A stretch of DNA of 64,000 nucleotides, taken from assembly GCA_964494155.1 (NCBI GenBank), contig CAZBQX010000001.1, positions 43,286 to 107,285 of the forward strand. The letters run 5' to 3'. This stretch comes from an uncultured Syntrophales bacterium. GTDB lineage: Bacteria; Desulfobacterota; Syntrophia; Syntrophales; JAAYKM01. The notes under the pieces were generated by a model. That model had not been told where the DNA came from, did not search any database, and worked only from the letters and a program-made list of their open reading frames with translations. Shown here one piece after another: positions 1-64,000 of this stretch (position 1 is the stretch's first letter; each line of letters begins with the position of its first letter). Made by a program: the position numbers and the translations under genes.

Positions 1-6
1 CCGCCG

Positions 7-750
7 TTATGGTTCCAGCTTCATGGTCAGATAATAAATCTGTCCCGTGGCGGCATTCCGAATCTGAATGCGCAATTCTTTGGCCGTTTTAGATTCACCG
101 GGAAAAAAGATGAAACCATAGGCGATCTCCATGGGCCTGATCGGTCGATTTTCGAGCGAACGTTTCGTCAAATCGCTGTGAATCTTTTCCTGCACCTCAC
201 CGTCCGTTAACCCTTTCGTCCCGCCGATAACGGCGCCAGCCGCCGCACCGGCCGCCGCACCTTTCATGGCGGCGTCCCCGACACTGGAACCCGATACAAT
301 CCCGATCGCTGCACCGATGATCCCACCGGCAATCCCACCCAAGGCGCCATACTTGGCGCTCTGGGGTAGCACCTCGCCCATCTCTGTTTTTTTACTCAGA
401 CGATCATAGGCGATATTCTGCTCCAGCACCGGCCAGGCATTGTTTTCGATGTCGAGTAAAAAAGTCTGGGAAGAGATGATTTCCAGAGGATCTTTCCCTT
501 TGTTGTCAAACACCACCCGTACGGGCAGAACACCGGCGCCACGGATGTCGAATCCGAAGGCCGCTTCCGCTTTCTTAGCGTCGCTGTAGGCTTCGGCCCC
601 CACCAGGGTGTCGCCAATCTGAACAACATTGGGATAGGCGGAAGGCATTTTCAGGGGCTGGATTTTTGTTTCGTATCGCGCACAACTTGCAGTAAAGAAT
701 ACGGCCGCCAAAATGAAGGGAACAATCATTCGATATGCGGGTTTCATCAC
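7..750 (-). CDS. Lipoprotein with internal glycine-zipper segment
   Basis: Lipobox-like signal end LAAVFFTASC. Long G/A-rich glycine-zipper stretch GALGGIAGGIIGAAIGIVSGSS...AAAGAAAGAVIGG. No family recognised. Confidence 0.6.
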   Translation of the reverse strand: MMKPAYRMIVPFILAAVFFTASCARYETKIQPLKMPSAYPNVVQIGDTLVGAEAYSDAKKAEAAFGFDIRGAGVLPVRVVFDNKGKDPLEIISSQTFLLDIENNAWPVLEQNIAYDRLSKKTEMGEVLPQSAKYGALGGIAGGIIGAAIGIVSGSSVGDAAMKGAAAGAAAGAVIGGTKGLTDGEVQEKIHSDLTKRSLENRPIRPMEIAYGFIFFPGESKTAKELRIQIRNAATGQIYYLTMKLEP

Positions 751-844
751 TTTACCTCCAGGAGAATTGATATGACATCTAATCTGCTTTTTATATTATT
801 CACGGACAGACTCTTGTCAATTCGATGCGATGATTGAAAAATCG

Positions 845-2260
845 CTACTTGTCGTTATCTTTCCCGCACCAGCAGTAAAGACACAACTGATCTTCAGGTA
901 TACCGATGGCCTGCACCATTTCCTGGATGTTCAAATACTTAAGGGATGTGACATGGATATCCTCGCGGATCCATTCAACCATATCCCGATATTCCGCAGA
1001 CTCCGGATTAAGATAGGCGCTGACATCCTGAATATCATTTCCCTCCAGGTATCTAATCGCACGCCTTGCCGCCAGTTCATCGATGGAGCGGGTTGACGTG
1101 GCATATTTGCAGGGAAACATCAAGGGTGGACAGGCCGGTCTGATATGAATTTCCTTGGCACCGTTATCCCAAAGTTTTTTCACCGTGAAATTTTTTAACT
1201 GTGTTCCCCGGACAATGGAGTCATCGCAAATGACCATACGGTTGCCGGATATGACATCCCGGATCGCGCTGAGTTTCATCGTCGCCACAAGATTCCTGAT
1301 ATCCTGCGATGGCGGGGTGTAACTTCTTCCGTAACCGGGTGTGTATTTTACCAGGGGTCTCCGGAAAGGCAGTCCTGATTCCATGGCATACCCAAGGGCA
1401 TGACCGACACCCGAGTCGGGGACACCGGCCACAAAATCAGCCTGGACATGGTCGTTTCGGGCAATCGCGGCGCCGCATCGCTCTCTGGCGCTTTCCACGC
1501 TGACACCATCGTAAATGGACGAAGGATATCCGGTATAGATCCAGAGGAAGGCGCAGGTTTTTTTAACGGGTAACGCAGGAGACAAGATTTCAATGTGACC
1601 GGTCGGTGAGAGAAAGACGATCTCTCCGGCACCGATGAATGATTCGATCTCAAAGCCCAGGTTTGGGAAGGAGCTGGCTTCCGTAGCGATGGCCAGATTT
1701 TTCTTATTGGCAACGCCACGCCCGATGGACAGAGGAAAACGGCCGAATTTATCCCTCGCGGCGTAGATACCTTCTTCCGTCATGATCAGGATGCAAAGGG
1801 ACCCTTGTATCTGGTCCTGCAGCTTGCGGATCCCGTCCACGATGCTGGCGCCCTTGTTGATGATTTTGGCCGCCAATTCGACGGAATTGGTTTTGCCACC
1901 CGTTCTTTCGCTAAATGAAATGCCCTCCCGCAACAATTCATCCGTCAGGATTTCCTTGTTCTCGATCAAACCCGAGGCGGCAATGGCGAACGTCCCGAAT
2001 TTAGACCTGAATACGAGAGGTTGCGGGGAATCGTCGTCAATGACACCCAGTCCCATCTGACCATCCATCACCTTGTAATCGTCGACAAACCTTGATTTGA
2101 ACTGTGCCTGGCTGATGCTGTGAATGGTTTTATAAAAACCCGCCGGTCCGAAAACCGCCATCCCCGCATTCTCCGTGCCGAGATGAGAATGATAATCCGT
2201 TCCATAAAACAGAGCCTTGGAACAGTTTTCGTCAGAAATCACACCAAATAATCCGCCCAT
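845..2260 (-). CDS. PurF-like amidophosphoribosyltransferase paralog with degenerate glutaminase domain
   Basis: The PRTase PRPP loop MVICDDSIVRGTQLK and PurF-like Cys positions (CAFLWIYTGYPSS, ACPPLMFPCKY, C-terminal CLYC) are present. The N-terminus is MGGLFGV rather than MCG. The RBS GGGAAGGA sits upstream of the ATG. Confidence 0.75.
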   Translation of the reverse strand: MGGLFGVISDENCSKALFYGTDYHSHLGTENAGMAVFGPAGFYKTIHSISQAQFKSRFVDDYKVMDGQMGLGVIDDDSPQPLVFRSKFGTFAIAASGLIENKEILTDELLREGISFSERTGGKTNSVELAAKIINKGASIVDGIRKLQDQIQGSLCILIMTEEGIYAARDKFGRFPLSIGRGVANKKNLAIATEASSFPNLGFEIESFIGAGEIVFLSPTGHIEILSPALPVKKTCAFLWIYTGYPSSIYDGVSVESARERCGAAIARNDHVQADFVAGVPDSGVGHALGYAMESGLPFRRPLVKYTPGYGRSYTPPSQDIRNLVATMKLSAIRDVISGNRMVICDDSIVRGTQLKNFTVKKLWDNGAKEIHIRPACPPLMFPCKYATSTRSIDELAARRAIRYLEGNDIQDVSAYLNPESAEYRDMVEWIREDIHVTSLKYLNIQEMVQAIGIPEDQLCLYCWCGKDNDK

Positions 2261-2281
2261 GGAAAAAATCCTTCCCGCTTG

Positions 2282-3478
2282 TTACTTTTTTAATTTCAGA
2301 AGGGCCTCGGATATTCTCTTGATCCCCTCCTGGATATTTTTCATCGATGTTGCGTAGGACAAACGAATATGTTCGTCATGTCCGAACTCGCCTCCGGGAA
2401 CCACCGCCACATTGACATCTTCTAGCAGATAGGTCGAAATATCGGCGGAACCCATGATTTCCTTACCATTATAAGTCGTTCCATAATAATGTGACACATC
2501 GGGGAAAACATAAAACGCCCCTTCCGGATTCAGACAGGACACGCCGGGAATGCTGTTCAGCGCGCCGACGATGTATTTTCTTCTTTCGTCGAAAGCAGCG
2601 ACCATCTGGGCAACGCTGTCCTGCGGGCCCCGAATGGCTTCCACGGAAGCCTTCTGGGCAATGGAAGTCGGGTTGGAGGTATTCTGACTTTGAAGTTTCG
2701 CAACCGCTGCTGAGATTTCTTCCGGACCTGCCATGTAGCCGATCCGCCATCCCGTCATGGCATAGGTTTTGGAGACACCGTTCACGACGATGGTTTTATC
2801 TTTCAACTCCGGCATAATGCTGGGAATATTGGCAAATTGAAAATCGTCGTAAATAATTTTTTCATAAATATCATCGGAAATGACCAGGAGGCCTGCTTCC
2901 AGGATAATATCCGCCAGCTTTTTGAGATCAGCGGCGCTATAGGCAACACCGGAAGGGTTGGAGGGACTGTTGAAAATGATTGCCTTCGTTTTGCTGTTGA
3001 TGGCTTGCTTCAATTGTTCCGGCTGCAGCTTAAAGCCGTTCCTGACTTCCGTTTTCAGGATGACGGGTTTGCCTCCCGCCAGAACAATAATGTCCGGATA
3101 GGACACCCAGTAAGGAGACGGAATGAGGACTTCATCCCCTTCCTCGAAAAGAACCTGCGCCAGATTATACAGGGTGTGTTTTGCGCCGCAGGAGACGACG
3201 ACTTCCGCACGACGGTAAGTCAGACCATTGTCCTTCTGAAATTTTTCAATAATGGCGTCCTTCAGTTCATCCGTCCCGCCAACCGGGGTATATTTGGTGA
3301 AGCCATCGTTGATGGCTTTTATCGCAGCTTGTTTGATATTATCCGGTGTATCGAAATCGGGCTCGCCTGCACCGAAGCCGATCACGTCACGACCCTCGGC
3401 TTTCAGCGCATTGGCTTTTGCGGTAATTGCCAGTGTGGGAGACGGTTTTATAAGCGATATTCTTGAAGAAAGTAACAT
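2282..3478 (-). CDS. Class I PLP aminotransferase (aspartate aminotransferase type)
   Basis: N-terminal SRISLIKPSPTLAITAKANALKAEGRDVIGFGAGEPDFDTP and the PLP-lysine context SKTYAMTGWRIGY. Confidence 0.85.
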   Translation of the reverse strand: MLLSSRISLIKPSPTLAITAKANALKAEGRDVIGFGAGEPDFDTPDNIKQAAIKAINDGFTKYTPVGGTDELKDAIIEKFQKDNGLTYRRAEVVVSCGAKHTLYNLAQVLFEEGDEVLIPSPYWVSYPDIIVLAGGKPVILKTEVRNGFKLQPEQLKQAINSKTKAIIFNSPSNPSGVAYSAADLKKLADIILEAGLLVISDDIYEKIIYDDFQFANIPSIMPELKDKTIVVNGVSKTYAMTGWRIGYMAGPEEISAAVAKLQSQNTSNPTSIAQKASVEAIRGPQDSVAQMVAAFDERRKYIVGALNSIPGVSCLNPEGAFYVFPDVSHYYGTTYNGKEIMGSADISTYLLEDVNVAVVPGGEFGHDEHIRLSYATSMKNIQEGIKRISEALLKLKK

Positions 3479-3485
3479 CGTTGTT

Positions 3486-3980
3486 TTACTGCTCCTTTCC
3501 TAAGGAATATTTTTTTAACAGTTTCTGGTAAACAAGATCCGGAACCAAACCTTTAACATTTCCACCTAAACTTGCGGCTTCATTGATAATTTTAGAGCTT
3601 GTGTAGAACCACTTATACCCCGTCATGAGAAAGACGGTCTCAATATCACGATTCAGGCGGCGATTAATCAGTGCCATCTGGAACTCATATTCAAAATCCG
3701 ACAAAGCCCGTAAACCTCTGAGAATGACGGTGGCGCCGTTATCCCGAACGTAATTGACGAGCAGGCCGGAAGATACATCCACACGGACCCGTTCCTGATC
3801 CTTGATGACTTCTTTGATCATATACATCCGCTCCTCAATCGTAAAGCGTGATGTTTTGTTCGGATTGTGTGCGATCAGAACAATGAGTTGATCGAACATA
3901 CGCAGACCCCTTTTAATGAGATCGACATGACCGTTCGTAATCGGATCAAAAGAACCCGGGTAGACAGCAATCTTTTCCAT
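3486..3980 (-). CDS. coaD: Phosphopantetheine adenylyltransferase
   Basis: AVYPGSFDPITNGHVDLI motif, 164 aa. Confidence 0.95.
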   Translation of the reverse strand: MEKIAVYPGSFDPITNGHVDLIKRGLRMFDQLIVLIAHNPNKTSRFTIEERMYMIKEVIKDQERVRVDVSSGLLVNYVRDNGATVILRGLRALSDFEYEFQMALINRRLNRDIETVFLMTGYKWFYTSSKIINEAASLGGNVKGLVPDLVYQKLLKKYSLGKEQ

Positions 3981-4547
3981 TTAATTATCATCCGCCTGTG
4001 TATTTATTTTTAAAAAAGTGAGCATGGAATCGCCATAGGTGCGCTGATCTTCCATGCTGAACCTACTTTCCACCAATCGAATCGGTTCCCGCTTCGAATG
4101 CTGGATCACAACCAAGGAATCCGCACTCACCAAGCCGGCTTGGCCGATCCGCTCCAGCGTCTCTTCGATCAAATCCTTTTGATATGGTGGATCGATAAAC
4201 ACATAATCAAATCTGACATTGAGTTCTGAAATTTGATGCAGCCCTTTTTTCATTTCCATGGAAATGACGCAAGCCTGTTCTGCAAAACCCAGTTGTTTCG
4301 TCAGCACTTTAATCGATTTTGCCAAATCATGACGCTGCTCAATAAAGACCACCAAGGAAGCGCCGCGACTTAAAGCTTCGATGCCCACACTTCCCGTGCC
4401 CGCAAAAACATCAAGAAACGTTTTCCCGGATACGGATTGGAGGATATTAAAAAGGGCTTCCTTGATCATGTCCGTCGTTGGACGTACATGCGCCGCCTTC
4501 GGTCTTTTCAGGGGAAATCCCTTTTGGGTTCCTCCGATGATTCGCAT
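3981..4547 (-). CDS. rsmD: 16S rRNA (guanine966-N2)-methyltransferase
   Basis: SAM motif DVFAGTGSVGIEALSRGA and DPPY motif (FIDPPY). Abuts coaD. Confidence 0.9.
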   Translation of the reverse strand: MRIIGGTQKGFPLKRPKAAHVRPTTDMIKEALFNILQSVSGKTFLDVFAGTGSVGIEALSRGASLVVFIEQRHDLAKSIKVLTKQLGFAEQACVISMEMKKGLHQISELNVRFDYVFIDPPYQKDLIEETLERIGQAGLVSADSLVVIQHSKREPIRLVESRFSMEDQRTYGDSMLTFLKINTQADDN

Positions 4548-4548
4548 A

Positions 4549-5565
4549 TCATATATAATCTTTAATCAGGATCTCCGCAATCTGAACGGCGTTTAAGGCC
4601 GCCCCTTTCCTCAGATTGTCGGCCACAACCCACATATTGATGCCGTTGGGAATGGATTCATCTTCGCGGATGCGACCTACCAGCGTATCATCACCGCCGG
4701 CCGCATCAATGGCCAAGGGATATTCACGCTTGGCCGGATCATCGATTACTCTGACGCCGGGTGCATTCGACAAAAGCGCTTTTACTTCTTGGGGCGTAAT
4801 CTTCTTCTCCGTTTCGATATTGACCGATTCGGAATGACCGAAGAAAACAGGAACACGCACCGTCGTCGCCGTAACACCAATCGAATAATCGTTGAAAATC
4901 TTCTTTGTCTCATTGACCATTTTCATTTCTTCTTTCGTGTAACCGTTTTCGATGAACACATCGATCTGCGGTAGACAATTGAAGGCGATGCGATGGGGAT
5001 AAACCTTCACCACCGGCTCCTGACCCGATAAAAGCGCCCTGGTCTGAAGCGATAATTCCTCAATGGCCTTTTTGCCCGTGCCGGATACGGCCTGATAAGT
5101 CGAAACTACGATTCTTTTGATTTTCACAGCATCGTGGATCGGCTTTAAAGCAACAACCATCTGGATCGTTGAGCAATTCGGATTGGCAATGATGCCCTTT
5201 GTTTTATACTGGGCGATGGCTTCCGGGTTGACTTCCGGAACAACCAAGGGTATGTCGGGAACCATGCGGAAGGCACTCGTGTTATCTACCACGACACACC
5301 CCGCCTGGGCGGCGATGGGGGCAAACTTTTCGCTGACACTGCCTCCTGCCGAAAACAGACCGATTTTTACCCCTTCGAAAGAATCTTCCTTTAAGACCTC
5401 AACAGGAATCATATTGCCCTTATATTCAATACTTACGCCCAATGACCGTTCAGAGGCCAGTAACTTCAATTTATCGACAGGAAAATTTCTCTGTTCCAGT
5501 GTTTTAATCATTTCATTTCCCACCGCACCGGTGGCTCCCACGACCGCTACTTGATAGGTTTTCAT
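4549..5565 (-). CDS. asd: Aspartate-semialdehyde dehydrogenase
   Basis: VAVVGATGAVG Rossmann motif and active-site NPNCSTIQ. Confidence 0.95.
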   Translation of the reverse strand: MKTYQVAVVGATGAVGNEMIKTLEQRNFPVDKLKLLASERSLGVSIEYKGNMIPVEVLKEDSFEGVKIGLFSAGGSVSEKFAPIAAQAGCVVVDNTSAFRMVPDIPLVVPEVNPEAIAQYKTKGIIANPNCSTIQMVVALKPIHDAVKIKRIVVSTYQAVSGTGKKAIEELSLQTRALLSGQEPVVKVYPHRIAFNCLPQIDVFIENGYTKEEMKMVNETKKIFNDYSIGVTATTVRVPVFFGHSESVNIETEKKITPQEVKALLSNAPGVRVIDDPAKREYPLAIDAAGGDDTLVGRIREDESIPNGINMWVVADNLRKGAALNAVQIAEILIKDYI

Positions 5566-5648
5566 AAAAAAACAACTCCCTTATATTGATTTTAACGCAC
5601 CTGAAGAACCTTGGATCACTTTAAATCACGGAAGATCCTTCTTTTTTA

Positions 5649-6440
5649 TTATTTGTTTTGCTTAAGAACGCTTGAATGCTTAAGTCTCGTCTCTGAAACG
5701 AAATTGCGCCCTAATTTGAATAAATACCAGGAGGGACCGGATAAAGCATATCCTAGGGCAAAAGTGAAGATCATGATTTCTTTTTCGGCAACCACAATGA
5801 TCATAATGCAGACGATCAATAGAAAAGACATAAAAGGTTTTTTAGCAAAAAAATTCAAGTCCTTGAAACTATAATATTTAATGTTGCTAACCATCAATAA
5901 AGCGATAACAAAAACACCGATTAAGATGGCAATGTGGTGATACTTTCCTTCTCCTCCCAGATAAGAGTACAGCATGATACCCGTTGCGACCACCGATGCT
6001 GCTGCCGGAATGGGAAGACCATTGAAGACCTTGCTTTCGATAATACCAATCTGTACATTGAAACGCGCCAACCGCAGGGCGCCACAGATTACGAACAGGG
6101 ATGCGGCAATCCAGCCCCATTTCCCAAATTCGGTCAACCCCCAAGTGTAAACCAAAATGGCCGGAGCAACGCCAAAGGCAACCAAATCAGACAGGGAATC
6201 GTATTCTGCGCCGAACTTGCTCGTCGTATTCGTGAAACGGGCGATTCTTCCGTCCAGGCCATCCATGACGAAAGCAATCAAAAGCGGCACCGCCGCCATG
6301 AAGTAATCTCCCTTCATGGCGATGATAATCGAATAAAATCCGCAAAGAAGATTGGCAGTGGTGAATAAATTAGGTAGGATATAAATCCCTTTGCGCATTT
6401 TTTGTCTTCTGGTTGTTGGGTCCATTGTCATTTCATGCAT
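5649..6440 (-). CDS. pssA: CDP-diacylglycerol--serine O-phosphatidyltransferase
   Basis: CDP-alcohol phosphatidyltransferase motif DGLDGRIAR...GAEYDSLSD; polytopic. The start is uncertain: several Met codons lie between 6398 and 6440, overlapping the psd stop. Confidence 0.9.
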   Translation of the reverse strand: MHEMTMDPTTRRQKMRKGIYILPNLFTTANLLCGFYSIIIAMKGDYFMAAVPLLIAFVMDGLDGRIARFTNTTSKFGAEYDSLSDLVAFGVAPAILVYTWGLTEFGKWGWIAASLFVICGALRLARFNVQIGIIESKVFNGLPIPAAASVVATGIMLYSYLGGEGKYHHIAILIGVFVIALLMVSNIKYYSFKDLNFFAKKPFMSFLLIVCIMIIVVAEKEIMIFTFALGYALSGPSWYLFKLGRNFVSETRLKHSSVLKQNK

Positions 6441-7087
6441 CCTATGGGCGTTTCGCCTGCTATCACTTTATCTCCGACTTTAACCGAGATCAAGCAATCC
6501 ACCGGCAGATATAATTCAAGGCACGAACCGAAACGGATTAACCCGAATCTTTCGCCTTTTCTAACATACATTCCTTCGCTAATCCAGCAGACAATTCTTC
6601 TGGCAATCAACCCGGCGATCTGTACCACCAGCATTTCATTGCCGTCGTCACCCTTGATTTTTATGATATTCCGCTCGTTATCCGTCGAGGCCTTATCCAG
6701 ATTGGCGGAAAAGAATTTACCTTTTTCATAGCGGATGAGTTCAACATGACCCGAGTAGGGGATACGGTTCACATGTACATTGAATACGTTCATAAAAATA
6801 CTGACTTTTTTGCATGTTCCGTTCAGGAATTCCTTCCCGCTCAGTTCCTCGATTTTGATAACTTTCCCATCGGCAGGAGAAATGACCAGTTTTTCATATT
6901 CTGGGGTGATTCGCTGGGGATTACGAAAAAAACATGTGATAAAAACGGTAATGAGAAGCAAGACGGCGCCGGATAGCATGGCACCGAAAAAGAAAGCACT
7001 GACTGTCAAGCAAAGGGAAAAAAGAATGAATGGGATGCCTTCCCGGGCGATGATACTGCTGTGAGCTTCGTGATCTTTGTTTTTCAT
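6428..7087 (-). CDS. psd: Phosphatidylserine decarboxylase (short, membrane-anchored type)
   Basis: N-terminal TM segments and FGS self-cleavage-type motif (LIRFGSCLE). Coupled to pssA. Confidence 0.85.
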   Translation of the reverse strand: MKNKDHEAHSSIIAREGIPFILFSLCLTVSAFFFGAMLSGAVLLLITVFITCFFRNPQRITPEYEKLVISPADGKVIKIEELSGKEFLNGTCKKVSIFMNVFNVHVNRIPYSGHVELIRYEKGKFFSANLDKASTDNERNIIKIKGDDGNEMLVVQIAGLIARRIVCWISEGMYVRKGERFGLIRFGSCLELYLPVDCLISVKVGDKVIAGETPIGCMK

Positions 7088-7207
7088 CCTTGATCCCGCT
7101 TTGGGAAATTCGCATGTCTCGTTTCAAAAAGACAGCTACGCTCTTATCCGAATTGCCATGACTTGTCAACCGACATCATACCAAGATATGGAATCAGCGC
7201 ATGTATT

Positions 7208-7900
7208 TTATTTGTGATCGGGATTTTTGATTTCCGCCTCCGATGCTCTCAAATAAGTCGGTTTCAGACTGACCATGTCTTCCGTTAGATCATCCTGATA
7301 TTTTTTAATCCCAATACCTGCGATAATGGTGGGACGGCATATGGCAAGGTGTTGTGGTGCGAAGATTGCGGATTCAAGAAGCTGATCCCGCAAGTGATTT
7401 TCCCAGCGAACCGCCCCATCGCCCACAAATATGACCGGTGCTGTGATGTGCGCCACCAATTTTGGAATGGTCGTGATCTGCTCTTCAAGAAGCCGTTCAT
7501 AGCCATTGAGCGGGTGATAACGGTAAAGAGCCGTATAGATTTCGTCCATGGGACCGTTCAGTATGGGACAGATAATGCGATTTTCTGAATAGATATTCCA
7601 AGCCAGCGCCTCCAGGGTCGATACACCGACCAAGGGTTTGTTATGGCTTAATGCAAACCCCTTTATGGTGCTCAATCCGATCCTCAGTCCTGTAAACGAT
7701 CCGGGTCCGGTGGTGGCGACAAACAGATCAAGGTCCGTTAAATCTAAATTCAATACATTCAATGCATGATCTATTTCCGGAAGCAATATGACCGAGTGGT
7801 TCAAACCCGTGTTCATGAATATCTCATACAAGATCCGGCCGTCCGACACGATGGCAAGGCCGGCCGATTTTCCTGAGGTATCGATGGCAAGTGTTTTCAT
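7208..7900 (-). CDS. tsaB: tRNA t6A biosynthesis protein TsaB
   Basis: MKTLAIDTSGKSAGLAIV N-terminus, YeaZ-like, 230 aa. Confidence 0.85.
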   Translation of the reverse strand: MKTLAIDTSGKSAGLAIVSDGRILYEIFMNTGLNHSVILLPEIDHALNVLNLDLTDLDLFVATTGPGSFTGLRIGLSTIKGFALSHNKPLVGVSTLEALAWNIYSENRIICPILNGPMDEIYTALYRYHPLNGYERLLEEQITTIPKLVAHITAPVIFVGDGAVRWENHLRDQLLESAIFAPQHLAICRPTIIAGIGIKKYQDDLTEDMVSLKPTYLRASEAEIKNPDHK

Positions 7901-7910
7901 AAGCGTTTTT

Positions 7911-8969
7911 CTAAATCCTGGTTAAATCGAAATAAAAAACAAAAATCATTAATATAATGATGATGGCAAAACCAACGGTTTGGGAAAATTCACGCCATTT
8001 GGGCTTGACCGGACTTCCCTTTGCAATTTCGATGAGGAAAAAAAGGATGTGCCCGCCGTCAAGAACGGGTATGGGCAACAGGTTAAGTACACCCAGATTG
8101 ATACTGAGCAGGGCCATAAAGAACAGAAAGGGAATAACCCCCTCCTGGGCCTGTTTCCCCGCAAGCTGGGCAATCAGAATCGGTCCGCCCAAGTTCTTGG
8201 GTGAAACGACCCCTTCCATCATTTTGTATATGCTGAGCAGGGTCATCTTGGTAATCACCCAGGTATGCTTTATTCCTTCCCAGACGGCCGCCAAGGGGTT
8301 TAAACGCTCCGTGATCATTTCCTCAGTCGGCATGACGCCGATCTTGTACGCATTCACCTCTTCCCCGAATATATTTTTTACTTTTTGTAAGGTAGGCTTG
8401 AGTGAGACCTCGTACATCCGCGATTCGCGGCTGAAGACGATTTTGAGGGGTGCGCCCTTGCTTTCCGTAACGGTTTCGGCCAAATCATCCCAACGCTCAA
8501 TATTTTTCTGATTAATTTTTGTGATGATATCCCCTTTGGTGATTCCACTGAAAAAGGCCGGCGAATCCGGCTGCACACCGCCGATTTTTGCTGTCATAAC
8601 CGGTACGCCGTACATATAAACGGCGCCGAAAATAACAATGGCCAGAAGAAAATTGAAAAGGGGGCCGGCAAAAACGATCATGATCCGTTTCCAGACGGAC
8701 TTTACGGAAAAGGATCGTGCCTGATCTTCTTGGGTAATCTCCTCCGTTTCGGATTCGCCCAAAAGTTTGACATAGCCGCCCAAAGGAAAAATTGAAATGA
8801 TGTACTCCGTTTCTCCCCATTTTCTGCTGAATATTTTCGGACCAAACCCCAAGGAAAACTTGAGGACTTTCACCCCGGCATATTTGGCAGCAAGAAAATG
8901 ACCGATTTCATGAACGAAAATGAGCACGCCCAACAAAATAATCAGGGATATAATACTTGTACCTAACAA
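7911..8969 (-). CDS. rseP: RIP zinc metalloprotease (site-2 protease)
   Basis: HEIGHFLAAK zinc motif, a central PDZ-like region and C-terminal NLLPIPVLDGG. Confidence 0.9.
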   Translation of the reverse strand: MLGTSIISLIILLGVLIFVHEIGHFLAAKYAGVKVLKFSLGFGPKIFSRKWGETEYIISIFPLGGYVKLLGESETEEITQEDQARSFSVKSVWKRIMIVFAGPLFNFLLAIVIFGAVYMYGVPVMTAKIGGVQPDSPAFFSGITKGDIITKINQKNIERWDDLAETVTESKGAPLKIVFSRESRMYEVSLKPTLQKVKNIFGEEVNAYKIGVMPTEEMITERLNPLAAVWEGIKHTWVITKMTLLSIYKMMEGVVSPKNLGGPILIAQLAGKQAQEGVIPFLFFMALLSINLGVLNLLPIPVLDGGHILFFLIEIAKGSPVKPKWREFSQTVGFAIIIILMIFVFYFDLTRI

Positions 8970-10135
8970 TGATCAATCCTCTCTTCTATGAGTATTTCCG
9001 TTTGTTCTTTGGCCCATCGGTCCGCCGCAAGAATTTCATCCAGTGTGGGTTCTGAAACTACGGCATGGATGGACATCACCTTTTCTACCAAGTCCACAAT
9101 TTCATAAAATGAAATCCGGCGATGCAGGAAAGCCTCAACGGCTTTTTCATTGGCGCCGTTCATGACGGCCGGCAAGGTCCCGCCTATACGGCCGGCACGG
9201 TATGCCAGTTTCAAAGCCGGATACTGTTCATGATCCGCTTTGTTGAATCGCAGTGTACCGATTTCCGTTAAATCCAGAAACATACTGCGATCGGCTTTCA
9301 TCCGCCTGGGATAGGCCAGGGCATACGCAATGGGTATTTTCATGTCCGGATTGCCCATTTGCGCCAGCACCGAACCGTCATGATATTCAACCAGGGAATG
9401 TACAATGCTCTCCGGGTGAATATGCACGTCGATTGCATCATAATTCACACCAAATAACCATTTTGCCTCCAATATTTCCAGTCCCTTGTTCATCATGGTC
9501 GCTGAATCAATGGTAATCTTCCTGCCCATTTTCCAACGGGGGTGCTGCAAGGCCGCCTCGATTGTCACGTGGCGCATTTGCTCGGCCGACAGACCAAGAA
9601 AGGGTCCCCCCGACGCCGTGAGAATGATCCGTCTGATGTCTTTCCGGCGATTACCTTTAAGACATTGAAATATGGCACTATGTTCACTATCAACCGGGAT
9701 GATGGGGACATGATGGGTCTTGGCGGCCGTCATCACGATTTTTCCGGCCATAACGAGCGTTTCTTTATTGGCCAGAGCGATTTCCTTCCCCTGCCGGATG
9801 GCGTCAAGCGTCGGCAGCAAACCCGTTGATCCCACAATTGCGGACACAACCAGATCGACCTCGGGAAGCGTCACCACGCGTCGGCATCCCTCAATACCGG
9901 TCAAAATGAAAAAATCTTGGAGCGGTGGAAGCATAGCCGACAATTGGTCGGCCAGGTTTTGCGTCGCAACGGAGACGAGTTTTGGTCTGAATTCCAGAAT
10001 CTGTGCTTTGAGAAGATCGATGTTGTTTCCCGCTGATAGACCTGCGATGCGAAACATGCCCGGATGCTGTCTGACCACATCCAAAGTGCTGAGGCCGATG
10101 GAACCGGTTGATCCCAGAATGGATATATTTTTCAT
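8963..10135 (-). CDS. dxr: 1-deoxy-D-xylulose-5-phosphate reductoisomerase
   Basis: ILGSTGSIGLSTLDV N-terminus, 390 aa, in the conserved cdsA-dxr-rseP context. Confidence 0.95.
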   Translation of the reverse strand: MKNISILGSTGSIGLSTLDVVRQHPGMFRIAGLSAGNNIDLLKAQILEFRPKLVSVATQNLADQLSAMLPPLQDFFILTGIEGCRRVVTLPEVDLVVSAIVGSTGLLPTLDAIRQGKEIALANKETLVMAGKIVMTAAKTHHVPIIPVDSEHSAIFQCLKGNRRKDIRRIILTASGGPFLGLSAEQMRHVTIEAALQHPRWKMGRKITIDSATMMNKGLEILEAKWLFGVNYDAIDVHIHPESIVHSLVEYHDGSVLAQMGNPDMKIPIAYALAYPRRMKADRSMFLDLTEIGTLRFNKADHEQYPALKLAYRAGRIGGTLPAVMNGANEKAVEAFLHRRISFYEIVDLVEKVMSIHAVVSEPTLDEILAADRWAKEQTEILIEERIDHC

Positions 10136-10136
10136 C

Positions 10137-10952
10137 TTAGCCTACGATGTAAACATAATAATAATAAATAAACGGAGCGATAAACAGTAAGCAATCGATC
10201 CGATCTAACATCCCCCCATGGCCGGGCAAGATATTACCTGAATCCTTGATACCCCCTGCCCTTTTTATCTCGGACTCAAAGAGGTCTCCCAATTGACCGA
10301 TAATACTCCCCAGAAATGACATAGCCAGGATATGCAAAACAGAAATATCCGGAAGGAAATAATAACCGAATACTAGACAAGCCGTTACACTGCCCAAAAC
10401 AAGGCCGATGACACCGGCGACTGTTTTATTTGGACTGATGGAAGGCATGAGTTTCGTTTTTCCGAATAATTTTCCCGTGTAAAATGCAGCCACGTCACCT
10501 GAGAATGCAAGCAGCAAAATGAAGAAAATCCACATATTGCCGTTCTCAAATCGCCGGATCAAAATGAAATACGACATCAATACGGGAATATAGATCATAC
10601 CAAGCACATACTTTGTCAGCAATCCGATGTCGGGATTGCCCTGATTCTTCCTGATGCGAAATAAATCACACAGGATCAGAAAGATGAATAATAGCGCGAT
10701 CATTATGGATAAATGGCGGAAATCCTGATGATAAGTCACAACGGGAATGATCAGGGCGGTTAAAAGAAACTCCCATCTTCTCGCCAGCTTCGATTGGCCA
10801 TGAATGATTTTCTCATATTCCCAGGCCGCCACACAGACCACCAGTCCGATCAGGACGGAGAAAAGACGTGCCGATCCGTAATAGATGAGCAGAAAAAGGC
10901 AGGGAACAGCAATGACAGCCGTCAACCAGCGGTGGATGTGCGAGGCATTCAT
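10137..10952 (-). CDS. cdsA: Phosphatidate cytidylyltransferase
   Basis: Signature SEIKRAGGIKDSGNILPGHGGMLDRID. Confidence 0.9.
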   Translation of the reverse strand: MNASHIHRWLTAVIAVPCLFLLIYYGSARLFSVLIGLVVCVAAWEYEKIIHGQSKLARRWEFLLTALIIPVVTYHQDFRHLSIMIALLFIFLILCDLFRIRKNQGNPDIGLLTKYVLGMIYIPVLMSYFILIRRFENGNMWIFFILLLAFSGDVAAFYTGKLFGKTKLMPSISPNKTVAGVIGLVLGSVTACLVFGYYFLPDISVLHILAMSFLGSIIGQLGDLFESEIKRAGGIKDSGNILPGHGGMLDRIDCLLFIAPFIYYYYVYIVG

Positions 10953-10955
10953 AGA

Positions 10956-11705
10956 TTACTGCAATACCCCCCTCTTGATCTGTTCACTCGTTTTTCCGAA
11001 TCTTCTCTCGCGCTTTTCAAAGGCCTTAATGGCCGTCAGAAGATCCTCTTTTCCGAAATCGGGCCATAGGACGTCCGTAAAATAAAATTCCGTATATGCG
11101 CACTCCCAGAGGAGAAAATTGCTCAGGCGATACTCGCCGCTTGTGCGAATTAAAAGATCCGGGTCCGGCATGGCGGCGGTCGAAAGATACCGTCCCAGTA
11201 ACTCACATGTCACATCTTCCATGACATACTTTCCCGCTTGAAAGTCCTTCCACAGCTGCTTCACGGCTTGAAGGATATCGTCACGACCGCCGTAATTGAG
11301 GGCCAAGGTTAAAACCATCTGCCTATTATCTGCTGTTTTTCTGCGGACTTCCTCAATCTTATCCTGCAGGGCCGGTTTAATGCGGCTGATATCTCCAATG
11401 ATATGAAAGCGGATGCCGGTCTGCTGCATTTCCTTGAGTTCGGAGGCCAAATAGTCGGCCAGCAGCTTCATCAGCGCATTGACTTCCGTCTCCGGTCGAG
11501 ACCAGTTGTCCACGGAAAAGGCATACAGCGTTAAATACTTCACCCCAAGTTCACGGCACGTTCGTGTCGCCGTGCGGACGGCTTCCGCCCCTTTCTTGTG
11601 CCCCGAAATGCGTCCTAAGGCATGTTTTTTCGCCCATCGGCCGTTGCCATCCATAATGATGGCGATGTGTTCGGGAATATTGTGCATCGTTTCGGTCATA
11701 AACAT
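10956..11705 (-). CDS. uppS: Undecaprenyl-diphosphate synthase
   Basis: HIAIIMDGNGRWA motif. The tracked ORF runs to 11837 and abuts frr. I place the start at the ATG at 11705 (MFMTETMH...), which is preceded by AGGAAAAA. Confidence 0.9.
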   Translation of the reverse strand: MFMTETMHNIPEHIAIIMDGNGRWAKKHALGRISGHKKGAEAVRTATRTCRELGVKYLTLYAFSVDNWSRPETEVNALMKLLADYLASELKEMQQTGIRFHIIGDISRIKPALQDKIEEVRRKTADNRQMVLTLALNYGGRDDILQAVKQLWKDFQAGKYVMEDVTCELLGRYLSTAAMPDPDLLIRTSGEYRLSNFLLWECAYTEFYFTDVLWPDFGKEDLLTAIKAFEKRERRFGKTSEQIKRGVLQ

Positions 11706-11837
11706 TTTTTCCTGCATCAAATATGCTTTCCATAGCATAGTTTGTTGCAAATGACTATCAAGCGAAGGTTTTGCCAAACAAAAAAAAATGGGGAAGCGCA
11801 ACACTTCCCCTTTTTCTTTTTTATGCTGAAAAGACAA

Positions 11838-12395
11838 TTATATTTCCATAATTTCTTTTTCTTTCGTCGCCAGCACCTGATCCACTTTTTCAATATATTT
11901 GTTCGTGACCTTCTGGACTTCTTCCTGATGCCGGAAAAGTTCGTCTTCCGAAAGGGTGTTGTCTTTCTTCAGATCCTTCAACTGCTCATTGGCATCCCGG
12001 CGGATGTTCCGGATATTGACTTTGCTTTCTTCGGACATTTTTTTAACAACCTTGACGAGTTCCTTTCTCCGTTCCTCAGTCAGGGGAGGAATGGACAAGC
12101 GGATCACCTTCCCGTCGTTACTGGGCATCAGACCCAGATCAGATTTCTGGATCGCCTTTTCGATCAAACCGATGACGCTGCTGTCCCATGGAGAAATCAC
12201 AATAAGACGACTTTCCGGAACGGATAAGGTGGCCACCTGGTTCAAAGGCGTCTGCGTCCCGTAGTATTCCACCCTAATTCCATCCAGAAGTGCAATAGAG
12301 GCACGCCCTGTTCTAACCTTGCTGAATGACTTTTCCAGGGCGGCAATGCCCTTTTCCATATTATCTTTGAGTTCTTCAAAAATCAGTTCCGTCAT
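11838..12395 (-). CDS. frr: Ribosome recycling factor
   Basis: 185 aa, typical Frr sequence and context. Confidence 0.95.
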
Positions 12396-12398
12396 CGA

Positions 12399-13115
12399 TC
12401 AACCTCCGACTATTGTACCGACTCGTTCTCCCGATATGGCCCGTTTGATATTGCCCTTCCTTAAGAGATTAAAGACCAACACGGAGAGATTGTTATCCCT
12501 GCAGAGTGAAATTGCTGTTGCATCCATGACCTTCAGATTTTGGGTCAGGACATCGGTAAAACTGATGCGCGCGAAAAAAACCGCATCTTTGGCAACAACG
12601 GGGTCCTTATCATATATCCCATCGACTTTGGTCGCTTTCATGAGGACATCCGCCTTGATTTCCAGCGCCCTCAGAGCGGCCGCTGTATCGGTTGTAAAAT
12701 AGGGGTTGCCCGTTCCGCCGCCGAAAATGACCACGCGCCCCTTCTCCAGATGCCGCATGGCCCGCCTTTGGATATATGCCTCCGCGACTTCTTTAACCTC
12801 TATGGCCGATTGAACGCGCGTTGTTACCCCCAATTTTTCCAATGCGCTCTGCAGCGCCAGGCTGTTGATCATGGTGGCCAGCATGCCCATATAATCGGCC
12901 GTTGTGCGATCCATACCCTTGGCGCTGACCTCGACTCCCCGGAATATATTTCCGCCGCCGACAACGATCCCGATCTGAACCCCCAGTTCTGAAGCTTCCT
13001 TGATCTCCAAGGCTATTTCGCTGACTACATCGGGATCCACACCAAACGAGCGTCGTCCCATCAGGGCTTCGCCGCTCATCTTGATCAAAACACGCTTATA
13101 TTGGGCTGAATCCAT
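12399..13115 (-). CDS. pyrH: UMP kinase
   Basis: [13 protein letters not shown]-terminus, 238 aa. Confidence 0.95.
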
Positions 13116-13721
13116 TTATTTTTTGATTTCTTCGCCGAGCTGGAAGCGGGCAAACCGCCGGATAATGATGTTTTCACCCGTCTTCGCAATCATATTATTA
13201 ATGAGCGTCGCAATCGTGATACTGTCATCCTTGATGAATTTTTGATTCACCAGGCAGACTTCCTCGTAAAACTTATTGAGCTTACCTTCGATGATCTTTT
13301 CCCAAATTTTTTCAGGCTTTTTCTCCGCCAGCAACTGGCTGCGATAGATATCTTTTTCTCTTTCCAATGCGTCTTCGGAAATTTCCTGAGGGCTGACATA
13401 AATCGGATTGGTTGCCGCAACCTGCATGGCCAGATCCTTGGCCATAGCCTGGAAATTGTCCGTTTTAGCCACAAAATCCGTTTCACAGTTCAACTCGACC
13501 ATGACGCCAATCTTGCCGCCCATATGAACGTAGGTGGTAATCGTTCCGTCCTTCGCGGCTTTTGAAGAACGTTTCGTGGCCGCAGACATCCCTTTTTTAC
13601 GTAAATAATCAATTGCCTTCTCAAAGTCCCCGTCGGATGCCGCCAAAGCCTCTTTACAATCCATCATGCCGGCGCCCGTTTTCTCTCGCAGATCCTTAAC
13701 CATTGCCGATGTAATATCCAA
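13116..13721 (-). CDS. tsf: Elongation factor Ts (short form)
   Basis: ITSAMVKDLREKTGAGMMDCKEAL UBA-like N-terminus. Confidence 0.95.
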   Translation of the reverse strand: MDITSAMVKDLREKTGAGMMDCKEALAASDGDFEKAIDYLRKKGMSAATKRSSKAAKDGTITTYVHMGGKIGVMVELNCETDFVAKTDNFQAMAKDLAMQVAATNPIYVSPQEISEDALEREKDIYRSQLLAEKKPEKIWEKIIEGKLNKFYEEVCLVNQKFIKDDSITIATLINNMIAKTGENIIIRRFARFQLGEEIKK

Positions 13722-13825
13722 TGTTCTTTCCTCCTTGGAATCAACAAATACCTGACGTCAATACAGGGTATTCGGATTTATGTTCTTCTGAACCACGTAT
13801 CGGACAGGTCCCCGATACGGCACTT

Positions 13826-14653
13826 TTAATATTCGCCGTCGTCGATATCGCCGGATGTTTCCTCTTTTGTTTCCACACTCTCCGGCACATCCTCGTCCAC
13901 ATCAGCGCTTTCCGTACTGAATTCCTCCGCCGTAATTTCCTTGTTGCTTTCCGCCTGAATCCGTTCTTCGAATCGTTTCTTTCCTTCGATAACCGCTTCC
14001 GCAAATTTCGAGGAAAAAAGTTTGATTGCCCGGATGGCGTCGTCATTGCCGGGGATGATGTAATCTATGTCATCGGGATCGCAGTTCGTATCCACGATGG
14101 CCACAATCGGAATGCCCAGTTTTTTCGCCTCTTTAATGGCAATATCCTCCCGTTTCGGATCAACGATAAAGACGGCGGAAGGGTGGCTTTTCATGGTGCG
14201 AATGCCGCCCAGAATTTTTTCCAGTTTTTCTTTTTCTTTCTGCAGGACAAGAATTTCCTTCTTGGGAAACGCCCGGATCGAATCATCGGAAAACATTTTG
14301 TCCAGATAGTTCAGGCGATCGATACTCCTTTTGACGGTCCCGAAATTGGTCAGCATGCCTCCCAGCCAGCGCTGACTGACATAGGGCATCCCGCAGCGGG
14401 TTGCCTCTTCCTTAACCGCCTCCTGTGCCTGCTTCTTGGTGCCGACGAAGAGTAAATCGCCGCCTTCGGTCAGGGTATTGACCACAAAATTAAAGGCCGA
14501 CTGAAACAACCCAACGGTCTGCTGCAGGTCAATAATGTAAATATTGTTCCGGGCCCCGAAAATATAGGGCTTCATTTTGGGATTCCACTTGTTCGTTTGA
14601 TGCCCGAAGTGAACGCCCGCCTCCAACAACAACTTCATCGAAATGTTTGCCAT
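13826..14653 (-). CDS. rpsB: 30S ribosomal protein S2
   Basis: [19 protein letters not shown]. Start placed at the ATG at 14653 (MANISMK), which lies 7 nt after AAGGAG. The tracked ORF start at 14689 lacks an RBS. Confidence 0.95.
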
Positions 14654-14840
14654 ACTGCTAACTCCTTTTCTTTGTGTTTTTTCCGCCATTCCAGCTCACT
14701 ACGGTTCAATTTTCCCGCCCTTACGAGAAAACAACACGCCGTATATACTGAGAATGTGTGAAGTTCGTGGGCTATTAACACATCCCAAATCAATGATCAA
14801 GCGAAAAGGTGAACAATCTGCACTATTTTCTTCAGGAAAC

Positions 14841-16028
14841 TCAGGTGTGGTAATGCGCGTTGATGGTCACATATTCATGCGTCAAATCCGACGACAGGAG
14901 TTTGAAGCGACTCTTTCCCATCCCCATTTGAATCAAAACACGGATACGCGGCAGAGCCATGATCGCCTGCAGGTCTGCTTCAAATCCCGCAACACCTCGA
15001 CCATCCGCAAAAATTGGTACCTCATTGAAGGCAACCCTAACGGCCTTCACGGGAATGTCTTCGTTGACGATGCCAATCGCCCCGATGATCCGTCCCCAGT
15101 TCGGATCTCCGCCATAGAAGGCTGTTTTCACCAGATTTGAATTGGCCACGGCATAGGCGATGCGGCGGGCCTCCGCCATGCTTTTGGCCTCCTCTACAAT
15201 CAATTCGATGACTTTGGTCGCGCCCTCGCCGTCCTTGACCATCAGATAGGACAACTCCGACATGACATTGCCCAACATCGTTTTGAATTGGTGAACACTT
15301 TTTGAAGTGCTTATCGGTTTTGCACCACTTTTCCCGTTGGCAAGAATGAGAGCCGTATCGTTTGTGCTCATACAGCCATCAACTGTGATAGCGTTAAAAG
15401 TATTATCTACGGTGCTTCTGAAAACCTTATCTAAAGTATCTCTTTCAATATTGGCATCGGTTATGACAAACGAGAGCATGGTGGCCATGTGGGGCTCGAT
15501 CATGCCGGCACCCTTGGCCAAACCGCAAATTGTAACCTCCCGACCCGCGATCATCCCTTTGGCCAAGGCCAGTTTGGGCATTTTGTCCGTCGTCATCATG
15601 GCTTCTTCCGCATCCGCAAACCCTCTTTCTCGCAAGCCGGAAACGAGTCGCGGCATGGCTTGCTGAATTTTGTCAACCGGAACGCGATGGCCAATGACCC
15701 CGGTGGAGGCGACAAAGACCAGTTCATCGGGTATTTTTAGTGCATGCGATGTGACGGAAGATATGAAGCGTGCGTCCCGGAGCCCTTCCTCACCGGTTGC
15801 CGCGTTGGCAACGCCGCTGTTGACCACAATGGCCTGCGCCTCCCCTTTTTTGATTCTATCCATATCCAGCAGAACAGGGGCCGCCTTAAAGGCATTTCTG
15901 GTAAAAACACCGGCCGCTACAGCCTTTTCTTTTGAAAAAATCAGGCAGAGATCCTTGCGGCCGTCTTCCTTGATGCCGCAGCTCATCCCGTTGGCCAGAA
16001 AACCGGGGACCATAAATTCTCTTTCCAT
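14841..16028 (-). CDS. argJ: Bifunctional ornithine acetyltransferase / N-acetylglutamate synthase
   Basis: Autoprocessing site context HMATMLSFVITDA, 395 aa. Confidence 0.95.
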   Translation of the reverse strand: MEREFMVPGFLANGMSCGIKEDGRKDLCLIFSKEKAVAAGVFTRNAFKAAPVLLDMDRIKKGEAQAIVVNSGVANAATGEEGLRDARFISSVTSHALKIPDELVFVASTGVIGHRVPVDKIQQAMPRLVSGLRERGFADAEEAMMTTDKMPKLALAKGMIAGREVTICGLAKGAGMIEPHMATMLSFVITDANIERDTLDKVFRSTVDNTFNAITVDGCMSTNDTALILANGKSGAKPISTSKSVHQFKTMLGNVMSELSYLMVKDGEGATKVIELIVEEAKSMAEARRIAYAVANSNLVKTAFYGGDPNWGRIIGAIGIVNEDIPVKAVRVAFNEVPIFADGRGVAGFEADLQAIMALPRIRVLIQMGMGKSRFKLLSSDLTHEYVTINAHYHT

Positions 16029-16050
16029 GAATCCAGTCTCTCCTTACTAA

Positions 16051-18576
16051 CTATGCCTGACCGCAGCACTTCTTGTATTTTTTTCCGCTTCCGCAAGGAC
16101 AGGGATCATTGCGGCCGACTTTTTCTCCGGCTCGCTTTACCGTAGCCGGTGCCGCCACGTCCTCACCGCGGTTCATGGTGTAATCCTGCTTCTGCTTCGC
16201 CTGTATGTCTTCAATTTCCTCTTCCCGCTGAATCCTGACCATGCAGAGTTTTTCCAGGGTGTCTTCCTTGATGCGATACACCATGTCCATGAACATGTCG
16301 TAGCCTTCCTTCTGATACTCCCGAACCGGATCCTTCTGGCCGTAACCGCGCAGCCCGATCCCCTCCTTCAGGTGATCCATGGCCAGCAGATTGTCTTTCC
16401 AGTGAACATCGATCGACTGGAGCATGATGACCTTCATCAGATAATCCATGAGGGGCTTTCCGAACTCACCTTCCTTTGCCTTCAGGAGATCCTTCACGGC
16501 TTTCATGACATCATCGGTAATGATAGCCTTGCTCAAGCCGTCTAAGGAATTATCTGCATAATTTGTTTTGATCGAAAACTGCTTGAAAAGCATGTCATCC
16601 ATGGCCTTCAAGTTCCAGTCCTCGGGGTGCGCTTTTTCGTCGATGAAATCGTCGACGAGGTTCTCCGCGACCTCTTCCAGCATTTCCTCAACGTCTTCCC
16701 AAAGATTTTCGCCCTTGAGGACCTTCTTACGCTGTTCATAGATGACTTGCCGCTGCCGGTTCATCACATCGTCATAATCCAGCAGGTGTTTCCGGATTTC
16801 AAAGTTCTGCCCTTCCACACGCTTTTGGGCGTTTTCAATCGCCTTGGAGATGAATTTATGCTCAATAGGCTGATTCTCTTCGATTCCTAACCGATCCATA
16901 ACAGAAGAAATTTTTTCCGCGCCGAAAATTCTCAGCAGATCGTCCTCCAGAGAAAGGTAGAAACGTGAAGACCCCTGATCGCCCTGACGGCCGGAACGTC
17001 CGCGCAACTGGTTGTCGATACGCCGGCTTTCGTGTCTTTCCGTACCCAGAATGTGCAAACCGCCGCGTTCGGCTACCCCTTCGCCCAGCTTGATATCCGT
17101 ACCGCGCCCGGCCATATTGGTTGAAATGGTTACCATTCCTTTTTGACCGGCATTGGCGACAATCTCCGCTTCTTTTTCATGATTCTTCGCATTGAGGACA
17201 TGATGGGCAATTCCGGCCCGGGTCAGGTACTTGCTGAGGAGTTCCGATTTCTCGATGGAGATTGTGCCCACCAGGACGGGACGTCCCTCCTGATTGAGTT
17301 CCCTGATCTCGTCAATGACGGAGTTGAATTTTTCTTTCTCTGTTTTATAGATCACATCGGAATGATCTTCCCGAATCATGGGCATGTTTGTGGGCACGAC
17401 CACGACATCAAGATCATATATCTTTTTGAATTCTGCTGCTTCGGTATCGGCAGTACCGGTCATACCGGCCAGCTTGGCGTACATGCGGAAATAATTCTGA
17501 AAGGTGATGGAAGCCAGCGTCTGATTCTCGCGCTCAATTTTGACTTTTTCCTTTGCCTCCAGGGCCTGATGCAGTCCATCGCTGTAACGGCGTCCGGGCA
17601 TGACGCGTCCTGTAAATTCATCGACAATGATCACCTGGCCATCTTTAACCAGGTAATCGACGTCTCGCTTGAAGAGTGTATGTGCTTTTAAGGCCTGGTT
17701 GACATGATGCAGCAGTTCAATGTTCCGGGGTTCGTACAGATTCTGTACCTTCAGGAAACCTTCTACCCGGGCCACCCCTTCTTCCGTTAGAACAACGGTC
17801 CGCGACTTTTCTTCGACGGTGTAATCTTTGTCCTTGCGAAGGTTGGGAATGATCTGATTGATGCGGTAATATTTGTCCGTTGATTCTTCCGAGGCGCCGG
17901 ATATGATCAGGGGCGTACGCGCCTCATCGATGAGAATGCTGTCCACTTCGTCGACGATGGCATAATGAAAATCACGCTGGACATAATCCTCCAGGGTAAA
18001 TTTCATATTGTCCCGCAGATAATCGAAACCAAACTCGTTGTTTGTGCCGTAGGTAATATCTGCACCGTAAGCCTCCTTGCGCTCATGATCATCCATGCCG
18101 TGCACGATAACCCCCACGGATAAACCAAGAAACTTGTAGATCGGACCCATCCACTCAGCGTCGCGTTTGGCCAGGTAGTCGTTGACGGTGACAAGGTGCG
18201 CGCCCTTTCCCTCCAGCGCGTTGAGGTACATGGGCAGCGTTGCCGCCAGGGTTTTCCCCTCACCGGTCTTCATCTCCGCAATTTTCCCCTCGTTCAAAAC
18301 CAGACCACCGATGATCTGGACATCAAAGGGTCTCATCCGGACAGTTCTTTGGGCAACTTCACGAACCACGGCAAAGGCTTCCGGGATGATATCGTCAAGC
18401 GCCGCCCCCCGGGACAATTGCTCTTTGAAATAACCGGTTTTTGACCTTAACTGATCGTCCGGTATGTTTTTTAATGCCCCCTCAAATTGATTCACTTCCT
18501 GAAGGATTACAGACAATCGTTTTATGTCGCGATCGTTTTTTGTACCGATGATTTTTTTGATAAAATAATCCAGCAT
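16051..18576 (-). CDS. secA: Preprotein translocase ATPase SecA
   Basis: 841 aa, Walker [11 protein letters not shown]-terminal zinc motif [13 protein letters not shown]. Confidence 0.97.
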
Positions 18577-18854
18577 AATTCACCCGTTTTGGCATATCAT
18601 GAAATGAAGCCGAAAGATAAGTAAACAGTACAGAATAATTTGAGATTGTTCCCTCCCGCTTTCGAGTGCTCTTATACTGGCATCAATGGGATAAGTCAAC
18701 CACATTTACTCTTCCCCTTTTTGTATAAAATCGCGCTATTGTGCGATTTTACGGTGATTTTCTTCCGGAAATTTGTCTTGACTTTATCAGGTATATTAGG
18801 CTAAACACGCGCGATAAAATAAAGCATGTATTGTTCTACCAGAAAGGAGTTTCC

Positions 18855-20939
18855 ATGGCAAAGTACGATTCAGCGTCCCTGAGAAATATTGTCGTCGTCG
18901 GACACGGCGGGACGGGTAAAACCTCACTTTGTGAGTCATTTCTGTTTGTAAGCGGCAAATCGGATCGGCCGGGACGTGTAGATGAGGGCACATCCTCCAT
19001 GGATTTCGAACCTGAAGAACAGAAAAGGCATATTTCGATCAGCACAGCCGTTAACTTCTTCGAATGGGACAAGCACAAAATCAATATTATGGATACACCG
19101 GGAGACTCCAACTTCTCCTTCGATACCAAAAACGCCCTGCGTGTCGCAGACTGCGCTGTGGTCGTCATCGATGCCGTAAGCGGCGTTGAGTTCCAGACCA
19201 TCAAAAACTGGGAATATGCCGATACTTTCAATCTGCCCCGTGTAATTTTCATCAATCGCATGGATCGCGAAAGGGCCGATTTCAACAAGTCCTTTGACAG
19301 CATCAATACGCTCCTGGGCAAGAAAGGCACCCCTGTTTTTCTTCCCATCGGCAAAGAGAATACTTTAAAAGGCGTGGTGGACTTGATCGCCATGAAAGCC
19401 ATGCTTTTTGACGACCAGAAAGGCACTTATCAGGCTGTGGATATACCGCAGGAATTGAAAGACGACGCCGGCCGTTTCCGCGAAACCATGGTGGAAGATA
19501 TCGCCGAGTGTGACGAAAATCTCATGGAACAGTACCTGGAAAATGGTGAGCTATCCGACGACGATTTGAAAACCGGTCTTAGAAAGGGTATTTTAAGCGG
19601 TTCCCTTTATCCCGTCCTTTGCGGTTCCTCAATCAAGAACATCGGCATCACACCTTTCATGGATTTTATCGTAAAATACCTGCCGTCTCCGATTGATCGC
19701 GGTGCGGTCATCGGGAAAAATCCTGCGGGAGACGTGAAAGAAGAAAGAGCACCTGAGGAAACGGCGCCTTTTTCGGCCCTGGTATTCAAAACCATAGCCG
19801 ATCCATACGCCGGACGTCTGACCATTTTCCGCGTATATTCGGGTACATTGACATCCGACGGCAATTTTTACAATACAACGCGGAAAGTATCGGAAAGAAC
19901 GGGCAACATCTCCTATCTGGAAGGGAAAACCCAGAAGACGGCGGAACAACTGATTCCCGGTGATATCGCCGCCTTATCGAAACTCAAGGATACCTTCACG
20001 GGAGATACCATCTGCGCAGAAAAGGCGCCGGTCATTTTTGAAAAAATTGATGTGCCGCCCACCATTATCTCCTTTGCAATTGAACCGAAGTCGCGCGGCG
20101 ATGAGGAAAAAATCGTCTCTTCCATCAACCGTCTTACGGAAGAGGATCCGACTCTGTCCTTCCATCGGGACGAGCAGACCAAGGAAATGATCATCTCCGG
20201 CATGGGGCAGGTTCACATCGAAGTCAACATGGAAAAAATGAAGCGGAAGTTCGGCGTGGAGGTGAATCTCAAGACACCCCGTGTTCCCTACAAGGAAACG
20301 ATCAAAGGTAAAACAAATGTGCAGGGCCGTTATAAAAAGCAGTCCGGCGGGCGTGGCCAGTTCGGTGACTGCTGGCTGGATATCGAACCCCTGCCCCGTG
20401 GCGGCGGCTTCGAATTTGTCGATAAAATCGTCGGTGGCGTCATTCCCCAGCAGTATCGCCCGGCGGTGGAAAAAGGTATTGTCGAGGCCATGGAAGAAGG
20501 CGTGGTGGCCGGTTATCCTTTTGTTGACTTCAAGGTTTCTTTGGTTGACGGTTCCTATCATACCGTCGACTCTTCGGAAATGGCCTTTAAAATCGCCGGC
20601 TCCATGGGGTTCAAGAAGGGCGTCATGGCCTGTCAGCCGATCTTGCTGGAACCAATAGTCAACATCGAAATCGAAATTCCGGATGAGTATATGGGCGACG
20701 TCATCGGTGACCTGAACAGCCGTCGCGGGCGCGTTCTGGGGATGGATTCAAAGGGCGCCAATCAGATCGTCAAGGGCCAGGTGCCCCTGGCGGAAATTCT
20801 CAAATACGCGCCGGATTTGACCTCCATGACCAGCGGCCGCGGGACCTTCACGTATACACATTCCCATTACGAGGAAGTTCCGGCACATCTGGCGGAGAAG
20901 ATTATCGCCGAATCTAAGAAGGAGAAGGAAGAGGCATAA
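18855..20939 (+). CDS. Elongation factor G paralog (atypical switch II)
   Basis: G1 GHGGTGKT, G3 DTPGDSNF, G4 NRMD, and full EF-G domain order through the C-terminus. Start placed at the ATG at 18855, after AAAGGAG. Confidence 0.9.
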   Translation: MAKYDSASLRNIVVVGHGGTGKTSLCESFLFVSGKSDRPGRVDEGTSSMDFEPEEQKRHISISTAVNFFEWDKHKINIMDTPGDSNFSFDTKNALRVADCAVVVIDAVSGVEFQTIKNWEYADTFNLPRVIFINRMDRERADFNKSFDSINTLLGKKGTPVFLPIGKENTLKGVVDLIAMKAMLFDDQKGTYQAVDIPQELKDDAGRFRETMVEDIAECDENLMEQYLENGELSDDDLKTGLRKGILSGSLYPVLCGSSIKNIGITPFMDFIVKYLPSPIDRGAVIGKNPAGDVKEERAPEETAPFSALVFKTIADPYAGRLTIFRVYSGTLTSDGNFYNTTRKVSERTGNISYLEGKTQKTAEQLIPGDIAALSKLKDTFTGDTICAEKAPVIFEKIDVPPTIISFAIEPKSRGDEEKIVSSINRLTEEDPTLSFHRDEQTKEMIISGMGQVHIEVNMEKMKRKFGVEVNLKTPRVPYKETIKGKTNVQGRYKKQSGGRGQFGDCWLDIEPLPRGGGFEFVDKIVGGVIPQQYRPAVEKGIVEAMEEGVVAGYPFVDFKVSLVDGSYHTVDSSEMAFKIAGSMGFKKGVMACQPILLEPIVNIEIEIPDEYMGDVIGDLNSRRGRVLGMDSKGANQIVKGQVPLAEILKYAPDLTSMTSGRGTFTYTHSHYEEVPAHLAEKIIAESKKEKEEA

Positions 20940-20940
20940 G

Positions 20941-21432
20941 ATGCCCTTTACTTTCGGCATTATCACAGTCAGCGATAAAGGCTCGCGCGGGGAAAGACTG
21001 GATACGAGCGGTCAGGAAATTCGCGGCATCCTGGAAAAGGAAGGATTTCAGTTTTCCGATTACGTGATCGTACCGGACGAAACGGACAGGATCGCTGCCG
21101 TTCTTTTGTCCTATGCCGATGAAAAGAAAATCGATTTTATTGTTACCACAGGGGGAACCGGCGTCAGCCCCCGTGACGTCACCCCCGAAGCGACATTACG
21201 TATTCTGGATAAGGAAATCCCTGGAATGGGCGAGGCGATGAGGCGCGAAAGTGCCAAGATCACCCCCCATGCCATGATCTCCCGCGCTGTGGCCGGTATT
21301 CGAGGCGCCTCGCTTATTCTGAATCTTCCCGGTAGTCCCAAGGGGGTTCGTGAAAACCTCGCCACGGTTCTCCCCGCCTTGAAACATGCCATAGAAAAAA
21401 TTAAGGGCGATCCATCAGATTGCGCTGTCTGA
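20941..21432 (+). CDS. mog: Molybdopterin adenylyltransferase (MogA/MoaB family)
   Basis: FGIITVSDKGSRGERLDTSG and TTGGTGVSPRDVTPEA motifs. Confidence 0.85.
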   Translation: MPFTFGIITVSDKGSRGERLDTSGQEIRGILEKEGFQFSDYVIVPDETDRIAAVLLSYADEKKIDFIVTTGGTGVSPRDVTPEATLRILDKEIPGMGEAMRRESAKITPHAMISRAVAGIRGASLILNLPGSPKGVRENLATVLPALKHAIEKIKGDPSDCAV

Positions 21433-21901
21433 GAATCTTCTCTATTTGCTCCACATGCGTCCCCCGCCAGTAGATTTTTTTGCAGGTCTCGCAGATGTAA
21501 AACGCCTGATGCGTTTCTAAGATATAGGCAGGAACTTGATCCTGAACCTCCTGCCTGTCTACCTTTTTAAGCCACTGATTGCATACAGAGCAAATTTTCA
21601 AGAAATGATTTTGCTGAATGGTCAGGGCTAATTTTGTAAAGACCTCGCCCAACTGATCCTCCAAATCCTCAGTCGTGATCAGAACGGTTTCGACATCCTT
21701 ATTATAATAATGAAGATTCCTTTTCCTGGTGAGAACGATGCGTTTTTCGGCAAGTGCCCGGTTCCAGATATCCCGATTGGTCTTGCCCGCATGGCAGCGG
21801 GTATCGAATCCCAAAAGCCTGAGCCATTTCGCCAGCTTGCCTAAATTGTGATCGGTAATGAAGCGGACAGGCTCAGAAAGGTTCCTCGGGTTTCTTGTCA
21901 T
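21401..21901 (-). CDS. Mut7-C RNase domain protein
   Basis: DHNLGKLAKWLRLLGFDT N-terminus and C-terminal CxxC...CxxC zinc ribbon (CSVCN...CETCKK). Its 3' end overlaps mog convergently by 32 nt. Confidence 0.75.
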   Translation of the reverse strand: MTRNPRNLSEPVRFITDHNLGKLAKWLRLLGFDTRCHAGKTNRDIWNRALAEKRIVLTRKRNLHYYNKDVETVLITTEDLEDQLGEVFTKLALTIQQNHFLKICSVCNQWLKKVDRQEVQDQVPAYILETHQAFYICETCKKIYWRGTHVEQIEKILRQRNLMDRP

Positions 21902-22184
21902 CGCTGATCTTTGTTTCTTCTATGGTCCTGACTTCCCTTCTCAGATCGCGAATGGTTTTATTCAAGTGAGCAATGGTGCGGCTCAAACGAAAACGCTCCA
22001 CGATTCCCATGCAGCCCATAAAAACAATCCCGATCAGACAGGAAATGAAAATGAGCATATAAGTCGGCCATTCAATATAGAAAAAATCGTAATATTTCAA
22101 CTTGATGGGAATGGTATTTTCCAGGGAGAACGTAATAACGAAAAGGATGAGCAGCATGATCAGAATGGTATAGACGACTTTCAT
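21873..22184 (-). CDS. LapA-domain small inner-membrane protein
   Basis: Two TM helices followed by a basic coiled tail (RLSRTIAHLNKTIRDLRREV), 103 aa. Confidence 0.65.
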   Translation of the reverse strand: MKVVYTILIMLLILFVITFSLENTIPIKLKYYDFFYIEWPTYMLIFISCLIGIVFMGCMGIVERFRLSRTIAHLNKTIRDLRREVRTIEETKISDDKKPEEPF

Positions 22185-22185
22185 T

Positions 22186-22671
22186 TTAATCCTCCTGATA
22201 ATATTTCCTGAAAAAAGGAACCAATCTTTCCCAGGTCTTGATCAGATCATCCGGAATGACACGGACTTCGCCGATGATGGTCATAAAGTTTGTATCGCCT
22301 ATCCATCGTGGAACAACGTGGATATGCACATGGTCATCGACTCCCGCTCCCGCGGCTTTCCCCAGATTGATGCCGACATTGAACCCTTCCGGATGCATAC
22401 AATCCTCAAGAGATTTTACTGCAACATCGATCAATTGAAACATTTCCAGTTTTTCCTCCGGCGTCAGATCATCCAGTTTATAGACATGCCGGTATGGAAT
22501 AATCATCAAGTGACCGTTTATGTATGGATAAAGATTCAGCATGACATAGGCTGTTTTCCCTTCCAGCAGGATCAAGTCCTCCTGACGCAGGGATTCTTTG
22601 CAGAACACGCAACCATCGGGTTTGTCGGATTTGAGATAAGTCATTCTCCAGGGCGCGTAAATTGCTTTCAT
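22186..22671 (-). CDS. HIT family hydrolase
   Basis: Histidine triad DDHVHIHVVPR. Confidence 0.9.
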   Translation of the reverse strand: MKAIYAPWRMTYLKSDKPDGCVFCKESLRQEDLILLEGKTAYVMLNLYPYINGHLMIIPYRHVYKLDDLTPEEKLEMFQLIDVAVKSLEDCMHPEGFNVGINLGKAAGAGVDDHVHIHVVPRWIGDTNFMTIIGEVRVIPDDLIKTWERLVPFFRKYYQED

Positions 22672-22704
22672 ATCGCTTCCATCATTGCTTGGATTTAATC
22701 CTTT

Positions 22705-23202
22705 TCAGGTAATTTCCAAGATTTCAAATTCGATGCGGTCATTTATATCAATTATCCCGACCGTATTAAAGGGTAAATATCGATTATCCGTTGCGGATCC
22801 CGGATTAAATAGAATCATGCCGTCGTTTTTTGACATGGCGGGATCATGGGTATGCCCATGGATCAGGCAGTCAACATGGCCGAAAAATTTTACGACTTTT
22901 TCGGTTAGATTGGTCGTCATCCCCCAGCCCTTGACTTTATTGATATCATGGATCAGGGCAAAACGGAATCCGTTGACTTCAAAGACCATCTTTTCGGGGT
23001 AAAGCTTATGCAGAGCAAGGGGATCCATGTTGCCGCAGACGACTTTTAATTCTCTGTCGCCGAACATGTCCAGCGCAACAGGCGAAACCACATCACCGGC
23101 ATGAATAATCAAATCCACATCTTTGAACACCTCGGCAAAGATTCCGGCAAAACGCTTATCATAACCATACAGATGGGTATCCGAAATAACACCTGCTTTC
23201 AA
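22705..23202 (-). CDS. YfcE/MJ0936-type metallophosphoesterase
   Basis: GVISDTHL, IHAGD and HGHTH metal motifs. A probable TTG start at 23202 (MKAGVISDTH), 7 nt after GGAGG, shortens the tracked ORF start at 23250. Confidence 0.8.
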   Translation of the reverse strand: MKAGVISDTHLYGYDKRFAGIFAEVFKDVDLIIHAGDVVSPVALDMFGDRELKVVCGNMDPLALHKLYPEKMVFEVNGFRFALIHDINKVKGWGMTTNLTEKVVKFFGHVDCLIHGHTHDPAMSKNDGMILFNPGSATDNRYLPFNTVGIIDINDRIEFEILEIT

Positions 23203-23360
23203 AACCCCAACCTCCCCGATAAGGGCTGCGATTATATCGACATGAACCAAAAATACAAGCTTTTTATCCTCTTAACCTGTCTATTAACCAGCCGGATAAT
23301 ATTTGACAATAATCATTGGTCTGGGTATTAATGAGCATCATTTCTCTGAGGCAGACAATC

Positions 23361-25935
<2,575 letters not shown>

Positions 25936-25957
25936 AATGACCTTTTCGATAATCCGC

Positions 25958-27139
25958 TTATCGGTATTCTTTGAGAGTTTCCGCAAAACCATCCATAGCC
26001 CGGGTGATCGTCTCGTCATCAACACAGAAAGCGATACGGATGTAACCGGGACCACCGAAACCGCGACCGGGCACTGTCAGAATCCGCCGTTTTTGTAAAG
26101 CCCGCACGAACGCCACATCATCTTCGATGGGCGATTTCATGAAAAGGTAAAATGTTGCATCCGGCTTGGTTATTTCATACCCGCCTGTGATCAGACCGTC
26201 GCATAGGAGGTCTCTCTTCCTGTGGTACTGTTCGACATCGACATGAATGCCCTGCATACGCATGATGATTCGTTGCATGATGGCCGGGGCGTTGACAAAA
26301 CCCAGCACCCGGTTATAGAGCATGAGACCGTCCATCAATTCCTTGTAGTCCCCGATTTTGGGATTAATGGCCAGATATCCAATCCTCTCGCCGGGAATGG
26401 ACAGGGTCTTGGAATAGGACGAAGCGGAAATGCTGTGCGGATAAGCGCCTAAAATACTGGGCACCTTGATTCCGTCAAAAACGATTTCCCGGTATGGTTC
26501 ATCGGCCATCATATAGATCGGCTGCCCGTATACCTGGCCCTTCTTTGTCAGCACATCGGCCAGTTGTGCAATGGAAGCGGCATCATAAACTTTACCCGTT
26601 GGATTGTTCGGTGAATTCAGCAGTACCACCTTGGTTTTTGAGGTAATAGCGTTGGCAATGGCGTCGATATCAAGGGAAAAATCCTCTTTCGTCGGGACCA
26701 AGATCATCTTGCCGTTGGCATTATCGATATAGAAGCGGTATTCCATAAAAAACGGAGACGGCACAATGACTTCGTCTTCCGGATCAAGGATGACTTTCAA
26801 GGCAACATTCAGTGCACCGGCGGCACCGCACGTCATGATGATCTGCTCCTTGGCCAGCTCAACACCCTGGTCCTTGTTGATATACTCCGCAACCGCTTCC
26901 CGGGTATCGTCATATCCGGCATTGGACATGTATCCGTGAATACCGGGTGAATCTGCGGTCACGACATCCTGCAGGATCTGACGGAACTGCTCCGGCGGGG
27001 GCACATTGGGATTTCCCAAGGTAAAATCAAAAACGTTTTCTGCACCGTATTCCTTTTTGAGCAGGACGCCCTCCTCAAACATCTTCCGGATCCAGGAAGC
27101 CTGCGAGACAAAATCATGAATTTTCTTGGCGACGGCCAT
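25958..27139 (-). CDS. Class I/II PLP-dependent aminotransferase
   Basis: Fold-type I aminotransferase layout (LNSPNNPTGKVY, SYSKTLSIPGERIGY). ATG at 27139 preceded by GGGGGA. Confidence 0.85.
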   Translation of the reverse strand: MAVAKKIHDFVSQASWIRKMFEEGVLLKKEYGAENVFDFTLGNPNVPPPEQFRQILQDVVTADSPGIHGYMSNAGYDDTREAVAEYINKDQGVELAKEQIIMTCGAAGALNVALKVILDPEDEVIVPSPFFMEYRFYIDNANGKMILVPTKEDFSLDIDAIANAITSKTKVVLLNSPNNPTGKVYDAASIAQLADVLTKKGQVYGQPIYMMADEPYREIVFDGIKVPSILGAYPHSISASSYSKTLSIPGERIGYLAINPKIGDYKELMDGLMLYNRVLGFVNAPAIMQRIIMRMQGIHVDVEQYHRKRDLLCDGLITGGYEITKPDATFYLFMKSPIEDDVAFVRALQKRRILTVPGRGFGGPGYIRIAFCVDDETITRAMDGFAETLKEYR

Positions 27140-27345
27140 GTTATCCCCCAATCATATTGACTTGTTATTGCTTGATCAGTGCGAAGGGAAACTACTTTAT
27201 TTCAATTCATGAGGTCAAGTTTTATTTGGCGGCAGGAAAATGGATATTTTTCAACTTTGCGGATCAAATTGACTCCACGGCAATTTGGCGTTATAAATTG
27301 AATCAATTATTTCCATCAACCATCAACGTAATGTGAGGTATGCCT

Positions 27346-28155
27346 ATGAAAAGACAATCCTATACACTGTTTTGCTTTCTTCTTTACCTGCTGTTTCTGT
27401 TTTCTTGCTCGACTGTGCCTGTGACCGGCCGATCACAGTTGAATTTGATTCCCAATGAGTCGATGCTGTCGATGAGTTATCAGCAGTACGACCAGTTTCT
27501 GAAAGACAACAAACTCAGCACCAATACCGCGGAAGTGGAGCGGGTCAAGCGGGTGGGAAAAAATATTGAAATGGCTGTCAATCAGTACTTCTCACAAAGG
27601 AACATGACGCACCAATTGAAGGACTATAAATGGGAATATAACCTGGTTGAATCAAAAGACATCAACGCCTGGTGCATGCCGGGTGGAAAAGTCGTTATTT
27701 ATACGGGTATTCTTCCCATCACGCAGGATGACACCGGTTTGGCCGTGGTGATGGGACATGAAATCGGCCATGCGATTGCCCAGCATGGAAACGAACGCAT
27801 GTCACAGCAGCTTGCGGTCCAGCTCGGCGGGGTGGCGCTGGCCACCGCCCTGGCGACGAAACCGGCGCAGACACAGCAGCTTTGGATGGCGGCCTTCGGT
27901 CTGGGGTCCTCGGTTGGAATTCTGTTGCCTTACAGCCGTCTTCAAGAAAACGAGGCGGACCGCCTCGGGTTAACATTTATGGCGATGGCCGGTTATGATC
28001 CGAGGAAATCGGTCGATTTCTGGGAAAGAATGTCCAAAGCAAAGACCGGTCAGGCGCCGCCGGAATTTCTCAGCACCCATCCTTCCGACCAAACCCGCAT
28101 CCAGAAGATTAAAGCCATCATTCCGGAAGTCATGCCGTACTACAAGGGCAATTAA
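27346..28155 (+). CDS. M48 family zinc metallopeptidase, lipoprotein
   Basis: HEIGHAIAQH zinc motif and lipobox LFSC. The start could be 27340 or 27346. Confidence 0.8.
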   Translation: MKRQSYTLFCFLLYLLFLFSCSTVPVTGRSQLNLIPNESMLSMSYQQYDQFLKDNKLSTNTAEVERVKRVGKNIEMAVNQYFSQRNMTHQLKDYKWEYNLVESKDINAWCMPGGKVVIYTGILPITQDDTGLAVVMGHEIGHAIAQHGNERMSQQLAVQLGGVALATALATKPAQTQQLWMAAFGLGSSVGILLPYSRLQENEADRLGLTFMAMAGYDPRKSVDFWERMSKAKTGQAPPEFLSTHPSDQTRIQKIKAIIPEVMPYYKGN

Positions 28156-28164
28156 TTTCCTATT

Positions 28165-28195
28165 CCATCTCGTCTGAAAATCTCAGACGAGATGG
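28165..28195. terminator. Bidirectional intrinsic terminator hairpin between convergent genes
   Basis: Perfect 13-bp stem CCATCTCGTCTGA / TCAGACGAGATGG with a 5-nt loop. Confidence 0.7.
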
Positions 28196-28214
28196 GATTT
28201 ACGTTCTCAGCCGA

Positions 28215-29024
28215 TCAAATCTTATAGCGGTGCAGAACACGGCCGCCGGATATTTTGAGTCCGGCGCTGTGATAAAAACCGCCCTGCACTTCAATGGGCA
28301 TGAGACGCTGCAATTCTTCGTTAAATATGCCGGTGAATTTGATGTCCGCATCACCTCTCCAGATATGATCGACTTCCAAGCTGGCAATGCTCGTCGCAAT
28401 TTCGTGGACAACCGCCTGCTCAGGATTTTCGATACTCGGCATGTGACGCAGGAGAAAAAATTTTACTTTCGGCAAGGCAGCCCGCTCCGCTTTCTCTTTC
28501 AAGATCAGGGACCCCTCTACAACCCGTTCACCACATGATTCACAGATGCCTTTCAGTTTAGCCCCCGCTTGACGACCGCCCACCAGCGGATTCATTTCAT
28601 GCAGCCGGGTCATGTATATGCGACCCAGCACCTTGGGAAATCCCTGGATGAAGCCTCGCATCAGCGTAAAATCATTATCTACCCATATAAATGGAACCAG
28701 ATAACCAACTTCACCATGGAAACTGCACTGCAGCAGGACGATGCATTCCTTGTAAATCGCCCTTTCCGGATTGCGGAAGGCCAGATCAGGGTCCGCTTCG
28801 CTGACGGATACCCATTCTACAAACCATATAATTCCGGCTCCGGGTTCCGGTCCCATTTCCAGGGGCGCCGGAATGAACTGTCGAGCCTGCCCGGGATCGG
28901 CTTTGAACAACAACTGCATCAGTTCTCCCCCGTAATACCAGGGGGGAGTCTGGACAAGGGATGATTTCCCTTCCGGAGTCAGAGGTAGGGTGTAACCTTT
29001 CAGGTTAAATGTTTTGTCTTGCAT
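28215..29024 (-). CDS. Acetoacetate decarboxylase (ADC) family protein
   Basis: The N-terminal pattern YTLPLTPEGKSSLVQTPPWYYGGELMQLLFKADP resembles the ADC/beta-cone family. ATG at 29024 after GAGG. The call rests on resemblance only. Confidence 0.6.
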   Translation of the reverse strand: MQDKTFNLKGYTLPLTPEGKSSLVQTPPWYYGGELMQLLFKADPGQARQFIPAPLEMGPEPGAGIIWFVEWVSVSEADPDLAFRNPERAIYKECIVLLQCSFHGEVGYLVPFIWVDNDFTLMRGFIQGFPKVLGRIYMTRLHEMNPLVGGRQAGAKLKGICESCGERVVEGSLILKEKAERAALPKVKFFLLRHMPSIENPEQAVVHEIATSIASLEVDHIWRGDADIKFTGIFNEELQRLMPIEVQGGFYHSAGLKISGGRVLHRYKI

Positions 29025-29131
29025 AGGGCCTCTCATCACTGTGTATTTGCTTGAAAGCTATAAAAGATGTTGAAAATACGTGTCAAGACATTATGTGCAA
29101 ATTTAAGACGGCAAAGATTCTCACGGAAATC

Positions 29132-31303
29132 TTATTTTTTTGTCATGACCCATGTGCCGTCCCAAGATTGGGGTTTTTCCATCCTTAATTCCCCACATTT
29201 TTGGACATATGCCCTAGCAGGTGCGTCCTGGTCTTGAATTTTCATAAAATTATCCGCCGCCCCGACAAAATCTCCCCGGTAATAGGCCTGTAAGCCTTTC
29301 GCGAAAAGATCGAACGTATCTTTCCGGGCGATGTAATCTTCTGCAAACATGGGTTCGTAAACCGTGACGGCCTCCTTTTTCCCTATCACGAGGACCCGGG
29401 AAAGCTCGCGGGCAGGAAAGGCATCACCTATTTCGTCCCGGGTTGCCTGGGAAATCATGGTATAAGAACCGAATTCCTTGTTAATCCCTTCCAGTCGGGA
29501 AGCTAAATTTACGGCATCGCCCATCATGGTGTAATCGAAACGTGATTTCGAACCCATATTGCCGACAACCACTGCTCCCGTGTTGATGCCGATCCGCATT
29601 TTAAGGTCGCGCTGGATTTTCTCACGGAAGTGACTTCTCATCTCCGCCAGTTTCTGCTGGCATCGCAAAGCGGCTCTGACACAGCGCACGGCATGGTCTG
29701 CCTGCAAAAGGGGCGCATTCCAGAACGCAATAATGGCGTCTCCCTCGTATTTGTCGACCGTTCCCCCTTCTTCATGGATAATCTCGGTCATCGCCGAGAG
29801 ATATTCGTTCAAGACCGCGGTCAACTCCTCCGGAGACAATTTTTCGGAAATACTGGTAAATCCTTCCAAATCAGAAAAAAAGATCGACAACCGACGTCTT
29901 TCACCGCCCAGCTTCAATCTGTCCGGATTTTGAATCAACTCCTCGATCACCGCCGGACTTAAATATTGTTGAAAAGCATTCTTGATGAATCGTTTCTGCC
30001 GTCCTTCCGTGTTGTAATAAACCAGCCCGGCGCTGAACAGGGTCAGGATGACTGCCGTTTCGGGTACCACAAGAGGCAGCCAATAGCCGTTTTCATATGC
30101 AACGGCACACAGAACAAAGGGCAACAGCAAAGCAAAACAATATATTCCCGCGGTTTTGAAGATATGAGAAACCAGAGATGAGGATATACCGGCAAACAAG
30201 GCCAGTAAAAGCGTCACAAACAACAAAACACCCCGCGATGAGTCTTGAATGAATGATTCGGAAAGGATGTTTTCCAGCATGGTGGCGTGAATCATCACGC
30301 CGGGGTAGATACCGGACAGGGGTATCGAACGCAAATCAAGTAATCCGGGGGCGGAGAAGCCAAAAAAAACGTAGCTATCGCTGAATTCATCCGGGTTGAC
30401 GGTGGGTTTCTCACCCTCCTGTATCTTCAACTCACTTTGAATAATCGAAGCGGCGCTGTATGGATGCTTCAATGTTCCAAGTCTTTTAAAACAGAGAATC
30501 GCCCTGCCCTGCTGATCGAAGTGGATTTTCGCTTTATCAATTCGCAGGGCATCCTGGTCGATCTGCACACGCTTCTCGGGATGAGCGGTCAAAAAGACCC
30601 CCAGACCCAACGCCGGCACCCATTGCCCGGAAAAATAATGAAAAAGAGGCACCCTGCGGTAAACGCCATCCGTATCCGGATCGATATGCACATTGGCAAG
30701 GGAGAAAACATGACGGGCTATTTCGGGAACGGGATAAGAGGCACGCTGATAGGTCATTTTCTCTTGAAAAGCGGGATATCGCTCTGCGTTTACAGGATGG
30801 ACGGAAAAGGGATTCTTCGGGGCGAACGGCGGCCATGCTGAAAACTCTCCCGTTTTTTCACCCAGAAATATGGCGCCGGTGTACCTTTGGAAATCCCGAA
30901 TCGACCCTCCAAATGCCAGGTCATCTTCAACCCCGTATTTCGACGGCTCCGTAAAAAGAACATCAAAACCAACGGCTTTCACACCGCTGCGCCGGCAAAA
31001 ATCGATAATCTTGCCATAAACCTCTCGAGGCCATGGCCATGCAAGATCATTGACCTGTTTTCCCCAATCCAGGCTGTCCTGGTCGAGAAGAATAACGCGA
31101 ATTTTATTATCGGAAACCCGTGCCGGAAATACATCCGCCAGTAAATTCACACGCCAATCCCAACTTTTGAGTTCCCAGAGATCCAGCCAACCGGGTAACC
31201 ACAGGGACAGGGTCAATACCAAGCCGACGAAAGCAGCCAGGATGCCCTGGATCAGACGGCGCATACCCGGCCATTTCATGATGGTTTGCATGAATGATTT
31301 CAT
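29132..31303 (-). CDS. CHASE2 sensor domain class III adenylate/guanylate cyclase
   Basis: N-terminal TM segment, a large periplasmic region, a TM cluster, and a cyclase core (RRLSIFFSDLEGFTSISE...YEGDAIIAFWNAP...GINTG). The ATG at 31303 overlaps the upstream stop codon. Confidence 0.85.
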   Translation of the reverse strand: MKSFMQTIMKWPGMRRLIQGILAAFVGLVLTLSLWLPGWLDLWELKSWDWRVNLLADVFPARVSDNKIRVILLDQDSLDWGKQVNDLAWPWPREVYGKIIDFCRRSGVKAVGFDVLFTEPSKYGVEDDLAFGGSIRDFQRYTGAIFLGEKTGEFSAWPPFAPKNPFSVHPVNAERYPAFQEKMTYQRASYPVPEIARHVFSLANVHIDPDTDGVYRRVPLFHYFSGQWVPALGLGVFLTAHPEKRVQIDQDALRIDKAKIHFDQQGRAILCFKRLGTLKHPYSAASIIQSELKIQEGEKPTVNPDEFSDSYVFFGFSAPGLLDLRSIPLSGIYPGVMIHATMLENILSESFIQDSSRGVLLFVTLLLALFAGISSSLVSHIFKTAGIYCFALLLPFVLCAVAYENGYWLPLVVPETAVILTLFSAGLVYYNTEGRQKRFIKNAFQQYLSPAVIEELIQNPDRLKLGGERRRLSIFFSDLEGFTSISEKLSPEELTAVLNEYLSAMTEIIHEEGGTVDKYEGDAIIAFWNAPLLQADHAVRCVRAALRCQQKLAEMRSHFREKIQRDLKMRIGINTGAVVVGNMGSKSRFDYTMMGDAVNLASRLEGINKEFGSYTMISQATRDEIGDAFPARELSRVLVIGKKEAVTVYEPMFAEDYIARKDTFDLFAKGLQAYYRGDFVGAADNFMKIQDQDAPARAYVQKCGELRMEKPQSWDGTWVMTKK

Positions 31304-32238
31304 CAAAGGTTATTCTTTGCCTGCTCCAAAAATCTTTTCTGCCGGGCCGAGTTGATCGTATACAGACCACTCACTGAATAGGATCTCGATATTTCGGCAA
31401 TTCTGCGCTCCGGTTTCGGATGCGTTTTATTAAAGTCGTGTTTATCCGGCGTAAATCGCTGCCGCATGCTCTGCAGAACACTGATCAAAGCTCCCTGACT
31501 GTAACCGAGCTTTCCCAGAATGACCATGGCCCCCTGATCGGCTCTGAATTCCTGGCTTTGCGAATAGCCGTTGGTAATAAGGGTCGTGGTAATATCCTTG
31601 ATTGACCCTTCAAATAGATCTGTCAGCTCTTGATTGTCCCGCAGTTGATCTTGCAGCGCCTCCTCAAGAATTGCCGTCAAGAAATGATTCACCCTCTCTT
31701 GACGAATGGCTTGCAGACCGTGTTTGAATTGGACGTGGGCAATTTCATGGGCAATGACCGCGGCAATTTCATCTTCCGTTTTACAGCAGCGCAGCAGTCC
31801 CTTCGTCAGAAAAATTAATCCTCCCGGTGCGGCAAAAGCATTGATTTCGTCCGAATCAAGAACAAGGACGTGGTAACCGCCAAAAGTCTCGGGGCGCGTG
31901 GAAACCAAGGAACAGGCTTTCCCAATTAAATTGAGGTAATATGTTAACTGCTGATTATCATAAGGCTTATACTGCGACAGGATATTTGCGGCGACCGATC
32001 GGCCCAGATAATATTCCTGTTCCGGTGTTATATCCTCAAATGTTTTGGATAGGCTATCCACGGTCTTTTTAATATTTCCGGCCTCTTGTTCGTCAATTTT
32101 GCCCGACATGACGCCAATCTGTGTTGCCACTTCCGCGACAGGCTGTACCGTTTCACAGGAAAAAAGGTACAGGCATAAGACAATCAGCAGTGCCGAAATA
32201 AAAGCGTTTCTATTCCATATCAGCTTGTGTTTATTCAT
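31303..32238 (-). CDS. M48 family metallopeptidase, lipoprotein
   Basis: HEIAHVQFKH motif and lipobox LFSC. ATG at 32238, 5 nt after GGAGGT. Overlaps both neighbours. Confidence 0.8.
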   Translation of the reverse strand: MNKHKLIWNRNAFISALLIVLCLYLFSCETVQPVAEVATQIGVMSGKIDEQEAGNIKKTVDSLSKTFEDITPEQEYYLGRSVAANILSQYKPYDNQQLTYYLNLIGKACSLVSTRPETFGGYHVLVLDSDEINAFAAPGGLIFLTKGLLRCCKTEDEIAAVIAHEIAHVQFKHGLQAIRQERVNHFLTAILEEALQDQLRDNQELTDLFEGSIKDITTTLITNGYSQSQEFRADQGAMVILGKLGYSQGALISVLQSMRQRFTPDKHDFNKTHPKPERRIAEISRSYSVSGLYTINSARQKRFLEQAKNNL

Positions 32239-32746
32239 CTGTACCTCCATTTTCGAGGGACAAACTTCCATTGATCACGAATTTCTCCAATTCCTCGATG
32301 TCGGGAGATATTTTTTCCATTTTATCCACCCATGCATAATCCAAATTCTGATGATCTAAAGCGTATTCCCCCTCGATTTTCTGGTTAAATCCTTTGCCGG
32401 CAAGGGCAACCTCTTGGGCTGAAGACTGCCCTGACTTCGCTCGACCGCCGGATTTCAGGATTACTCTTACCGGCGACAGGGCTGACCCGTGCATCCAACC
32501 CTCGGTCTTGTCGGCAATGTTTCTCTTGACCTTCATCCATCCCTTTTTTTCAGTCAGGACGGTTACTTTTTCGCCGTATGCAGGCCTTGCCATAATTTTA
32601 GCCAGAAATGAAGGCGCGGAGCGAATCTGCGCCTGTTTGACCTGAACGATCATGTTTTTCTGGGCCTGAACCGGGGTTATCAGCATCAGGGTCGCCGTGC
32701 ACAGAACAAATACAAAAACCATTAAAATAGACTTGGCAGGTATCAT
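32231..32746 (-). CDS. Secreted SH3b-like domain protein
   Basis: Signal peptide followed by an SH3b-like segment (VKQAQIRSAPSFLAKIMARPAYGEKVTVLTEKKGWMKVK...EGWMHGSAL). Confidence 0.6.
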   Translation of the reverse strand: MIPAKSILMVFVFVLCTATLMLITPVQAQKNMIVQVKQAQIRSAPSFLAKIMARPAYGEKVTVLTEKKGWMKVKRNIADKTEGWMHGSALSPVRVILKSGGRAKSGQSSAQEVALAGKGFNQKIEGEYALDHQNLDYAWVDKMEKISPDIEELEKFVINGSLSLENGGTDE

Positions 32747-32949
32747 AATTTTTACTCCTGAATTCTCATCATAGACTTCTATTTCTCTTGACGAACCACC
32801 ACAAAAAGATTAACTAGTCGCTATATTGTTTGCCGGAGTGAATGAAGACCAATACCATTACATTACTATAAATCATGCCGTATTTTTTCTATACTACCAC
32901 ATCTTACTCATGATTCAACTTTTCCTTCATCCTTGCCTGTGATGATTAT

Positions 32950-34200
32950 ATGATCGATAAAAAATTGAAAGACCGAATATTTCACCGCATCGATAGCTAT
33001 ATCGATGACATGATCGATTTGCAGATCAGTTTAACCGCGATTCCCGCCCTTTCTCCAGATAACCAGGGCACCGGCGAAAAGGAAAAGGCCGATTTTCTAC
33101 GTCAATACCTCATTCAAGCCGGTTTTCCTGAGGTGTTAGAAATCAACGCTCCCGATCATCGGGTGCCCAGCGGCTATCGCCCCAACCTCCTTGTCCGTTG
33201 CCCCGGCAGGAATGCACATTGCAAGGTCTGGATCCTGACCCATACGGACATCGTTCCACCCGGCGAAATCGGTCTTTGGTGCGACGATCCCTATCGGGGC
33301 TATGTCAAGGATGGTTGTGTTTACGGCCGCGGGACGGAAGACAATCAACAGGACTTGGTCGCCTCGCTTTTTGCCGCCAAAGCTTTTCTGGATGAGGGAA
33401 TTGTACCTGAGAAGTCTATAGGTTTGGTCTTCGTTGCCGACGAAGAAACGTCAAGTCGCTGGGGGCTGGATTATGTCCTCCAGCATCCTCAAAATCCTTT
33501 TACGAAAGAAGATTGGATTGTCGTCCCGGATTCAGGCGAACCGGACGGCAGCGCCATTGAAATCGCGGAAAAGAGTATCCTCTGGCTTCGCTTCACCACA
33601 AAAGGTGTTCAGTGTCACGGCAGTCGACCCGCCCTGGGGAAAAACGCCTTTCTCGCCTCATCACACCTGATCGTCGCATTGCAGTCGCTTTATAAAAAAT
33701 ATCCTCGCCGGAACCGTCTTTTTAACCCACCGGAGAGCACGTTTCAACCGACCAGAAAGGAAACCAATTGCGCCAGCGTGAACACAATTCCTGGTGAAGA
33801 TATTTTTTTCATGGATTGCCGTGTCCTGCCAGAATACGATTTGGTTGACGTGATGCAGGAAATTCGCCGTCTTGCCGATTCTATCGCCGAACGCTTTCAG
33901 GTTACAATAGATATCCAACCCGTGCAGCATGTACAAGCACCCTCGCCGACACCCAAAAATGCGGCAATTGTTCAGGCCCTCACCAAAGCGATTAAAGATG
34001 TCTACCACGTCCGCGGGAAAGTCATTGGTGTCGGCGCCGGAACGGTGGCCGCTGTTTTTCGGAAGTATGGTTATGAAGCCGCTGTCTGGAGTAAGTTGCG
34101 ATACAAAGCGCACCAGCCGGATGAATCCTGTCTGATCAGCAACATGGTCGGCAATGCAAAGGTCTTTGCCCATCTGATGCTCCAAGGATCTACCCCATAG
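32950..34200 (+). CDS. M20 family metallohydrolase (ArgE/DapE/CPG2-like)
   Basis: HTDIVPPGE, GRGTEDNQQD and ADEETSS metal-ligand contexts. Confidence 0.85.
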   Translation: MIDKKLKDRIFHRIDSYIDDMIDLQISLTAIPALSPDNQGTGEKEKADFLRQYLIQAGFPEVLEINAPDHRVPSGYRPNLLVRCPGRNAHCKVWILTHTDIVPPGEIGLWCDDPYRGYVKDGCVYGRGTEDNQQDLVASLFAAKAFLDEGIVPEKSIGLVFVADEETSSRWGLDYVLQHPQNPFTKEDWIVVPDSGEPDGSAIEIAEKSILWLRFTTKGVQCHGSRPALGKNAFLASSHLIVALQSLYKKYPRRNRLFNPPESTFQPTRKETNCASVNTIPGEDIFFMDCRVLPEYDLVDVMQEIRRLADSIAERFQVTIDIQPVQHVQAPSPTPKNAAIVQALTKAIKDVYHVRGKVIGVGAGTVAAVFRKYGYEAAVWSKLRYKAHQPDESCLISNMVGNAKVFAHLMLQGSTP

Positions 34201-34443
34201 GCCACCGAAAAATCGATCGGAATAACACAATAAAACATAAGAATGATTGCAAACCACAAAACGCTGTTATAAAATTCGCACTTAAATATTTGATACAAAA
34301 AGATTTATATATCTTCACAGAAGGAGACCATCACCATCACGCCCATAAATGTCGCTGGATCGACAGCAACCGAGACCATCGATTTCAACAACAATCAAGA
34401 CTTAAAACTTCTGCTCGGTGAACACGACGCCAATATCAAGCTT

Positions 34444-35364
34444 GTGGAAAAACTTTTACAGGCAAAAATTGCCGTCCGGGGTAATCATGTATCCATTCAG
34501 GGGGACGGGGAAGCAGTCAAGAGATCCTCCTCTCTGTTGAGACAACTTTATGTGATTATCCAAAAGGGATATCCTGTATTTCCGGCAGATATCGATTTCG
34601 CCCATCGCATGCTGCAAAAAGACAGTTCATTGAATCTGGAAAAGATTTTCCTTGATACGGTGTTTATTTCCGCCAAAAAGCGGCTGATCACACCTAAAAC
34701 GATCAATCAGAAACGGTATATCGACGCCATCAGAAATCATGATATGGTCTTTTCAATCGGCCCGGCGGGAACCGGCAAGACCTACCTGGCCATGGCAGTC
34801 GCCATCTCTTATCTTCTAGACAAAAAATTTAGTCGCATCGTCTTGGCAAGGCCGGCTGTGGAGGCAGGTGAAAAATTGGGTTTCTTACCCGGCGACCTCT
34901 CCGAAAAGGTTAATCCCTATCTGCGGCCTCTTTATGACGCCCTCTTTGATATGATGGAATTTGATAAGGCAACAAATCTGATCAGCAAAGGGATTATCGA
35001 AGTGGCCCCCCTGGCTTTTATGCGGGGGCGGACCCTGAATGATTCGTTTGTCATTCTGGATGAGGCACAGAATACCACTTCCGAACAGATGAAAATGTTT
35101 CTGACGCGTCTGGGGTTTGGTTCGAAAGCCGTTATCACCGGCGATGTAACGCAGATCGATTTACCCTTTGACAAGATATCCGGCCTTGTCGAAGCGGAAC
35201 ACATTCTCAGGCGCATCAGTGAAATAAAATTTATCCATTTTTCGGATCTTGATGTGGTCCGCCACCCATTGGTACAGGAAGTCATCCGCGCTTACAACCA
35301 CCTTGACCAGTCACGGAAGCATAATGGTTTAAAAGGAAATGAAAAAGTACGAACTGACTCCTAA
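34444..35364 (+). CDS. phoH: PhoH family ATPase (true start probably upstream, non-canonical codon)
   Basis: Walker A GPAGTGKTYLA. The PhoH-like N-terminal region continues in frame upstream of the GTG at 34444; see the phoH finding. Confidence 0.9.
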   Translation: MEKLLQAKIAVRGNHVSIQGDGEAVKRSSSLLRQLYVIIQKGYPVFPADIDFAHRMLQKDSSLNLEKIFLDTVFISAKKRLITPKTINQKRYIDAIRNHDMVFSIGPAGTGKTYLAMAVAISYLLDKKFSRIVLARPAVEAGEKLGFLPGDLSEKVNPYLRPLYDALFDMMEFDKATNLISKGIIEVAPLAFMRGRTLNDSFVILDEAQNTTSEQMKMFLTRLGFGSKAVITGDVTQIDLPFDKISGLVEAEHILRRISEIKFIHFSDLDVVRHPLVQEVIRAYNHLDQSRKHNGLKGNEKVRTDS

Positions 35365-37675
35365 AAAGTTCAATAGTAACGTTCTCCAGAATATCAACGA
35401 CTATTTCCGAGAAAAAACGGCGCGGGAATTATTGAGAGATTTTCTCGTTCTCTTTTTACTTACTCTGATTTTCGGTACACTGATTTCACCTTCTTTCTTT
35501 TTTGCGCAATCAGAACATCGCGCAGGCACCATAGCGGTAGAAGACATCAAGGCGGATCGTGATTTTCTCGTCGAAGAAAAACTGTCCACCGAAACCAAGC
35601 AGTCGGCAATCATTAAAATTACCCCCGCGATATTTGACTATAAACCGGATCTTTCTCTGTCACTCCAGTCTCAGATCATCCAGCTTTTTGCGATGATATC
35701 TGACGAGATAAGTCGCGCCTCAACAAAGAAAAGCAAATCACTGGAAAGTGCTGTTATTGAAAAGCAATCTCATTTCGGCATCGCCCGCAAATATTTGAAT
35801 ACTTACTTTGATATCGACATGACAGATGCAGAGTTCAATGTGTTTTACAGAGATAAATTTTCCAACCATTCTGCGCGTGCGATCTGCAAACTGATTGATA
35901 AAATCTACTTCGACAACTACATCATCGGTGACATCCTATCGAAAACTGACCACGAACGCGGTATCATCGTTCGAAACATGAAAAACCAGGAAGAGTTCCT
36001 GATTACTAATTTCAATAATATCAAAGATATCCGCGTCTTAAAGGATGGGCTCACCGCAAAAGCTGCAGATATCCTGGCCCACCAGAGCAAAGATTTCAGA
36101 TGGGCCGCCACGTCCCTGGTAAAAAAAATTATCACGCCCAATCTCATACTTAACATCAAAGCAACCGATGCCAAGAGAGAGTCCGCCTTAAAAACCATTA
36201 AGCCTTCTTACTTTCAGGTGCTTAAAAACGAGATGATTGTCCGGGAAGGCGAAAAAATTACGCGATCCATACAGGACAAGCTGGATGCCTACTATGCAAT
36301 TAAAGGCGGGAAAAGCAGAATGAAGGATGTTGCTGCTTTTGTGGGTGTTGCCCTGATTGTGTTGCTGATGGGTATCGCTTGCCTTTCACCGATCAGAAAA
36401 TGGAATCCGAAATCACATGACTTAAAAACTACGATCGTCTTTCTGGCCACTTTGGTGTTGCTGCAATTTATTCTGATACGCTTTGGTTTAATCATTTCCG
36501 ATGCCGTTGCGCGTGCATTTCCCGGGTTGGACGCTCAGGACTGTTTTTACGCGATTCCCTATGTCATGGGGTCGATGTTGGTCACCGTATTAATTAATGA
36601 TCGGATCGCCGTCATTTATAGTGTTTTCGTCTCGCTCTTGCTCGGATTTATCTTTGACGCCAAGGTCCTGATGCCGATTTTCTCTCTCGCGGGATCAATT
36701 TTCGTCATTTATCAGATCTACTTCACCCGACAGCGCTCCGCTTTTTTTATGGCGGGATTTCTGCTGGGATTCGTAAACTGCATCATCATTTTTGCCATCG
36801 CCCTCATTGCGGAAACAGTTCTGGACTGGATATTTTTGATCAAATTATTTATGGGCTTTATCGGCGGCTTGGCTTCCGGCATTATCGCAGCCGGCCTTTT
36901 GCCTCTGTGCGAATCGCTGTTCAAGTTTACCACAGACATCAGACTGCTTGAACTGGGCAATCTGAATCAGCCGATTTTTCAGCGCATGATTATCGAAACA
37001 CCCGGCACCTATCACCATAGTATCATCGTGGCGTCCCTTGCAGAGTCAGCGGCTGAAGCAATCGGCGCGAATGCGCTTCTGGCGAAAGTTAGCGCCTATT
37101 ATCACGATGTCGGAAAATTGGTGAAACCTCATTACTTTATCGAAAACCAGCCGGTGGGAGAAAACAAGCATGACAAACTCTCGCCCAAAATGAGCAGTCT
37201 GGTGATCATTTCACACGTTAAAGATGGCTGTGATTTTGCGCAGCAGTTAAAACTGGGTAACCGCATCACCAATATTATTCGCCAGCACCATGGTACGAGC
37301 TTGGTAACCTTTTTCTACGATAAAGCCAAAAAGGACCCGGATTCGACTTTCAACAGCCTTTCCGATTCCGATTTTCGTTATCCGGGACCTAAACCGCAAA
37401 CCAAAGAGGCTGGTCTGGTTATGCTGAGTGATGTGATCGAGGCCAGTTCCCGTACGCTCGATGAACCCACACCGTCCCGTATCAGCAACCTTGTTCATGA
37501 GCGAATAGAAAAGGTCTTTTTGGATGGTCAGCTGGATGAATGTGAATTGACATTAAAAGATTTGCATAAAATCGCAGACAGTTTTATCAGGATACTGGCC
37601 GGGATATTTCACCATCGTATCAATTATCCGGAACAGATTAACGCAAAAGACACCATGGGTTTTAAGGAAGTATAG
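35339..37675 (+). CDS. 7TM-HD (HDIG) membrane phosphohydrolase, PgpH-like
   Basis: Extracellular N-terminal domain, 7 TM helices, and an HD domain with HHS...YYHDVGK. Confidence 0.85.
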   Translation: MKKYELTPKKFNSNVLQNINDYFREKTARELLRDFLVLFLLTLIFGTLISPSFFFAQSEHRAGTIAVEDIKADRDFLVEEKLSTETKQSAIIKITPAIFDYKPDLSLSLQSQIIQLFAMISDEISRASTKKSKSLESAVIEKQSHFGIARKYLNTYFDIDMTDAEFNVFYRDKFSNHSARAICKLIDKIYFDNYIIGDILSKTDHERGIIVRNMKNQEEFLITNFNNIKDIRVLKDGLTAKAADILAHQSKDFRWAATSLVKKIITPNLILNIKATDAKRESALKTIKPSYFQVLKNEMIVREGEKITRSIQDKLDAYYAIKGGKSRMKDVAAFVGVALIVLLMGIACLSPIRKWNPKSHDLKTTIVFLATLVLLQFILIRFGLIISDAVARAFPGLDAQDCFYAIPYVMGSMLVTVLINDRIAVIYSVFVSLLLGFIFDAKVLMPIFSLAGSIFVIYQIYFTRQRSAFFMAGFLLGFVNCIIIFAIALIAETVLDWIFLIKLFMGFIGGLASGIIAAGLLPLCESLFKFTTDIRLLELGNLNQPIFQRMIIETPGTYHHSIIVASLAESAAEAIGANALLAKVSAYYHDVGKLVKPHYFIENQPVGENKHDKLSPKMSSLVIISHVKDGCDFAQQLKLGNRITNIIRQHHGTSLVTFFYDKAKKDPDSTFNSLSDSDFRYPGPKPQTKEAGLVMLSDVIEASSRTLDEPTPSRISNLVHERIEKVFLDGQLDECELTLKDLHKIADSFIRILAGIFHHRINYPEQINAKDTMGFKEV

Positions 37676-38133
37676 TGCCGTTACTGATTGATAACCGACA
37701 GAAATTTATCAAGCTGAATATCCGACAGATCAGATCCGATCTGTTAATAGTTCTGAAATACCTCCAATGCCAGGATCGTGAAATCAGTTTGAGCCTTGTT
37801 GACGACATAGCCATTCAAGCCATAAATCTTGAATATCTCGGCCGGGATAAACCAACCAATGTGATATCGTTCGGCATGCAAGAGGGAGAATGGGAGGCTA
37901 TTCAACCGACGGTTCTGGGGGACATTGTGATATCCGTCGAAACAGCCTGCCGTGACGCTCTTGCTGGTGATATTAACATTGACGACGAAATCCTTTTTCT
38001 TTTTATCCATGGCTTACTGCATTTGCTTGGTTTTGACCATGAAAGGGGTGGAGAAGAGGAGGCAGTCGTGATGAGGCATAAGGAAAAAGAGATTTTTGAA
38101 AAACTGAGGAGTTATACCCTGGATCGAAGCTGA
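37675..38133 (+). CDS. ybeY: rRNA maturation endoribonuclease YbeY
   Basis: HGLLHLLGFDH zinc motif. The GTG start overlaps the upstream TAG. Confidence 0.9.
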   Translation: MPLLIDNRQKFIKLNIRQIRSDLLIVLKYLQCQDREISLSLVDDIAIQAINLEYLGRDKPTNVISFGMQEGEWEAIQPTVLGDIVISVETACRDALAGDINIDDEILFLFIHGLLHLLGFDHERGGEEEAVVMRHKEKEIFEKLRSYTLDRS

Positions 38134-38596
38134 GTAAATAATCAGGTGAATGAATAACAAACCTTTTTCCCCCAATCGCTGCCTGAATAACTGAATGCGA
38201 GGAGTTTTTATCATTTCTTTGCTTTAGAATTTGCAGTTCGTTTTGACCTCCAACGTGCATTAGGAGTCAATGTCTAATCCACATGTTATCCCAAAGCATG
38301 CACATATTATTTCACCTCTCAGAATTTTGGGGATTTCCGGACGTTTGATCGGCAGCTTTCCTTTGTTACATTCCTTTACCTCTTTCATCAAAACACACTT
38401 ACCAACCAACACTCCTTCAATCCAACGTCCATAATTTCCAGATAAGCCCACCTGAACCTAACGGACAAAAAAGAAGGGACAGTTTTTTCATTCTGTAGTA
38501 TCATTAACGCGCTGATTTTATGTGTTTATATCATACCGGCGCAAAGGAGTAGACAATCCGAACAACACACTGACGCACGGAAATGGAGACCGGAAA

Positions 38597-40309
38597 ATGA
38601 AAAAGACACCGGGAAGAAACGGCGGCGACATGCTCTTGGAACTTTTTCAGATGAAGGGTTTCGAACATATTTTCTGCTCCCCCCTGTCTGTCTGGGCGCC
38701 TCTTTGGGAAGCTCTGGCCCGACACAGAAAAAACACGGGTGCGGAATCCCCCCGATATATCAACTGCCGCCACGAAGTGCTTGCAGTCGGCATGGCCTCC
38801 GGCTATTACAAGGCGACAGGACGGCCCCAGATTGTTCTGCTCCCCACAGGCATGGGTGTATTAAATGCCGCGATGGCGATTCGGGGCGCCTGGCAGGAAA
38901 GAATTCCCATGATTATCCTTGCCCCGGATTCCTTTGGCCTGGGGGAAAATCCCCATCTAGATCCGGGGCCGGAATGGCCTTACCTGCTTTCGGACCTCGG
39001 CGGGCCTGTCCGGTTTTCAGAAAACATCGTGAAATGGGGAAAAGAAATTAAAAACCCCCGAGATCTGATCTCGGATTTTATGCGGGCCTGCTACTTTGCG
39101 GAAATGGTCCCCCGGGGTCCGACGCTCTTGAGCATTCCCTTCGAACTCCTGATGGCACCGATGGATTTTGCACTTCCCCCAGACATCACCCCCCAGCCCC
39201 TGGTAACCGCCGAAGCGTCATTGAGAAGCCTTGCGTCAACGCTCCTTCAGTGTAAAAATCCTATTATCATCACCGAGCACGCCGGCCGCAACCGGGAAGA
39301 GATCGATTTGCTGACCCGATTCGCGGAGTTGATGGGTGCGCCGGTGTTTGAATATCCCTACCCCATGTACAAAAATTTCCCCAGAATGCACCCCCTGCAT
39401 GGCAGTTATGCGGGAGAAGACATGTTGCAGCATGCCGACTGCATCCTGCTCGTCGGCTGCAACGCTCCCTGGCATCCGCCACGGGTCGGTTTGCCTGAAG
39501 CCACAAAAGTCATCGTCATGGAAGAAGATCCCCTCCGGCCCCGGGCACCCTACTGGGGCTATAAGACGGATGTTTGCATTGCGGGGGATATTCGGGCGAA
39601 TCTGGAACGTCTTTGTCGATATATTGAAGATGAAATGAGGATAATGTCCGGTAAAGCCGAAGAGATCGAAGGGCGCGCAAAACATTGGCATGAGTTTAAC
39701 GCCAAGAGCCGACAACCGGTAAATTCATCAGAAACGTCCTCGGGGATAGTCGCCGCGGCTTCCCTTTTCCGTATGCTTGCCGAAATTCTTCCCGATGATA
39801 CCGTCATTGTTGATGAAATCATCGCCCAGGGTGTGCTGATGATGCAGTTTCTTTTCACCAACGATTCCTTCTACCACTATCGCGGCGCGGCAGGCGGACT
39901 GGGGACTGCAGTCCCGACGGCACTTGGAATCAAGCTGGCCGATCCGTTGAAGCCGGTCATCTGCATTATCGGCGACGGATCGTTCAACTATGAGCCCGTC
40001 CTTGCCTGTCTGGGCTGTTCGCAGCAGTATGACTTGCCGATTCTGATCGTGATTTGCAACAACCAGGGATTCGTCTCCCAGACCTGGAACACCAGAAAGT
40101 ATTTTCCTGAAGGATTCGCGCTCAGGACCGGCTCTTTCTACGGAGATGTCATCGCACCCACGCCGGATTACTGGAAGATAGCAGCGGCATTCGATGCATA
40201 TGGAGAACGGGTAGCAGAACCGGAAAACTTAAAACCCGCTCTCAAACGGGGCATGGCCGCCATCAGCCAAGGGCGTACAGCCGTCATTGACATTATTTTG
40301 GAACCGTAA
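38597..40309 (+). CDS. Thiamine-diphosphate-dependent enzyme (acetolactate synthase-like fold)
   Basis: ThDP motif IGDGSFNY...NN and three-domain length (570 aa). ATG at 38597 after GGAGAC. Confidence 0.85.
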   Translation: MKKTPGRNGGDMLLELFQMKGFEHIFCSPLSVWAPLWEALARHRKNTGAESPRYINCRHEVLAVGMASGYYKATGRPQIVLLPTGMGVLNAAMAIRGAWQERIPMIILAPDSFGLGENPHLDPGPEWPYLLSDLGGPVRFSENIVKWGKEIKNPRDLISDFMRACYFAEMVPRGPTLLSIPFELLMAPMDFALPPDITPQPLVTAEASLRSLASTLLQCKNPIIITEHAGRNREEIDLLTRFAELMGAPVFEYPYPMYKNFPRMHPLHGSYAGEDMLQHADCILLVGCNAPWHPPRVGLPEATKVIVMEEDPLRPRAPYWGYKTDVCIAGDIRANLERLCRYIEDEMRIMSGKAEEIEGRAKHWHEFNAKSRQPVNSSETSSGIVAAASLFRMLAEILPDDTVIVDEIIAQGVLMMQFLFTNDSFYHYRGAAGGLGTAVPTALGIKLADPLKPVICIIGDGSFNYEPVLACLGCSQQYDLPILIVICNNQGFVSQTWNTRKYFPEGFALRTGSFYGDVIAPTPDYWKIAAAFDAYGERVAEPENLKPALKRGMAAISQGRTAVIDIILEP

Positions 40310-40315
40310 AGATGA

Positions 40316-40360
40316 AGGGCCGAATTTATAACATGAATAAATCCGGCCCTTTTTGTCTTT
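40316..40360 (+). terminator. Intrinsic terminator after the ThDP enzyme gene
   Basis: AGGGCCG ... CGGCCCT stem followed by TTTTTGTCTTTTG. Confidence 0.6.
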
Positions 40361-40365
40361 TGCCG

Positions 40366-40710
40366 CTACACCCGAATATCCAGATAAGGTTTGGCCTCGG
40401 GTTCACTCATCCATTGAGCTCGTTGATATGCCATAAGCGCTTCCTGATACGGGCTGCCCCGGATGTCCTTCGCCCGAGATTGAAGCACATATATTTTAGG
40501 AGAATTCGAGGACTTACGGACGGACAGGTCGCCGGTTTCCTCCGTTATATTCCTTTTTTCCCCTTCATCATAAACCAGGGTCAGCCGGTCTCCCGGCGGA
40601 GCACGCTCACCCCGGCGGTTCGAACGATCCGCAAGGTCCGTCTGAACCGTCCTGGGTTCGATCAACCGGATGACGGACTCAGCCGGATATGAGTGTGCAA
40701 GATATTCCAT
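40366..40710 (-). CDS. Hypothetical protein (weak call)
   Basis: 114-aa ORF with unremarkable composition and a weak RBS. No recognisable domain. Confidence 0.35.
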   Translation of the reverse strand: MEYLAHSYPAESVIRLIEPRTVQTDLADRSNRRGERAPPGDRLTLVYDEGEKRNITEETGDLSVRKSSNSPKIYVLQSRAKDIRGSPYQEALMAYQRAQWMSEPEAKPYLDIRV

Positions 40711-41168
40711 GCGGCCCCTGCGCCATGGGAAATTTCTGCCTACCTGTGGTGTAAAAAAAACGAACCGGCTCGTCTATCCGACATCCATCGGACAATCCGT
40801 ACGGTTCATCATTCATGGTTCAGATATGTCTTTGCCTAACGGATTCACCGAACCATAACAAATCGATATCTTGATAGATTTTTATCATACACGACAAAAC
40901 GAAACAGCGGTTTCCGCTTTTAATTCTTCCCGAAATCGGCCCGTCGCCACGACCAAAACAGATTCTCTTTTGATTCCCCTCCCCGGTTGCGGACAGGAAT
41001 CCTTTTTTAAGAGGCAAAATGCAGGCCAATGGCTGAGCTTTGGTCAAGTTCCGGCATCTTTTGCATTTATACAATGATTATGGATCGTTAAGAAAAGATG
41101 TGATTAAGAACACTTGGCGGGGAAAATTTTTCGGGCATAGGTTACCTGCCAGGGAAATACTCCTGTCC

Positions 41169-42476
41169 TTACAGACTGTTCGCATCACGTGAAGGACGAA
41201 TCCTTACAGCGCCACCTTTTTCGGATGGATCATAGGCGGTTTTCAGGAAGGTTCTCTCCGGCCGGGAAGGAACCTCGCAGGTGCCCATGGCAGTCAGATA
41301 GCCGTCCATCCGATCCCGGAGGGAACAAAAAGCGGCCAGTTGTATGCGCGGTACGGGCCAGCCCTTGGGGATTTTCAGGGCCAGCGGATTCACACTTTTA
41401 TTTCCGATTCGGACTTCATAGTGAAGGTGGGGTCCCGTTGCCAAACCGGTCGCGCCGACATTGCCGATGGTCTGCCCTTGTTCCACACTCCGACCCGGAC
41501 GGATCCCTTTTGAAATTCTAGATAAATGACCGTAATAGGTTTGCCAACCGTTGGGATGTTTGATGATAATCAGATTCCCGTATGCGCCCTTTCGTCCGGA
41601 AAACACAACTTTGCCGTCTCCAATGGCGGAAACGGGCGTCCCCTTGGCCGCAGCATAGTCAAGTCCGTGATGTGGTCGGTAAATCTTCAATACAGGATGA
41701 AATCGGCCTTTGGAAAAATATGAACTGATCCTGCGGAAATTCAGCGGCGCTTTTAAAAAAGCCTTTTTTCGGGAATTTCCGTCTTCGTCATAATAATCGG
41801 TTTTCCCGTCGTGTTCGAAACGGTAGGCCTTAAACGTCTCTCCGTTATTTGTAAACTCAGCAGCCACAATTTTCCCATATTTCCGGAACTGGCCGTTATA
41901 AAAATAGCCTTCGGTAATGATCCGGAAGGTATCCCCTTTGCGCAGGTCGCTCGCAAAATCAATGTCCCAGGCAAAAATATCGGATAGATCAAGAGCCAAA
42001 AGGAGGTGTTCCCGATCTTCGCCAATGGAAGCGATCAAGTTGTCTTCAATGGCCCCTGAAAGGGTCAGGAGCTTCTTTTCATAGTCCAGATCATTTTTTT
42101 CCGCGTGGAAACCGCTGGCGATCCGCTTTATTTTCAGATACGAGTCCCGGTTGATCCAATAGACAAAAGAACTGACCCGGCTCTGACAATCCACGGTCAG
42201 GGTATAGGGCTGACCGGCATGGAGGGATTTTAAGGGGTGTATATTGGCCGCCACATCGCGCATGGCGAAGAGTTCCTTGATGTCCAGTCCGTATTTTTCA
42301 AAGATCGCCAGGAGGGTTTCCCCTTTCATCACCGTATCATGAATGGCCCGATATTGGGATTGTACCGGCGGCGTCTTGGTTTCGGTGCGATGACCAAACC
42401 ATTGCACTGTTGTCAGGCCCAGGCACGTCAGTAAAACAACACCCAAGGTAAACAACAAGATCCTCTTTCCGATCAA
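41169..42476 (-). CDS. M23 family murein endopeptidase with LysM-like domain
   Basis: HHGLDYAA and GPHLHYE M23 motifs. LysM-like segment HDTVMKGETLLAIFEKYGLDIKELF. TTG start 6 nt after GGAGGG. Confidence 0.85.
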   Translation of the reverse strand: MIGKRILLFTLGVVLLTCLGLTTVQWFGHRTETKTPPVQSQYRAIHDTVMKGETLLAIFEKYGLDIKELFAMRDVAANIHPLKSLHAGQPYTLTVDCQSRVSSFVYWINRDSYLKIKRIASGFHAEKNDLDYEKKLLTLSGAIEDNLIASIGEDREHLLLALDLSDIFAWDIDFASDLRKGDTFRIITEGYFYNGQFRKYGKIVAAEFTNNGETFKAYRFEHDGKTDYYDEDGNSRKKAFLKAPLNFRRISSYFSKGRFHPVLKIYRPHHGLDYAAAKGTPVSAIGDGKVVFSGRKGAYGNLIIIKHPNGWQTYYGHLSRISKGIRPGRSVEQGQTIGNVGATGLATGPHLHYEVRIGNKSVNPLALKIPKGWPVPRIQLAAFCSLRDRMDGYLTAMGTCEVPSRPERTFLKTAYDPSEKGGAVRIRPSRDANSL

Positions 42477-42548
42477 ATCTTACCCTCCATCAAAGAAACG
42501 CTTAAGATATGTACTTTTTACCCCCCGGACACACCGACGCAGGCAACA

Positions 42549-42581
42549 ATAAAAAACCCTGGCATCTTTCCATGACAGGGT
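42549..42581 (-). terminator. Intrinsic terminator downstream of the bio operon
   Basis: On the minus strand, ACCCTG-14 nt-CAGGGT is followed by TTTTTTATT. It lies about 165 nt after the bioD stop. Confidence 0.6.
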
Positions 42582-42747
42582 CCGGTTGCTTATAGTGTAT
42601 TACGTGATACCTTTGCTTTCATAACGAGCACTTCCTCTTGTCTCTCTTCGGGATTCAAGGATTGAACGTAACGTGCCATCGATTTAGACTAAAGTCAAGT
42701 AGAATTCATCAAAATGAGACCTTTTTCTACCAATACACCTTTTTTCT

Positions 42748-43443
42748 CTAAATTTTCCGACTGAACAGGCGGTCAAAAATTGGGAACAGATAAACCAGGG
42801 GTTGTAGGAAATTGACAATCCGCGGGATCACCCCCGCCACCGGGACCCCCGAAGCCTTCGTGATGGCCTCACGGTTCTCTTCGATCATCCGGCTGTCCGT
42901 CTGAGGCTTTTCCGCATCGATCATGATGATCCCCAGGGGTTCAATACCCCGATGCTTCAATGCTTCAACAGTCAAAAGGGTATGATTGATGGTCCCCAGA
43001 CCCGCCCGGGCGGCTATCACCGGCGGCGCTCCTGTCTTCGCGACCAGATCAATCATCATCATATTTTCCGTCAGTGGAACCATGAGTCCGCCCGCCGCCT
43101 CAATGACGAGAGGGAAACACCCCTCTCCTCTGCGCTTGATCTCCTGCAGCAGGAAATCCGGATCGATACTTTTTTGTTCATTCCGGGCGGCAAAATACGG
43201 GGCCTTCGGTTCCTTGAAGCAGTAAATGACGGCATCGGCGCAGTCCTTTCCCTTAAGTTCATTGACATATCGGTAAACGAGCTGGGCGTCGCTGTCTGTA
43301 TCGTAGGGGTCCCGGCAGCCTGTCTGGGCCGGTTTGAGGTAGCAGGGTTTACGATTCCGGGCGTAAAGATACTGCATGAGGGCCAGTGATAAAACCGTTT
43401 TCCCGACACCTGTATCGGTTCCAACGATAAACAGATTATCCAT
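42748..43443 (-). CDS. bioD: Dethiobiotin synthetase
   Basis: FIVGTDTGVGKT P-loop. ATG at 43443 overlaps the bioF stop by 8 nt. Confidence 0.9.
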   Translation of the reverse strand: MDNLFIVGTDTGVGKTVLSLALMQYLYARNRKPCYLKPAQTGCRDPYDTDSDAQLVYRYVNELKGKDCADAVIYCFKEPKAPYFAARNEQKSIDPDFLLQEIKRRGEGCFPLVIEAAGGLMVPLTENMMMIDLVAKTGAPPVIAARAGLGTINHTLLTVEALKHRGIEPLGIIMIDAEKPQTDSRMIEENREAITKASGVPVAGVIPRIVNFLQPLVYLFPIFDRLFSRKI

Positions 43444-44593
43444 GATTCTTGACCTCTTTCTGATAGATTTCATACAAACATCGAATAAATAATGTCACAT
43501 CCGCCGCATCATGTAAAGCCGACATGCCGATCCGCAGGATGGCATGATGGAGCGCCACAGTCGGATAACGTGCCGGAAAAACCAGAATGCCCCTTTCTTT
43601 AAGAGCCAAGGATACCCGAACGGCCAGATCTTCATTTCCAACTTCAACCCCCAGTATGTGTGCATCGCCGAAGGCATAAAATCCTGCCTGGGATAGAACC
43701 TTTTTCATGCTGTGACTGATTGCGGCCAGTTTTTCCCTTTCCGGATCCGCCTGCCCGACGATCTTGAGAATTTCTACGGCGGCCGCGGCATGGGACGGGG
43801 GAAGGGTCGTCGTGAACATCAGGGGGACGGAAAAATTGATCAGGTATTCTTTGATCATGCCCGGTAAAAGGAGAAAGGCGCCGAAAAAGCCGAAAGCCTT
43901 GCCGAAAGTACCTACTGCAATATCGGCGACGTCCCTGGCGATGCCACGACCTCCGGAACCGATGGCGCCGAAGGAATGGGCTTCATCGACGATAGACAGG
44001 AAAGCGTATTGTTTTTTCAGCCGGGCCAGGTTATTCACATCCAGGAGGTCTCCGTCCATGCTAAAAAGTGCTTCTGTCACCACCGCCGTCTGGGACATAC
44101 CGTTTTTATTGAGCTTTTTTTCCAAATGATCGAGGTTCCCATGGCGAAAACCGATAACGTCGGCACCGCTTAGGGCCATTCCTTTCACACTGCTGGCATG
44201 AATATGCTGATCCACAAGGACCTGGTCACCCGGTTCAAAGAGGGCGGACAAAAGGCCCAGATTCGCCTGAAAACCGCTGGGAAAAAAGAGGGCTGCTTCA
44301 TAGCCGAAATATTCGGCATAGGCCGCCTCCGCCTCCCGGATGAGTTGATAATTCCCCGTCACCAGACGGGATGAGGACGACGACGTACCATGACGTTCGA
44401 TATTTCGGATGAGAATGTCCTTCAAAACTGGAGAATCAGCCAACCCCAGGTAGTCGTTGGAGGCGAAACTCAGGTAGGGTTTCCCGTCCAGATAGACATA
44501 TTTACCCTCTTTTTTTTCGATGACCGGGGGATTTCGGTACAATCCCGTTTTTTTCTGAAGGCTCAGTCGGTCCCGGATGCGTTGGTTAAACAT
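43436..44593 (-). CDS. bioF: 8-amino-7-oxononanoate synthase
   Basis: Alpha-oxoamine synthase layout (SNDYLGL, DEAHSFG, GTFGKAFG). Confidence 0.9.
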   Translation of the reverse strand: MFNQRIRDRLSLQKKTGLYRNPPVIEKKEGKYVYLDGKPYLSFASNDYLGLADSPVLKDILIRNIERHGTSSSSSRLVTGNYQLIREAEAAYAEYFGYEAALFFPSGFQANLGLLSALFEPGDQVLVDQHIHASSVKGMALSGADVIGFRHGNLDHLEKKLNKNGMSQTAVVTEALFSMDGDLLDVNNLARLKKQYAFLSIVDEAHSFGAIGSGGRGIARDVADIAVGTFGKAFGFFGAFLLLPGMIKEYLINFSVPLMFTTTLPPSHAAAAVEILKIVGQADPEREKLAAISHSMKKVLSQAGFYAFGDAHILGVEVGNEDLAVRVSLALKERGILVFPARYPTVALHHAILRIGMSALHDAADVTLFIRCLYEIYQKEVKNHG

Positions 44594-45015
44594 GCAAATA
44601 CCTGTTCATAATGTTCTTTTAGTCTCGCCGCCTCGAATTTCCCGTCATAATCCATCGTGGAAAACCAGAACTCGCCCTTTATAACGGTTTGCCCCTCCCG
44701 TTCTGCCCATATCCGGTAAATGAAACTGCGGTCACTCTGTCCCGTCAATTCTCCTTTCAGTTTTAAATGACCGGCCTCCGGCAACGGGTCCGGCAGAATG
44801 CATCGTCTCACCTTCATGAGAAACGCATGCTTATTGAAATCATGACACCGTCGAATATGGAATGCTCCGAGTTGTGCCAGGGCTTCGATAAGCTTAAAAA
44901 CAGCCTTCCCATCAAAGGCGGCGCTCCCCCTTATTTCATCGGACCCGATGGCGACAATCCGATCCAGGAGAAGAACGGATTTTAGACCGGAGTTCATTAT
45001 CTTTTCTTCCGACAT
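44563..45015 (-). CDS. Hotdog-fold FabZ-like subunit that keeps the catalytic Glu motif but lacks the His motif
   Basis: LLLDRIV...FKLIEALAQLG aligns with FabZ FLLVDRV...LILEAMAQATG. No HFPG motif. The start is uncertain (45015 or 44997). The upstream part of the tracked ORF overlaps the KAS gene. Confidence 0.65.
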   Translation of the reverse strand: MSEEKIMNSGLKSVLLLDRIVAIGSDEIRGSAAFDGKAVFKLIEALAQLGAFHIRRCHDFNKHAFLMKVRRCILPDPLPEAGHLKLKGELTGQSDRSFIYRIWAEREGQTVIKGEFWFSTMDYDGKFEAARLKEHYEQVFACLTNASGTD

Positions 45016-45026
45016 CTCCTGCCGCC

Positions 45027-46229
45027 TTATATCTTGATGACCAGGGCCGCGTTTTGGCCGCCGAAACCGAAATTTTCGATGATAAATGTCTTGCCCCGGA
45101 CATGGCGACCCGTATGGACAAAGTCGATCCCAGGTACACAGGGTTTCTCCAGATTCCTGATCTTGGGAAGGTATCCCATACCCTGAGCGGTTATGGCAAC
45201 AGCCAGTTCGACGGCGCCGCAGGCCGTGGATAGATGACCGATCCAGGACTTCAGGGCGATCACAGCAGGCGTCCGGCCGGGGCAAACTTCTCTGATGATC
45301 TTCGCCTCCACCTGATCGTTCAAGATCGTACCCGTACCGTGGGCAACAACGAAGTCGATTTCCTCCGGTGAGACATCTGCTTCCGCCAGGGCTTTCCAGA
45401 CAGCCTGGGCCGCCGTTTTCCCGTCAGGCGACGGCGCGGTCATGCGGTATCCGTCAATGGTATTGCCGTAACCCGAGATTTCTCCAAGAATGGATGCACC
45501 ACGATCCAGCGCATGGTTGCGCTCTTCAAGAACAAAAAACGCCCCCCCTTCCCCGGAAACAAAACCGCCACGATTCTCGTCGAAGGGACGGCTCGCCTGA
45601 TCCGGATCGCCTTCGCCTCTGAAAAGGGCCCCCGCCGTCTTGTATGCGAGGATGCCTCCGGGATAGGCCCGGGAATCACCCCCCCCGGCCAGGGCACAGT
45701 CCAGGTATCCGTCCCGGATGCGCCGGAAAGCTTCACCAATTGCCGAAAGAGCGGCGGCACAGGCTGTGCCGACCGTCAGATTTTCACCCCGGATGCCACA
45801 GGACTTGGCAATGACCGATGCCGCCGTATTGGGCAGAAACCGGAGAATCCACAGGGCATCGACTTTACTGCGCTCCATTTCACCGCCGGTGATATGGGGA
45901 AATTCGGTACCGATGTCAAGGTGAGGTCCCACCCCGACAAAAAGCCCCGCTTCGGCCAACACTTCACGTGTCAAACCAGCCCCCCGAACTGCATCCAGGG
46001 CGGCCGCCAAAGCGAAAGCGGCGCCACGGTTCAGATAACGCCGTTCCTTGAATGCCCCCGTGTAACGCCGGAGTTCAAAATCCCGAACGGGCGAAACGAC
46101 AACTTCCGGTTCGAAATCAGGCCTTTCAAAAATAACACGGCCTTCCAGAAGCGATGATCGGATCTCTTCCGGAGATTTGCCGAGGGACGAAATGACCCCC
46201 ATTGAAGTGAGAACAACGCGTCTTTTCAT
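45027..46229 (-). CDS. Beta-ketoacyl-ACP synthase, elongating Cys-His-His type
   Basis: GTACAAALSAIGEA (Cys), AHGTGT (His), GHLSTACGA (His). Confidence 0.9.
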   Translation of the reverse strand: MKRRVVLTSMGVISSLGKSPEEIRSSLLEGRVIFERPDFEPEVVVSPVRDFELRRYTGAFKERRYLNRGAAFALAAALDAVRGAGLTREVLAEAGLFVGVGPHLDIGTEFPHITGGEMERSKVDALWILRFLPNTAASVIAKSCGIRGENLTVGTACAAALSAIGEAFRRIRDGYLDCALAGGGDSRAYPGGILAYKTAGALFRGEGDPDQASRPFDENRGGFVSGEGGAFFVLEERNHALDRGASILGEISGYGNTIDGYRMTAPSPDGKTAAQAVWKALAEADVSPEEIDFVVAHGTGTILNDQVEAKIIREVCPGRTPAVIALKSWIGHLSTACGAVELAVAITAQGMGYLPKIRNLEKPCVPGIDFVHTGRHVRGKTFIIENFGFGGQNAALVIKI

Positions 46230-46874
46230 CTATTTGCAACAGTATATTTCATCGATGGTTTTTCTCTTGATGGGCTTGGCCGTCTCGGCGGGATATCCCG
46301 AGGTAATGAAACAGATCAGTTCCATATCCTCAAGGCCCAGCAATTTTTCCGCCTCTTCGAGAAAAATCAGCGGTGCCGACATGATGCAGGACCCGAGGCC
46401 GACTTCCTCGCCTTTCAGGAGATAGCTCATCACCGAAAGCCCCGCCGTCATGTGGAGGTTCATGACCCGGATGGCTTCCAGTTTGTTTCCGAACAGCTTT
46501 TCCGGTCCCACCAGCAGTTCTTTCGGGCGCACAGTGACCACCGCCATCAGAACCGGCGCATCGAACATGAAGGCCATATAGCGGTTGTAGAACTTGATGC
46601 GATTTTTCATCCATTTCGGTCGTCCTGCCTCGGCGGCTACCTGCATGAGGTGTTCCTGGACCGCGTTCATCCCCTGCCGGATCTGCTCCCGAAAATGGGG
46701 CGATTTGAGACGGATAAAACGAATGGGCTGTATGTTTGAGGGCGAGGGCGCTACGAGGGCAGCACAAACCATCCGTTCGATCATGTCATCGGCGGGAATA
46801 TCGGGTTTGTATTTCCGAATGCTGCGACGCCGGGTCACCAGTTCGTCAAAGCTCATCAACTTTTCACGCTTCAT
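46230..46874 (-). CDS. Nitroreductase-family flavoprotein
   Basis: RRSIRKYKPD...APSPSNIQP N-terminal signature of the nitroreductase fold. Confidence 0.8.
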   Translation of the reverse strand: MKREKLMSFDELVTRRRSIRKYKPDIPADDMIERMVCAALVAPSPSNIQPIRFIRLKSPHFREQIRQGMNAVQEHLMQVAAEAGRPKWMKNRIKFYNRYMAFMFDAPVLMAVVTVRPKELLVGPEKLFGNKLEAIRVMNLHMTAGLSVMSYLLKGEEVGLGSCIMSAPLIFLEEAEKLLGLEDMELICFITSGYPAETAKPIKRKTIDEIYCCK

Positions 46875-46877
46875 GGT

Positions 46878-47246
46878 TTAACCTTTGCTTCGGAAGGCGA
46901 TGTAACTGACCAGATCCTTGATCTTCAAAGCCGGCCCGGCCTCAAGATCGGCAAGAATTTCTCCGATCCGCTCCGCCGACAAGAAAGGAAAACGCGCCCC
47001 CAAGTAATCTGCCGGCGCTTCTCCCAGACGCTCCGCCTCAACCAGAAAGAGACGGAAATTCCGAAGAAAGATGTCGTCGTCTTTCACCGTGATGTGAAAA
47101 TGCTGATTGATGGAAACCGACAACTCCAACAGATCAATGGACTCTGCGCCCAGTTCCCGGACGAGGTAGGTTTCCGCTGTGATCGTCTGTCCTTCCACAT
47201 CCATAATATCCATGATAATATCGCGCAATATCTTAAGAATATCCAT
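46878..47246 (-). CDS. Acyl carrier protein-like protein with C-terminal extension
   Basis: Phosphopantetheine-site context LGAESIDLLEL. At 122 aa it is about 40 aa longer than AcpP. Confidence 0.7.
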   Translation of the reverse strand: MDILKILRDIIMDIMDVEGQTITAETYLVRELGAESIDLLELSVSINQHFHITVKDDDIFLRNFRLFLVEAERLGEAPADYLGARFPFLSAERIGEILADLEAGPALKIKDLVSYIAFRSKG

Positions 47247-47263
47247 CCATTCCCCACCTTGAA

Positions 47264-48019
47264 TTAATGTTTTATGATGCCCGTTTTTCCGGCGGACAAT
47301 CCGCCGTCCAGCGTCAGAATCGATGCGTTGATTCCGACTGCGGCCGGTGATAAAAGAAAAAGAATCGCCTCCGCCACTTCGTCCGCCTCCAGGGCTCGCT
47401 GGAGGGGAACCTGCCGGATAATTTCCGGATTCTCTTCCAGAAAGGCGCGACCGCGGCCGGCCTGGACATAACCGGCGCGCAGAATCACGCTGGTGATACC
47501 CTTTCCCGCCAATTCAAGGCCACAACTCCGGTAAAGGGCTTCGGCGGCGAGTTTCGCCGCAGCATAAACCCCCTGCCCCGGCGCGGGTCTCTCCGCGGCG
47601 GATGAGGAAACATAAATCAGCCGCCCTCGCTTCTTCCGAAGCATGCCTCTGGCCACACATTTCAATAGGATGGCCCGGGCGGCGACATTCTCCGAAAAGT
47701 AGGCCCGTATGCTATCTTCATCGGCTGCGGCGATTAGCGTTTCATAATCACCCTGGGCAAAATCGACGAGAAAATCAAAGCCGGAATACTTTGCAAAAAG
47801 CGTCTCCAGCGACAGCGGGTCGCCGAGGTCGAACCGGACAGTCTCATAACGACCGGAATAGTCCGCAAGAGCGGCATTGATCTTTCCGCACCCATCCGAA
47901 TCTCGCCAGGACAGGATGGGGAAAAATCCCTTTTCGATCAGTCCGGGAGCCAGGGCAAGGGCCAGTTCACATGTTCCGCCTAAAATCAACCCTTTAGGCC
48001 GGTCACCGGGTCCGTTCAT
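47264..48019 (-). CDS. Short-chain dehydrogenase/reductase (3-oxoacyl-ACP reductase-like)
   Basis: Catalytic SSS...YAAAK and an atypical glycine-rich loop GGTCELA. ATG at 48019 forms an ATGA overlap with the upstream hotdog gene. Confidence 0.8.
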   Translation of the reverse strand: MNGPGDRPKGLILGGTCELALALAPGLIEKGFFPILSWRDSDGCGKINAALADYSGRYETVRFDLGDPLSLETLFAKYSGFDFLVDFAQGDYETLIAAADEDSIRAYFSENVAARAILLKCVARGMLRKKRGRLIYVSSSAAERPAPGQGVYAAAKLAAEALYRSCGLELAGKGITSVILRAGYVQAGRGRAFLEENPEIIRQVPLQRALEADEVAEAILFLLSPAAVGINASILTLDGGLSAGKTGIIKH

Positions 48020-48297
48020 GTCTTCAGTTTCCCCCTGACCATCATCGCATCTCCCTGCATGAGCAAACACTCCCACCGATCGGCCCGGCGTTCCATGCGA
48101 TAAGCATAAGACCCGGGAATGACAAAGCTCCGGAATTGAAAACCCTCTATTTCACGTACGGTTCCTGCCAGATCGAGAAAAGCCTGGATGATAAGGCTTC
48201 CCGGCACAACAGGGTAACCGGGGAAATGGTCGGTATAAATCCCGTCGGATGGATCGAAGCGGATCGTGCCTTCTTTAACGATATGCGGCGTATCCAT
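48016..48297 (-). CDS. Mini hotdog-fold FabZ-like subunit that keeps the catalytic His motif but has Gln in place of the Glu
   Basis: DHFPGYPVVPGSLIIQAFLDLAG compared with FabZ [23 protein letters not shown]. Only 93 aa. Confidence 0.7.
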   Translation of the reverse strand: MDTPHIVKEGTIRFDPSDGIYTDHFPGYPVVPGSLIIQAFLDLAGTVREIEGFQFRSFVIPGSYAYRMERRADRWECLLMQGDAMMVRGKLKT

Positions 48298-48300
48298 GTT

Positions 48301-49674
48301 TCAGTTCCGCTCTGTCACCAATCGGATTGATTCATAGGTGACCCGGCACAGCAAATCCAGTTCCTCAATCGACATCGCCAGGTGAGGCATCAGGACGATG
48401 ACGTCCCCCAAGGGACGGATCATGACGCCCTGCTTCCTCGCTTCCATGATCACCTGATGACCCGTGCGATCTCCGACGGGCAGGCTTTCCCGGGTTTCCT
48501 TGTCTGCGACCAGTTCGATGCCTACCATCATTCCCCGCTGACGAATGTCGCCGACCTGCTTCAGTTCCCGGAACGCCTCCAGCCTTTCATTTAAAAAGGC
48601 GATTTTCGGCTGGAGTTTCTCGATGATCCGCTCATTTTCAAACAGCTCCAAACTGGCGATGGCCACGGCGCAGGCCAGGGGGTTGCCCGTGTAGGTATGG
48701 CCGTGGAAAAAGGTTTTGCTCTCTACAAACTCCCCCAGAAATCCCTCGAAAATCTCCTCGCTGGTCACCGTCGCCGCCAGGGGCAGATACCCCCCGGAAA
48801 TACCTTTTGCCAGGCACAGGATGTCGGGACTCACCCCTTCATGCTGGCAGGCGAACAGTTTTCCTGTACGTCCGAAGCCGACCGCCACCTCGTCTGCGAT
48901 CATGAACACCCCGTAATGGCTGCATAATTCCCGGACTCCCCGGAGAAAACCCTCAGGCTGCAGCAGCATGCCCGCCGCACCCTGGACCAGAGGTTCCAGG
49001 ACCAACGCGGCGATTTCTTCATGATGTTCGTCCAGCATCTTTTCAACAGCCAAAAGACAATCCAGTTTGCATCCGGGAAATTCCCGGCCGTAGGGGCAGC
49101 GATAGCAGTAGGGAGAGGCAACTTTATACGTTTCAAAAAGGAGGTCCCGGTACATATCATGGAACAGATCGATTCCACCCAGGCTGACCGAACCGATCGT
49201 GTCACCGTGATAGGCGTTTACAAAAGATAGAAACTTTTTTTTCGTCCGTATCCCCTTCGGTGCCTGACGATGGTACTGAAAAGCCATTTTCAAGGCGATT
49301 TCCACGGCAGTGGAGCCGCTGTCGGAATAAAATACCTTGGTGAGCCCAGGAGGCGCCACGTCAAGCAGTTTCTGCGCGAACCTTACTGCCGGCACATTTG
49401 TGATCCCCAGCATGGTCGAATGGGCGATCAGATCAGTCTGCGCCTTGAGGGCAGCGTCGAGTTCCGCCTTACCATGACCGTGGACGTTGGTCCAGAGGGA
49501 GGATATGCCGTCCAGGTAGGCGTTGCCTTCGATATCGTACAGATAGGACCCCTTTCCCTTTTCGATGATGATGGGCTTTTCCCGGCGATAAATCTGCATT
49601 TGCGTGAAAGGATGCCAGACGCATTCCAAATCCGCCTGTTCCAGGGCTCTGATTTCCTCTTCCCTGACTGCCAT
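48301..49674 (-). CDS. bioA: Adenosylmethionine-8-amino-7-oxononanoate aminotransferase
   Basis: Class III aminotransferase, ADEVAVGFGRTGKLFA PLP-lysine context, 457 aa. Confidence 0.95.
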   Translation of the reverse strand: MAVREEEIRALEQADLECVWHPFTQMQIYRREKPIIIEKGKGSYLYDIEGNAYLDGISSLWTNVHGHGKAELDAALKAQTDLIAHSTMLGITNVPAVRFAQKLLDVAPPGLTKVFYSDSGSTAVEIALKMAFQYHRQAPKGIRTKKKFLSFVNAYHGDTIGSVSLGGIDLFHDMYRDLLFETYKVASPYCYRCPYGREFPGCKLDCLLAVEKMLDEHHEEIAALVLEPLVQGAAGMLLQPEGFLRGVRELCSHYGVFMIADEVAVGFGRTGKLFACQHEGVSPDILCLAKGISGGYLPLAATVTSEEIFEGFLGEFVESKTFFHGHTYTGNPLACAVAIASLELFENERIIEKLQPKIAFLNERLEAFRELKQVGDIRQRGMMVGIELVADKETRESLPVGDRTGHQVIMEARKQGVMIRPLGDVIVLMPHLAMSIEELDLLCRVTYESIRLVTERN

Positions 49675-49770
49675 GTTCGACTCCTTTATATAAAATCTGA
49701 ATTTTGTGATGAAAAACCAGCCATGTTAATACTTATGCCGTTGAACTCCTTGAGGAAATAACTGGGCGGA

Positions 49771-50763
49771 CTATTGATACAGGACGTCTCCCGCCACAAT
49801 CCGCTGCAGCGCTCCCGTAGGTAAGCGAAGGACCAGAAATCCATCCTGATCGATGTCCACAACCTCACCCTCATAGGCGTGGTCCAGGTTCTCGATTTTC
49901 ACGCGACGCCCGATGATTCCGGAGAGTTCCTTCCAACGGTTACGAATGACTTCAAACTGCCGCCCCTGGAATAGGGCGTAGTAATCTTCCAGCTTCTTCA
50001 GAAAATGCTGCAGGATCTCGAGCCGGGAAAAGGTTTTCCCCGTGAGTATTTTCAGCGAGGTGGCGATCTCATGGATTTCTTCCGCCATCGCCTCCTCCGA
50101 AGTGTTGACGTTCACCCCCAGACCGACTACGACGTAATCGACCCGATCCATCTCCATCGCCATTTCCGTCAGGATGCCCGAGATCTTCTTGCCCTGGATC
50201 AGGATGTCGTTGGGCCACTTGATTGTAAACGGCAAATCGACGAACCCCAGTAGCGTCTCCACCATCGCCACCGCCGTGAGCAGGGTCAGTTGCGGCGCCT
50301 CGTGAGGCTGGACAAGAGGGCGTAAAATGATGGACATGTAAATGCCGCAAGCTGGGGGAGAAAACCAGGTTCGGCCCCGGCGTCCCCGGCCCTGAGTCTG
50401 GGTTTCAGCCACGACCAAGGTACCTTCGGGTGCACCTTCGTGGGCAAGCATCCGGGCCCGGACATTCGTCGAATCCGTTTCACGGTAATATTCGATATTT
50501 TTCCTGGCAAAGCGGATCGTCTTCAAGCCTTCACGAATCTCCGCCGGCAAAAGTCGATCCGGAATCGCCTTCAGAGTGTACCCCCGGTTGGTTGACGATT
50601 CGATCTGATATCCCTCTTCCTGCAGGGCTTTAATATGTTTCCAGATAGCGGTGCGGGAAATCGCCAGAGCGGACGCCAATGTCTCACCGGAAATCCAAAC
50701 ACCGTCGGAATGTTTGAGATATTTTAACAGTTCATCTTTGGTTGACATGGAGGGCTCATACAC
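49771..50763 (-). CDS. birA: Bifunctional biotin-protein ligase / bio operon repressor
   Basis: N-terminal wHTH (ISGETLASALAISRTAIWKHIKALQEEGY) and biotin-binding loop GRGRRGRTW. The start is either the GTG at 50763 or the ATG at 50748. Confidence 0.9.
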   Translation of the reverse strand: MYEPSMSTKDELLKYLKHSDGVWISGETLASALAISRTAIWKHIKALQEEGYQIESSTNRGYTLKAIPDRLLPAEIREGLKTIRFARKNIEYYRETDSTNVRARMLAHEGAPEGTLVVAETQTQGRGRRGRTWFSPPACGIYMSIILRPLVQPHEAPQLTLLTAVAMVETLLGFVDLPFTIKWPNDILIQGKKISGILTEMAMEMDRVDYVVVGLGVNVNTSEEAMAEEIHEIATSLKILTGKTFSRLEILQHFLKKLEDYYALFQGRQFEVIRNRWKELSGIIGRRVKIENLDHAYEGEVVDIDQDGFLVLRLPTGALQRIVAGDVLYQ

Positions 50764-50775
50764 CGCAGACGATCA

Positions 50776-50809
50776 ATTGTCAACTTGTTTTGCAAATCAG
50801 GTTGACGAT
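50776..50809. promoter_or_regulatory. Candidate BirA operator in the birA/bioB divergent region
   Basis: Inverted repeat ATTGTCAAC-N16-GTTGACGAT (8 of 9 positions symmetric). Half-sites and spacing resemble known BirA boxes (TGTnAAC-N14-16-GTTnACA). Confidence 0.7.
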
Positions 50810-50881
50810 GTCTATGATTTTTGATAAAGGACTTTCCTGTCTACGCAAAAAGCTGAAAATTAAAGCAAGGATTGATATGTC

Positions 50882-51877
50882 ATGTTCAATAAGCAAATCG
50901 CCCGCCTGGCGGAAAGAATAATCGATGAAGGCTATCTACCCCCATACCAAGAGGCCTGTGCACTCGCCCGCCTTCCGGAAAGGTACACCCTAGATCTTCT
51001 CACATTTGCCCAGAAAATTACCCAAAATTTCAAGGGAAACCGGATCACGCTGTGCGCCATCCTTAACGCTAAGTCGGGATTCTGCACCGAAGACTGCGCC
51101 TTTTGCGCCCAGTCCTCCCATCATCAGACCGGCATTGCCACTTACGATCTGAAAGCGGAAGATTTCATGGTGGCCGATGCGATCGGCCGTCGAAAAGCCG
51201 GTGCAACCCGATTTTCCATGGTGACCAGCGGCTTGTTGCTCACGGAGGAGGAAATTGCCACGGTCTGTCGGTCAGCACAGCGGATCACACATGACACGGA
51301 CATCACCGTCTGCGGATCCCTTGGCACCCTTACGCCGGATCGGGCACGGGCACTTAAGCAAAGCGGCGTGACCGTCTACCACCACAACCTGGAAACGGCC
51401 CGCAGCTTTTTCGATCAGATCTGCACCACCCACGAATACGATGATGATGTGAACACCTTGAAACTCGTGAAAGCAGAGGGTTTTCGGGTCTGCTCCGGCG
51501 GCATTCTGGGCCTCGGCGAATCTTGGGAACAGCGGGTTGAACTGGCATGTACCCTGCGGGACCTCGGCGTAGACGGCATCCCCTTGAACTTCCTGAATCC
51601 CGTAGCCGGTACACGGATGGAAAACCGGCCCCTGATGGCGCCCATGGAGGCCCTGAAGAGTATCGCCCTGTTCAGGTTCATCAATCCGGAGCGGGACATC
51701 TTCATCTGCGGCGGCCGGGAGGTGACCCTGAAAGATTTTCAGTCCTGGATCTTCCTGGCCGGTGCGAACGGCCTCATGGTGGGAAATTATCTGACCACCC
51801 AGGGGCGCAGTGCGGAAATGGACATGGAGATGATCCGGGAACTGGGACTGGTGCCGACCCTGCTCGGGCAGGAATAA
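50882..51877 (+). CDS. bioB: Biotin synthase
   Basis: Radical SAM CTEDCAFC motif, 331 aa. Confidence 0.95.
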   Translation: MFNKQIARLAERIIDEGYLPPYQEACALARLPERYTLDLLTFAQKITQNFKGNRITLCAILNAKSGFCTEDCAFCAQSSHHQTGIATYDLKAEDFMVADAIGRRKAGATRFSMVTSGLLLTEEEIATVCRSAQRITHDTDITVCGSLGTLTPDRARALKQSGVTVYHHNLETARSFFDQICTTHEYDDDVNTLKLVKAEGFRVCSGGILGLGESWEQRVELACTLRDLGVDGIPLNFLNPVAGTRMENRPLMAPMEALKSIALFRFINPERDIFICGGREVTLKDFQSWIFLAGANGLMVGNYLTTQGRSAEMDMEMIRELGLVPTLLGQE

Positions 51878-51887
51878 GAAGGAATGA

Positions 51888-51927
51888 GGCCGGTCCGTCC
51901 GGCAATTCCGGTTTTACGGACCAGGCC
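51888..51927. terminator. Hairpin between convergent bioB and skp-like genes
   Basis: GGCCGGTCCGT ... ACGGACC(A)GGCC, an 11-bp stem with one bulge. The flanking T-tracts are weak. Confidence 0.45.
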
Positions 51928-52046
51928 ACTGAAAACAACACATCAGATGCCGGAATCGGGACGTATTTTGGGTCGTCCCGATTCCGAACATATTCCGAAG
52001 CATGCCGGCGATTGCATTTCCGGGCATTTTTTCGGAGGTCTTTCCA

Positions 52047-52580
52047 TTATTTCTTTTTGCCCTTGTATTTTGCGTCGTATCTCATGATCACTTCCTGGGT
52101 AAGATCGTTTTCGGGCGGAAAGACGATAATGCCGCTTTGTCCCTTGTCGAAGATATAGGTCAAATGTTTTGCCGTCTTCAGATCGTTGCAGATGAGATAC
52201 ACATCTTCCAAAATGCCGTGGGTCAGTTCCCGGTCTCTTTTCCTTACGGCCGCCTCGTTCTCCGCAAGCAGCTTATTGTATTCCTGTACGGCATCCTGAT
52301 AATCTTTCTGCAATTTCGCCAATCCGGCGTCCTTAGCGTTCAATGCTGCTTTCTGACTGATTTGACTCTTTAGCGTCTGAATATTTTTTTCTTTGGCCGC
52401 CATATTTCTGTTCTTGAGTTCCTTGAATGCCGCCAGGTCGTTCATCGACGCAGCTCCGGCAGAAGATTGCTGAATGATCTGATTCACATCCACAAACCCG
52501 ATCCGGGATTCTGCCAGGGCAATGCCGGTGAAGCACAGGCAAACGACACACAGGGTCACCGCTGTATACAATCTGTTCAT
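52047..52580 (-). CDS. Skp/OmpH-family periplasmic chaperone
   Basis: Signal peptide, then a long K/E/Q/A-rich helical region typical of OmpH. RBS GGGAGGTGG. Lies 23 nt after the barrel gene. Confidence 0.7.
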   Translation of the reverse strand: MNRLYTAVTLCVVCLCFTGIALAESRIGFVDVNQIIQQSSAGAASMNDLAAFKELKNRNMAAKEKNIQTLKSQISQKAALNAKDAGLAKLQKDYQDAVQEYNKLLAENEAAVRKRDRELTHGILEDVYLICNDLKTAKHLTYIFDKGQSGIIVFPPENDLTQEVIMRYDAKYKGKKK

Positions 52581-52603
52581 CGTCCCACCTCCCTTGGTAA
52601 ACC

Positions 52604-53686
52604 CTAGAAACGGATCGGTAAGCGGATTTCTACGGTCGTATCCGCCGCATCGTTGGTCAGTCCGATACCGATGGATACGCTGCAGGAAACCCGATCCGTA
52701 ATGGCATAGTTGACACCGAAATTCATTGACGCAACATTGAAATCCGTATCCGCCAGATCATCCCCATTCTGCTCGGTTTTGAAATAATAGCGCTGCTGAT
52801 AGCTGAGACTCGTGGAAAGCTTTTCATTGAGAGCATAGGCCATTCCCAGGCTGACTTCAATACTGTCACCCGGTTTCACATCGCCGTAACCGCTGCCGAC
52901 ATCCCTTTCAAAATTGTAGTAATAGGCCAAGGTCCCGAACAAAACCGCCGGATCGCTCGTCTTGGCCAAGGTCACTCCCGCGGAAAGTCCATAATGGCCG
53001 CTGCCGGTGGGCAATTCTTTCAATCGTGTCCCGCCATCTGCACCCAGATATTCCGTATCCAAATCATAGGGATCCTTGCCCGTTCGCGACTTGCCCTTGA
53101 GATTGATCACCACGTCGGGAATGTTTTCTCTTTCCTGGACCAGATGATAATAAATTCCGGCTTCGATGTCGCCGATATCGCTGTCCCGGACCGTATACTC
53201 GTTTGTTTCGTTGTTGCTTTCGTATGCCTGCCGGTCCCGGCGGAAGAGATAGGGCACCTTCAGTTCGAACTGCAGATTATCCGTTACACCGTAACGGAGG
53301 TTGATGAAGGGCATGATGACGTCTTTTTTGACGTCTTCCGATAAAATCTTCCCCAGTACAATGGCCTGGAGGATTGTAAAACCGTTAATCGCCAAACGCG
53401 CCCTGGAAGTATGGGAATACTGCACGCCGGGTTCGATGATCAACTTCCGCTTTTCAACCAGGACACCGCCTTTTTCCACATCAATCGTCTCCTGCCTGGC
53501 TGTCGGCGTTTTGGCTTTTTCCACGGTTTCCTGCGTTGCCGTCGGCGTTTGGGCTGTTTCGTCCGCTTCCTGCGTTGCCGTAGGTGTTTGGGCTGTTTCA
53601 TCCTCCTCGCCATACGCAACGGTAACCGCCATACACACTACAAGAAATGAAATTGCCAGTTTTCTTCCCAGATTCATGAGCCTCAT
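52604..53686 (-). CDS. Outer-membrane beta-barrel protein, candidate FapF-type amyloid secretion channel
   Basis: Signal peptide, an acidic T/P/Q repeat linker, alternating beta-strand pattern, and a terminal aromatic residue (IRLPIRF). The assignment to FapF rests on position and architecture only. Confidence 0.6.
   Translation of the reverse strand: MRLMNLGRKLAISFLVVCMAVTVAYGEEDETAQTPTATQEADETAQTPTATQETVEKAKTPTARQETIDVEKGGVLVEKRKLIIEPGVQYSHTSRARLAINGFTILQAIVLGKILSEDVKKDVIMPFINLRYGVTDNLQFELKVPYLFRRDRQAYESNNETNEYTVRDSDIGDIEAGIYYHLVQERENIPDVVINLKGKSRTGKDPYDLDTEYLGADGGTRLKELPTGSGHYGLSAGVTLAKTSDPAVLFGTLAYYYNFERDVGSGYGDVKPGDSIEVSLGMAYALNEKLSTSLSYQQRYYFKTEQNGDDLADTDFNVASMNFGVNYAITDRVSCSVSIGIGLTNDAADTTVEIRLPIRF
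53489..53605 (-). repeat. Three tandem 39-bp units encoding a 13-aa repeat (ETAQTPTATQEAD x2 plus a degenerate EKAKTPTARQETI)
   Basis: Units 2 and 3 (53528-53566 and 53567-53605) differ at about 5 of 39 positions. The first unit is more diverged. Confidence 0.8.
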
Positions 53687-53969
53687 TTTCGTTTCCTCCC
53701 TATGTAATTTGTTTGCTGTAAATTACGGCCGCAATCGGCCCCCTTCACACGATCCAAACGCACAGGAAAAACCGCATCAATGAACAAAGAGCATCATCTG
53801 AAAAAAAACGGTCTCTTGAAAAAGAACAATGACTTGTACTTTTTGTACAAAACCCGCTCTTTAAAAAAGAAAAGATCAGACAGTCACCCGTCCATCGTTA
53901 TTTTATGATATATAACTGTAATTACTGTACAATTTGAAACGCCGGACACAGGGCGTCAAAACGCAAGAA

Positions 53970-54000
53970 TGCTTCACCCCTTTTTGAAAAAGGGATGAAG
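53970..54000 (-). terminator. Hairpin terminator/attenuator after the fapE-like gene
   Basis: On the minus strand, GCTTCATCCCTTTTT-C-AAAAAGGGGTGAAGC (one U-G pair) is followed by ATTCTTGCGTTTTG. Confidence 0.6.
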
Positions 54001-54026
54001 CATTTCCCCCTGTTACCGGCTGAGGC

Positions 54027-54545
54027 TCAAAAAGCCGGCGCGAGAGACTTCAGCGTCTCCATCACTGCAGGCGCCTGGGATTCAGCGACATTGTAGACGG
54101 TCAGATTCACAATCAGGCCATTGGTAACAATGTTATTCGACCCGGGGACCTGATTCACTTGAAACACACCTTCTCCTCCGTTGAAACTGCCCAGAACAGC
54201 GGTGGTCTGAAACTGGAGGTTGTCATCGGATGAGCCGTCGCCTGTCGACGTTAATGTAACCTGCCCTGATTGAGTATCTCCATCGAATCCTGCATCATAA
54301 TCGACTTGCGCCCACTTGTTTCCCTGCGTATCCCAGAAGCCCTTGAAGGTAATCGCAAAATAGAAACCCAGGTAGCCTCCCCGCATATCTTCCAACTGCG
54401 ACTCCCCGAGTGCGACAAGCTCCTGATCTTCGAGTCCCGTCCATTGCTCCGATCCATATACCGGTGTGTACAACGCAAAGTAACCGGCGATACACATAAG
54501 GAATACGACAATGGATCGGTTGGTAAACTTTCGACGGTTACACAT
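54027..54545 (-). CDS. Secreted protein with one amyloid-type repeat, FapE-like by position
   Basis: Signal/TM N-terminus. The C-terminal FNGGEGVFQVNQVPGSNNIVTNGLIVNLTV resembles the repeats of the 200-aa protein. AAGGAG RBS. Confidence 0.5.
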   Translation of the reverse strand: MCNRRKFTNRSIVVFLMCIAGYFALYTPVYGSEQWTGLEDQELVALGESQLEDMRGGYLGFYFAITFKGFWDTQGNKWAQVDYDAGFDGDTQSGQVTLTSTGDGSSDDNLQFQTTAVLGSFNGGEGVFQVNQVPGSNNIVTNGLIVNLTVYNVAESQAPAVMETLKSLAPAF

Positions 54546-54556
54546 AGTCGTTCTCC

Positions 54557-55258
54557 TTAATTCTTCATTTCAAAGGGTACGCTCAACATCGGTGCCCCGA
54601 CGTAGAGGTCCCTGATTCGCCATATTTCTTCCTTTGATATACTCAATTGCTTCAGATCTTCATGGGGGCGATTTGCCTGTTGCGGATTCTTTTCCAGCAC
54701 AAGCAGGAGAATGCCGTTCCATCCCTCCGTGAATTCCCTGACCGGCAGGGCGCGTCGGCCGATAATCGGGTCGCTGATATAAACCCGGTCGCCCAATACC
54801 CCCCGCAGCACCACGAAATGTTTGAACCCCTTGATGTCGAGGAGGACAATGGACGGCAGTTGCAGCTTCCTCAAGGTCTCGAAGGGCACCCTGAACCCCT
54901 CGGCCCTGAATTCCCCGGTTCTTTCCGCGTAGAGCTTCAGATCGAGCATGGAGAACCCCTTTTGGGCAATCAACTCCCGGTCGCCATGGTTCAGGATGTC
55001 TGCGATGACATCGGACTCGGAAATATCCCGGGCGTAATAGTACTTCAGAATCGTCGCCAGGGCGGCGGTGCCGCAACTGATATCGAGTTTCTGCCGGACA
55101 ATGCCCGTGTAGCGCATTTCTTTCATGCTCTTGACGGGTTTTTTCAGGATTGTGCCCTGCGTGCCGGTCCGGAATTCAACCATACCCGCAAACGCAAAAC
55201 TCACTCCGAAGAGAAAGCCCATGATTCCGAGAACGATCACTTTTCCGAAAGTCGCCAT
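54557..55258 (-). CDS. C39-family cysteine peptidase domain protein, FapD-like
   Basis: Catalytic Cys context LDISCGTAALATILKYYY and His context KHFVVLRGV, with an N-terminal signal/anchor. ATG at 55258, 5 nt after GGGGAGG. Confidence 0.75.
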   Translation of the reverse strand: MATFGKVIVLGIMGFLFGVSFAFAGMVEFRTGTQGTILKKPVKSMKEMRYTGIVRQKLDISCGTAALATILKYYYARDISESDVIADILNHGDRELIAQKGFSMLDLKLYAERTGEFRAEGFRVPFETLRKLQLPSIVLLDIKGFKHFVVLRGVLGDRVYISDPIIGRRALPVREFTEGWNGILLLVLEKNPQQANRPHEDLKQLSISKEEIWRIRDLYVGAPMLSVPFEMKN

Positions 55259-55261
55259 CGC

Positions 55262-55312
55262 GCCTCCCCTGCAACGGAAAACAGGGGAGGAGGTGTTGCA
55301 CACCTCCTTCCC
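55262..55312 (-). promoter_or_regulatory. Two mutually exclusive hairpins between the fapC-like and fapD-like genes
   Basis: mRNA sense: GGGGA(A)GGAGGTGT-GCA-ACACCTCCTCCCC (13 bp), then TGTTTTCC. Its 3' arm also pairs as CCTCCCCTG-N10-CAGGGGAGG, which buries the fapD-like RBS. Confidence 0.6.
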
Positions 55313-55350
55313 CTAAATTTTAAATTGAACAAATGTACTCTTAACGCTCA

Positions 55351-56520
55351 CTACTCGCCCGGAGTCGGCGTCACCTCGCCACCGTTCGCGGTCGGCACAT
55401 AGCAGGCGGCAAAGGCATTGGCCTGCATGTTGTTGTTGCCGGCAGCCACGTTGATGCCGAAGTTGCCCGTCATGTTGTTCAGGCTGTCCGCGGAAATCGT
55501 CGCGGTATTCGTACTCCATTTGTACACCGTGGTGACAACTGGAGCCGTCCCCGAAACCGTGCCGCTCAGAACCGCATCAGGCAGAAGCGTCTCAAAGGCA
55601 ATGCCGCCGACGCCGGTCTTCCACGGATTGTCAACCGCACCCTGGATATCAGAATCCATGTCAAGGTGACCGGTCGATGTTCCATTCGGATGTGGTAAAC
55701 CTCCTGACCAAGTATCCAGGTAGAAGTTGTCCGCCTGGTAACTCGTGACAGGGGTGTTCGGGAAGTCAACCGTACCGCTGAATGTCAGACTCACCGGGGC
55801 TTGCTCCACGACTTCTTTCACCGTCGGCGCATTGCAGGTCATGTTGTCCATGGACTTCTGCTGCACGTAGGCTACGGCCATCCCGACTCTCGCCGGCGCC
55901 GTGGCGATGGCGGTGAGATTGGTCTGGGCGTTGTTGTTGCCGGCAACCACATTCAGCCCGACATTACCCGTGGAGTTGTTCAGCACGCCATCCGCGATCG
56001 TCGCATTGTTGGCTGCTCCGTCATTCTTCGTCATGTTGAGCATGGCCTTCTGGACACTGAAAATCTGTGCCCGGGTCAGGGACATGTCCGCTTCACCGGC
56101 AGCATACGAGGCGACATTGCTCTGGGTGTTGCTGTTTCCGGCAGCCACGTTCAGGCCCAAATTGCCCGAAAAGTTCTTCAGCGAGTCTCCCGCAATGGTC
56201 GCATTGTTGTCGGATTCGTAGTTGAAGGTAAAGTTCTTCTCGGGGAACTGGTCATTCTTGGCTACTGCTTCGACCAGACCGCCGACGGTCATGTAATCAC
56301 CCTGCTCTTCAATATCGATATCCACTGTCACACTGTAGAGTTCGAGGGCCAGGTTGGCATAGGCCATGAACTGAAGCGTGGCGTCTGCATTCAGACTTAA
56401 CTGGATATCCTTGTTGATATCTCCGCAACAGCCCCCATTATTATTATCAATTGCTGCAACCGAAACGGGAACCAACATGAGCATTAAAGCTGCACATACG
56501 ACCCATAATTTTCGACTCAT
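55351..56520 (-). CDS. Secreted three-repeat protein, FapC-like major amyloid subunit candidate
   Basis: Signal peptide plus three 36-aa repeats: NNATIAGDSLKNFSGNLGLNVAAGNSNTQSNVASYA, NNATIADGVLNNSTGNVGLNVVAGNNNAQTNLTAIA and NTATISADSLNNMTGNFGINVAAGNNNMQANAFAAC. AAGGAGG RBS. Confidence 0.75.
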   Translation of the reverse strand: MSRKLWVVCAALMLMLVPVSVAAIDNNNGGCCGDINKDIQLSLNADATLQFMAYANLALELYSVTVDIDIEEQGDYMTVGGLVEAVAKNDQFPEKNFTFNYESDNNATIAGDSLKNFSGNLGLNVAAGNSNTQSNVASYAAGEADMSLTRAQIFSVQKAMLNMTKNDGAANNATIADGVLNNSTGNVGLNVVAGNNNAQTNLTAIATAPARVGMAVAYVQQKSMDNMTCNAPTVKEVVEQAPVSLTFSGTVDFPNTPVTSYQADNFYLDTWSGGLPHPNGTSTGHLDMDSDIQGAVDNPWKTGVGGIAFETLLPDAVLSGTVSGTAPVVTTVYKWSTNTATISADSLNNMTGNFGINVAAGNNNMQANAFAACYVPTANGGEVTPTPGE

Positions 56521-56541
56521 AATCCTGTACCTCCTTCTTTT

Positions 56542-57144
56542 TCATTGCATGTTCACGTTAATTACCAGGTTGTTTGAAACAGCGTTGGCCACCCCCGCCG
56601 ACTGGTTCACCTGGACGATGCCCTTACTGTTTTCGAAGGCGTGTTCACCAATGATGTCGCTTCGGATACTGTTACCGTTTTCTCCATTGAATTCCTGTGA
56701 TGCAGAACCGACCACCTGTTGCAGAACGGTGGTATCGAGCGGAACGTTCACGCCGTATCCGATCCGGACCAGATTGGCCTCCGCCGATCCGGAACCGGCG
56801 GCTTGATTGATGGACACGATCCCCACAGAAGATTGAAAAGCGTAATCCCCGATTAAATCCATCGCTTCACCGGATATACAAATCCCGGGTTGAGTAAACT
56901 GATCAATCACCCCCGACTGCAGCGTATTGCCGACGCCGATAAGATGCAAATTCGCCTGGGCATGGTTGTCGCCGGCCGCCATGTTGATTCCGATCAACCC
57001 CTGGAAATCGGAGACGGCATTATTTTCAATCACCGCCTGGTTAGCAAAGGTTTCCAACCCGCTGCCATTGGCCACGTTGCAGAATATCAATCCCATCGCC
57101 AGGAATAAAAAGGATTGCCGCTTTACCGTGGGCCCCCAAGTCAT
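56542..57144 (-). CDS. Secreted three-repeat protein, FapB-like nucleator candidate
   Basis: Signal peptide plus three repeats: FQGLIGINMAAGDNHAQANLHLIG, FQSSVGIVSINQAAGSGSAEANLVRIG and FENSKGIVQVNQSAGVANAVSNNLVIN. Strong GGAAGGAGGGGAGG RBS. Confidence 0.65.
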   Translation of the reverse strand: MTWGPTVKRQSFLFLAMGLIFCNVANGSGLETFANQAVIENNAVSDFQGLIGINMAAGDNHAQANLHLIGVGNTLQSGVIDQFTQPGICISGEAMDLIGDYAFQSSVGIVSINQAAGSGSAEANLVRIGYGVNVPLDTTVLQQVVGSASQEFNGENGNSIRSDIIGEHAFENSKGIVQVNQSAGVANAVSNNLVINVNMQ

Positions 57145-57182
57145 CTATCCTCCCCTCCTTCCTTATTGGATTTGACTTTAAT

Positions 57183-57542
57183 CTATCTGTAGCCAACCAC
57201 CGTTAGTGTTGAATATGATTGATTATTTAAATTTGCCGGACTCATCGGGGGCTCTGCCGTTCTATTCGGCTCATCCCACAAAATGATACGGTTTTCTCCC
57301 TCAGGCGCGTTTGTGGGTATTAGAGCAACCCCGTTGGTATACCCTCCCCTCACGTCATCGAGTTGTTTTGCGCCAAGCCCTTCGAGGCAGAGAATCGGGA
57401 AATCGGGTATACCTTCTTGCAGACTATACCCCGGAGAGGATGAATTACTCTGTACTGCCCAATCCTCTGCCTGAAGTCCGGGAACGCGGATGACGGCAAT
57501 CAAAACCAGAAGAAAGATGAGAATAGAGAATTGTTTTTTCAT
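57183..57542 (-). CDS. Small secreted protein, FapA-like by position
   Basis: Signal peptide MKKQFSILIFLLVLIAVIRVPGLQA. The tracked ORF starts at 57575, but that extension contains the sigma-54 promoter-like element. Confidence 0.45.
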   Translation of the reverse strand: MKKQFSILIFLLVLIAVIRVPGLQAEDWAVQSNSSSPGYSLQEGIPDFPILCLEGLGAKQLDDVRGGYTNGVALIPTNAPEGENRIILWDEPNRTAEPPMSPANLNNQSYSTLTVVGYR

Positions 57543-57553
57543 GCCCTCATTTG

Positions 57554-57569
57554 AGCAAAGGCCGTACCA
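57554..57569 (-). promoter_or_regulatory. Sigma-54 type -24/-12 promoter candidate
   Basis: The minus strand reads TGGTACGGCCTTTGCT against the consensus TGGCACG-N4-TTGCW. GG and GC are correctly spaced. It is adjacent to a sigma-54 activator gene. Confidence 0.55.
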
Positions 57570-57615
57570 TTTCATATCTATATGTTATTATTAATATTAT
57601 AATGAACTAAAGGCC

Positions 57616-57671
57616 GGATGTGTCCGCGTTGGTTTACAGTTTTCGTAAAGGGATGGTCCGTTTGGTTTACA
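57616..57671. promoter_or_regulatory. Imperfect direct repeat pair, candidate enhancer (UAS) for the adjacent activator
   Basis: GGATGTGTCCGCGTTGGTTTACA (57616-57638) and GGATGGTCCGTTTGGTTTACA (57651-57671). The identical 10-mer TTGGTTTACA recurs 33 bp apart, about 60-115 bp upstream of the -24 element. Confidence 0.45.
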
Positions 57672-57828
57672 CTGGGAAAATGGCGGAAATAAGGAAGAAA
57701 AAAACCGGAATGCCGTCTTCGCTGTTGCTAACGCTGCGCAGAAAGTCCTTTTGTCATCCCGAAAAGAATGTCAACTCAGAAGCGCATTAAAAAATGAGAA
57801 AAATGCTGCCGTAGCCGCTAACTGCCTT

Positions 57829-59301
57829 TTAGAGATGATACCTTTTCTTTAATTTGTGCATCGTCGTTCGGCTGATATGGAGCTCACGGGCGGCACGGGA
57901 AAGATTTCCCCCGCAAGCATTGAGCACCTCCAGAAGTTTTTTTCTTTCAAAACTGGACCGGATATCCTCCAATGATGAAGGCTCAGCGTTTTCCAAACGG
58001 GGTAGGTGCGCCAAGTCCAGATCAACGGCGGTGATTTCCTCACCCTCCGATACGACGATGCCCTTTCTGATTTTGTTGATCAATTCTCGCACGTTACCCG
58101 GCCAATCATAGTGATTGATGGCCTCCAGGGCATCCTTGGATAATCTTTTTTGCGGGGAGTTTTGGTCCTCACGGCAGAATTTCCCCAGAAAATATTTGGC
58201 CAAAATGACCTTGTCCGGTCCTCTGTCTCGCAATGGCGTCAAACGAATGGGGAAAACACTGAGGCGGTAATAAAGATCATCCCGGAATTTACCTTCATGG
58301 ACGGCCTTTTCGAGATTGCTGTTCGTTGCGGCAATGATGCGGGCGTCGACTTTTCTCGGTTTCAGGCAACCGATGCGTTCGATGATCTTATCTTCCAGAA
58401 AACGCAGCAGCTTTGCCTGAAGCGACCAGGGCATTTCTCCGATTTCATCGAGAAACAGCGTTCCGCCCTCGGCCAGTTCGAATTTCCCTTTCCGAGCCTG
58501 ATACGCGCCGGTGAAAGCACCTCTTTCATGACCGAAAAGTTCCGCTTCCAGGAGTGCTTCCGGGATGGCCGCGCAATTGATGATATACAGCGGATGGTTT
58601 GCTCTCGGGCTCCGCTCATGGATCGCCCTGGCGGCAAGCTCTTTTCCCGTGCCGCTTTCCCCGAGCAGCAGGACGGGGATTTCCGTCGGAGCGACCTTTC
58701 TGATCAGGGAAAACAAAACCAGCATCTGTCGGCACGTTCCGACATATTCTTCGATGATTTCGCCATCGTTATGTTTCAAAATTTCGCGGTCAATCAGATT
58801 CAGCAGGTGCAAATGAACGTCGCCGTTCAAACCTGCAAGGTGGCGGGTCAACCTCTGGAAAAAGGTTTTTCTCGTGTGGGCGGCAAGATAATCATCCGAA
58901 AATTTAAGACTGAGATGGCAGAATATACATTCTTCAATTCCATCCGGTATGGAGCGACCACAATACGGACAGACATCCCACCTGACATTTCCCGCACTGT
59001 TGCGGATGAAAGACCACAGGCGATTCATGGTCTCTTCATCGTCGTAGTAAAAACCCAGATGAGATCTGTTGTTTTCCTTGCAGATGACCCACGCAGGCAA
59101 ATCCAGATCATGCCGGCCACCGATCAGCAAACGAAGCCGCGTCTGATCATCAACGCCGTCGGTTTTTCCTTCGACCAGGGCGCCTCCCAAACTGATATTG
59201 GTAATGGTGACGGGACATGGCCTTTCTTCTCCCGACGTGATGCCTGAAGTGACGATTTCACCGCTGATTGATCGGTTGATTCTAAAATCTATTCTTGGCA
59301 T
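57829..59301 (-). CDS. Sigma-54-dependent transcriptional activator with N-terminal PilZ domain
   Basis: PilZ motifs RIDFR (RxxxR) and NISLGG (D/NxSxxG). Cys4 ribbon CPYCG...CIFCH. AAA+ Walker A GESGTGKE, GAFTGA and Walker B FLDEIGE. Fis-type HTH at the C-terminus. ATG at 59301 after GGGGGGAG. Confidence 0.85.
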   Translation of the reverse strand: MPRIDFRINRSISGEIVTSGITSGEERPCPVTITNISLGGALVEGKTDGVDDQTRLRLLIGGRHDLDLPAWVICKENNRSHLGFYYDDEETMNRLWSFIRNSAGNVRWDVCPYCGRSIPDGIEECIFCHLSLKFSDDYLAAHTRKTFFQRLTRHLAGLNGDVHLHLLNLIDREILKHNDGEIIEEYVGTCRQMLVLFSLIRKVAPTEIPVLLLGESGTGKELAARAIHERSPRANHPLYIINCAAIPEALLEAELFGHERGAFTGAYQARKGKFELAEGGTLFLDEIGEMPWSLQAKLLRFLEDKIIERIGCLKPRKVDARIIAATNSNLEKAVHEGKFRDDLYYRLSVFPIRLTPLRDRGPDKVILAKYFLGKFCREDQNSPQKRLSKDALEAINHYDWPGNVRELINKIRKGIVVSEGEEITAVDLDLAHLPRLENAEPSSLEDIRSSFERKKLLEVLNACGGNLSRAARELHISRTTMHKLKKRYHL

Positions 59302-59871
59302 AAGCTCCCCCCTTATTGCTTTCATGTGTCATTCTGAAAGAGCAACGATTATTTGACACCCCCCCGAAAAGCATCTCAAGCCTTGATATCGGTTTAAAAA
59401 ATCCCCCTCACCAACCTTACTGCTAAGAAAGTAAATGTAAATAATGAATGATTAAGCCCAAAAAAACGACCATCAGGGATGTTCAATCTTCCCTGATTCT
59501 TCGAAAATCCGTTTATGGTTGTTTTTTGATGAACTGGGTTGCCGAAAACTGCCGTCAGACGTCTTGCTTTAGAAAAGGATACAACAGCAACATAAACCTG
59601 TGCGTGTTAGTGTACCAATATTGTTTTATTTACGAGAAAGCAATACGTAATTATTTGTTACTTTATCTCAGGTTAAAACTGTTATTATGATACGGCAAAC
59701 AAAATCTTTTCCTTTATCCGACGTTTACCGGACGTTTTTCAGAGACACCGTGCAGCAAGGTATTGCATCTCTCCCCAGCGATATGATCCGGCAGACGTGT
59801 TTCTCCTCGTGATTTATATCAAAATCCAGTATGCTGCGGTGAAACAATAGAAAGGACAGAGTTGTAAACAT

Positions 59872-60240
59872 ATGCGCTATCCCTTTTTCATCATACTCCA
59901 TGCTGAACCGACCGCGGCAGCGACCAACGGTTGGGGTCTCGACGGAGCCAATGTAAACGTCTGGGTGATGGAATCCAACATTGAAGCCGCTGTCGCGGCT
60001 GCGAAATCGCACATCCTGGGTTACGCCTGGATTCCCGGGGATGTGCGCTACGCCGGCGAAGTGACGGGAGAATTAATCAAAGCCGTGGATGATGTTGAGA
60101 CGGGCAATTACGAAGAGGCGCTGCAAAGCGGTATTGCTGCGGCTTTTTATGGATGGACGAAAGAAAACAGATCTCCCGAATTTTTTGAATATCGTTCCCT
60201 GGACCCGTACCCGAAAGCAGTAAATCATCTTTTTCACTAA
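59872..60240 (+). CDS. Hypothetical protein
   Basis: 122-aa ORF with balanced composition, lying 14 nt upstream of the next gene. No family recognised. Confidence 0.55.
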   Translation: MRYPFFIILHAEPTAAATNGWGLDGANVNVWVMESNIEAAVAAAKSHILGYAWIPGDVRYAGEVTGELIKAVDDVETGNYEEALQSGIAAAFYGWTKENRSPEFFEYRSLDPYPKAVNHLFH

Positions 60241-60254
60241 AAGAGGTTAAATAA

Positions 60255-62024
60255 ATGGACATTTACGGATCTTTCAAATTTCTGAAGCGAAAAATTGTTA
60301 TTCGTTTACGGGACAGAGTGTGCAGCACACCGGAGGAACTCTTGTCGAGCGATCTCTTCTTCGAAGTCATGACCCGTTTCATCAATGACCTCAAGCGCCG
60401 CGAAGCCCCCCTGCTTCATATTTTCAACAAGCCTGTCGGAGAAATTGATGAAGGGGATGTCAAGCAACTCATCGAGGCTTTTCATATTTTGAGCAAAATG
60501 AAAGCCGACGCAGTACCGAAACTCATGGCCGACGGAACACGTTTCGTCCGGGATCCCTCTTTGCTGAACATGTTTGTGGAGCGTCTGTACAACTTCTGGC
60601 GTGATTTTGATCGTTTTATTATATGCGATTCGACGGGGGACCGTCTGGATCAGCGCCCATACCGTACCTTCAATGCAACAATCGAATCCCTCATGCACCT
60701 GGTCCGCCAGGTCTATCGGGAGATTCAGGAGAATATCACCGGGAACCACCCCAGCGTTTACCGCCAGATCCGGGCCGGCGCCGAAGTTGCTGTCATCGCG
60801 TTGCCCAAAGATCTGGCCTTGCCCATTGGAAGTTATCGTAAACTGATGGACGTTCCGGTAATTCGTCAAATTCTTCTTTATCCGCCCCTGCTGCTCAACC
60901 CACCGATGAACAAAAGGACCGGGAAATTCGAGCGTATCAACCAGAATCCACTCAACCTGATTGAAGTCGATCCTGATGAGTGGCTGTGTTATCCCGCGCG
61001 GATCGGTTCCCTCCTGATCCTGATCTATGTCCATGAAAAATTTTATGAACTGGGTTTTTCTCTTTGCAACCTCTTCGAACTGGCGGACGATGAAAGTCTG
61101 AACAAACCCGCCGACGCTGTTTATCTGTTCGGCGCCCCCGGATCGGAACTAGATGTTCTGGCACCAATGCCGACAGTATTCTATGATGACGAAGCCGTCG
61201 GCATGATCATCGCCGCCTGCCCAAATGACGATCAGTACGGATACTTCGGGTATCTGAAAAAGATGGCGCTGACCCTGCATAATGTAAAAGTCATGAAACA
61301 GGGGAAGATGCCCTTCCATGGTGCCCTGGTCAGAATTGTCTTAAAAGGAGATCAGGCTCTGACCCTTCTCATAATCGGCGATACGGGGGCAGGCAAATCG
61401 GAAACCCTCGAAGCATTCCGGATCATCGGTGAAAACCAAATCGAAGATATAACCATCATCGCCGACGACATGGGCTCTCTGGAAATCTCTTCGGAAGGCC
61501 GGATCATCGGATACGGAACCGAAATCGGCGCTTTTGTGCGCCTGGATGATCTGCAGCCTGGTTACGCGTTCGGACAGCTCGACCGGGCAATCATTATGAA
61601 TCCAAATCAGGTCAATGCCCGGGTGGTTTTACCGGTGACAACCTATGAAAACGTCGTCAGGGGCATCCCGGTGGATATGGTGCTTTACGCCAATAACTAT
61701 GAAGAAATCGATGAGGACCATCCCATTATCGAGCCCCTACCCTCGGCGGAAACGGCCCTGCGTGTTTTTCGTGAAGGGACCGCCATGAGCAAGGGAACAA
61801 CCACCGCAACCGGTTTGGTGCATACCTATTTTGTGAATGTATTTGGGGCGGTTCAGTATAAGGCCCTGCACGATGAAATCGCTAACAGGTTTTTCCATGC
61901 TTTCTTCGCAGAAAAAATATTCGTAGGTCAGCTCCGAACGAAGCTGGGTATCGCCGGGTGTGAAAGAAAAGCGCCCGAAGAGGCCGCACAGGCTTTGTTG
62001 CAGATGATCAGCCCGGGCAAGTGA
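60255..62024 (+). CDS. Uncharacterised protein with HPr-kinase/PEPCK-like P-loop domain
   Basis: FHGALVRIVLKGDQALTLLIIGDTGAGKSETLEAF matches the HprK pattern HG-LV...G-G-LI-G-SG-GKSE-ALEL. The roughly 340-aa N-terminal region is unrecognised. AAGAGG RBS. Confidence 0.7.
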   Translation: MDIYGSFKFLKRKIVIRLRDRVCSTPEELLSSDLFFEVMTRFINDLKRREAPLLHIFNKPVGEIDEGDVKQLIEAFHILSKMKADAVPKLMADGTRFVRDPSLLNMFVERLYNFWRDFDRFIICDSTGDRLDQRPYRTFNATIESLMHLVRQVYREIQENITGNHPSVYRQIRAGAEVAVIALPKDLALPIGSYRKLMDVPVIRQILLYPPLLLNPPMNKRTGKFERINQNPLNLIEVDPDEWLCYPARIGSLLILIYVHEKFYELGFSLCNLFELADDESLNKPADAVYLFGAPGSELDVLAPMPTVFYDDEAVGMIIAACPNDDQYGYFGYLKKMALTLHNVKVMKQGKMPFHGALVRIVLKGDQALTLLIIGDTGAGKSETLEAFRIIGENQIEDITIIADDMGSLEISSEGRIIGYGTEIGAFVRLDDLQPGYAFGQLDRAIIMNPNQVNARVVLPVTTYENVVRGIPVDMVLYANNYEEIDEDHPIIEPLPSAETALRVFREGTAMSKGTTTATGLVHTYFVNVFGAVQYKALHDEIANRFFHAFFAEKIFVGQLRTKLGIAGCERKAPEEAAQALLQMISPGK

Positions 62025-62091
62025 GAAGAACTTCTTTTAATCGCTGCCCGGAGCTTTTGGCGGATTCAGCTAATGCATGATTAACAAAAAA

Positions 62092-62134
62092 TACCTTCCG
62101 GTAACGAAATAAGCATTCGTTTCTCCGGAAGGTA
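62092..62134. terminator. Bidirectional intrinsic terminator between convergent genes
   Basis: TACCTTCCGG ... CCGGAAGGTA 10-bp stem with an inner AACGAA/TTCGTT extension. There is an A-run 5' and a T-rich tract 3'. Confidence 0.7.
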
Positions 62135-62201
62135 ATATTTTGATAAAGATATTTTCCGGCGCAACGCAACTCGAACGGGACGTGTGGCGCCGCTTTCCAA
62201 T

Positions 62202-62564
62202 CTAGTACCGGCCTCTGCCGGGACCGCCGGATCGACCGGGACCGCCCGGCCTGCCGCCCCCGGGACCGCGATTATGCGAATAGGACCCGCCCGGCCTTCC
62301 GCCTGATCCCATGTCTTTCTTGGGCCTGGCTTCATTCACGACAATCGTTTTCCCATCCAATTCCCCCCCGTTAAATTTCCTGATCGCCTCTTCGGCGCCT
62401 TGATCCGTAGCCATTTCCACAAAACCGAAACCCTTGGAAACACCTGTAAATTTATCCTTAATGATACTGACCGACTGCACATCCCCTACCGAGGAGAAGT
62501 TTGCTCTGAGATCGTCTTCACTGACCCCCTGGGAAAGATTGCCAATATATAGTTTCTTGTTCAT
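62202..62564 (-). CDS. RRM (RNP-1) RNA-binding protein with Gly/Arg/Pro-rich tail
   Basis: RNP2 LYIGNL, RNP1 KGFGFVEM, C-terminal GGRPGGSYSHNRGPGGGRPGGPGRSGGPGRGRY. Confidence 0.9.
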   Translation of the reverse strand: MNKKLYIGNLSQGVSEDDLRANFSSVGDVQSVSIIKDKFTGVSKGFGFVEMATDQGAEEAIRKFNGGELDGKTIVVNEARPKKDMGSGGRPGGSYSHNRGPGGGRPGGPGRSGGPGRGRY

Positions 62565-62905
62565 TACTCACCTCCATGTCTCGAAATCCGCCTGGGATTC
62601 CTGCTGTGTCGTCTTGAGATCGGCATGGTGGTCACTTCGCACCAAAAACGCTCTGACCTACCATTAAAATCATTTTGACCTTTATCACCGACAGATTCCT
62701 CTGCCCCCCTGCAACCCAAACTGACCTACCGGCCGTTAATCTACCATCAGATCACTGGCCCATGTCGTTTCGAAAGGAACAAAAAACCCGAACGACCGAC
62801 TTTTATATTCATCCGCAGACCTTTGCGTTGCATCACTTTCTTCTCTCCCGGCACACAGAACCTCCTCGCCTGGGAGAACCGACACAGACCTTCTATGACG
62901 AATCG

Positions 62906-62941
62906 GAAAGAAAAAACGCCATGACTCTTGAGAGCATGGCG
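62906..62941 (-). terminator. Orphan terminator-like hairpin in a 600-bp non-coding region
   Basis: On the minus strand, CGCCATG-11 nt-CATGGCG is followed by TTTTTTCTTTCC. No ORF precedes it. Confidence 0.45.
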
Positions 62942-63181
62942 GCCTAACTTGTGCGACAAAACGCCTCTACCCAGCCTGGGTCCTTCCCGGAGATGATTTC
63001 TTTTCTATCATACCATGAGAATTGTTTTCACCATTATTACGGAGCAGCGAAAAAGTCAAGGAAAGACCAGGATTTCTTTACCGTCAATTTTGAGATGAGA
63101 AATTATTTCATGCAGTAAAGTGTTTTTCACAAGCAAATACTTCATGAAATATGTTAAACATGCCGGGAAAGGAATTGAATC

Positions 63182-63550
63182 ATGTGGCTGATGACAAAAT
63201 TCGGTTTTTATTCAATCACCCGGAAAGAGCCGGGAACATACCATGTCCGATCCCGTGAAATGCACGACATCGAGAATCTCATCCGGCAAGTACCCCTCCC
63301 CGATGTGCAAATCGTCGATACAACGGGAAGCGACTACTCCGCCAGAATTGTCGTCGGCGGAAATGAGTTACTGACCATTCTGAATTTCCTTGGCACGAAT
63401 ATCGATTATGACAATTTTTCAGATACCATTGAAAAAACGCCCGACCAGGCGCATAAGCCCTATGACCGTATCGGAAACATCCTGGCCTGTTCCCTGGGTG
63501 CCTACGGTAGAAAAGGGTCATGTACCGGTGAGGGAACCGGCTCTTTTTAG
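63182..63550 (+). CDS. Hypothetical protein
   Basis: 122-aa ORF with N-terminus MTKFGFYSI. No function recognised. Confidence 0.55.
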   Translation: MWLMTKFGFYSITRKEPGTYHVRSREMHDIENLIRQVPLPDVQIVDTTGSDYSARIVVGGNELLTILNFLGTNIDYDNFSDTIEKTPDQAHKPYDRIGNILACSLGAYGRKGSCTGEGTGSF

Positions 63551-63571
63551 AAGTGATAACGGAGGCCTGAC

Positions 63572-63769
63572 ATGTTTCAATACTTGAACGAGAGAATCCG
63601 ATGTCTTACCGTCATCGATATCGCGTTGACCAAATTCGCTGTTTTTTTCTCAACCCTGATTATTATTAAACTTTTTCCACAACTCCTGATGATCAATTTT
63701 ACCGTTCTGATCGTCTTAGCCCTGCTTTGTGCAAGTAAACCGTTCCACACGTTTTGGTTTAAGTCTTAA
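63572..63769 (+). CDS. Small hydrophobic protein (2 TM)
   Basis: 65-aa ORF with two hydrophobic helices. Confidence 0.4.
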   Translation: MFQYLNERIRCLTVIDIALTKFAVFFSTLIIIKLFPQLLMINFTVLIVLALLCASKPFHTFWFKS

Positions 63770-63787
63770 TGTAATCGTTACGGAACC

Positions 63788-64000
63788 ATGAGAAAACGAC
63801 CCCTCGCCCTCACAATAATCGGCTGGATGCTGATCGCAATGGGCATCTTCGCCATGTTTGGCACGTCGGCCAACCTTAAAAACCCGCAGGTCATTGAATA
63901 CATGCGTCAATCTCCCCTGCCGCTTTCTTTCCAATACGCTATTTTGGCTGTGGGCGTCATGATCATGACCTTCAGTGGTCTGGGAATTCTAAAGGGGAAA
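63788..64000 (+). CDS. Membrane protein, 5' fragment running off the window
   Basis: The frame is open for 71 codons from the ATG at 63788 to the window end (MRKRPLALTIIGWMLIAMGIFAMFG...). Confidence 0.4.
   Translation, partial: MRKRPLALTIIGWMLIAMGIFAMFGTSANLKNPQVIEYMRQSPLPLSFQYAILAVGVMIMTFSGLGILKGK

What the first reader, a model, noticed from the sequence alone, without database searches (positions are those of the whole stretch)
52047..57575. Fap-type functional-amyloid secretion locus with fapABCDEF gene order
Six co-oriented minus-strand genes match the Pseudomonas fapABCDEF operon in order, approximate size and content:
- a small secreted protein (119-130 aa);
- a 200-aa secreted protein with 3 repeats;
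- a 389-aa secreted protein with 3 N/Q/G/A-rich repeats separated by linkers;
- a C39 cysteine-peptidase domain protein with its Cys and His motifs intact;
- a 172-aa secreted protein carrying one repeat;
- after a gap, an outer-membrane barrel with a flexible repeat linker, followed by a Skp chaperone.

From memory, the repeat core GN(L/V/F)G(L/I)NV(A/V)AGN(S/N)N.Q(S/T/A)N is very close to the FapC repeat core (GNxGxNxAAGxxNQQxN). The host genome is clearly not a pseudomonad: its housekeeping synteny is delta-proteobacterial in type. The accessory parts also differ, because Skp is appended and there is no obvious coiled-coil on the barrel. Genes of this kind would normally be annotated as hypothetical.
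Basis: partly seen in the sequence, partly recalled or inferred. Interest (0 to 1): 0.85.

Follow-up and report, generated by a model that had tools for sequence, protein, structure and literature searches.

The report
Fap amyloid-fibre export operon, Syntrophales
This is a real but divergent copy of the known Fap "functional amyloid" fibre-secretion operon, in an uncultured anaerobic Syntrophales bacterium; it is ordinary as a kind, but it shows unusually clearly the probable cutting site of the system's protease.

Summary
In detail: seven co-oriented minus-strand genes at 52047-57575. Five are homologues of Pseudomonas Fap proteins:
- FapB: NCBIfam E=1e-24.
- FapC: NCBIfam E=1e-36; E=2e-15 to the cryo-EM FapC.
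- FapD: NCBIfam E=2e-53, with the C39 Gln/Cys/His/Asp residues intact.
- FapE: found only by iterated and transitive profile searches.
- FapF: E=3e-40 to PDB 5O67; the AF2 model matches it at TM 0.84.

The first gene is FapA by position only; it shows no homology to Pseudomonas FapA. The seventh gene is Skp.

The host is a Syntrophales MAG. A 2013 survey reported a Fap system in Desulfohalobium, whose FapF is 51% identical to this one. A 2025 survey reported Fap operons in Desulfobacterota and Nitrospirota. I therefore rate this a new member of a known kind, not a discovery.

Variant features:
- FapF lacks the coiled coil.
- Skp is appended.
- A conserved sigma-54 promoter lies beside an adjacent PilZ-type activator.
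- FapE and the first-gene protein both carry a canonical double-glycine leader (L-12, L-7, M/V-4, G-2, G-1).

This leader is conserved across the FapE family; Pseudomonas has RGR in place of RGG. Its -1 residue co-varies with a residue next to the FapD catalytic Cys. That points to FapE as the unresolved FapD substrate, cut at G57|Y58. This is an inference and has not been tested.

The parts
57829..59325 (-). Sigma-54 enhancer-binding activator: PilZ-like N-terminus, zinc ribbon, AAA+ domain and Fis-type HTH. Probable regulator of the operon.
   Evidence: Pfam Sigma54_activat 3e-69, HTH_8 2.5e-9, PilZ 0.004 and Zn ribbon 0.005. The L004 orthologue hits PilZ at 1.5e-6, above the Pfam cut-off. 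A sigma-54 activator lies next to the Fap genes in most related loci.
57631..57671 (-). Two direct repeats of TGTAAACC (57671-57664 and 57638-57631), candidate activator binding sites upstream of the promoter.
   Evidence: Both are invariant across window, L001 and L004, while the surrounding sequence diverges. Function is inferred.
57554..57569 (-). Sigma-54 type -24/-12 promoter element TGGTACGGCCTTTGCT.
   Evidence: It is the only match in the 64-kb window with at most one mismatch. Equivalent elements sit 27-31 nt upstream of the first-gene ATG in L001, L004, L011, L012/13 and L014/16, with similar elements visible in L017 and L061.
57183..57542 (-). Gene in the FapA position. It encodes a 119-aa secreted protein with a double-glycine-type leader (LGAKQLDDVRGG|Y) and an IILWDE motif. 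It is not homologous to Pseudomonas FapA.
   Evidence: ORF; homologue alignment. The family is present in Group-1 loci. jackhmmer gives no link to Pseudomonas FapA in either direction, and hhalign gives probability 0.4%. There are no NCBIfam, Pfam or PDB hits.
56542..57144 (-). fapB-like gene: 200-aa secreted protein with three imperfect repeats (minor subunit or nucleator).
   Evidence: NCBIfam FapB 1.1e-24 over profile positions 7-189 of 190. Repeats shown. The L001 orthologue carries a precomputed Pfam PF27129 FapBC hit.
55351..56520 (-). fapC-like gene: 389-aa secreted protein with three imperfect repeats (about aa 105-141, 171-207 and 338-374) and a long IR2-IR3 linker. Predicted major fibre subunit.
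   Evidence: NCBIfam FapC 1.4e-36. PDB FapC fibril chains 9nqd and 9u4u at 1.6e-15. The repeats are conserved in 10 orthologues, including Aeromonas FapC.
54557..55258 (-). fapD-like gene: periplasmic C39 cysteine peptidase. In the numbering of the 248-aa ORF the key residues are Gln71, Cys77, His162 and Asp178.
   Evidence: NCBIfam FapD 2.4e-53 and Pfam Peptidase_C39 4.4e-21. The best PDB hit is the double-glycine protease LahT, 6mpz, at 3e-10. Residues and the signal peptide are shown.
54027..54545 (-). fapE-like gene, 172 aa: signal peptide, a 26-residue propeptide ending in a canonical double-glycine leader (LGESQLEDMRGG|Y, G56-G57), a beta-meander, and one Fap-type repeat.
   Evidence: The profile search finds a protein that is bona fide FapE. 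Eight of 80 relatives hit only the NCBIfam FapE model. jackhmmer links it reciprocally to Aeromonas and Pseudomonas FapE.
53968..54004 (-). Terminator-like hairpin with a 17-bp stem and a T-rich tail, directly after fapE.
   Evidence: Found; conserved in L001 and L004. Its role as an attenuator or terminator is inferred.
53687..53780 (-). Strongly conserved untranslated leader upstream of fapF, with a 7-bp stem (GTAATTT-N9-AAATTAC) next to the ribosome-binding site.
   Evidence: Nearly invariant across window, L001 and L004. No Rfam match. Function unknown.
52604..53686 (-). fapF-like gene: 360-aa outer-membrane beta-barrel transporter with a disordered T/Q/E-rich tandem-repeat linker and no coiled coil.
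   Evidence: NCBIfam FapF 3.5e-59 over profile positions 77-420 of 420. PDB 5o67 at 2.8e-40. AF2 pLDDT 77.6. Foldseek versus 5o67_B gives E=2e-24, TM 0.84 and rmsd 2.7 A. Linker repeat.
52047..52580 (-). skp/ompH gene: 177-aa periplasmic holdase chaperone, 23 nt downstream of fapF.
   Evidence: Pfam OmpH 1.1e-20. It holds the same position after fapF in L001, L004, L005, a Nitrospirota locus (L006) and another deltaproteobacterial MAG (L007).

Best explanation
This is a divergent Fap (functional amyloid of Pseudomonas type) fibre-biogenesis operon in an uncultured Syntrophales bacterium. I lay out the proposed mechanism step by step and mark which steps are shown and which are inferred.

1. 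Transcription (inferred from conserved sequence). The adjacent PilZ/zinc-ribbon sigma-54 activator drives transcription from a conserved -24/-12 promoter directly upstream of the first gene. A c-di-GMP input through the PilZ domain is speculation.

2. Export to the periplasm (shown by sequence). All seven products carry Sec signal peptides.

3. Fibre subunits (homology shown; amyloid formation inferred). FapC is the major subunit and FapB the minor subunit or nucleator. Each has three N/Q/G/A-rich imperfect repeats homologous to those that form the three stacked Greek-key cross-beta layers of Pseudomonas FapC. They would cross the outer membrane unfolded and polymerise outside the cell.

4. 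Outer-membrane passage (homology and predicted fold shown). FapF provides the FapF-type barrel.

5. Proteolytic step (inferred). FapD, a periplasmic C39 peptidase with an intact Gln/Cys/His/Asp set, removes a double-glycine leader from FapE, cutting between G57 and Y58. It may also bind or cut the leader-bearing product of the first gene. This would license secretion and anchoring of the fibre.

6. Chaperoning (inferred). FapF has no coiled coil and there is no FapA homologue. The co-transcribed Skp probably supplies periplasmic holdase activity for the subunits or for the barrel.
For: Direct profile and structure matches:
- NCBIfam gives FapB 1.1e-24, FapC 1.4e-36, FapD 2.4e-53 and FapF 3.5e-59. 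Fap models are the best or only hits.
- Against solved structures, FapF matches 5o67 at 2.8e-40 and FapC matches the fibril chains 9nqd/9u4u at 1.6e-15, aligned over repeats 1 and 2.
- The AF2 barrel model has the FapF crystal structures as its top 18 PDB matches (E=2e-24, TM 0.84).

FapE membership:
- The profile of the 172-aa family found 130 representative proteins. One of them (P0254, at E=1.4e-4) scores 8.6e-31 on NCBIfam FapE.
- Eight of 80 relatives hit FapE and no other family.
- jackhmmer links it to Aeromonas FapE at 2.4e-24 and reciprocally to Pseudomonas FapE at 4e-50 and 1.7e-25.

Synteny:
- The gene order A-position, B, C, D, E, F is conserved in Syntrophales, Nitrospirota and Geothermobacter, as is the A-position, B, C, D, E block in Thermodesulfobacteria.
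- The L001 orthologues carry precomputed Pfam FapBC hits.

Leader and cleavage hypothesis:
- FapE has L46(-12), L51(-7), M54(-4), G56 and G57. This fits the published ComA/LahT recognition pattern: Leu-12, Glu-8/Leu-7 and a hydrophobic residue at -4 before GG (PMC6363468).
- In 108 family representatives, -12 is L/V/I/M in 105, -7 is L/M in 107, -8 is E in 69, and -1 is G in 75 and R/K in 27.
- AF2 places a short helix at residues 48-54, which are positions -10 to -4.
- FapD's best PDB relative is the double-glycine protease LahT.
- A basic residue at FapE -1 goes with Ala at FapD Cys+2 in 13 of 13 cases, spread over three FapD clades. Ala occurs in only 3 of 37 cases where -1 is Gly.
- In Pseudomonas, FapD activity is required for secretion, and the first ~70 residues of FapE are missing from MS data (PMC5557850).

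Regulation:
- The sigma-54 promoter is conserved across lineages.
Against: - Every NCBIfam score is below the curated equivalog cut-off: FapB 87 bits against a cut-off of 190, FapC 127 against 195, FapD 181 against 330, and FapF 201 against 700. The accepted Aeromonas fapBCDEF operon also fails all of these cut-offs.
- FapE is not hit directly by the NCBIfam FapE model. A single profile-profile comparison with Aeromonas FapE was weak (probability 5.5%). jackhmmer can drift through the repeat shared with FapB and FapC.
- There is no FapA homologue, and FapF lacks the coiled coil that is reported to regulate secretion in Pseudomonas (PMC5557850).
- No structure prediction of FapB or FapC was possible, so the stacked-layer fold rests on homology only.
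- Amyloid properties, cleavage by FapD, the role of Skp and c-di-GMP control are all untested.
- The covariation rests on only three independent clades.
- In 25% of the family the -1 residue is Arg or Lys. Known C39 double-glycine proteases are not known to accept these residues.
- A terminator-like hairpin separates fapE from fapF-skp.
Confidence: 0.85

Rival explanations
1. It is a non-amyloid surface-fibre (pilus-like) system of the wider FapD/FapF-related group, such as the Acinetobacter Fil pilus or the single-repeat small-subunit systems of Variovorax and Polaromonas. It would be a relative of Fap rather than a Fap amyloid system.
For: - NCBIfam FilB (1.1e-30) and FilC (4e-18) also hit the peptidase and the barrel.
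- A large related set of loci has only a small one-repeat subunit plus FapD, a FapE-like protein, FapF and a sigma-54 activator.
- All Fap scores are below the equivalog cut-offs.
Against: - The Fap models score far better than the Fil models (FapD 181 versus FilB 107 bits; FapF 201 versus FilC 66 bits).
- The locus has both three-repeat proteins, in B-C order, that define Fap. They match FapB and FapC specifically, and they match the solved FapC fibril.
Confidence: 0.07
2. The barrel and Skp form a separate unit, for example a COG4313/MetA-type channel for hydrophobic compounds with a general chaperone. They would lie next to a B-C-D-E cluster without working with it.
For: - Pfam's best hit for the barrel is Phenol_MetA_deg (3.8e-8).
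- The COG4313 channel 4rl8 is the next structural match after FapF.
- A 340-nt gap with a strong hairpin separates fapE from the barrel gene.
- Published surveys report fapF separated from the main operon in several genera (PMC3792158).
Against: - The sequence match to FapF (2.8e-40) and the structural match (E=2e-24 versus 2.5e-13 for 4rl8) are much stronger.
- The barrel gene stays next to the Fap genes in Syntrophales, Nitrospirota, Thermodesulfobacteria, Geothermobacter, Aeromonas and Pseudomonas.
Confidence: 0.05
3. It is a system for processing and releasing small double-glycine-leader peptides or proteins (signalling or bacteriocin-like). The first-gene product and the 172-aa protein would be the real cargo, and the repeat proteins would be unrelated adhesins.
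For: - Two proteins carry canonical double-glycine leaders next to a C39 peptidase.
- The peptidase's nearest solved relative is a bacteriocin-type leader protease.
Against: - The peptidase is stand-alone with a Sec signal and is not fused to an ABC exporter.
- No ABC transporter or immunity gene is present in the locus.
- The leader-bearing 172-aa protein belongs to the FapE family, which is fibre-associated in Pseudomonas (PMC5557850).
Confidence: 0.03

Closest known systems
Pseudomonas fapABCDEF functional-amyloid operon (P. sp. UK4, P. aeruginosa PAO1)
   Same: - The gene order B-C-D-E-F is the same.
- FapB and FapC each have three imperfect repeats with the GNxGxNxAAGxxNxQxN core.
- FapD is a periplasmic C39 peptidase.
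- FapE has an N-terminal ELxxLRGx motif and a C-terminal repeat.
- FapF is a FapF-type barrel (TM 0.84 to 5o67).

   Different: - Sequence identities are low; the barrel is 28% identical.
- All NCBIfam scores are below the equivalog cut-offs.
- The first gene is unrelated to FapA.
- FapF lacks the N-terminal coiled coil (360 aa versus 422-433 aa).
- Skp is appended.
- FapE is shorter (172 versus ~250 aa) and has RGG where Pseudomonas has RGR.
- A sigma-54 promoter with a PilZ-type activator lies upstream. The gene upstream of the Pseudomonas loci sampled here is different; I took it to be FecR-like from its sequence alone and did not test this.
Fap system of Desulfohalobium retbaense (Dueholm et al. 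2013, PMC3792158) and the Desulfobacterota/Nitrospirota Fap operons of the 2025 GTDB screen (PMC12822426)
   Same: - It falls in the same clade of short FapF proteins. The D. retbaense protein P0051 is 51% identical over 85% of the barrel.
- It shares the anaerobic, formerly deltaproteobacterial, background.
   Different: - The 2013 paper lists Desulfohalobium among the genera whose operon departs from fapABCDEF. Here all genes are contiguous and Skp is added.
- In the papers I read I did not find the leader motif, the missing coiled coil, Skp or the sigma-54 control described for this clade.
Aeromonas fapBCDEF (read here from A. caviae, L084)
   Same: - B-C-D-E-F order without FapA.
- A sigma-54 activator lies nearby.
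- It is also below the NCBIfam cut-offs.
   Different: - The Aeromonas FapF keeps the long N-terminal region (416 aa, aligned from profile position 18).
- Its FapE has RGR.
- Its activator has a VpsR domain rather than a PilZ N-terminus.
Double-glycine leader peptides and C39 protease domains of PCAT/AMS exporters (ComA, LahT; PMC6363468)
   Same: - The protease fold and catalytic residues are shared.
- The leader has hydrophobic residues at -12, -7 and -4 and Gly-Gly at -2/-1.
- A two-turn helix is predicted over positions -10 to -4.
   Different: - Here the protease is a free periplasmic protein.
- The substrate first crosses the inner membrane by Sec, so the leader follows a signal peptide.
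- There is no ABC transporter.
Acinetobacter Fil pilus (NCBIfam FilB/FilC)
   Same: It pairs a stand-alone C39 peptidase with a FapF-related barrel (A. baumannii hits).
   Different: Similarity is much weaker (27% identity for the barrel). There are no three-repeat FapB/FapC proteins.

Membership tests
Fap functional-amyloid system | A major subunit (FapC) with three imperfect N/Q/G/A-rich repeats separated by linkers | tested here: met
   NCBIfam FapC 1.4e-36. PDB FapC fibril 1.6e-15. Three repeats at about aa 105-141, 171-207 and 338-374, conserved in 10 orthologues.
Fap functional-amyloid system | A minor subunit (FapB) with three repeats, encoded directly upstream of FapC | tested here: met
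   NCBIfam FapB 1.1e-24 over nearly the whole profile. Position and repeats.
Fap functional-amyloid system | FapD: a Sec-exported, stand-alone C39 cysteine peptidase with the catalytic Cys and His | tested here: met
   NCBIfam FapD 2.4e-53 and Pfam C39 4.4e-21. Gln71, Cys77, His162, Asp178 and a signal peptide are present.
Fap functional-amyloid system | FapE encoded between FapD and FapF | tested here: met
   There is no direct NCBIfam hit. The family profile reaches a protein that scores 8.6e-31 on the FapE model. Eight of 80 relatives hit FapE only. jackhmmer links it reciprocally to Aeromonas and Pseudomonas FapE. The N-terminal motif and the C-terminal repeat are shared.
Fap functional-amyloid system | FapF: an outer-membrane barrel of the FapF fold (12 strands in the crystal structure) | tested here: met
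   PDB 5o67 at 2.8e-40. AF2 model with the barrel at pLDDT mostly above 85. Foldseek E=2e-24, TM 0.84. The plug helix is only weakly predicted (H63-71, low pLDDT).
Fap functional-amyloid system | An N-terminal periplasmic coiled coil on FapF (Pseudomonas type) | tested here: not met
   The NCBIfam alignment starts at profile position 77 of 420. Residues 25-74 of the model are disordered, apart from one weakly predicted short helix (H63-71), and there is no long helix. The Pseudomonas FapF proteins fetched here carry the heptad-like segment. This feature belongs to the Pseudomonas branch. The short form is shared by the whole Group-1 clade.
Fap functional-amyloid system | The FapA chaperone | tested here: not met
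   jackhmmer finds no link in either direction, and hhalign gives probability 0.4%. The literature says fapA is often absent (6 of 16 genera, PMC3792158), so it does not define the family.
Fap functional-amyloid system | Score above the NCBIfam equivalog cut-offs | tested here: not met
   All five scores are below the cut-offs. The published Aeromonas system also fails them, so the cut-offs delimit close, Pseudomonas-like orthologues and not the whole family.
Fap functional-amyloid system | Fibres with amyloid properties (cross-beta, ThT/Congo red binding, SDS-resistant, formic-acid-soluble) | not testable with these tools
   This needs expression and biochemistry.
Double-glycine leader / C39 processing | A leader with hydrophobic residues at -12, -7 and -4 and Gly-Gly (or Gly-Ala/Ser) at -2/-1 | tested here: met
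   FapE has L46, L51, M54, G56 and G57. The first-gene protein has L, L, V, G, G. Family statistics. Consensus taken from PMC6363468.
Double-glycine leader / C39 processing | Peptidase fused to an ABC exporter, with the substrate lacking a Sec signal | tested here: not met
   The peptidase is stand-alone with a signal peptide. The substrates carry Sec signals. There is no ABC transporter in the locus.
Double-glycine leader / C39 processing | Actual cleavage after the second glycine | not testable with these tools
   Indirect support only: covariation of the FapE -1 residue with FapD Cys+2.
Acinetobacter Fil pilus | FilB and FilC orthologues reaching the family score | tested here: not met
   FilB scores 107 bits against a cut-off of 475. 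FilC scores 66 bits against a cut-off of 630. Both are weaker than the Fap hits.

The most novel reading that the evidence does not exclude
The N-terminal propeptide of FapE is a genuine double-glycine leader, and it is the long-unidentified target of FapD. In this reading, cleavage after R-G-G (RGR in Pseudomonas) is the licensing step for secretion across the whole FapD/FapE/FapF superfamily. That superfamily would include a large, undescribed group of single-repeat small-subunit systems in Betaproteobacteria.

In the Syntrophales, Nitrospirota and Thermodesulfobacteria clade, the machinery would also work without the FapF coiled coil and without FapA. Their place would be taken by a leader-bearing small protein, possibly a pseudo-substrate of FapD. 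In some lineages a dedicated Skp is added.
Probability: 0.4. Interest if true: 0.6.

Novelty: new member of a known kind. Interest (0 to 1): 0.38.

Why it matters
As a Fap operon it adds little. The family, its spread beyond Pseudomonas and its presence in Desulfobacterota and Nitrospirota are already published. Its value is comparative, in three ways.

- **FapD substrate.** This divergent clade shows a textbook double-glycine leader in FapE, which is blurred in Pseudomonas (RGR). The target and cleavage site of FapD have been described as unclear since 2017, and this makes the question directly testable with one peptide-cleavage assay.
- **Dispensable parts.** The clade shows that the FapF coiled coil and FapA are not universal parts of the machine.
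- **Biology and regulation.** Fap fibres in syntrophic anaerobes from digesters could matter for granule and aggregate formation. Sigma-54 activators with PilZ or VpsR domains recur next to Fap loci, which suggests a regulatory theme worth testing.

Tried and rejected
- **Direct family scans.** NCBIfam and Pfam scans of the first-gene protein and the 172-aa protein gave nothing useful: only a weak FapB hit (0.0045) for the latter.
- **First-gene protein against PDB.** A profile search found only noise, with E of 0.87 or worse.
- **First-gene protein against Pseudomonas FapA.** I fetched 62 FapA sequences from metagenome loci. jackhmmer in both directions and hhalign showed no relationship, so I rejected the idea that this protein is a FapA orthologue.
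- **The 130-aa reading of the first gene.** I rejected it in favour of 119 aa, because its first 11 codons are the conserved promoter.
- **Second sigma-54 promoter.** I looked for one in the 340-nt gap before fapF and saw no convincing match.
- **Rfam.** A scan of 51000-60500 found nothing.
- **FapC structure prediction.** The second job went to FapE instead.
- **Fold search of the FapE model.** The afdb50 library was not available.
- **Plasmid-collection hits.** They gave DNA but almost no annotation.
- **Single-template hhalign.** FapE against Aeromonas FapE was weak (probability 5.5%). Membership rests on the other lines of evidence.
- **Literature.** I found no paper that links FapE to a canonical double-glycine leader. 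The library is incomplete, so this is not proof of absence.

Full report
**Observation**

The region 52047-57575 holds seven co-oriented minus-strand ORFs of 130, 200, 389, 248, 172, 360 and 177 aa. Gaps between them are 11-47 nt, except for 340 nt before the 360-aa gene. All seven begin with signal-peptide-like N-termini.

The 200-aa protein has three looser repeats. The 360-aa protein has a 13-aa tandem repeat linker, seen as a 39-nt period in 2.8 copies at 53490-53599. The description is accurate.

**Identity of the genes**

NCBIfam models give:
- FapB 1.1e-24 for the 200-aa protein.
- FapC 1.4e-36 for the 389-aa protein.
- FapD 2.4e-53 for the 248-aa protein, which also hits Pfam Peptidase_C39 at 4.4e-21.
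- FapF 3.5e-59 for the 360-aa protein.

The 177-aa protein is OmpH/Skp (1.1e-20).

All Fap scores lie below NCBI's equivalog cut-offs. However, the Aeromonas caviae fapBCDEF operon also fails every cut-off, and Aeromonas is one of the genera with a published Fap system (PMC3792158). The cut-offs therefore delimit Pseudomonas-like orthologues, not the family as a whole.

Against solved structures:
- The barrel matches Pseudomonas FapF (5o67) at 2.8e-40 over residues 80-360.
- The 389-aa protein matches the cryo-EM FapC fibril chains 9nqd and 9u4u at 1.6e-15 across repeats 1 and 2.
- The peptidase's nearest solved relative is the double-glycine protease LahT (6mpz, 3e-10), with the Gln, Cys, His and Asp positions aligned.

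An AF2 model of the barrel has pLDDT 77.6, mostly above 85 in the barrel. FapF crystal structures are its 18 best PDB matches (E=2e-24, TM 0.84, rmsd 2.7 A). The COG4313 channel 4rl8 comes next at 2.5e-13.

Residues 25-74 of the barrel protein are predicted disordered, and the NCBIfam alignment starts at profile position 77 of 420.

**The 172-aa protein is a FapE**

It has no direct FapE hit. A profile of its 11 close homologues was searched against 1.84 billion representative proteins and found 130 relatives. One of them, P0254, scores 8.6e-31 on NCBIfam FapE over the whole model. Eight of 80 relatives hit FapE and no other family.

Iterated searches over the ORFs of fetched loci link it to Aeromonas FapE (2.4e-24). 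They link it reciprocally to Pseudomonas FapE (4e-50 and 1.7e-25). A single-template profile comparison was weak, and drift through the shared repeat is possible. Against drift, the position between fapD and fapF, the N-terminal motif and the C-terminal repeat all agree.

**The first gene is not fapA**

I fetched Pseudomonas-type operons from metagenomes and collected 62 FapA sequences. Neither jackhmmer in either direction nor hhalign (probability 0.4%) relates them to the first-gene family.

That family has its own pattern: a signal peptide, an LxxELxxIRG(G/Q/R/K) motif, and an invariant IILWDE-like block. It occurs at the head of the operon in Syntrophales, Nitrospirota, Thermodesulfobacteria and Geothermobacter.

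**Host and relatives**

A GTDB species representative labelled as an uncultured Syntrophales bacterium carries the same fapF-skp-bioB stretch at 92-96% nucleotide identity. A 92-kb metagenome contig (L001) is syntenic over the whole locus and its flanks.

I call the loci with the full arrangement 'Group 1'. They have the A-position gene, B, C, D, E and F, a short FapF of about 320-340 aa, and an adjacent sigma-54 activator. They occur in Syntrophales, Nitrospirota, Thermodesulfobacterium, Thermodesulfatator, Thermosulfurimonas, other Thermodesulfobacteriota and Geothermobacter. Skp follows fapF only in the Syntrophales loci, one Nitrospirota locus and one other deltaproteobacterial MAG.

The Desulfohalobium retbaense protein, from the one deltaproteobacterial Fap system reported in 2013, is 51% identical to this FapF (PMC3792158). 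A 2025 review reports 1602 Fap clusters in GTDB v226, with Desulfobacterota, Nitrospirota and Bacillota among the phyla (PMC12822426). The kind of system and its presence in this phylum are therefore already known.

**Regulation**

The only match in the window to TGGCAC-N5-TTGCW with at most one mismatch lies at 57569-57554. It falls inside the first 11 codons of the 130-aa ORF. Equivalent -24/-12 elements sit 27-31 nt upstream of the first-gene ATG in L001, L004, L011, L012/13 and L014/16, and similar elements are visible in L017 and L061. The true start is therefore the second ATG (57542, 119 aa), where four of the seven database homologues also start. The mRNA would be nearly leaderless.

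Two invariant TGTAAACC repeats lie about 60-100 nt further upstream.

The adjacent gene (57829-59325) encodes a sigma-54 activator. Its N-terminus resembles PilZ: weakly here (0.004), but above the Pfam cut-off in the L004 orthologue (1.5e-6). In Aeromonas and Variovorax the neighbouring activators carry a VpsR domain instead. Control by c-di-GMP is a plausible inference only.

A 17-bp hairpin with a T-rich tail follows fapE. It is conserved, as is a 95-nt leader before fapF that has no Rfam match.

**The protease and its probable substrate**

After its predicted signal-peptidase site (VYG|S), FapE has a 26-residue segment ending LGESQLEDMRGG|Y. Counting back from G57, this gives L at -12, Q at -8, L at -7, M at -4 and G-G at -2/-1. 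The first-gene protein has LGAKQLDDVRGG|Y.

The published recognition pattern for double-glycine proteases is Leu-12, Glu-8/Leu-7 and a hydrophobic residue at -4. These residues are held as a two-turn helix in a groove of the C39 domain (PMC6363468). The AF2 model of FapE (pLDDT 74) puts a helix at residues 48-54, which are positions -10 to -4.

In an alignment of 80 family representatives, R55 and G56 are invariant. In 108 motif-anchored representatives:
- Position -12 is L/V/I/M in 105.
- Position -7 is L/M in 107.
- Position -8 is E in 69.
- Position -4 is L/M/I/V in 92.
- Position -1 is G in 75 and R/K in 27.
- Position +1 is Y/F in 86.

The anchoring step used some of these positions, so those counts are somewhat circular.

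Pseudomonas and Aeromonas FapE carry the same motif with Arg at -1 (NDAELAQLRGRF). This may be why Rouse et al. saw no canonical C39 site, although they did find the first ~70 residues of FapE missing and FapD activity essential (PMC5557850).

Of the 144 FapD genes I found, 117 have a leader-bearing gene directly downstream.

The FapE -1 residue co-varies with FapD:
- When -1 is R/K, the residue two after the catalytic Cys is Ala in 13 of 13 cases. These fall in three separate FapD clades: Pseudomonas with Aeromonas; L006/L007/L061; and L059.
- When -1 is Gly, that residue is Ala in only 3 of 37 cases and is otherwise Ser or Thr.
- Cys-4 is Thr in 12 of 13 R/K cases, against Tyr, Leu or Phe otherwise.

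With only three independent clades this is suggestive, not proof.

The -1 residue of the first-gene protein varies (G, R, K, M) among close relatives whose FapD is unchanged. That protein may bind FapD without being cut.

**Mechanism proposed**

1. Sigma-54-dependent transcription of the A-position-to-E unit.
2. Sec export of all products.
3. Removal of the FapE leader by FapD at G57|Y58.
4. Passage of unfolded FapB, FapC and FapE through FapF.
5. Extracellular stacking of the three repeats per subunit into Greek-key cross-beta layers, as in Pseudomonas FapC (PMC12392863).
6. Skp acting as periplasmic holdase in place of FapA and the coiled coil.

Homology of the parts and the barrel fold are shown. 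Everything else is inferred.

**Verdict**

This is a new, divergent member of a known and already widely surveyed family. Its main value is the clean double-glycine leader in FapE, which makes the open question of FapD's substrate directly testable.

Noticed in passing
Loci L021-L083 (e.g. L028 7159-7539, L046 7786-8193, L077 12350-12760): A large related group occurs in Variovorax, Polaromonas, Thiobacillus, Luteibacter, Undibacterium and others. It has no three-repeat FapB/FapC. Instead it has a small (85-158 aa) secreted protein with an LxxxRGG leader and a single C-terminal Fap-like repeat (...SGLPVVIQNSGANVLIQNAVILNLQMN). This is followed by FapD, a leader-bearing FapE-like protein, a long FapF (430-520 aa) and a sigma-54 activator. 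I did not find it described in the papers I read.
   Followed up: partly
FapD alignment from loci L001-L166; window FapD residues 73 and 79: The FapE -1 residue co-varies with FapD. Where -1 is R/K, FapD has Ala at Cys+2 in 13 of 13 cases (three FapD clades), against 3 of 37 where -1 is Gly. It has Thr at Cys-4 in 12 of 13 cases.
   Followed up: partly
window 57554-57569 and 57542: The -12 element of the sigma-54 promoter ends only about 13 nt before the start codon of the first gene. The transcript would be nearly leaderless. The same short spacing is seen in Thermodesulfatator and Thermosulfurimonas loci.
   Followed up: partly
window 53687-53780 (minus strand): About 95 nt upstream of fapF are almost invariant between loci that are otherwise 75-89% identical. 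The stretch includes a 7-bp stem (GTAATTT-N9-AAATTAC) beside the ribosome-binding site. There is no Rfam match. It may be a translational control element.
   Followed up: partly
window 55351-56520, FapC residues ~255-330 (IR2-IR3 linker): The linker is not free-varying. A block SYQADNFY.DTW...HP...GH.D.D...QGA..NP...VGG.AF is conserved in Syntrophales, Nitrospirota, Thermosulfurimonas and Geothermobacter FapC, but is absent from Thermodesulfobacterium and Aeromonas. It is rich in His and Asp and might bind metal or form a displayed module.
   Followed up: no
window 57829-59325; L084 1694-2995; L027 11074-12501: Sigma-54 activators sit next to Fap-type loci in many lineages but have different sensor domains. 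Group-1 loci have PilZ plus a zinc ribbon. Aeromonas and Variovorax have a VpsR domain. Both domain types are linked to c-di-GMP signalling in other systems.
   Followed up: partly
window 53455-53470 (FapF residues ~70-76, ...VEKGG|VL...): A Gly-Gly lies at the junction between the disordered linker and the barrel. G74 is at least 90% conserved among 20 FapF relatives. Rouse et al. speculated that FapD might also cut FapF at such a junction. The upstream residues do not fit the leader pattern.
   Followed up: no
window 55288-55308: A 9-bp GC-rich hairpin (AGGAGGTGT-GCA-ACACCTCCT) lies between fapC and fapD and overlaps the GTG start of the long FapD ORF. It might lower fapD-fapE expression relative to fapC.
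   Followed up: no
L061 9569-10990; proteins P0054 and P0061: The Geothermobacter FapF relatives (about 430-470 aa) carry thrombospondin type-3 repeats (Pfam PF02412) in the N-terminal region, in place of a coiled coil or a T/Q-rich linker.
   Followed up: no
window 59872-62024 (plus strand): Two conserved genes lie upstream of the activator: one of 122 aa, and one of 589 aa with a GDTGAGKSE P-loop. They are syntenic in L001 and have no Pfam hit on record there.
   Followed up: no

Follow-up and report, generated by a model that had tools for sequence, protein, structure and literature searches.

A FapC-like open reading frame in a Syntrophales genome

Does a Syntrophales bacterium encode the major subunit of a Fap-type functional amyloid? 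In Pseudomonas that subunit, FapC, makes up most of the Fap fibre of biofilms. The question arose from one open reading frame in the window (the whole stretch of DNA analysed, 64 kb), which the initial annotation had read as a FapC-like protein built on an R1-L1-R2-L2-R3 plan. The frame and its N-terminal features are these:

55351..56520, minus strand: fapC homologue (389 aa and a stop codon), predicted to be the major subunit of a functional amyloid of Fap type
56452..56520, minus strand: Sec signal peptide of the fapC homologue, aa 1-23 (MSRKLWVVCAALMLMLVPVSVAA, followed by ID), read from the sequence
56257..56451, minus strand: N-terminal region, aa 24-88, holding C31 and C32, predicted to be disordered

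An AAGGAGG ribosome-binding site lies 5' of the ATG. Inspected by eye, the signal peptide has n, h and c regions and a cleavage site between VAA and ID, and no lipobox was found in it. Export through FapF depends on a periplasmic intermediate. AlphaFold 2 (AF2) models a helix at residues 2 to 15 followed by disorder, with pLDDT below 50 for residues 1 to 74; in the alignment, the N-terminal region (aa 24-88) is kept within the Syntrophales clade.

A phmmer search of the PDB found FapC alone (9nqd and 9u4u; E 1.6e-15, aa 82-235). Among the NCBIfam models, FapC (NF058558) came first (E 1.4e-36, model positions 33-313 of 321), with FapB at 1.8e-9. The FapC score of 126.8 bits falls below the curated equivalog cut-off of 195, in a model tuned to pseudomonad-like sequences, and all Fap models score under their curated cut-offs at this locus. 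Such a score counts against an equivalog by the NCBI rule, not against homology. Pfam PF27129 (FapBC) is assigned to the protein in precomputed tables; a local Pfam scan gave no match for FapB, FapC or the proteins in the FapA and FapE slots, and PF27129 postdates that copy of Pfam.

Gene position agrees with these matches. Jiang et al. (2025, PMC12392863) call FapC as the second gene with FapBC repeats in a cluster that has at least three other fap genes. The fapC homologue is the second and longer FapBC-type gene in a cluster ordered FapA-slot, FapB, FapC, FapD, FapE-slot, FapF, and a stretch of 4.5 kb holds homologues of FapB, FapD and FapF and a FapE-like gene, all on one strand. PDB, NCBIfam, Pfam, the AF2 model and operon position concur on FapC. 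We conclude that the frame is very probably the gene for the major, FapC-type subunit of a Fap functional-amyloid system. Its close relatives are all annotated 'hypothetical protein' and all come from metagenome bins. Compared with orthologues, dN/dS is 0.16-0.30 for the gene and 0.06-0.19 for the core.

Three repeats share a conserved Asn/Gln ladder

The three 36-residue repeats described earlier proved exact in coordinates and sequence: R1 is aa 105-140 (nt 56101-56208), R2 aa 171-206 (nt 55903-56010) and R3 aa 338-373 (nt 55402-55509). Read from the frame, L1 is 30 aa and L2 131 aa, as claimed. The proposed consensus holds throughout except at the last position of R1, which is Ser, not Ala. 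Aligned without gaps, the repeats are 56-58% identical to one another. Scored locally with BLOSUM62 they reach 103-109, whereas shuffled repeats give 29-31 ± 5 (z 13-15), and none of 2000 shuffles matches the observed score. Internal similarity is therefore far above chance. The proposed comparison with Pseudomonas FapC repeats, made with those of Pseudomonas sp. UK4, gave z 6.8-9.4, and for all nine pairs none of the 2000 shuffles reached the score.

Across 26 homologues, each of the three repeats keeps G, N, G, N, A/G, N, Q, N without exception. These residues match the UK4 motif and its five inner-core Asn/Gln residues (PMC12392863), and the homologue carries the FapC repeat motif as defined in that work. 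The Asn/Gln ladders earlier suggested to fit a stacked amyloid core are conserved; the fold itself is predicted, and amyloid formation is inferred.

The repeats fit a predicted three-layer core

How do the 36-residue repeats relate to the layers of the known FapC fibre? Boundaries of the imperfect repeats (IR) were set by analogy with UK4 residues 45-96 (PMC12392863), which gave the following layers:

56101..56256, minus strand: layer 1 (IR1, in the cryo-EM sense of about 52 aa), aa 89-140, by analogy with UK4
55903..56100, minus strand: L1 (aa 141-170, nt 56011-56100) and R2 (aa 171-206), from AF2 strands and invariant residues
55825..55875, minus strand: first strand of layer 3, aa 216-232 (VAYVQQKSMDNMTCNAP), inside L2 and holding C229
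55402..55509, minus strand: R3 (aa 338-373), the remainder of layer 3, with C373 as its last residue

By this analogy and the cryo-EM definition, the 36-residue repeats correspond to the conserved two-thirds of layers of about 52 aa. Since the structural repeat is that long, the core takes in the greater part of L1 and also the beginning of L2. Structurally, layer 2 would span about aa 152-206 and leave a true linker of only about 10 aa; its AF2 strands are 147-160, 163-167, 170-175, 184-194 and 199-207 (pLDDT 73-91). In the phmmer alignment aa 216-232 pair with UK4 EQVSLDNHFLNEASSK, the start of IR3, which in UK4 FapC comprises residues 173-234 (PMC12392863). Invariant residues fall in each layer: Q91, N96, N105, G119, N120, G122, N124, A127, G128, N131, Q133 and N135 in layer 1; Q157, N162, G185, N186, G188, N190, G194, N197, Q199 and N201 in layer 2; Q221 and N226 in the first strand of layer 3.

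AF2 models the core as a beta-solenoid with pLDDT 80-90, and a second model concurs. The model is a monomer prediction of moderate confidence (mean pLDDT 67.6, pTM 0.54). Its sole significant Foldseek match in the PDB, in the AlphaFold check that the initial annotation had proposed, is FapC 9u4u_A (E 8.5e-6, probability 1.00), at a target-normalised TM of 0.56 and 26% identity but with a large rmsd. A three-layer Greek-key cross-beta fold is tentatively predicted for the fapC homologue.

The neighbouring genes form a fap cluster

The same strand carries the remaining genes of the cluster:

57183..57542, minus strand: fapA-position gene, read as 119 aa with its ATG at 57542
56542..57144, minus strand: fapB homologue, 200 aa with three repeats, Pfam PF27129, predicted minor subunit or nucleator
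54557..55258, minus strand: fapD homologue, periplasmic C39 cysteine peptidase, its start taken as the ATG at 55258 after GGAGG
54027..54545, minus strand: fapE-like gene of 172 aa, carrying a single Fap-type repeat, assigned by transitive homology
52604..53686, minus strand: fapF homologue, outer-membrane amyloid transporter, from PDB and NCBIfam matches
52047..52580, minus strand: gene for a Skp/OmpH-family periplasmic chaperone (OmpH E 1.1e-20), 23 nt 3' of fapF

The fapB homologue matches the NCBIfam FapB model at E 1.1e-24 (positions 7-189 of 190) and the FapC model at only 0.0094. For the fapD homologue, C39_FapD (E 2.4e-53) and Peptidase_C39 (E 4.4e-21) agree with the catalytic motifs SCG...HFVVL...DP and an N-terminal hydrophobic signal, both read from the sequence. 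The fapF homologue aligns to the FapF structures 5o65, 5o67 and 5o68 (E 3e-40, aa 80-360) and to NCBIfam FapF (E 3.5e-59, from model position 77). Its N terminus differs from that of Pseudomonas: the alignments begin at aa 80, and the roughly 55 aa after the signal peptide are 13-aa tandem repeats (53490-53599) rich in Pro, Thr, Gln and Glu, where Pseudomonas FapF has a coiled coil. Such repeats are incompatible with a coiled coil. This element, on which secretion of FapC depends in Pseudomonas (PMC5557850), is absent.

For the gene in the fapA position we rejected a 130-aa start in favour of the 119-aa form, since the sigma-54 promoter lies inside the longer frame and orthologues are 119 aa. 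The product has no Pfam or NCBIfam family and no PDB match, and an alignment-profile search of the PDB was also empty. The same profile matches weakly (E 4e-5 to 0.01) frames in the same position in Thermodesulfobacteria, Nitrospirota, Methylohalomonas and Halomonas; these are likewise free of NCBIfam matches and share the motifs L..vRGx and (I/V)ILWDE. A strict 'GG' C39 site in this protein was considered and rejected: even within the clade the second Gly is not constant (RGG, RGR, RGM, RGK), and the motif is missing from most gammaproteobacterial FapA-slot frames.

The fap gene order recurs on a 92-kb contig from a relative with 77% identity and in 40+ loci of GTDB genomes, and fap relatives occur in Thermodesulfobacterium, Thermodesulfatator, Nitrospirota and Bryobacterales bins. 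The skp gene keeps its position in loci L002, L006 and L011 (Nitrospirota). An Rfam scan of the 64-kb window returned nothing.

A sigma-54 promoter, an activator and a hairpin accompany the cluster

Three features bear on expression of the cluster:

57829..59325, minus strand: sigma-54 enhancer-binding protein (EBP), Sigma54_activat E 3.3e-69
57554..57569, minus strand: sigma-54-type promoter TGGTAC-N5-TTGCT (-24/-12), from a pattern scan
55275..55314, minus strand: GC-rich hairpin and UGUUUU in the gap from the end of fapC to the start of fapD, terminator-like

The promoter pattern has a single match in the 64 kb, against 0.03 expected. It occurs on the plus strand in 17 of 49 fap loci and lies upstream of the first fap gene in all 14 loci compared with gene coordinates. 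Homologues of the EBP adjoin most fap loci. The protein consists of an N-terminal PilZ-like domain (motifs RIDFR and NISLGG), a zinc ribbon, AAA+ and HTH_8; its PilZ match reaches 20.3 bits, and that of the L006 orthologue 31.1 bits, over the gathering score. These sequence features suggest control of the operon by c-di-GMP, for which BrfA provides a precedent (PMC13101488).

A consensus terminator scan gave a terminator-like match at the hairpin between fapC and fapD, and the surrounding 91 nt fold with an MFE of -34.3 kcal/mol (z -3.7). A hairpin and U-tract of different sequence occupy the same position in L003, L006, L002, L009 and L011, which span three lineages. From its sequence the element looks like a partial intrinsic terminator (attenuator). 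Its place directly after fapC fits a major-subunit role for that gene.

Two of the five cysteines are conserved in close homologues

The fapC homologue has five Cys residues: C9 in the signal peptide, C31, C32, C229 in L2 and C373. The CC pair and the Cys at the end of R3 had been recognized; C229 had been overlooked. Is the pair, in the sequence GGCCGD, a feature of the protein? A 95%-identical homologue has GGYSGD instead, and all other relatives lack the pair, which is hence a strain peculiarity. We rejected it as a functional feature, and with no conservation it carries no evidential weight. C229 and C373 are both present in 11 of the 11 closest homologues (P0001-P0011). Among more distant ones C229 disappears first and C373 next. 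In the CTVC at the C terminus of UK4 FapC, the first Cys falls at about the place of C373 (bioRxiv 10.64898/2026.04.28.719052).

The second linker contains a conserved block

FapC linker length had been presented as the part of the plan that varies. For L2, whose composition is T17 V16 G12 A11 P10 S10, this was partly right, but L2 also contains an invariant block and two long predicted beta-strands:

55510..55824, minus strand: layer 3 insertion, aa 233-337, two predicted strands (233-251 and 316-334) around a knob
55591..55743, minus strand: conserved L2 block, aa 260-310, with Q262, Y267, W271, H277, G284-H285-x-D287-x-D289, G305 and F309

Two AF2 models agree on the insertion, with pLDDT of about 83 in the arms and 47-63 in the knob; the deeper, more diverse alignment of the second run did not raise confidence in the knob, which has no assigned fold. 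The insertion is the fastest-evolving segment (dN/dS 0.18-0.50) and is still constrained. Ten residues of the block are invariant among 29 FapC relatives, at a mean column identity of 32%. The block also occurs in Nitrospirota, Bryobacterales, Halomonas, Stenotrophomonas and Shewanella. Searching 1.8 billion representatives with L2 alone gave 38 matches, of which 3 inspected FapC-sized proteins and 18 aligned ones are FapC-like. One match, P0030 (1881 aa, nine matched stretches), was considered as a multi-copy L2 protein and rejected: it is repetitive and rich in Thr, Ser and Ala, and the match is compositional. Neither domain families nor structures yielded a match for the block. Reading the L2 GG (VGG before IAFE) as a C39 site was dropped because the hydrophobic pattern upstream is unsuitable.

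In the model, the block (Q-Y-W-H-GHxDxD-GG-F) would sit on a beta-hairpin stalk, and the fibre would present one copy of it for every 14.4-A monomer. It might bind metal through its His and Asp residues or give partner cells or matrix a surface to dock on. Proteins with this module may make up a large, so far undescribed subfamily found in Syntrophales, Nitrospirota, Acidobacteriota, Xanthomonadales, Halomonas and Shewanella. If so, an L2 module in an obligate syntroph could link amyloid fibres to interspecies aggregation.

Alternative explanations

Perhaps the block is the functional part of the protein, binding metal, partner cells or matrix, and the amyloid core merely anchors it, so that the protein is a FapC-family display scaffold or adhesin? 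Among 29 relatives drawn from several phyla the block equals the core ladder in invariance, the dN/dS of L2 (0.18-0.27 in three comparisons, the more diverged ones) indicates purifying selection, and the AF2 hairpin stalk would keep the block off the core. However, UK4 FapC and the Thermodesulfobacteria clade lack the block and retain the rest of the system, so it is not essential to Fap function; it has no domain-family or structural match, and the knob is modelled at low confidence. We regard this explanation as quite improbable, and it would in any case supplement the amyloid reading rather than replace it. Exchanged roles, with the 200-aa FapB-like protein as bulk subunit and the fapC homologue minor or accessory, are less probable again. 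Deletion of fapA in Pseudomonas shifts fibres towards FapB (PMC3792158), the protein in the FapA slot is not recognizable as FapA, and FapB too has three repeats. Yet both genes score highest with the model of their own name (FapC 1.4e-36 versus 1.8e-9; FapB 1.1e-24 versus 0.0094), the order B then C is conserved, and the hairpin follows the fapC homologue, not fapB.

The sequence is compositionally biased, and the match of L2 to P0030 is purely compositional. Could the repeats then be a compositional accident in an Asn/Gly/Ala-rich secreted protein of no amyloid role, or remnants of a decaying gene? Shuffles that keep composition are exceeded by z 7-15, the frame is intact and under strong purifying selection, and the full set of accessory genes is syntenic. 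Shuffle controls, synteny and selection effectively refute this possibility, to which we give almost no credence. The FapC-type major subunit is the reading carried forward below. Counting against it are the NCBIfam scores under the curated cut-offs, the moderate confidence of the AF2 model and the large rmsd of its Foldseek match, the missing FapF coiled coil, the FapA-slot protein with no named family and the single Cys in place of CxxC.

Proposed expression and assembly

The steps proposed here are taken from the Pseudomonas system, save for those elements found in the Syntrophales sequence itself. The PilZ-type sigma-54 activator, probably responsive to c-di-GMP, would fire the -24/-12 promoter of the operon; activator and promoter are both present in the sequence. 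The hairpin 3' of fapC would leave more transcript over the fapA-slot gene, fapB and fapC than over fapD, fapE and fapF. FapC, which carries a signal peptide, would be exported by Sec, held unfolded in the periplasm and threaded through the FapF barrel with the aid of the C39 peptidase FapD and the FapE-like protein. Outside the cell, every imperfect repeat of a monomer is predicted to fold as one Greek-key cross-beta layer, giving a stack of three. Ladders to which each repeat contributes four Asn and one Gln, all of them conserved, would hold the layers together. Monomers stacked end to end would make the fibre, with FapB as presumed nucleator, and the 105-aa layer 3 insertion would project from it on the beta-hairpin stalk, bearing the conserved Trp/His/Asp block.

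Comparison with known amyloid systems

UK4 FapC (PDB 9u4u and 9nqd; PMC12392863, PMC12459412) shares with the Syntrophales protein a signal peptide and N-R1-L1-R2-L2-R3-C plan, the motif GNxGxNxAAGxxNxQxN with its invariant Asn/Gln, the three-layer Greek-key solenoid (in the Syntrophales protein, predicted), a Cys immediately after R3 and a place as second FapBC gene of the operon. Sequence similarity is remote, and UK4 FapC is shorter (250 aa against 389), as are its N-terminal region (about 37 aa against about 65) and L2 (35 aa against 131). The W/H/GHxDxD block is missing from UK4 FapC, and its C-terminal CTVC (CxxC) is reduced to a single Cys in the Syntrophales protein. The hosts differ as well: UK4 is a pseudomonad, whereas the Syntrophales host is a strict anaerobe of the Thermodesulfobacteriota.

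A long L2 is shared with other Pseudomonas FapC proteins, in which it measures 119 aa (P. aeruginosa PAO1), 103 aa (P. fluorescens Pf-5) and 259 aa (P. putida F1) (PMC12392863). Linker beta-strands are predicted just before R3 both in PAO1 (250-GTVSGFIPAIVGFKT-264) and in the Syntrophales protein (LSGTVSGTAPVVTTVYKW). The long Pseudomonas linkers have been described as intrinsically disordered and variable (PMC12392863); unlike that description, L2 has ten invariant residues in the Syntrophales protein and its relatives from Xanthomonadales, Halomonas, Shewanella, Nitrospirota and Acidobacteriota.

CsgA, the major subunit of E. coli curli, is likewise a secreted functional amyloid with imperfect repeats and Asn/Gln ladders; it too is served by its own outer-membrane secretion system and by a paralogue that acts as nucleator. 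Its repeat of about 20 aa is unrelated and free of linkers, and its fold is a simple beta-helix, not a Greek key. Pfam and NCBIfam gave no curlin match to the fapC homologue, Foldseek against CsgA (8enq) was not significant (E 0.27), and the cluster contains no csg genes.

Fap operons were first thought to be limited to Beta-, Gamma- and Deltaproteobacteria, with one atypical deltaproteobacterial case (PMC3792158): Desulfohalobium, in 2013 the only known Fap system of that class (PMC3792158). Like Desulfohalobium, the Syntrophales locus places Fap outside the Beta- and Gammaproteobacteria in a lineage related to sulfate reducers. Desulfohalobium FapC is one repeat short and its operon deviates from fapABCDEF, whereas the Syntrophales genome has a canonical three-repeat FapC and a full operon in a single colinear cluster. 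This is mainly an extension of a known family, of which the fapC homologue is a member with a few lineage-specific differences, and it supplies a candidate matrix protein for research on anaerobic digesters and syntrophic granules. Distant fap operons also serve as comparators that separate universal from lineage-specific traits. The Asn/Gln ladder, FapD, the FapF barrel, the sigma-54 promoter with its EBP and the hairpin after fapC are universal; the FapF coiled coil, CxxC and a recognizable FapA are lineage specific.

A leader-like motif in FapE-slot proteins

Besides the L2 block, distant fap operons reveal a leader-like motif in FapE as a candidate FapD site. The 172-aa protein has no direct NCBIfam FapE match. 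Its orthologue L009:7900-8430 matches that model at 6.8e-5, the A3 profile matches the confirmed FapE of L015 and L044, and two close homologues carry PF27129. At 172 aa against about 250 aa, it covers only the N-terminal half of FapE. After its signal peptide comes a near-canonical sequence of double-glycine-leader type, LGESQLEDMRGG before Y (aa 46-58, nt 54372-54410), and the matching pattern (E/Q)LSDxELxxMRG(R/K/G)(F/Y) is present in 39 of 42 FapE-slot proteins. Judged by sequence, this motif may be where the C39 peptidase FapD cleaves, a site that has long been sought. That L2 is a functional module of an undescribed FapC subfamily and that the FapE-slot leader is the FapD site are tentative proposals that we consider rather unlikely. 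The leader region around the candidate GG site (G56, G57) reads LGESQLEDMRGGYLGF.

Identity of the fapC homologue

55351-56520, minus strand: fapC homologue, 389 aa, with an AAGGAGG ribosome-binding site upstream of the ATG

The initial annotation had read this product as an amyloid subunit built on the three-repeat plan of FapC. The repeats lie where it had placed them (R1, aa 105-140; R2, aa 171-206; R3, aa 338-373), and the linkers have the lengths it gave, 30 aa for L1 and 131 aa for L2, in which T, V, G, A, P and S are most abundant. The three imperfect repeats are real: they are 56-58% identical to one another, and their pairwise BLOSUM62 local scores of 103-109 compare with about 30 +/- 5 for composition-preserving shuffles (n=2000; z 13-15), none of which reached the observed score. 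Are these FapC repeats? As the annotation had proposed, we aligned each with Pseudomonas FapC, using the three repeats of Pseudomonas sp. UK4 in the sequences of the phmmer alignment to PDB FapC. Every repeat outscored its shuffles in every pairing (z 6.8-9.4; 0/2000 as high).

When all PDB chains were searched with phmmer, the sole matches were the UK4 FapC structures 9nqd and 9u4u (E 1.6e-15). The best NCBIfam model was FapC (E 1.4e-36, covering positions 33-313 of 321), and FapB was next (1.8e-9); the scores of all Fap proteins in the window lie below the equivalog cut-offs. The precomputed Pfam family is PF27129 FapBC. An AlphaFold2 (AF2) model built with 26 homologues has a disordered N-terminus and a confidently modelled beta-rich core (pLDDT 80-90 at about aa 80-250 and 320-375). 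Compared with solved structures by Foldseek, this model matched only the FapC cryo-EM chain 9u4u_A significantly (E 8.5e-6, probability 1.00, target-normalised TM 0.56); a match to CsgA fell below significance. Across the 26 homologues, G, N, G, N, (A)G, N, Q and N are invariant in each of the three repeats. The Syntrophales protein shares this invariant motif and its inner-core Asn/Gln with UK4 FapC; the published FapC motif has five such residues per layer (PMC12392863). Its close homologues, all from Syntrophales metagenome bins, are annotated "hypothetical protein" without exception. We conclude that the product is a FapC homologue, an interpretation supported by the repeats, the PDB, NCBIfam and Pfam matches, the model and the operon.

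The fap cluster and a probable major-subunit role

The fap cluster is colinear and contains these further genes:

57829-59325, minus strand: sigma-54 enhancer-binding protein (EBP) gene, Sigma54_activat E 3.3e-69
57183-57542, minus strand: gene at the fapA position (FapA-slot), 119-aa secreted protein
56542-57144, minus strand: fapB homologue, NCBIfam FapB E 1.1e-24
54557-55258, minus strand: fapD, C39 peptidase, E 2.4e-53, catalytic SCG, HFVVL and DP motifs visible
54027-54545, minus strand: fapE-like gene, 172 aa, by transitive homology
52604-53686, minus strand: fapF, NCBIfam E 3.5e-59, solved FapF barrels 5o65/5o67 E 3e-40
52047-52580, minus strand: Skp/OmpH chaperone gene, OmpH E 1.1e-20, 23 nt 3' of fapF

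The same gene order is found in a 77%-identical relative (92-kb contig) and in more than 40 loci from GTDB genomes. The remainder of the window is ordinary chromosome (e.g. SecA, LigA, biotin synthase, BirA). The FapE model did not detect the fapE-like protein but did detect its Thermodesulfatator orthologue (6.8e-5), and the fapE-like profile retrieved the FapE genes of two gammaproteobacteria, both confirmed against NCBIfam. The putative FapE assignment of 54027-54545 is thus transitive. The FapA-slot protein matched no named family in Pfam or NCBIfam. Its profile picked up ORFs that occupy the fapA position in Thermodesulfobacteria, Nitrospirota, Methylohalomonas and Halomonas, which share with it the motifs L..vRGx and (I/V)ILWDE.

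Which of the two FapBC-type genes encodes the major subunit? Each scores best against its own NCBIfam model, and the fapC homologue comes second and is the longer one; a 2025 GTDB survey called FapC by its being the second FapBC gene (PMC12392863). A hairpin lies 3' of fapC:

55275-55314, minus strand: GC-rich hairpin, then UGUUUU, between the fapC stop codon and fapD; terminator-like in a consensus scan

The surrounding 91 nt fold with -34.3 kcal/mol (z -3.7), and a hairpin and U-tract of differing sequence occupy the same place after fapC in three lineages (other Syntrophales, Thermodesulfatator and a Nitrospirota bin). We infer a partial terminator that would keep FapA-slot, fapB and fapC transcripts above those of fapD, fapE and fapF. 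Such an excess is often seen for fibre subunits. Given the own-model match, the second and longer position and the hairpin, the fapC homologue probably encodes the major subunit of a Fap amyloid system of this Syntrophales bacterium, and its product would be expected to be secreted and to form fibres. Another terminator-like hairpin (53958-54004, minus strand) directly follows the fapE-like gene, and a conserved gap of ~340 nt separates it from fapF.

Layers and a conserved block in linker 2

The cryo-EM layers of UK4 FapC span ~52 residues each (45-96, 110-161 and 173-234), of which the conserved repeat is only ~36 aa (PMC12392863). The layer is longer than the repeat in the Syntrophales protein too, since invariant residues lie ahead of R1 (Q91/N96) and R2 (Q157/N162), AF2-predicted strands cover most of L1, and aa 216-230 (VAYVQQKSMDNMTCN, shortly after R2, with invariant Q221/N226) align by phmmer with the strand that opens layer 3 in UK4. 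With layer 3 starting there, L2 is mostly an insertion within it, whereas UK4 FapC has a short disordered loop (186-197) at that place.

The initial annotation had regarded linker length as the variable part of the plan. L2 is indeed the fastest-evolving segment, with dN/dS of 0.18-0.50 for the layer-3 insertion against 0.06-0.19 for the core, but it is not variable throughout. Two AF2 runs predicted an extended hairpin, built from strands 233-251 and 316-334 (pLDDT about 83) and carrying a poorly modelled knob, which contains a conserved block:

55591-55743, minus strand: L2 block, FapC aa 260-310, ten invariant residues

Among 29 relatives (32% mean column identity), the invariant residues are Q262, Y267, W271, H277, G284, H285, D287, D289, G305 and F309. 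Besides Syntrophales, the block is present in FapC homologues of Nitrospirota, Bryobacterales, Halomonas, Xanthomonadales including Stenotrophomonas, and Shewanella; it is missing in UK4 FapC and the Thermodesulfobacteria clade. Searching 1.8 billion representative proteins with L2 only gave 38 matches, of which three FapC-sized ones that we inspected and 18 that we aligned are FapC-like. A fourth inspected match, P0030, was a false positive with compositional similarity. Published FapC linkers are described as variable or disordered, some with predicted beta-strands (PMC3792158, PMC12392863); a limited literature search found no description of the L2 block.

Cysteines

Five cysteines are present (C9, C31, C32, C229 and C373), more than the CC pair and the single cysteine at the end of R3 that had been tallied; C229, within L2, had been overlooked. 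In place of the CC pair (GGCCGD), a 95%-identical homologue has GGYSGD; all other relatives lack the pair, and we give it no weight because it is not conserved. C229 and C373, both part of layer 3, occur in 11/11 closest homologues; in more distant ones C229 is the first to go and C373 the next. In UK4 FapC, CTVCAAGTGSKLAF immediately follows R3 (bioRxiv 10.64898/2026.04.28.719052). C373 stands at about the position of its first cysteine, but the second is missing in the Syntrophales protein (CYVP). Extracellular disulfides are less likely in this host, as it is anaerobic.

Secretion and a candidate FapD site

Pseudomonas FapF has an N-terminal coiled coil that is required for secretion (PMC5557850). 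The Syntrophales FapF lacks it and has in its position a Pro/Thr/Gln/Glu-rich region with 13-aa tandem repeats:

53490-53599, in fapF (aa ~30-66): 39-nt tandem repeat, 2.8 copies, encoding ETAQTPTATQEAD-type units

A Skp-family gene also lies 3' of fapF in two fetched Syntrophales loci (L002, L006) and a Nitrospirota locus (L011), and in none of the remaining fetched loci. Speculatively, Skp may take over periplasmic substrate holding.

FapD is a C39 peptidase, and two proteins of the cluster carry motifs resembling a double-glycine leader:

54372-54410, minus strand: LGESQLEDMRGG then Y, FapE-like aa 46-58
about 57339-57377, minus strand: LGAKQLDDVRGG then Y, FapA-slot aa 56-68, just after the signal peptide

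The former lies about 25 residues past the signal peptide, and (E/Q)LSDxELxxMRG(R/K/G)(F/Y) is present in 39/42 proteins encoded at the fapE position (FapE-slot) of fetched loci from several phyla. The double-glycine leader consensus of C39 substrates is LSxxELxxIxGG. The FapE-slot motif agrees with it at -12, -11, -8, -7, -4 and -2; the gammaproteobacterial version departs from it at -1 only, and the window motif has a true GG. Rouse et al. described the FapD target as unknown, the Fap proteins as without canonical C39 sites, and FapE alone as losing its first ~70 residues (PMC5557850). On these findings and the consensus match, we propose the FapE-slot motif as a candidate FapD cleavage site. 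The FapA-slot motif is less conserved.

Regulation

57554-57569, minus strand: sigma-54 promoter match TGGTACGGCCTTTGCT, -24/-12 consensus

This is the sole sigma-54 consensus match in 64 kb (expected, 0.03). It falls within a mechanically called 130-aa ORF; we therefore prefer a start at ATG 57542, from which the first operon gene probably encodes 119 aa, like its orthologues. The pattern occurs on the plus strand of 17/49 fap loci, and upstream of the first fap gene in all 14 of those 17 that were compared with gene coordinates.

At the N-terminus of the EBP, a PilZ-like domain (58996-59325, minus strand; aa 1-110) carrying an RxxxR and an NxSxxG motif precedes a zinc ribbon. The PilZ score of this EBP is 20.3 bits, and that of its orthologue in L006, a Syntrophales locus, exceeds the threshold at 31.1 bits; in the Halomonas EBP a VpsR-type domain takes the place of the PilZ-like one. 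In P. fluorescens, fap transcription requires BrfA, a c-di-GMP-sensing EBP (PMC13101488). From this precedent we infer, reasonably, that c-di-GMP may control the operon through a different sensor domain. The exchange of PilZ-like for VpsR-type suggests that c-di-GMP input could pass through interchangeable sensor domains.

Distribution

Complete or incomplete fap clusters containing FapC relatives (L007-L012, L021) are found in Thermodesulfobacterium (among them the cultured T. hydrogeniphilum DSM 14290) and Thermodesulfatator, as well as in one Nitrospirota and one Bryobacterales bin, outside the proteobacterial range described in 2013 (PMC3792158). GTDB holds over a thousand fap clusters (PMC12392863), so a Syntrophales FapC will not surprise a specialist. 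Its value is comparative: it helps to define the universal core of the Fap system, reveals the conserved block inside linker 2 and supplies the candidate FapD cleavage motif.

Divergent from the EBP gene are two ORFs of 122 and 589 aa (59872-62024, plus strand), for which Pfam and NCBIfam gave nothing beyond a weak, partial PEP-carboxykinase-like match. The pair is kept beside the fap locus in two fetched loci, L001 and L002.
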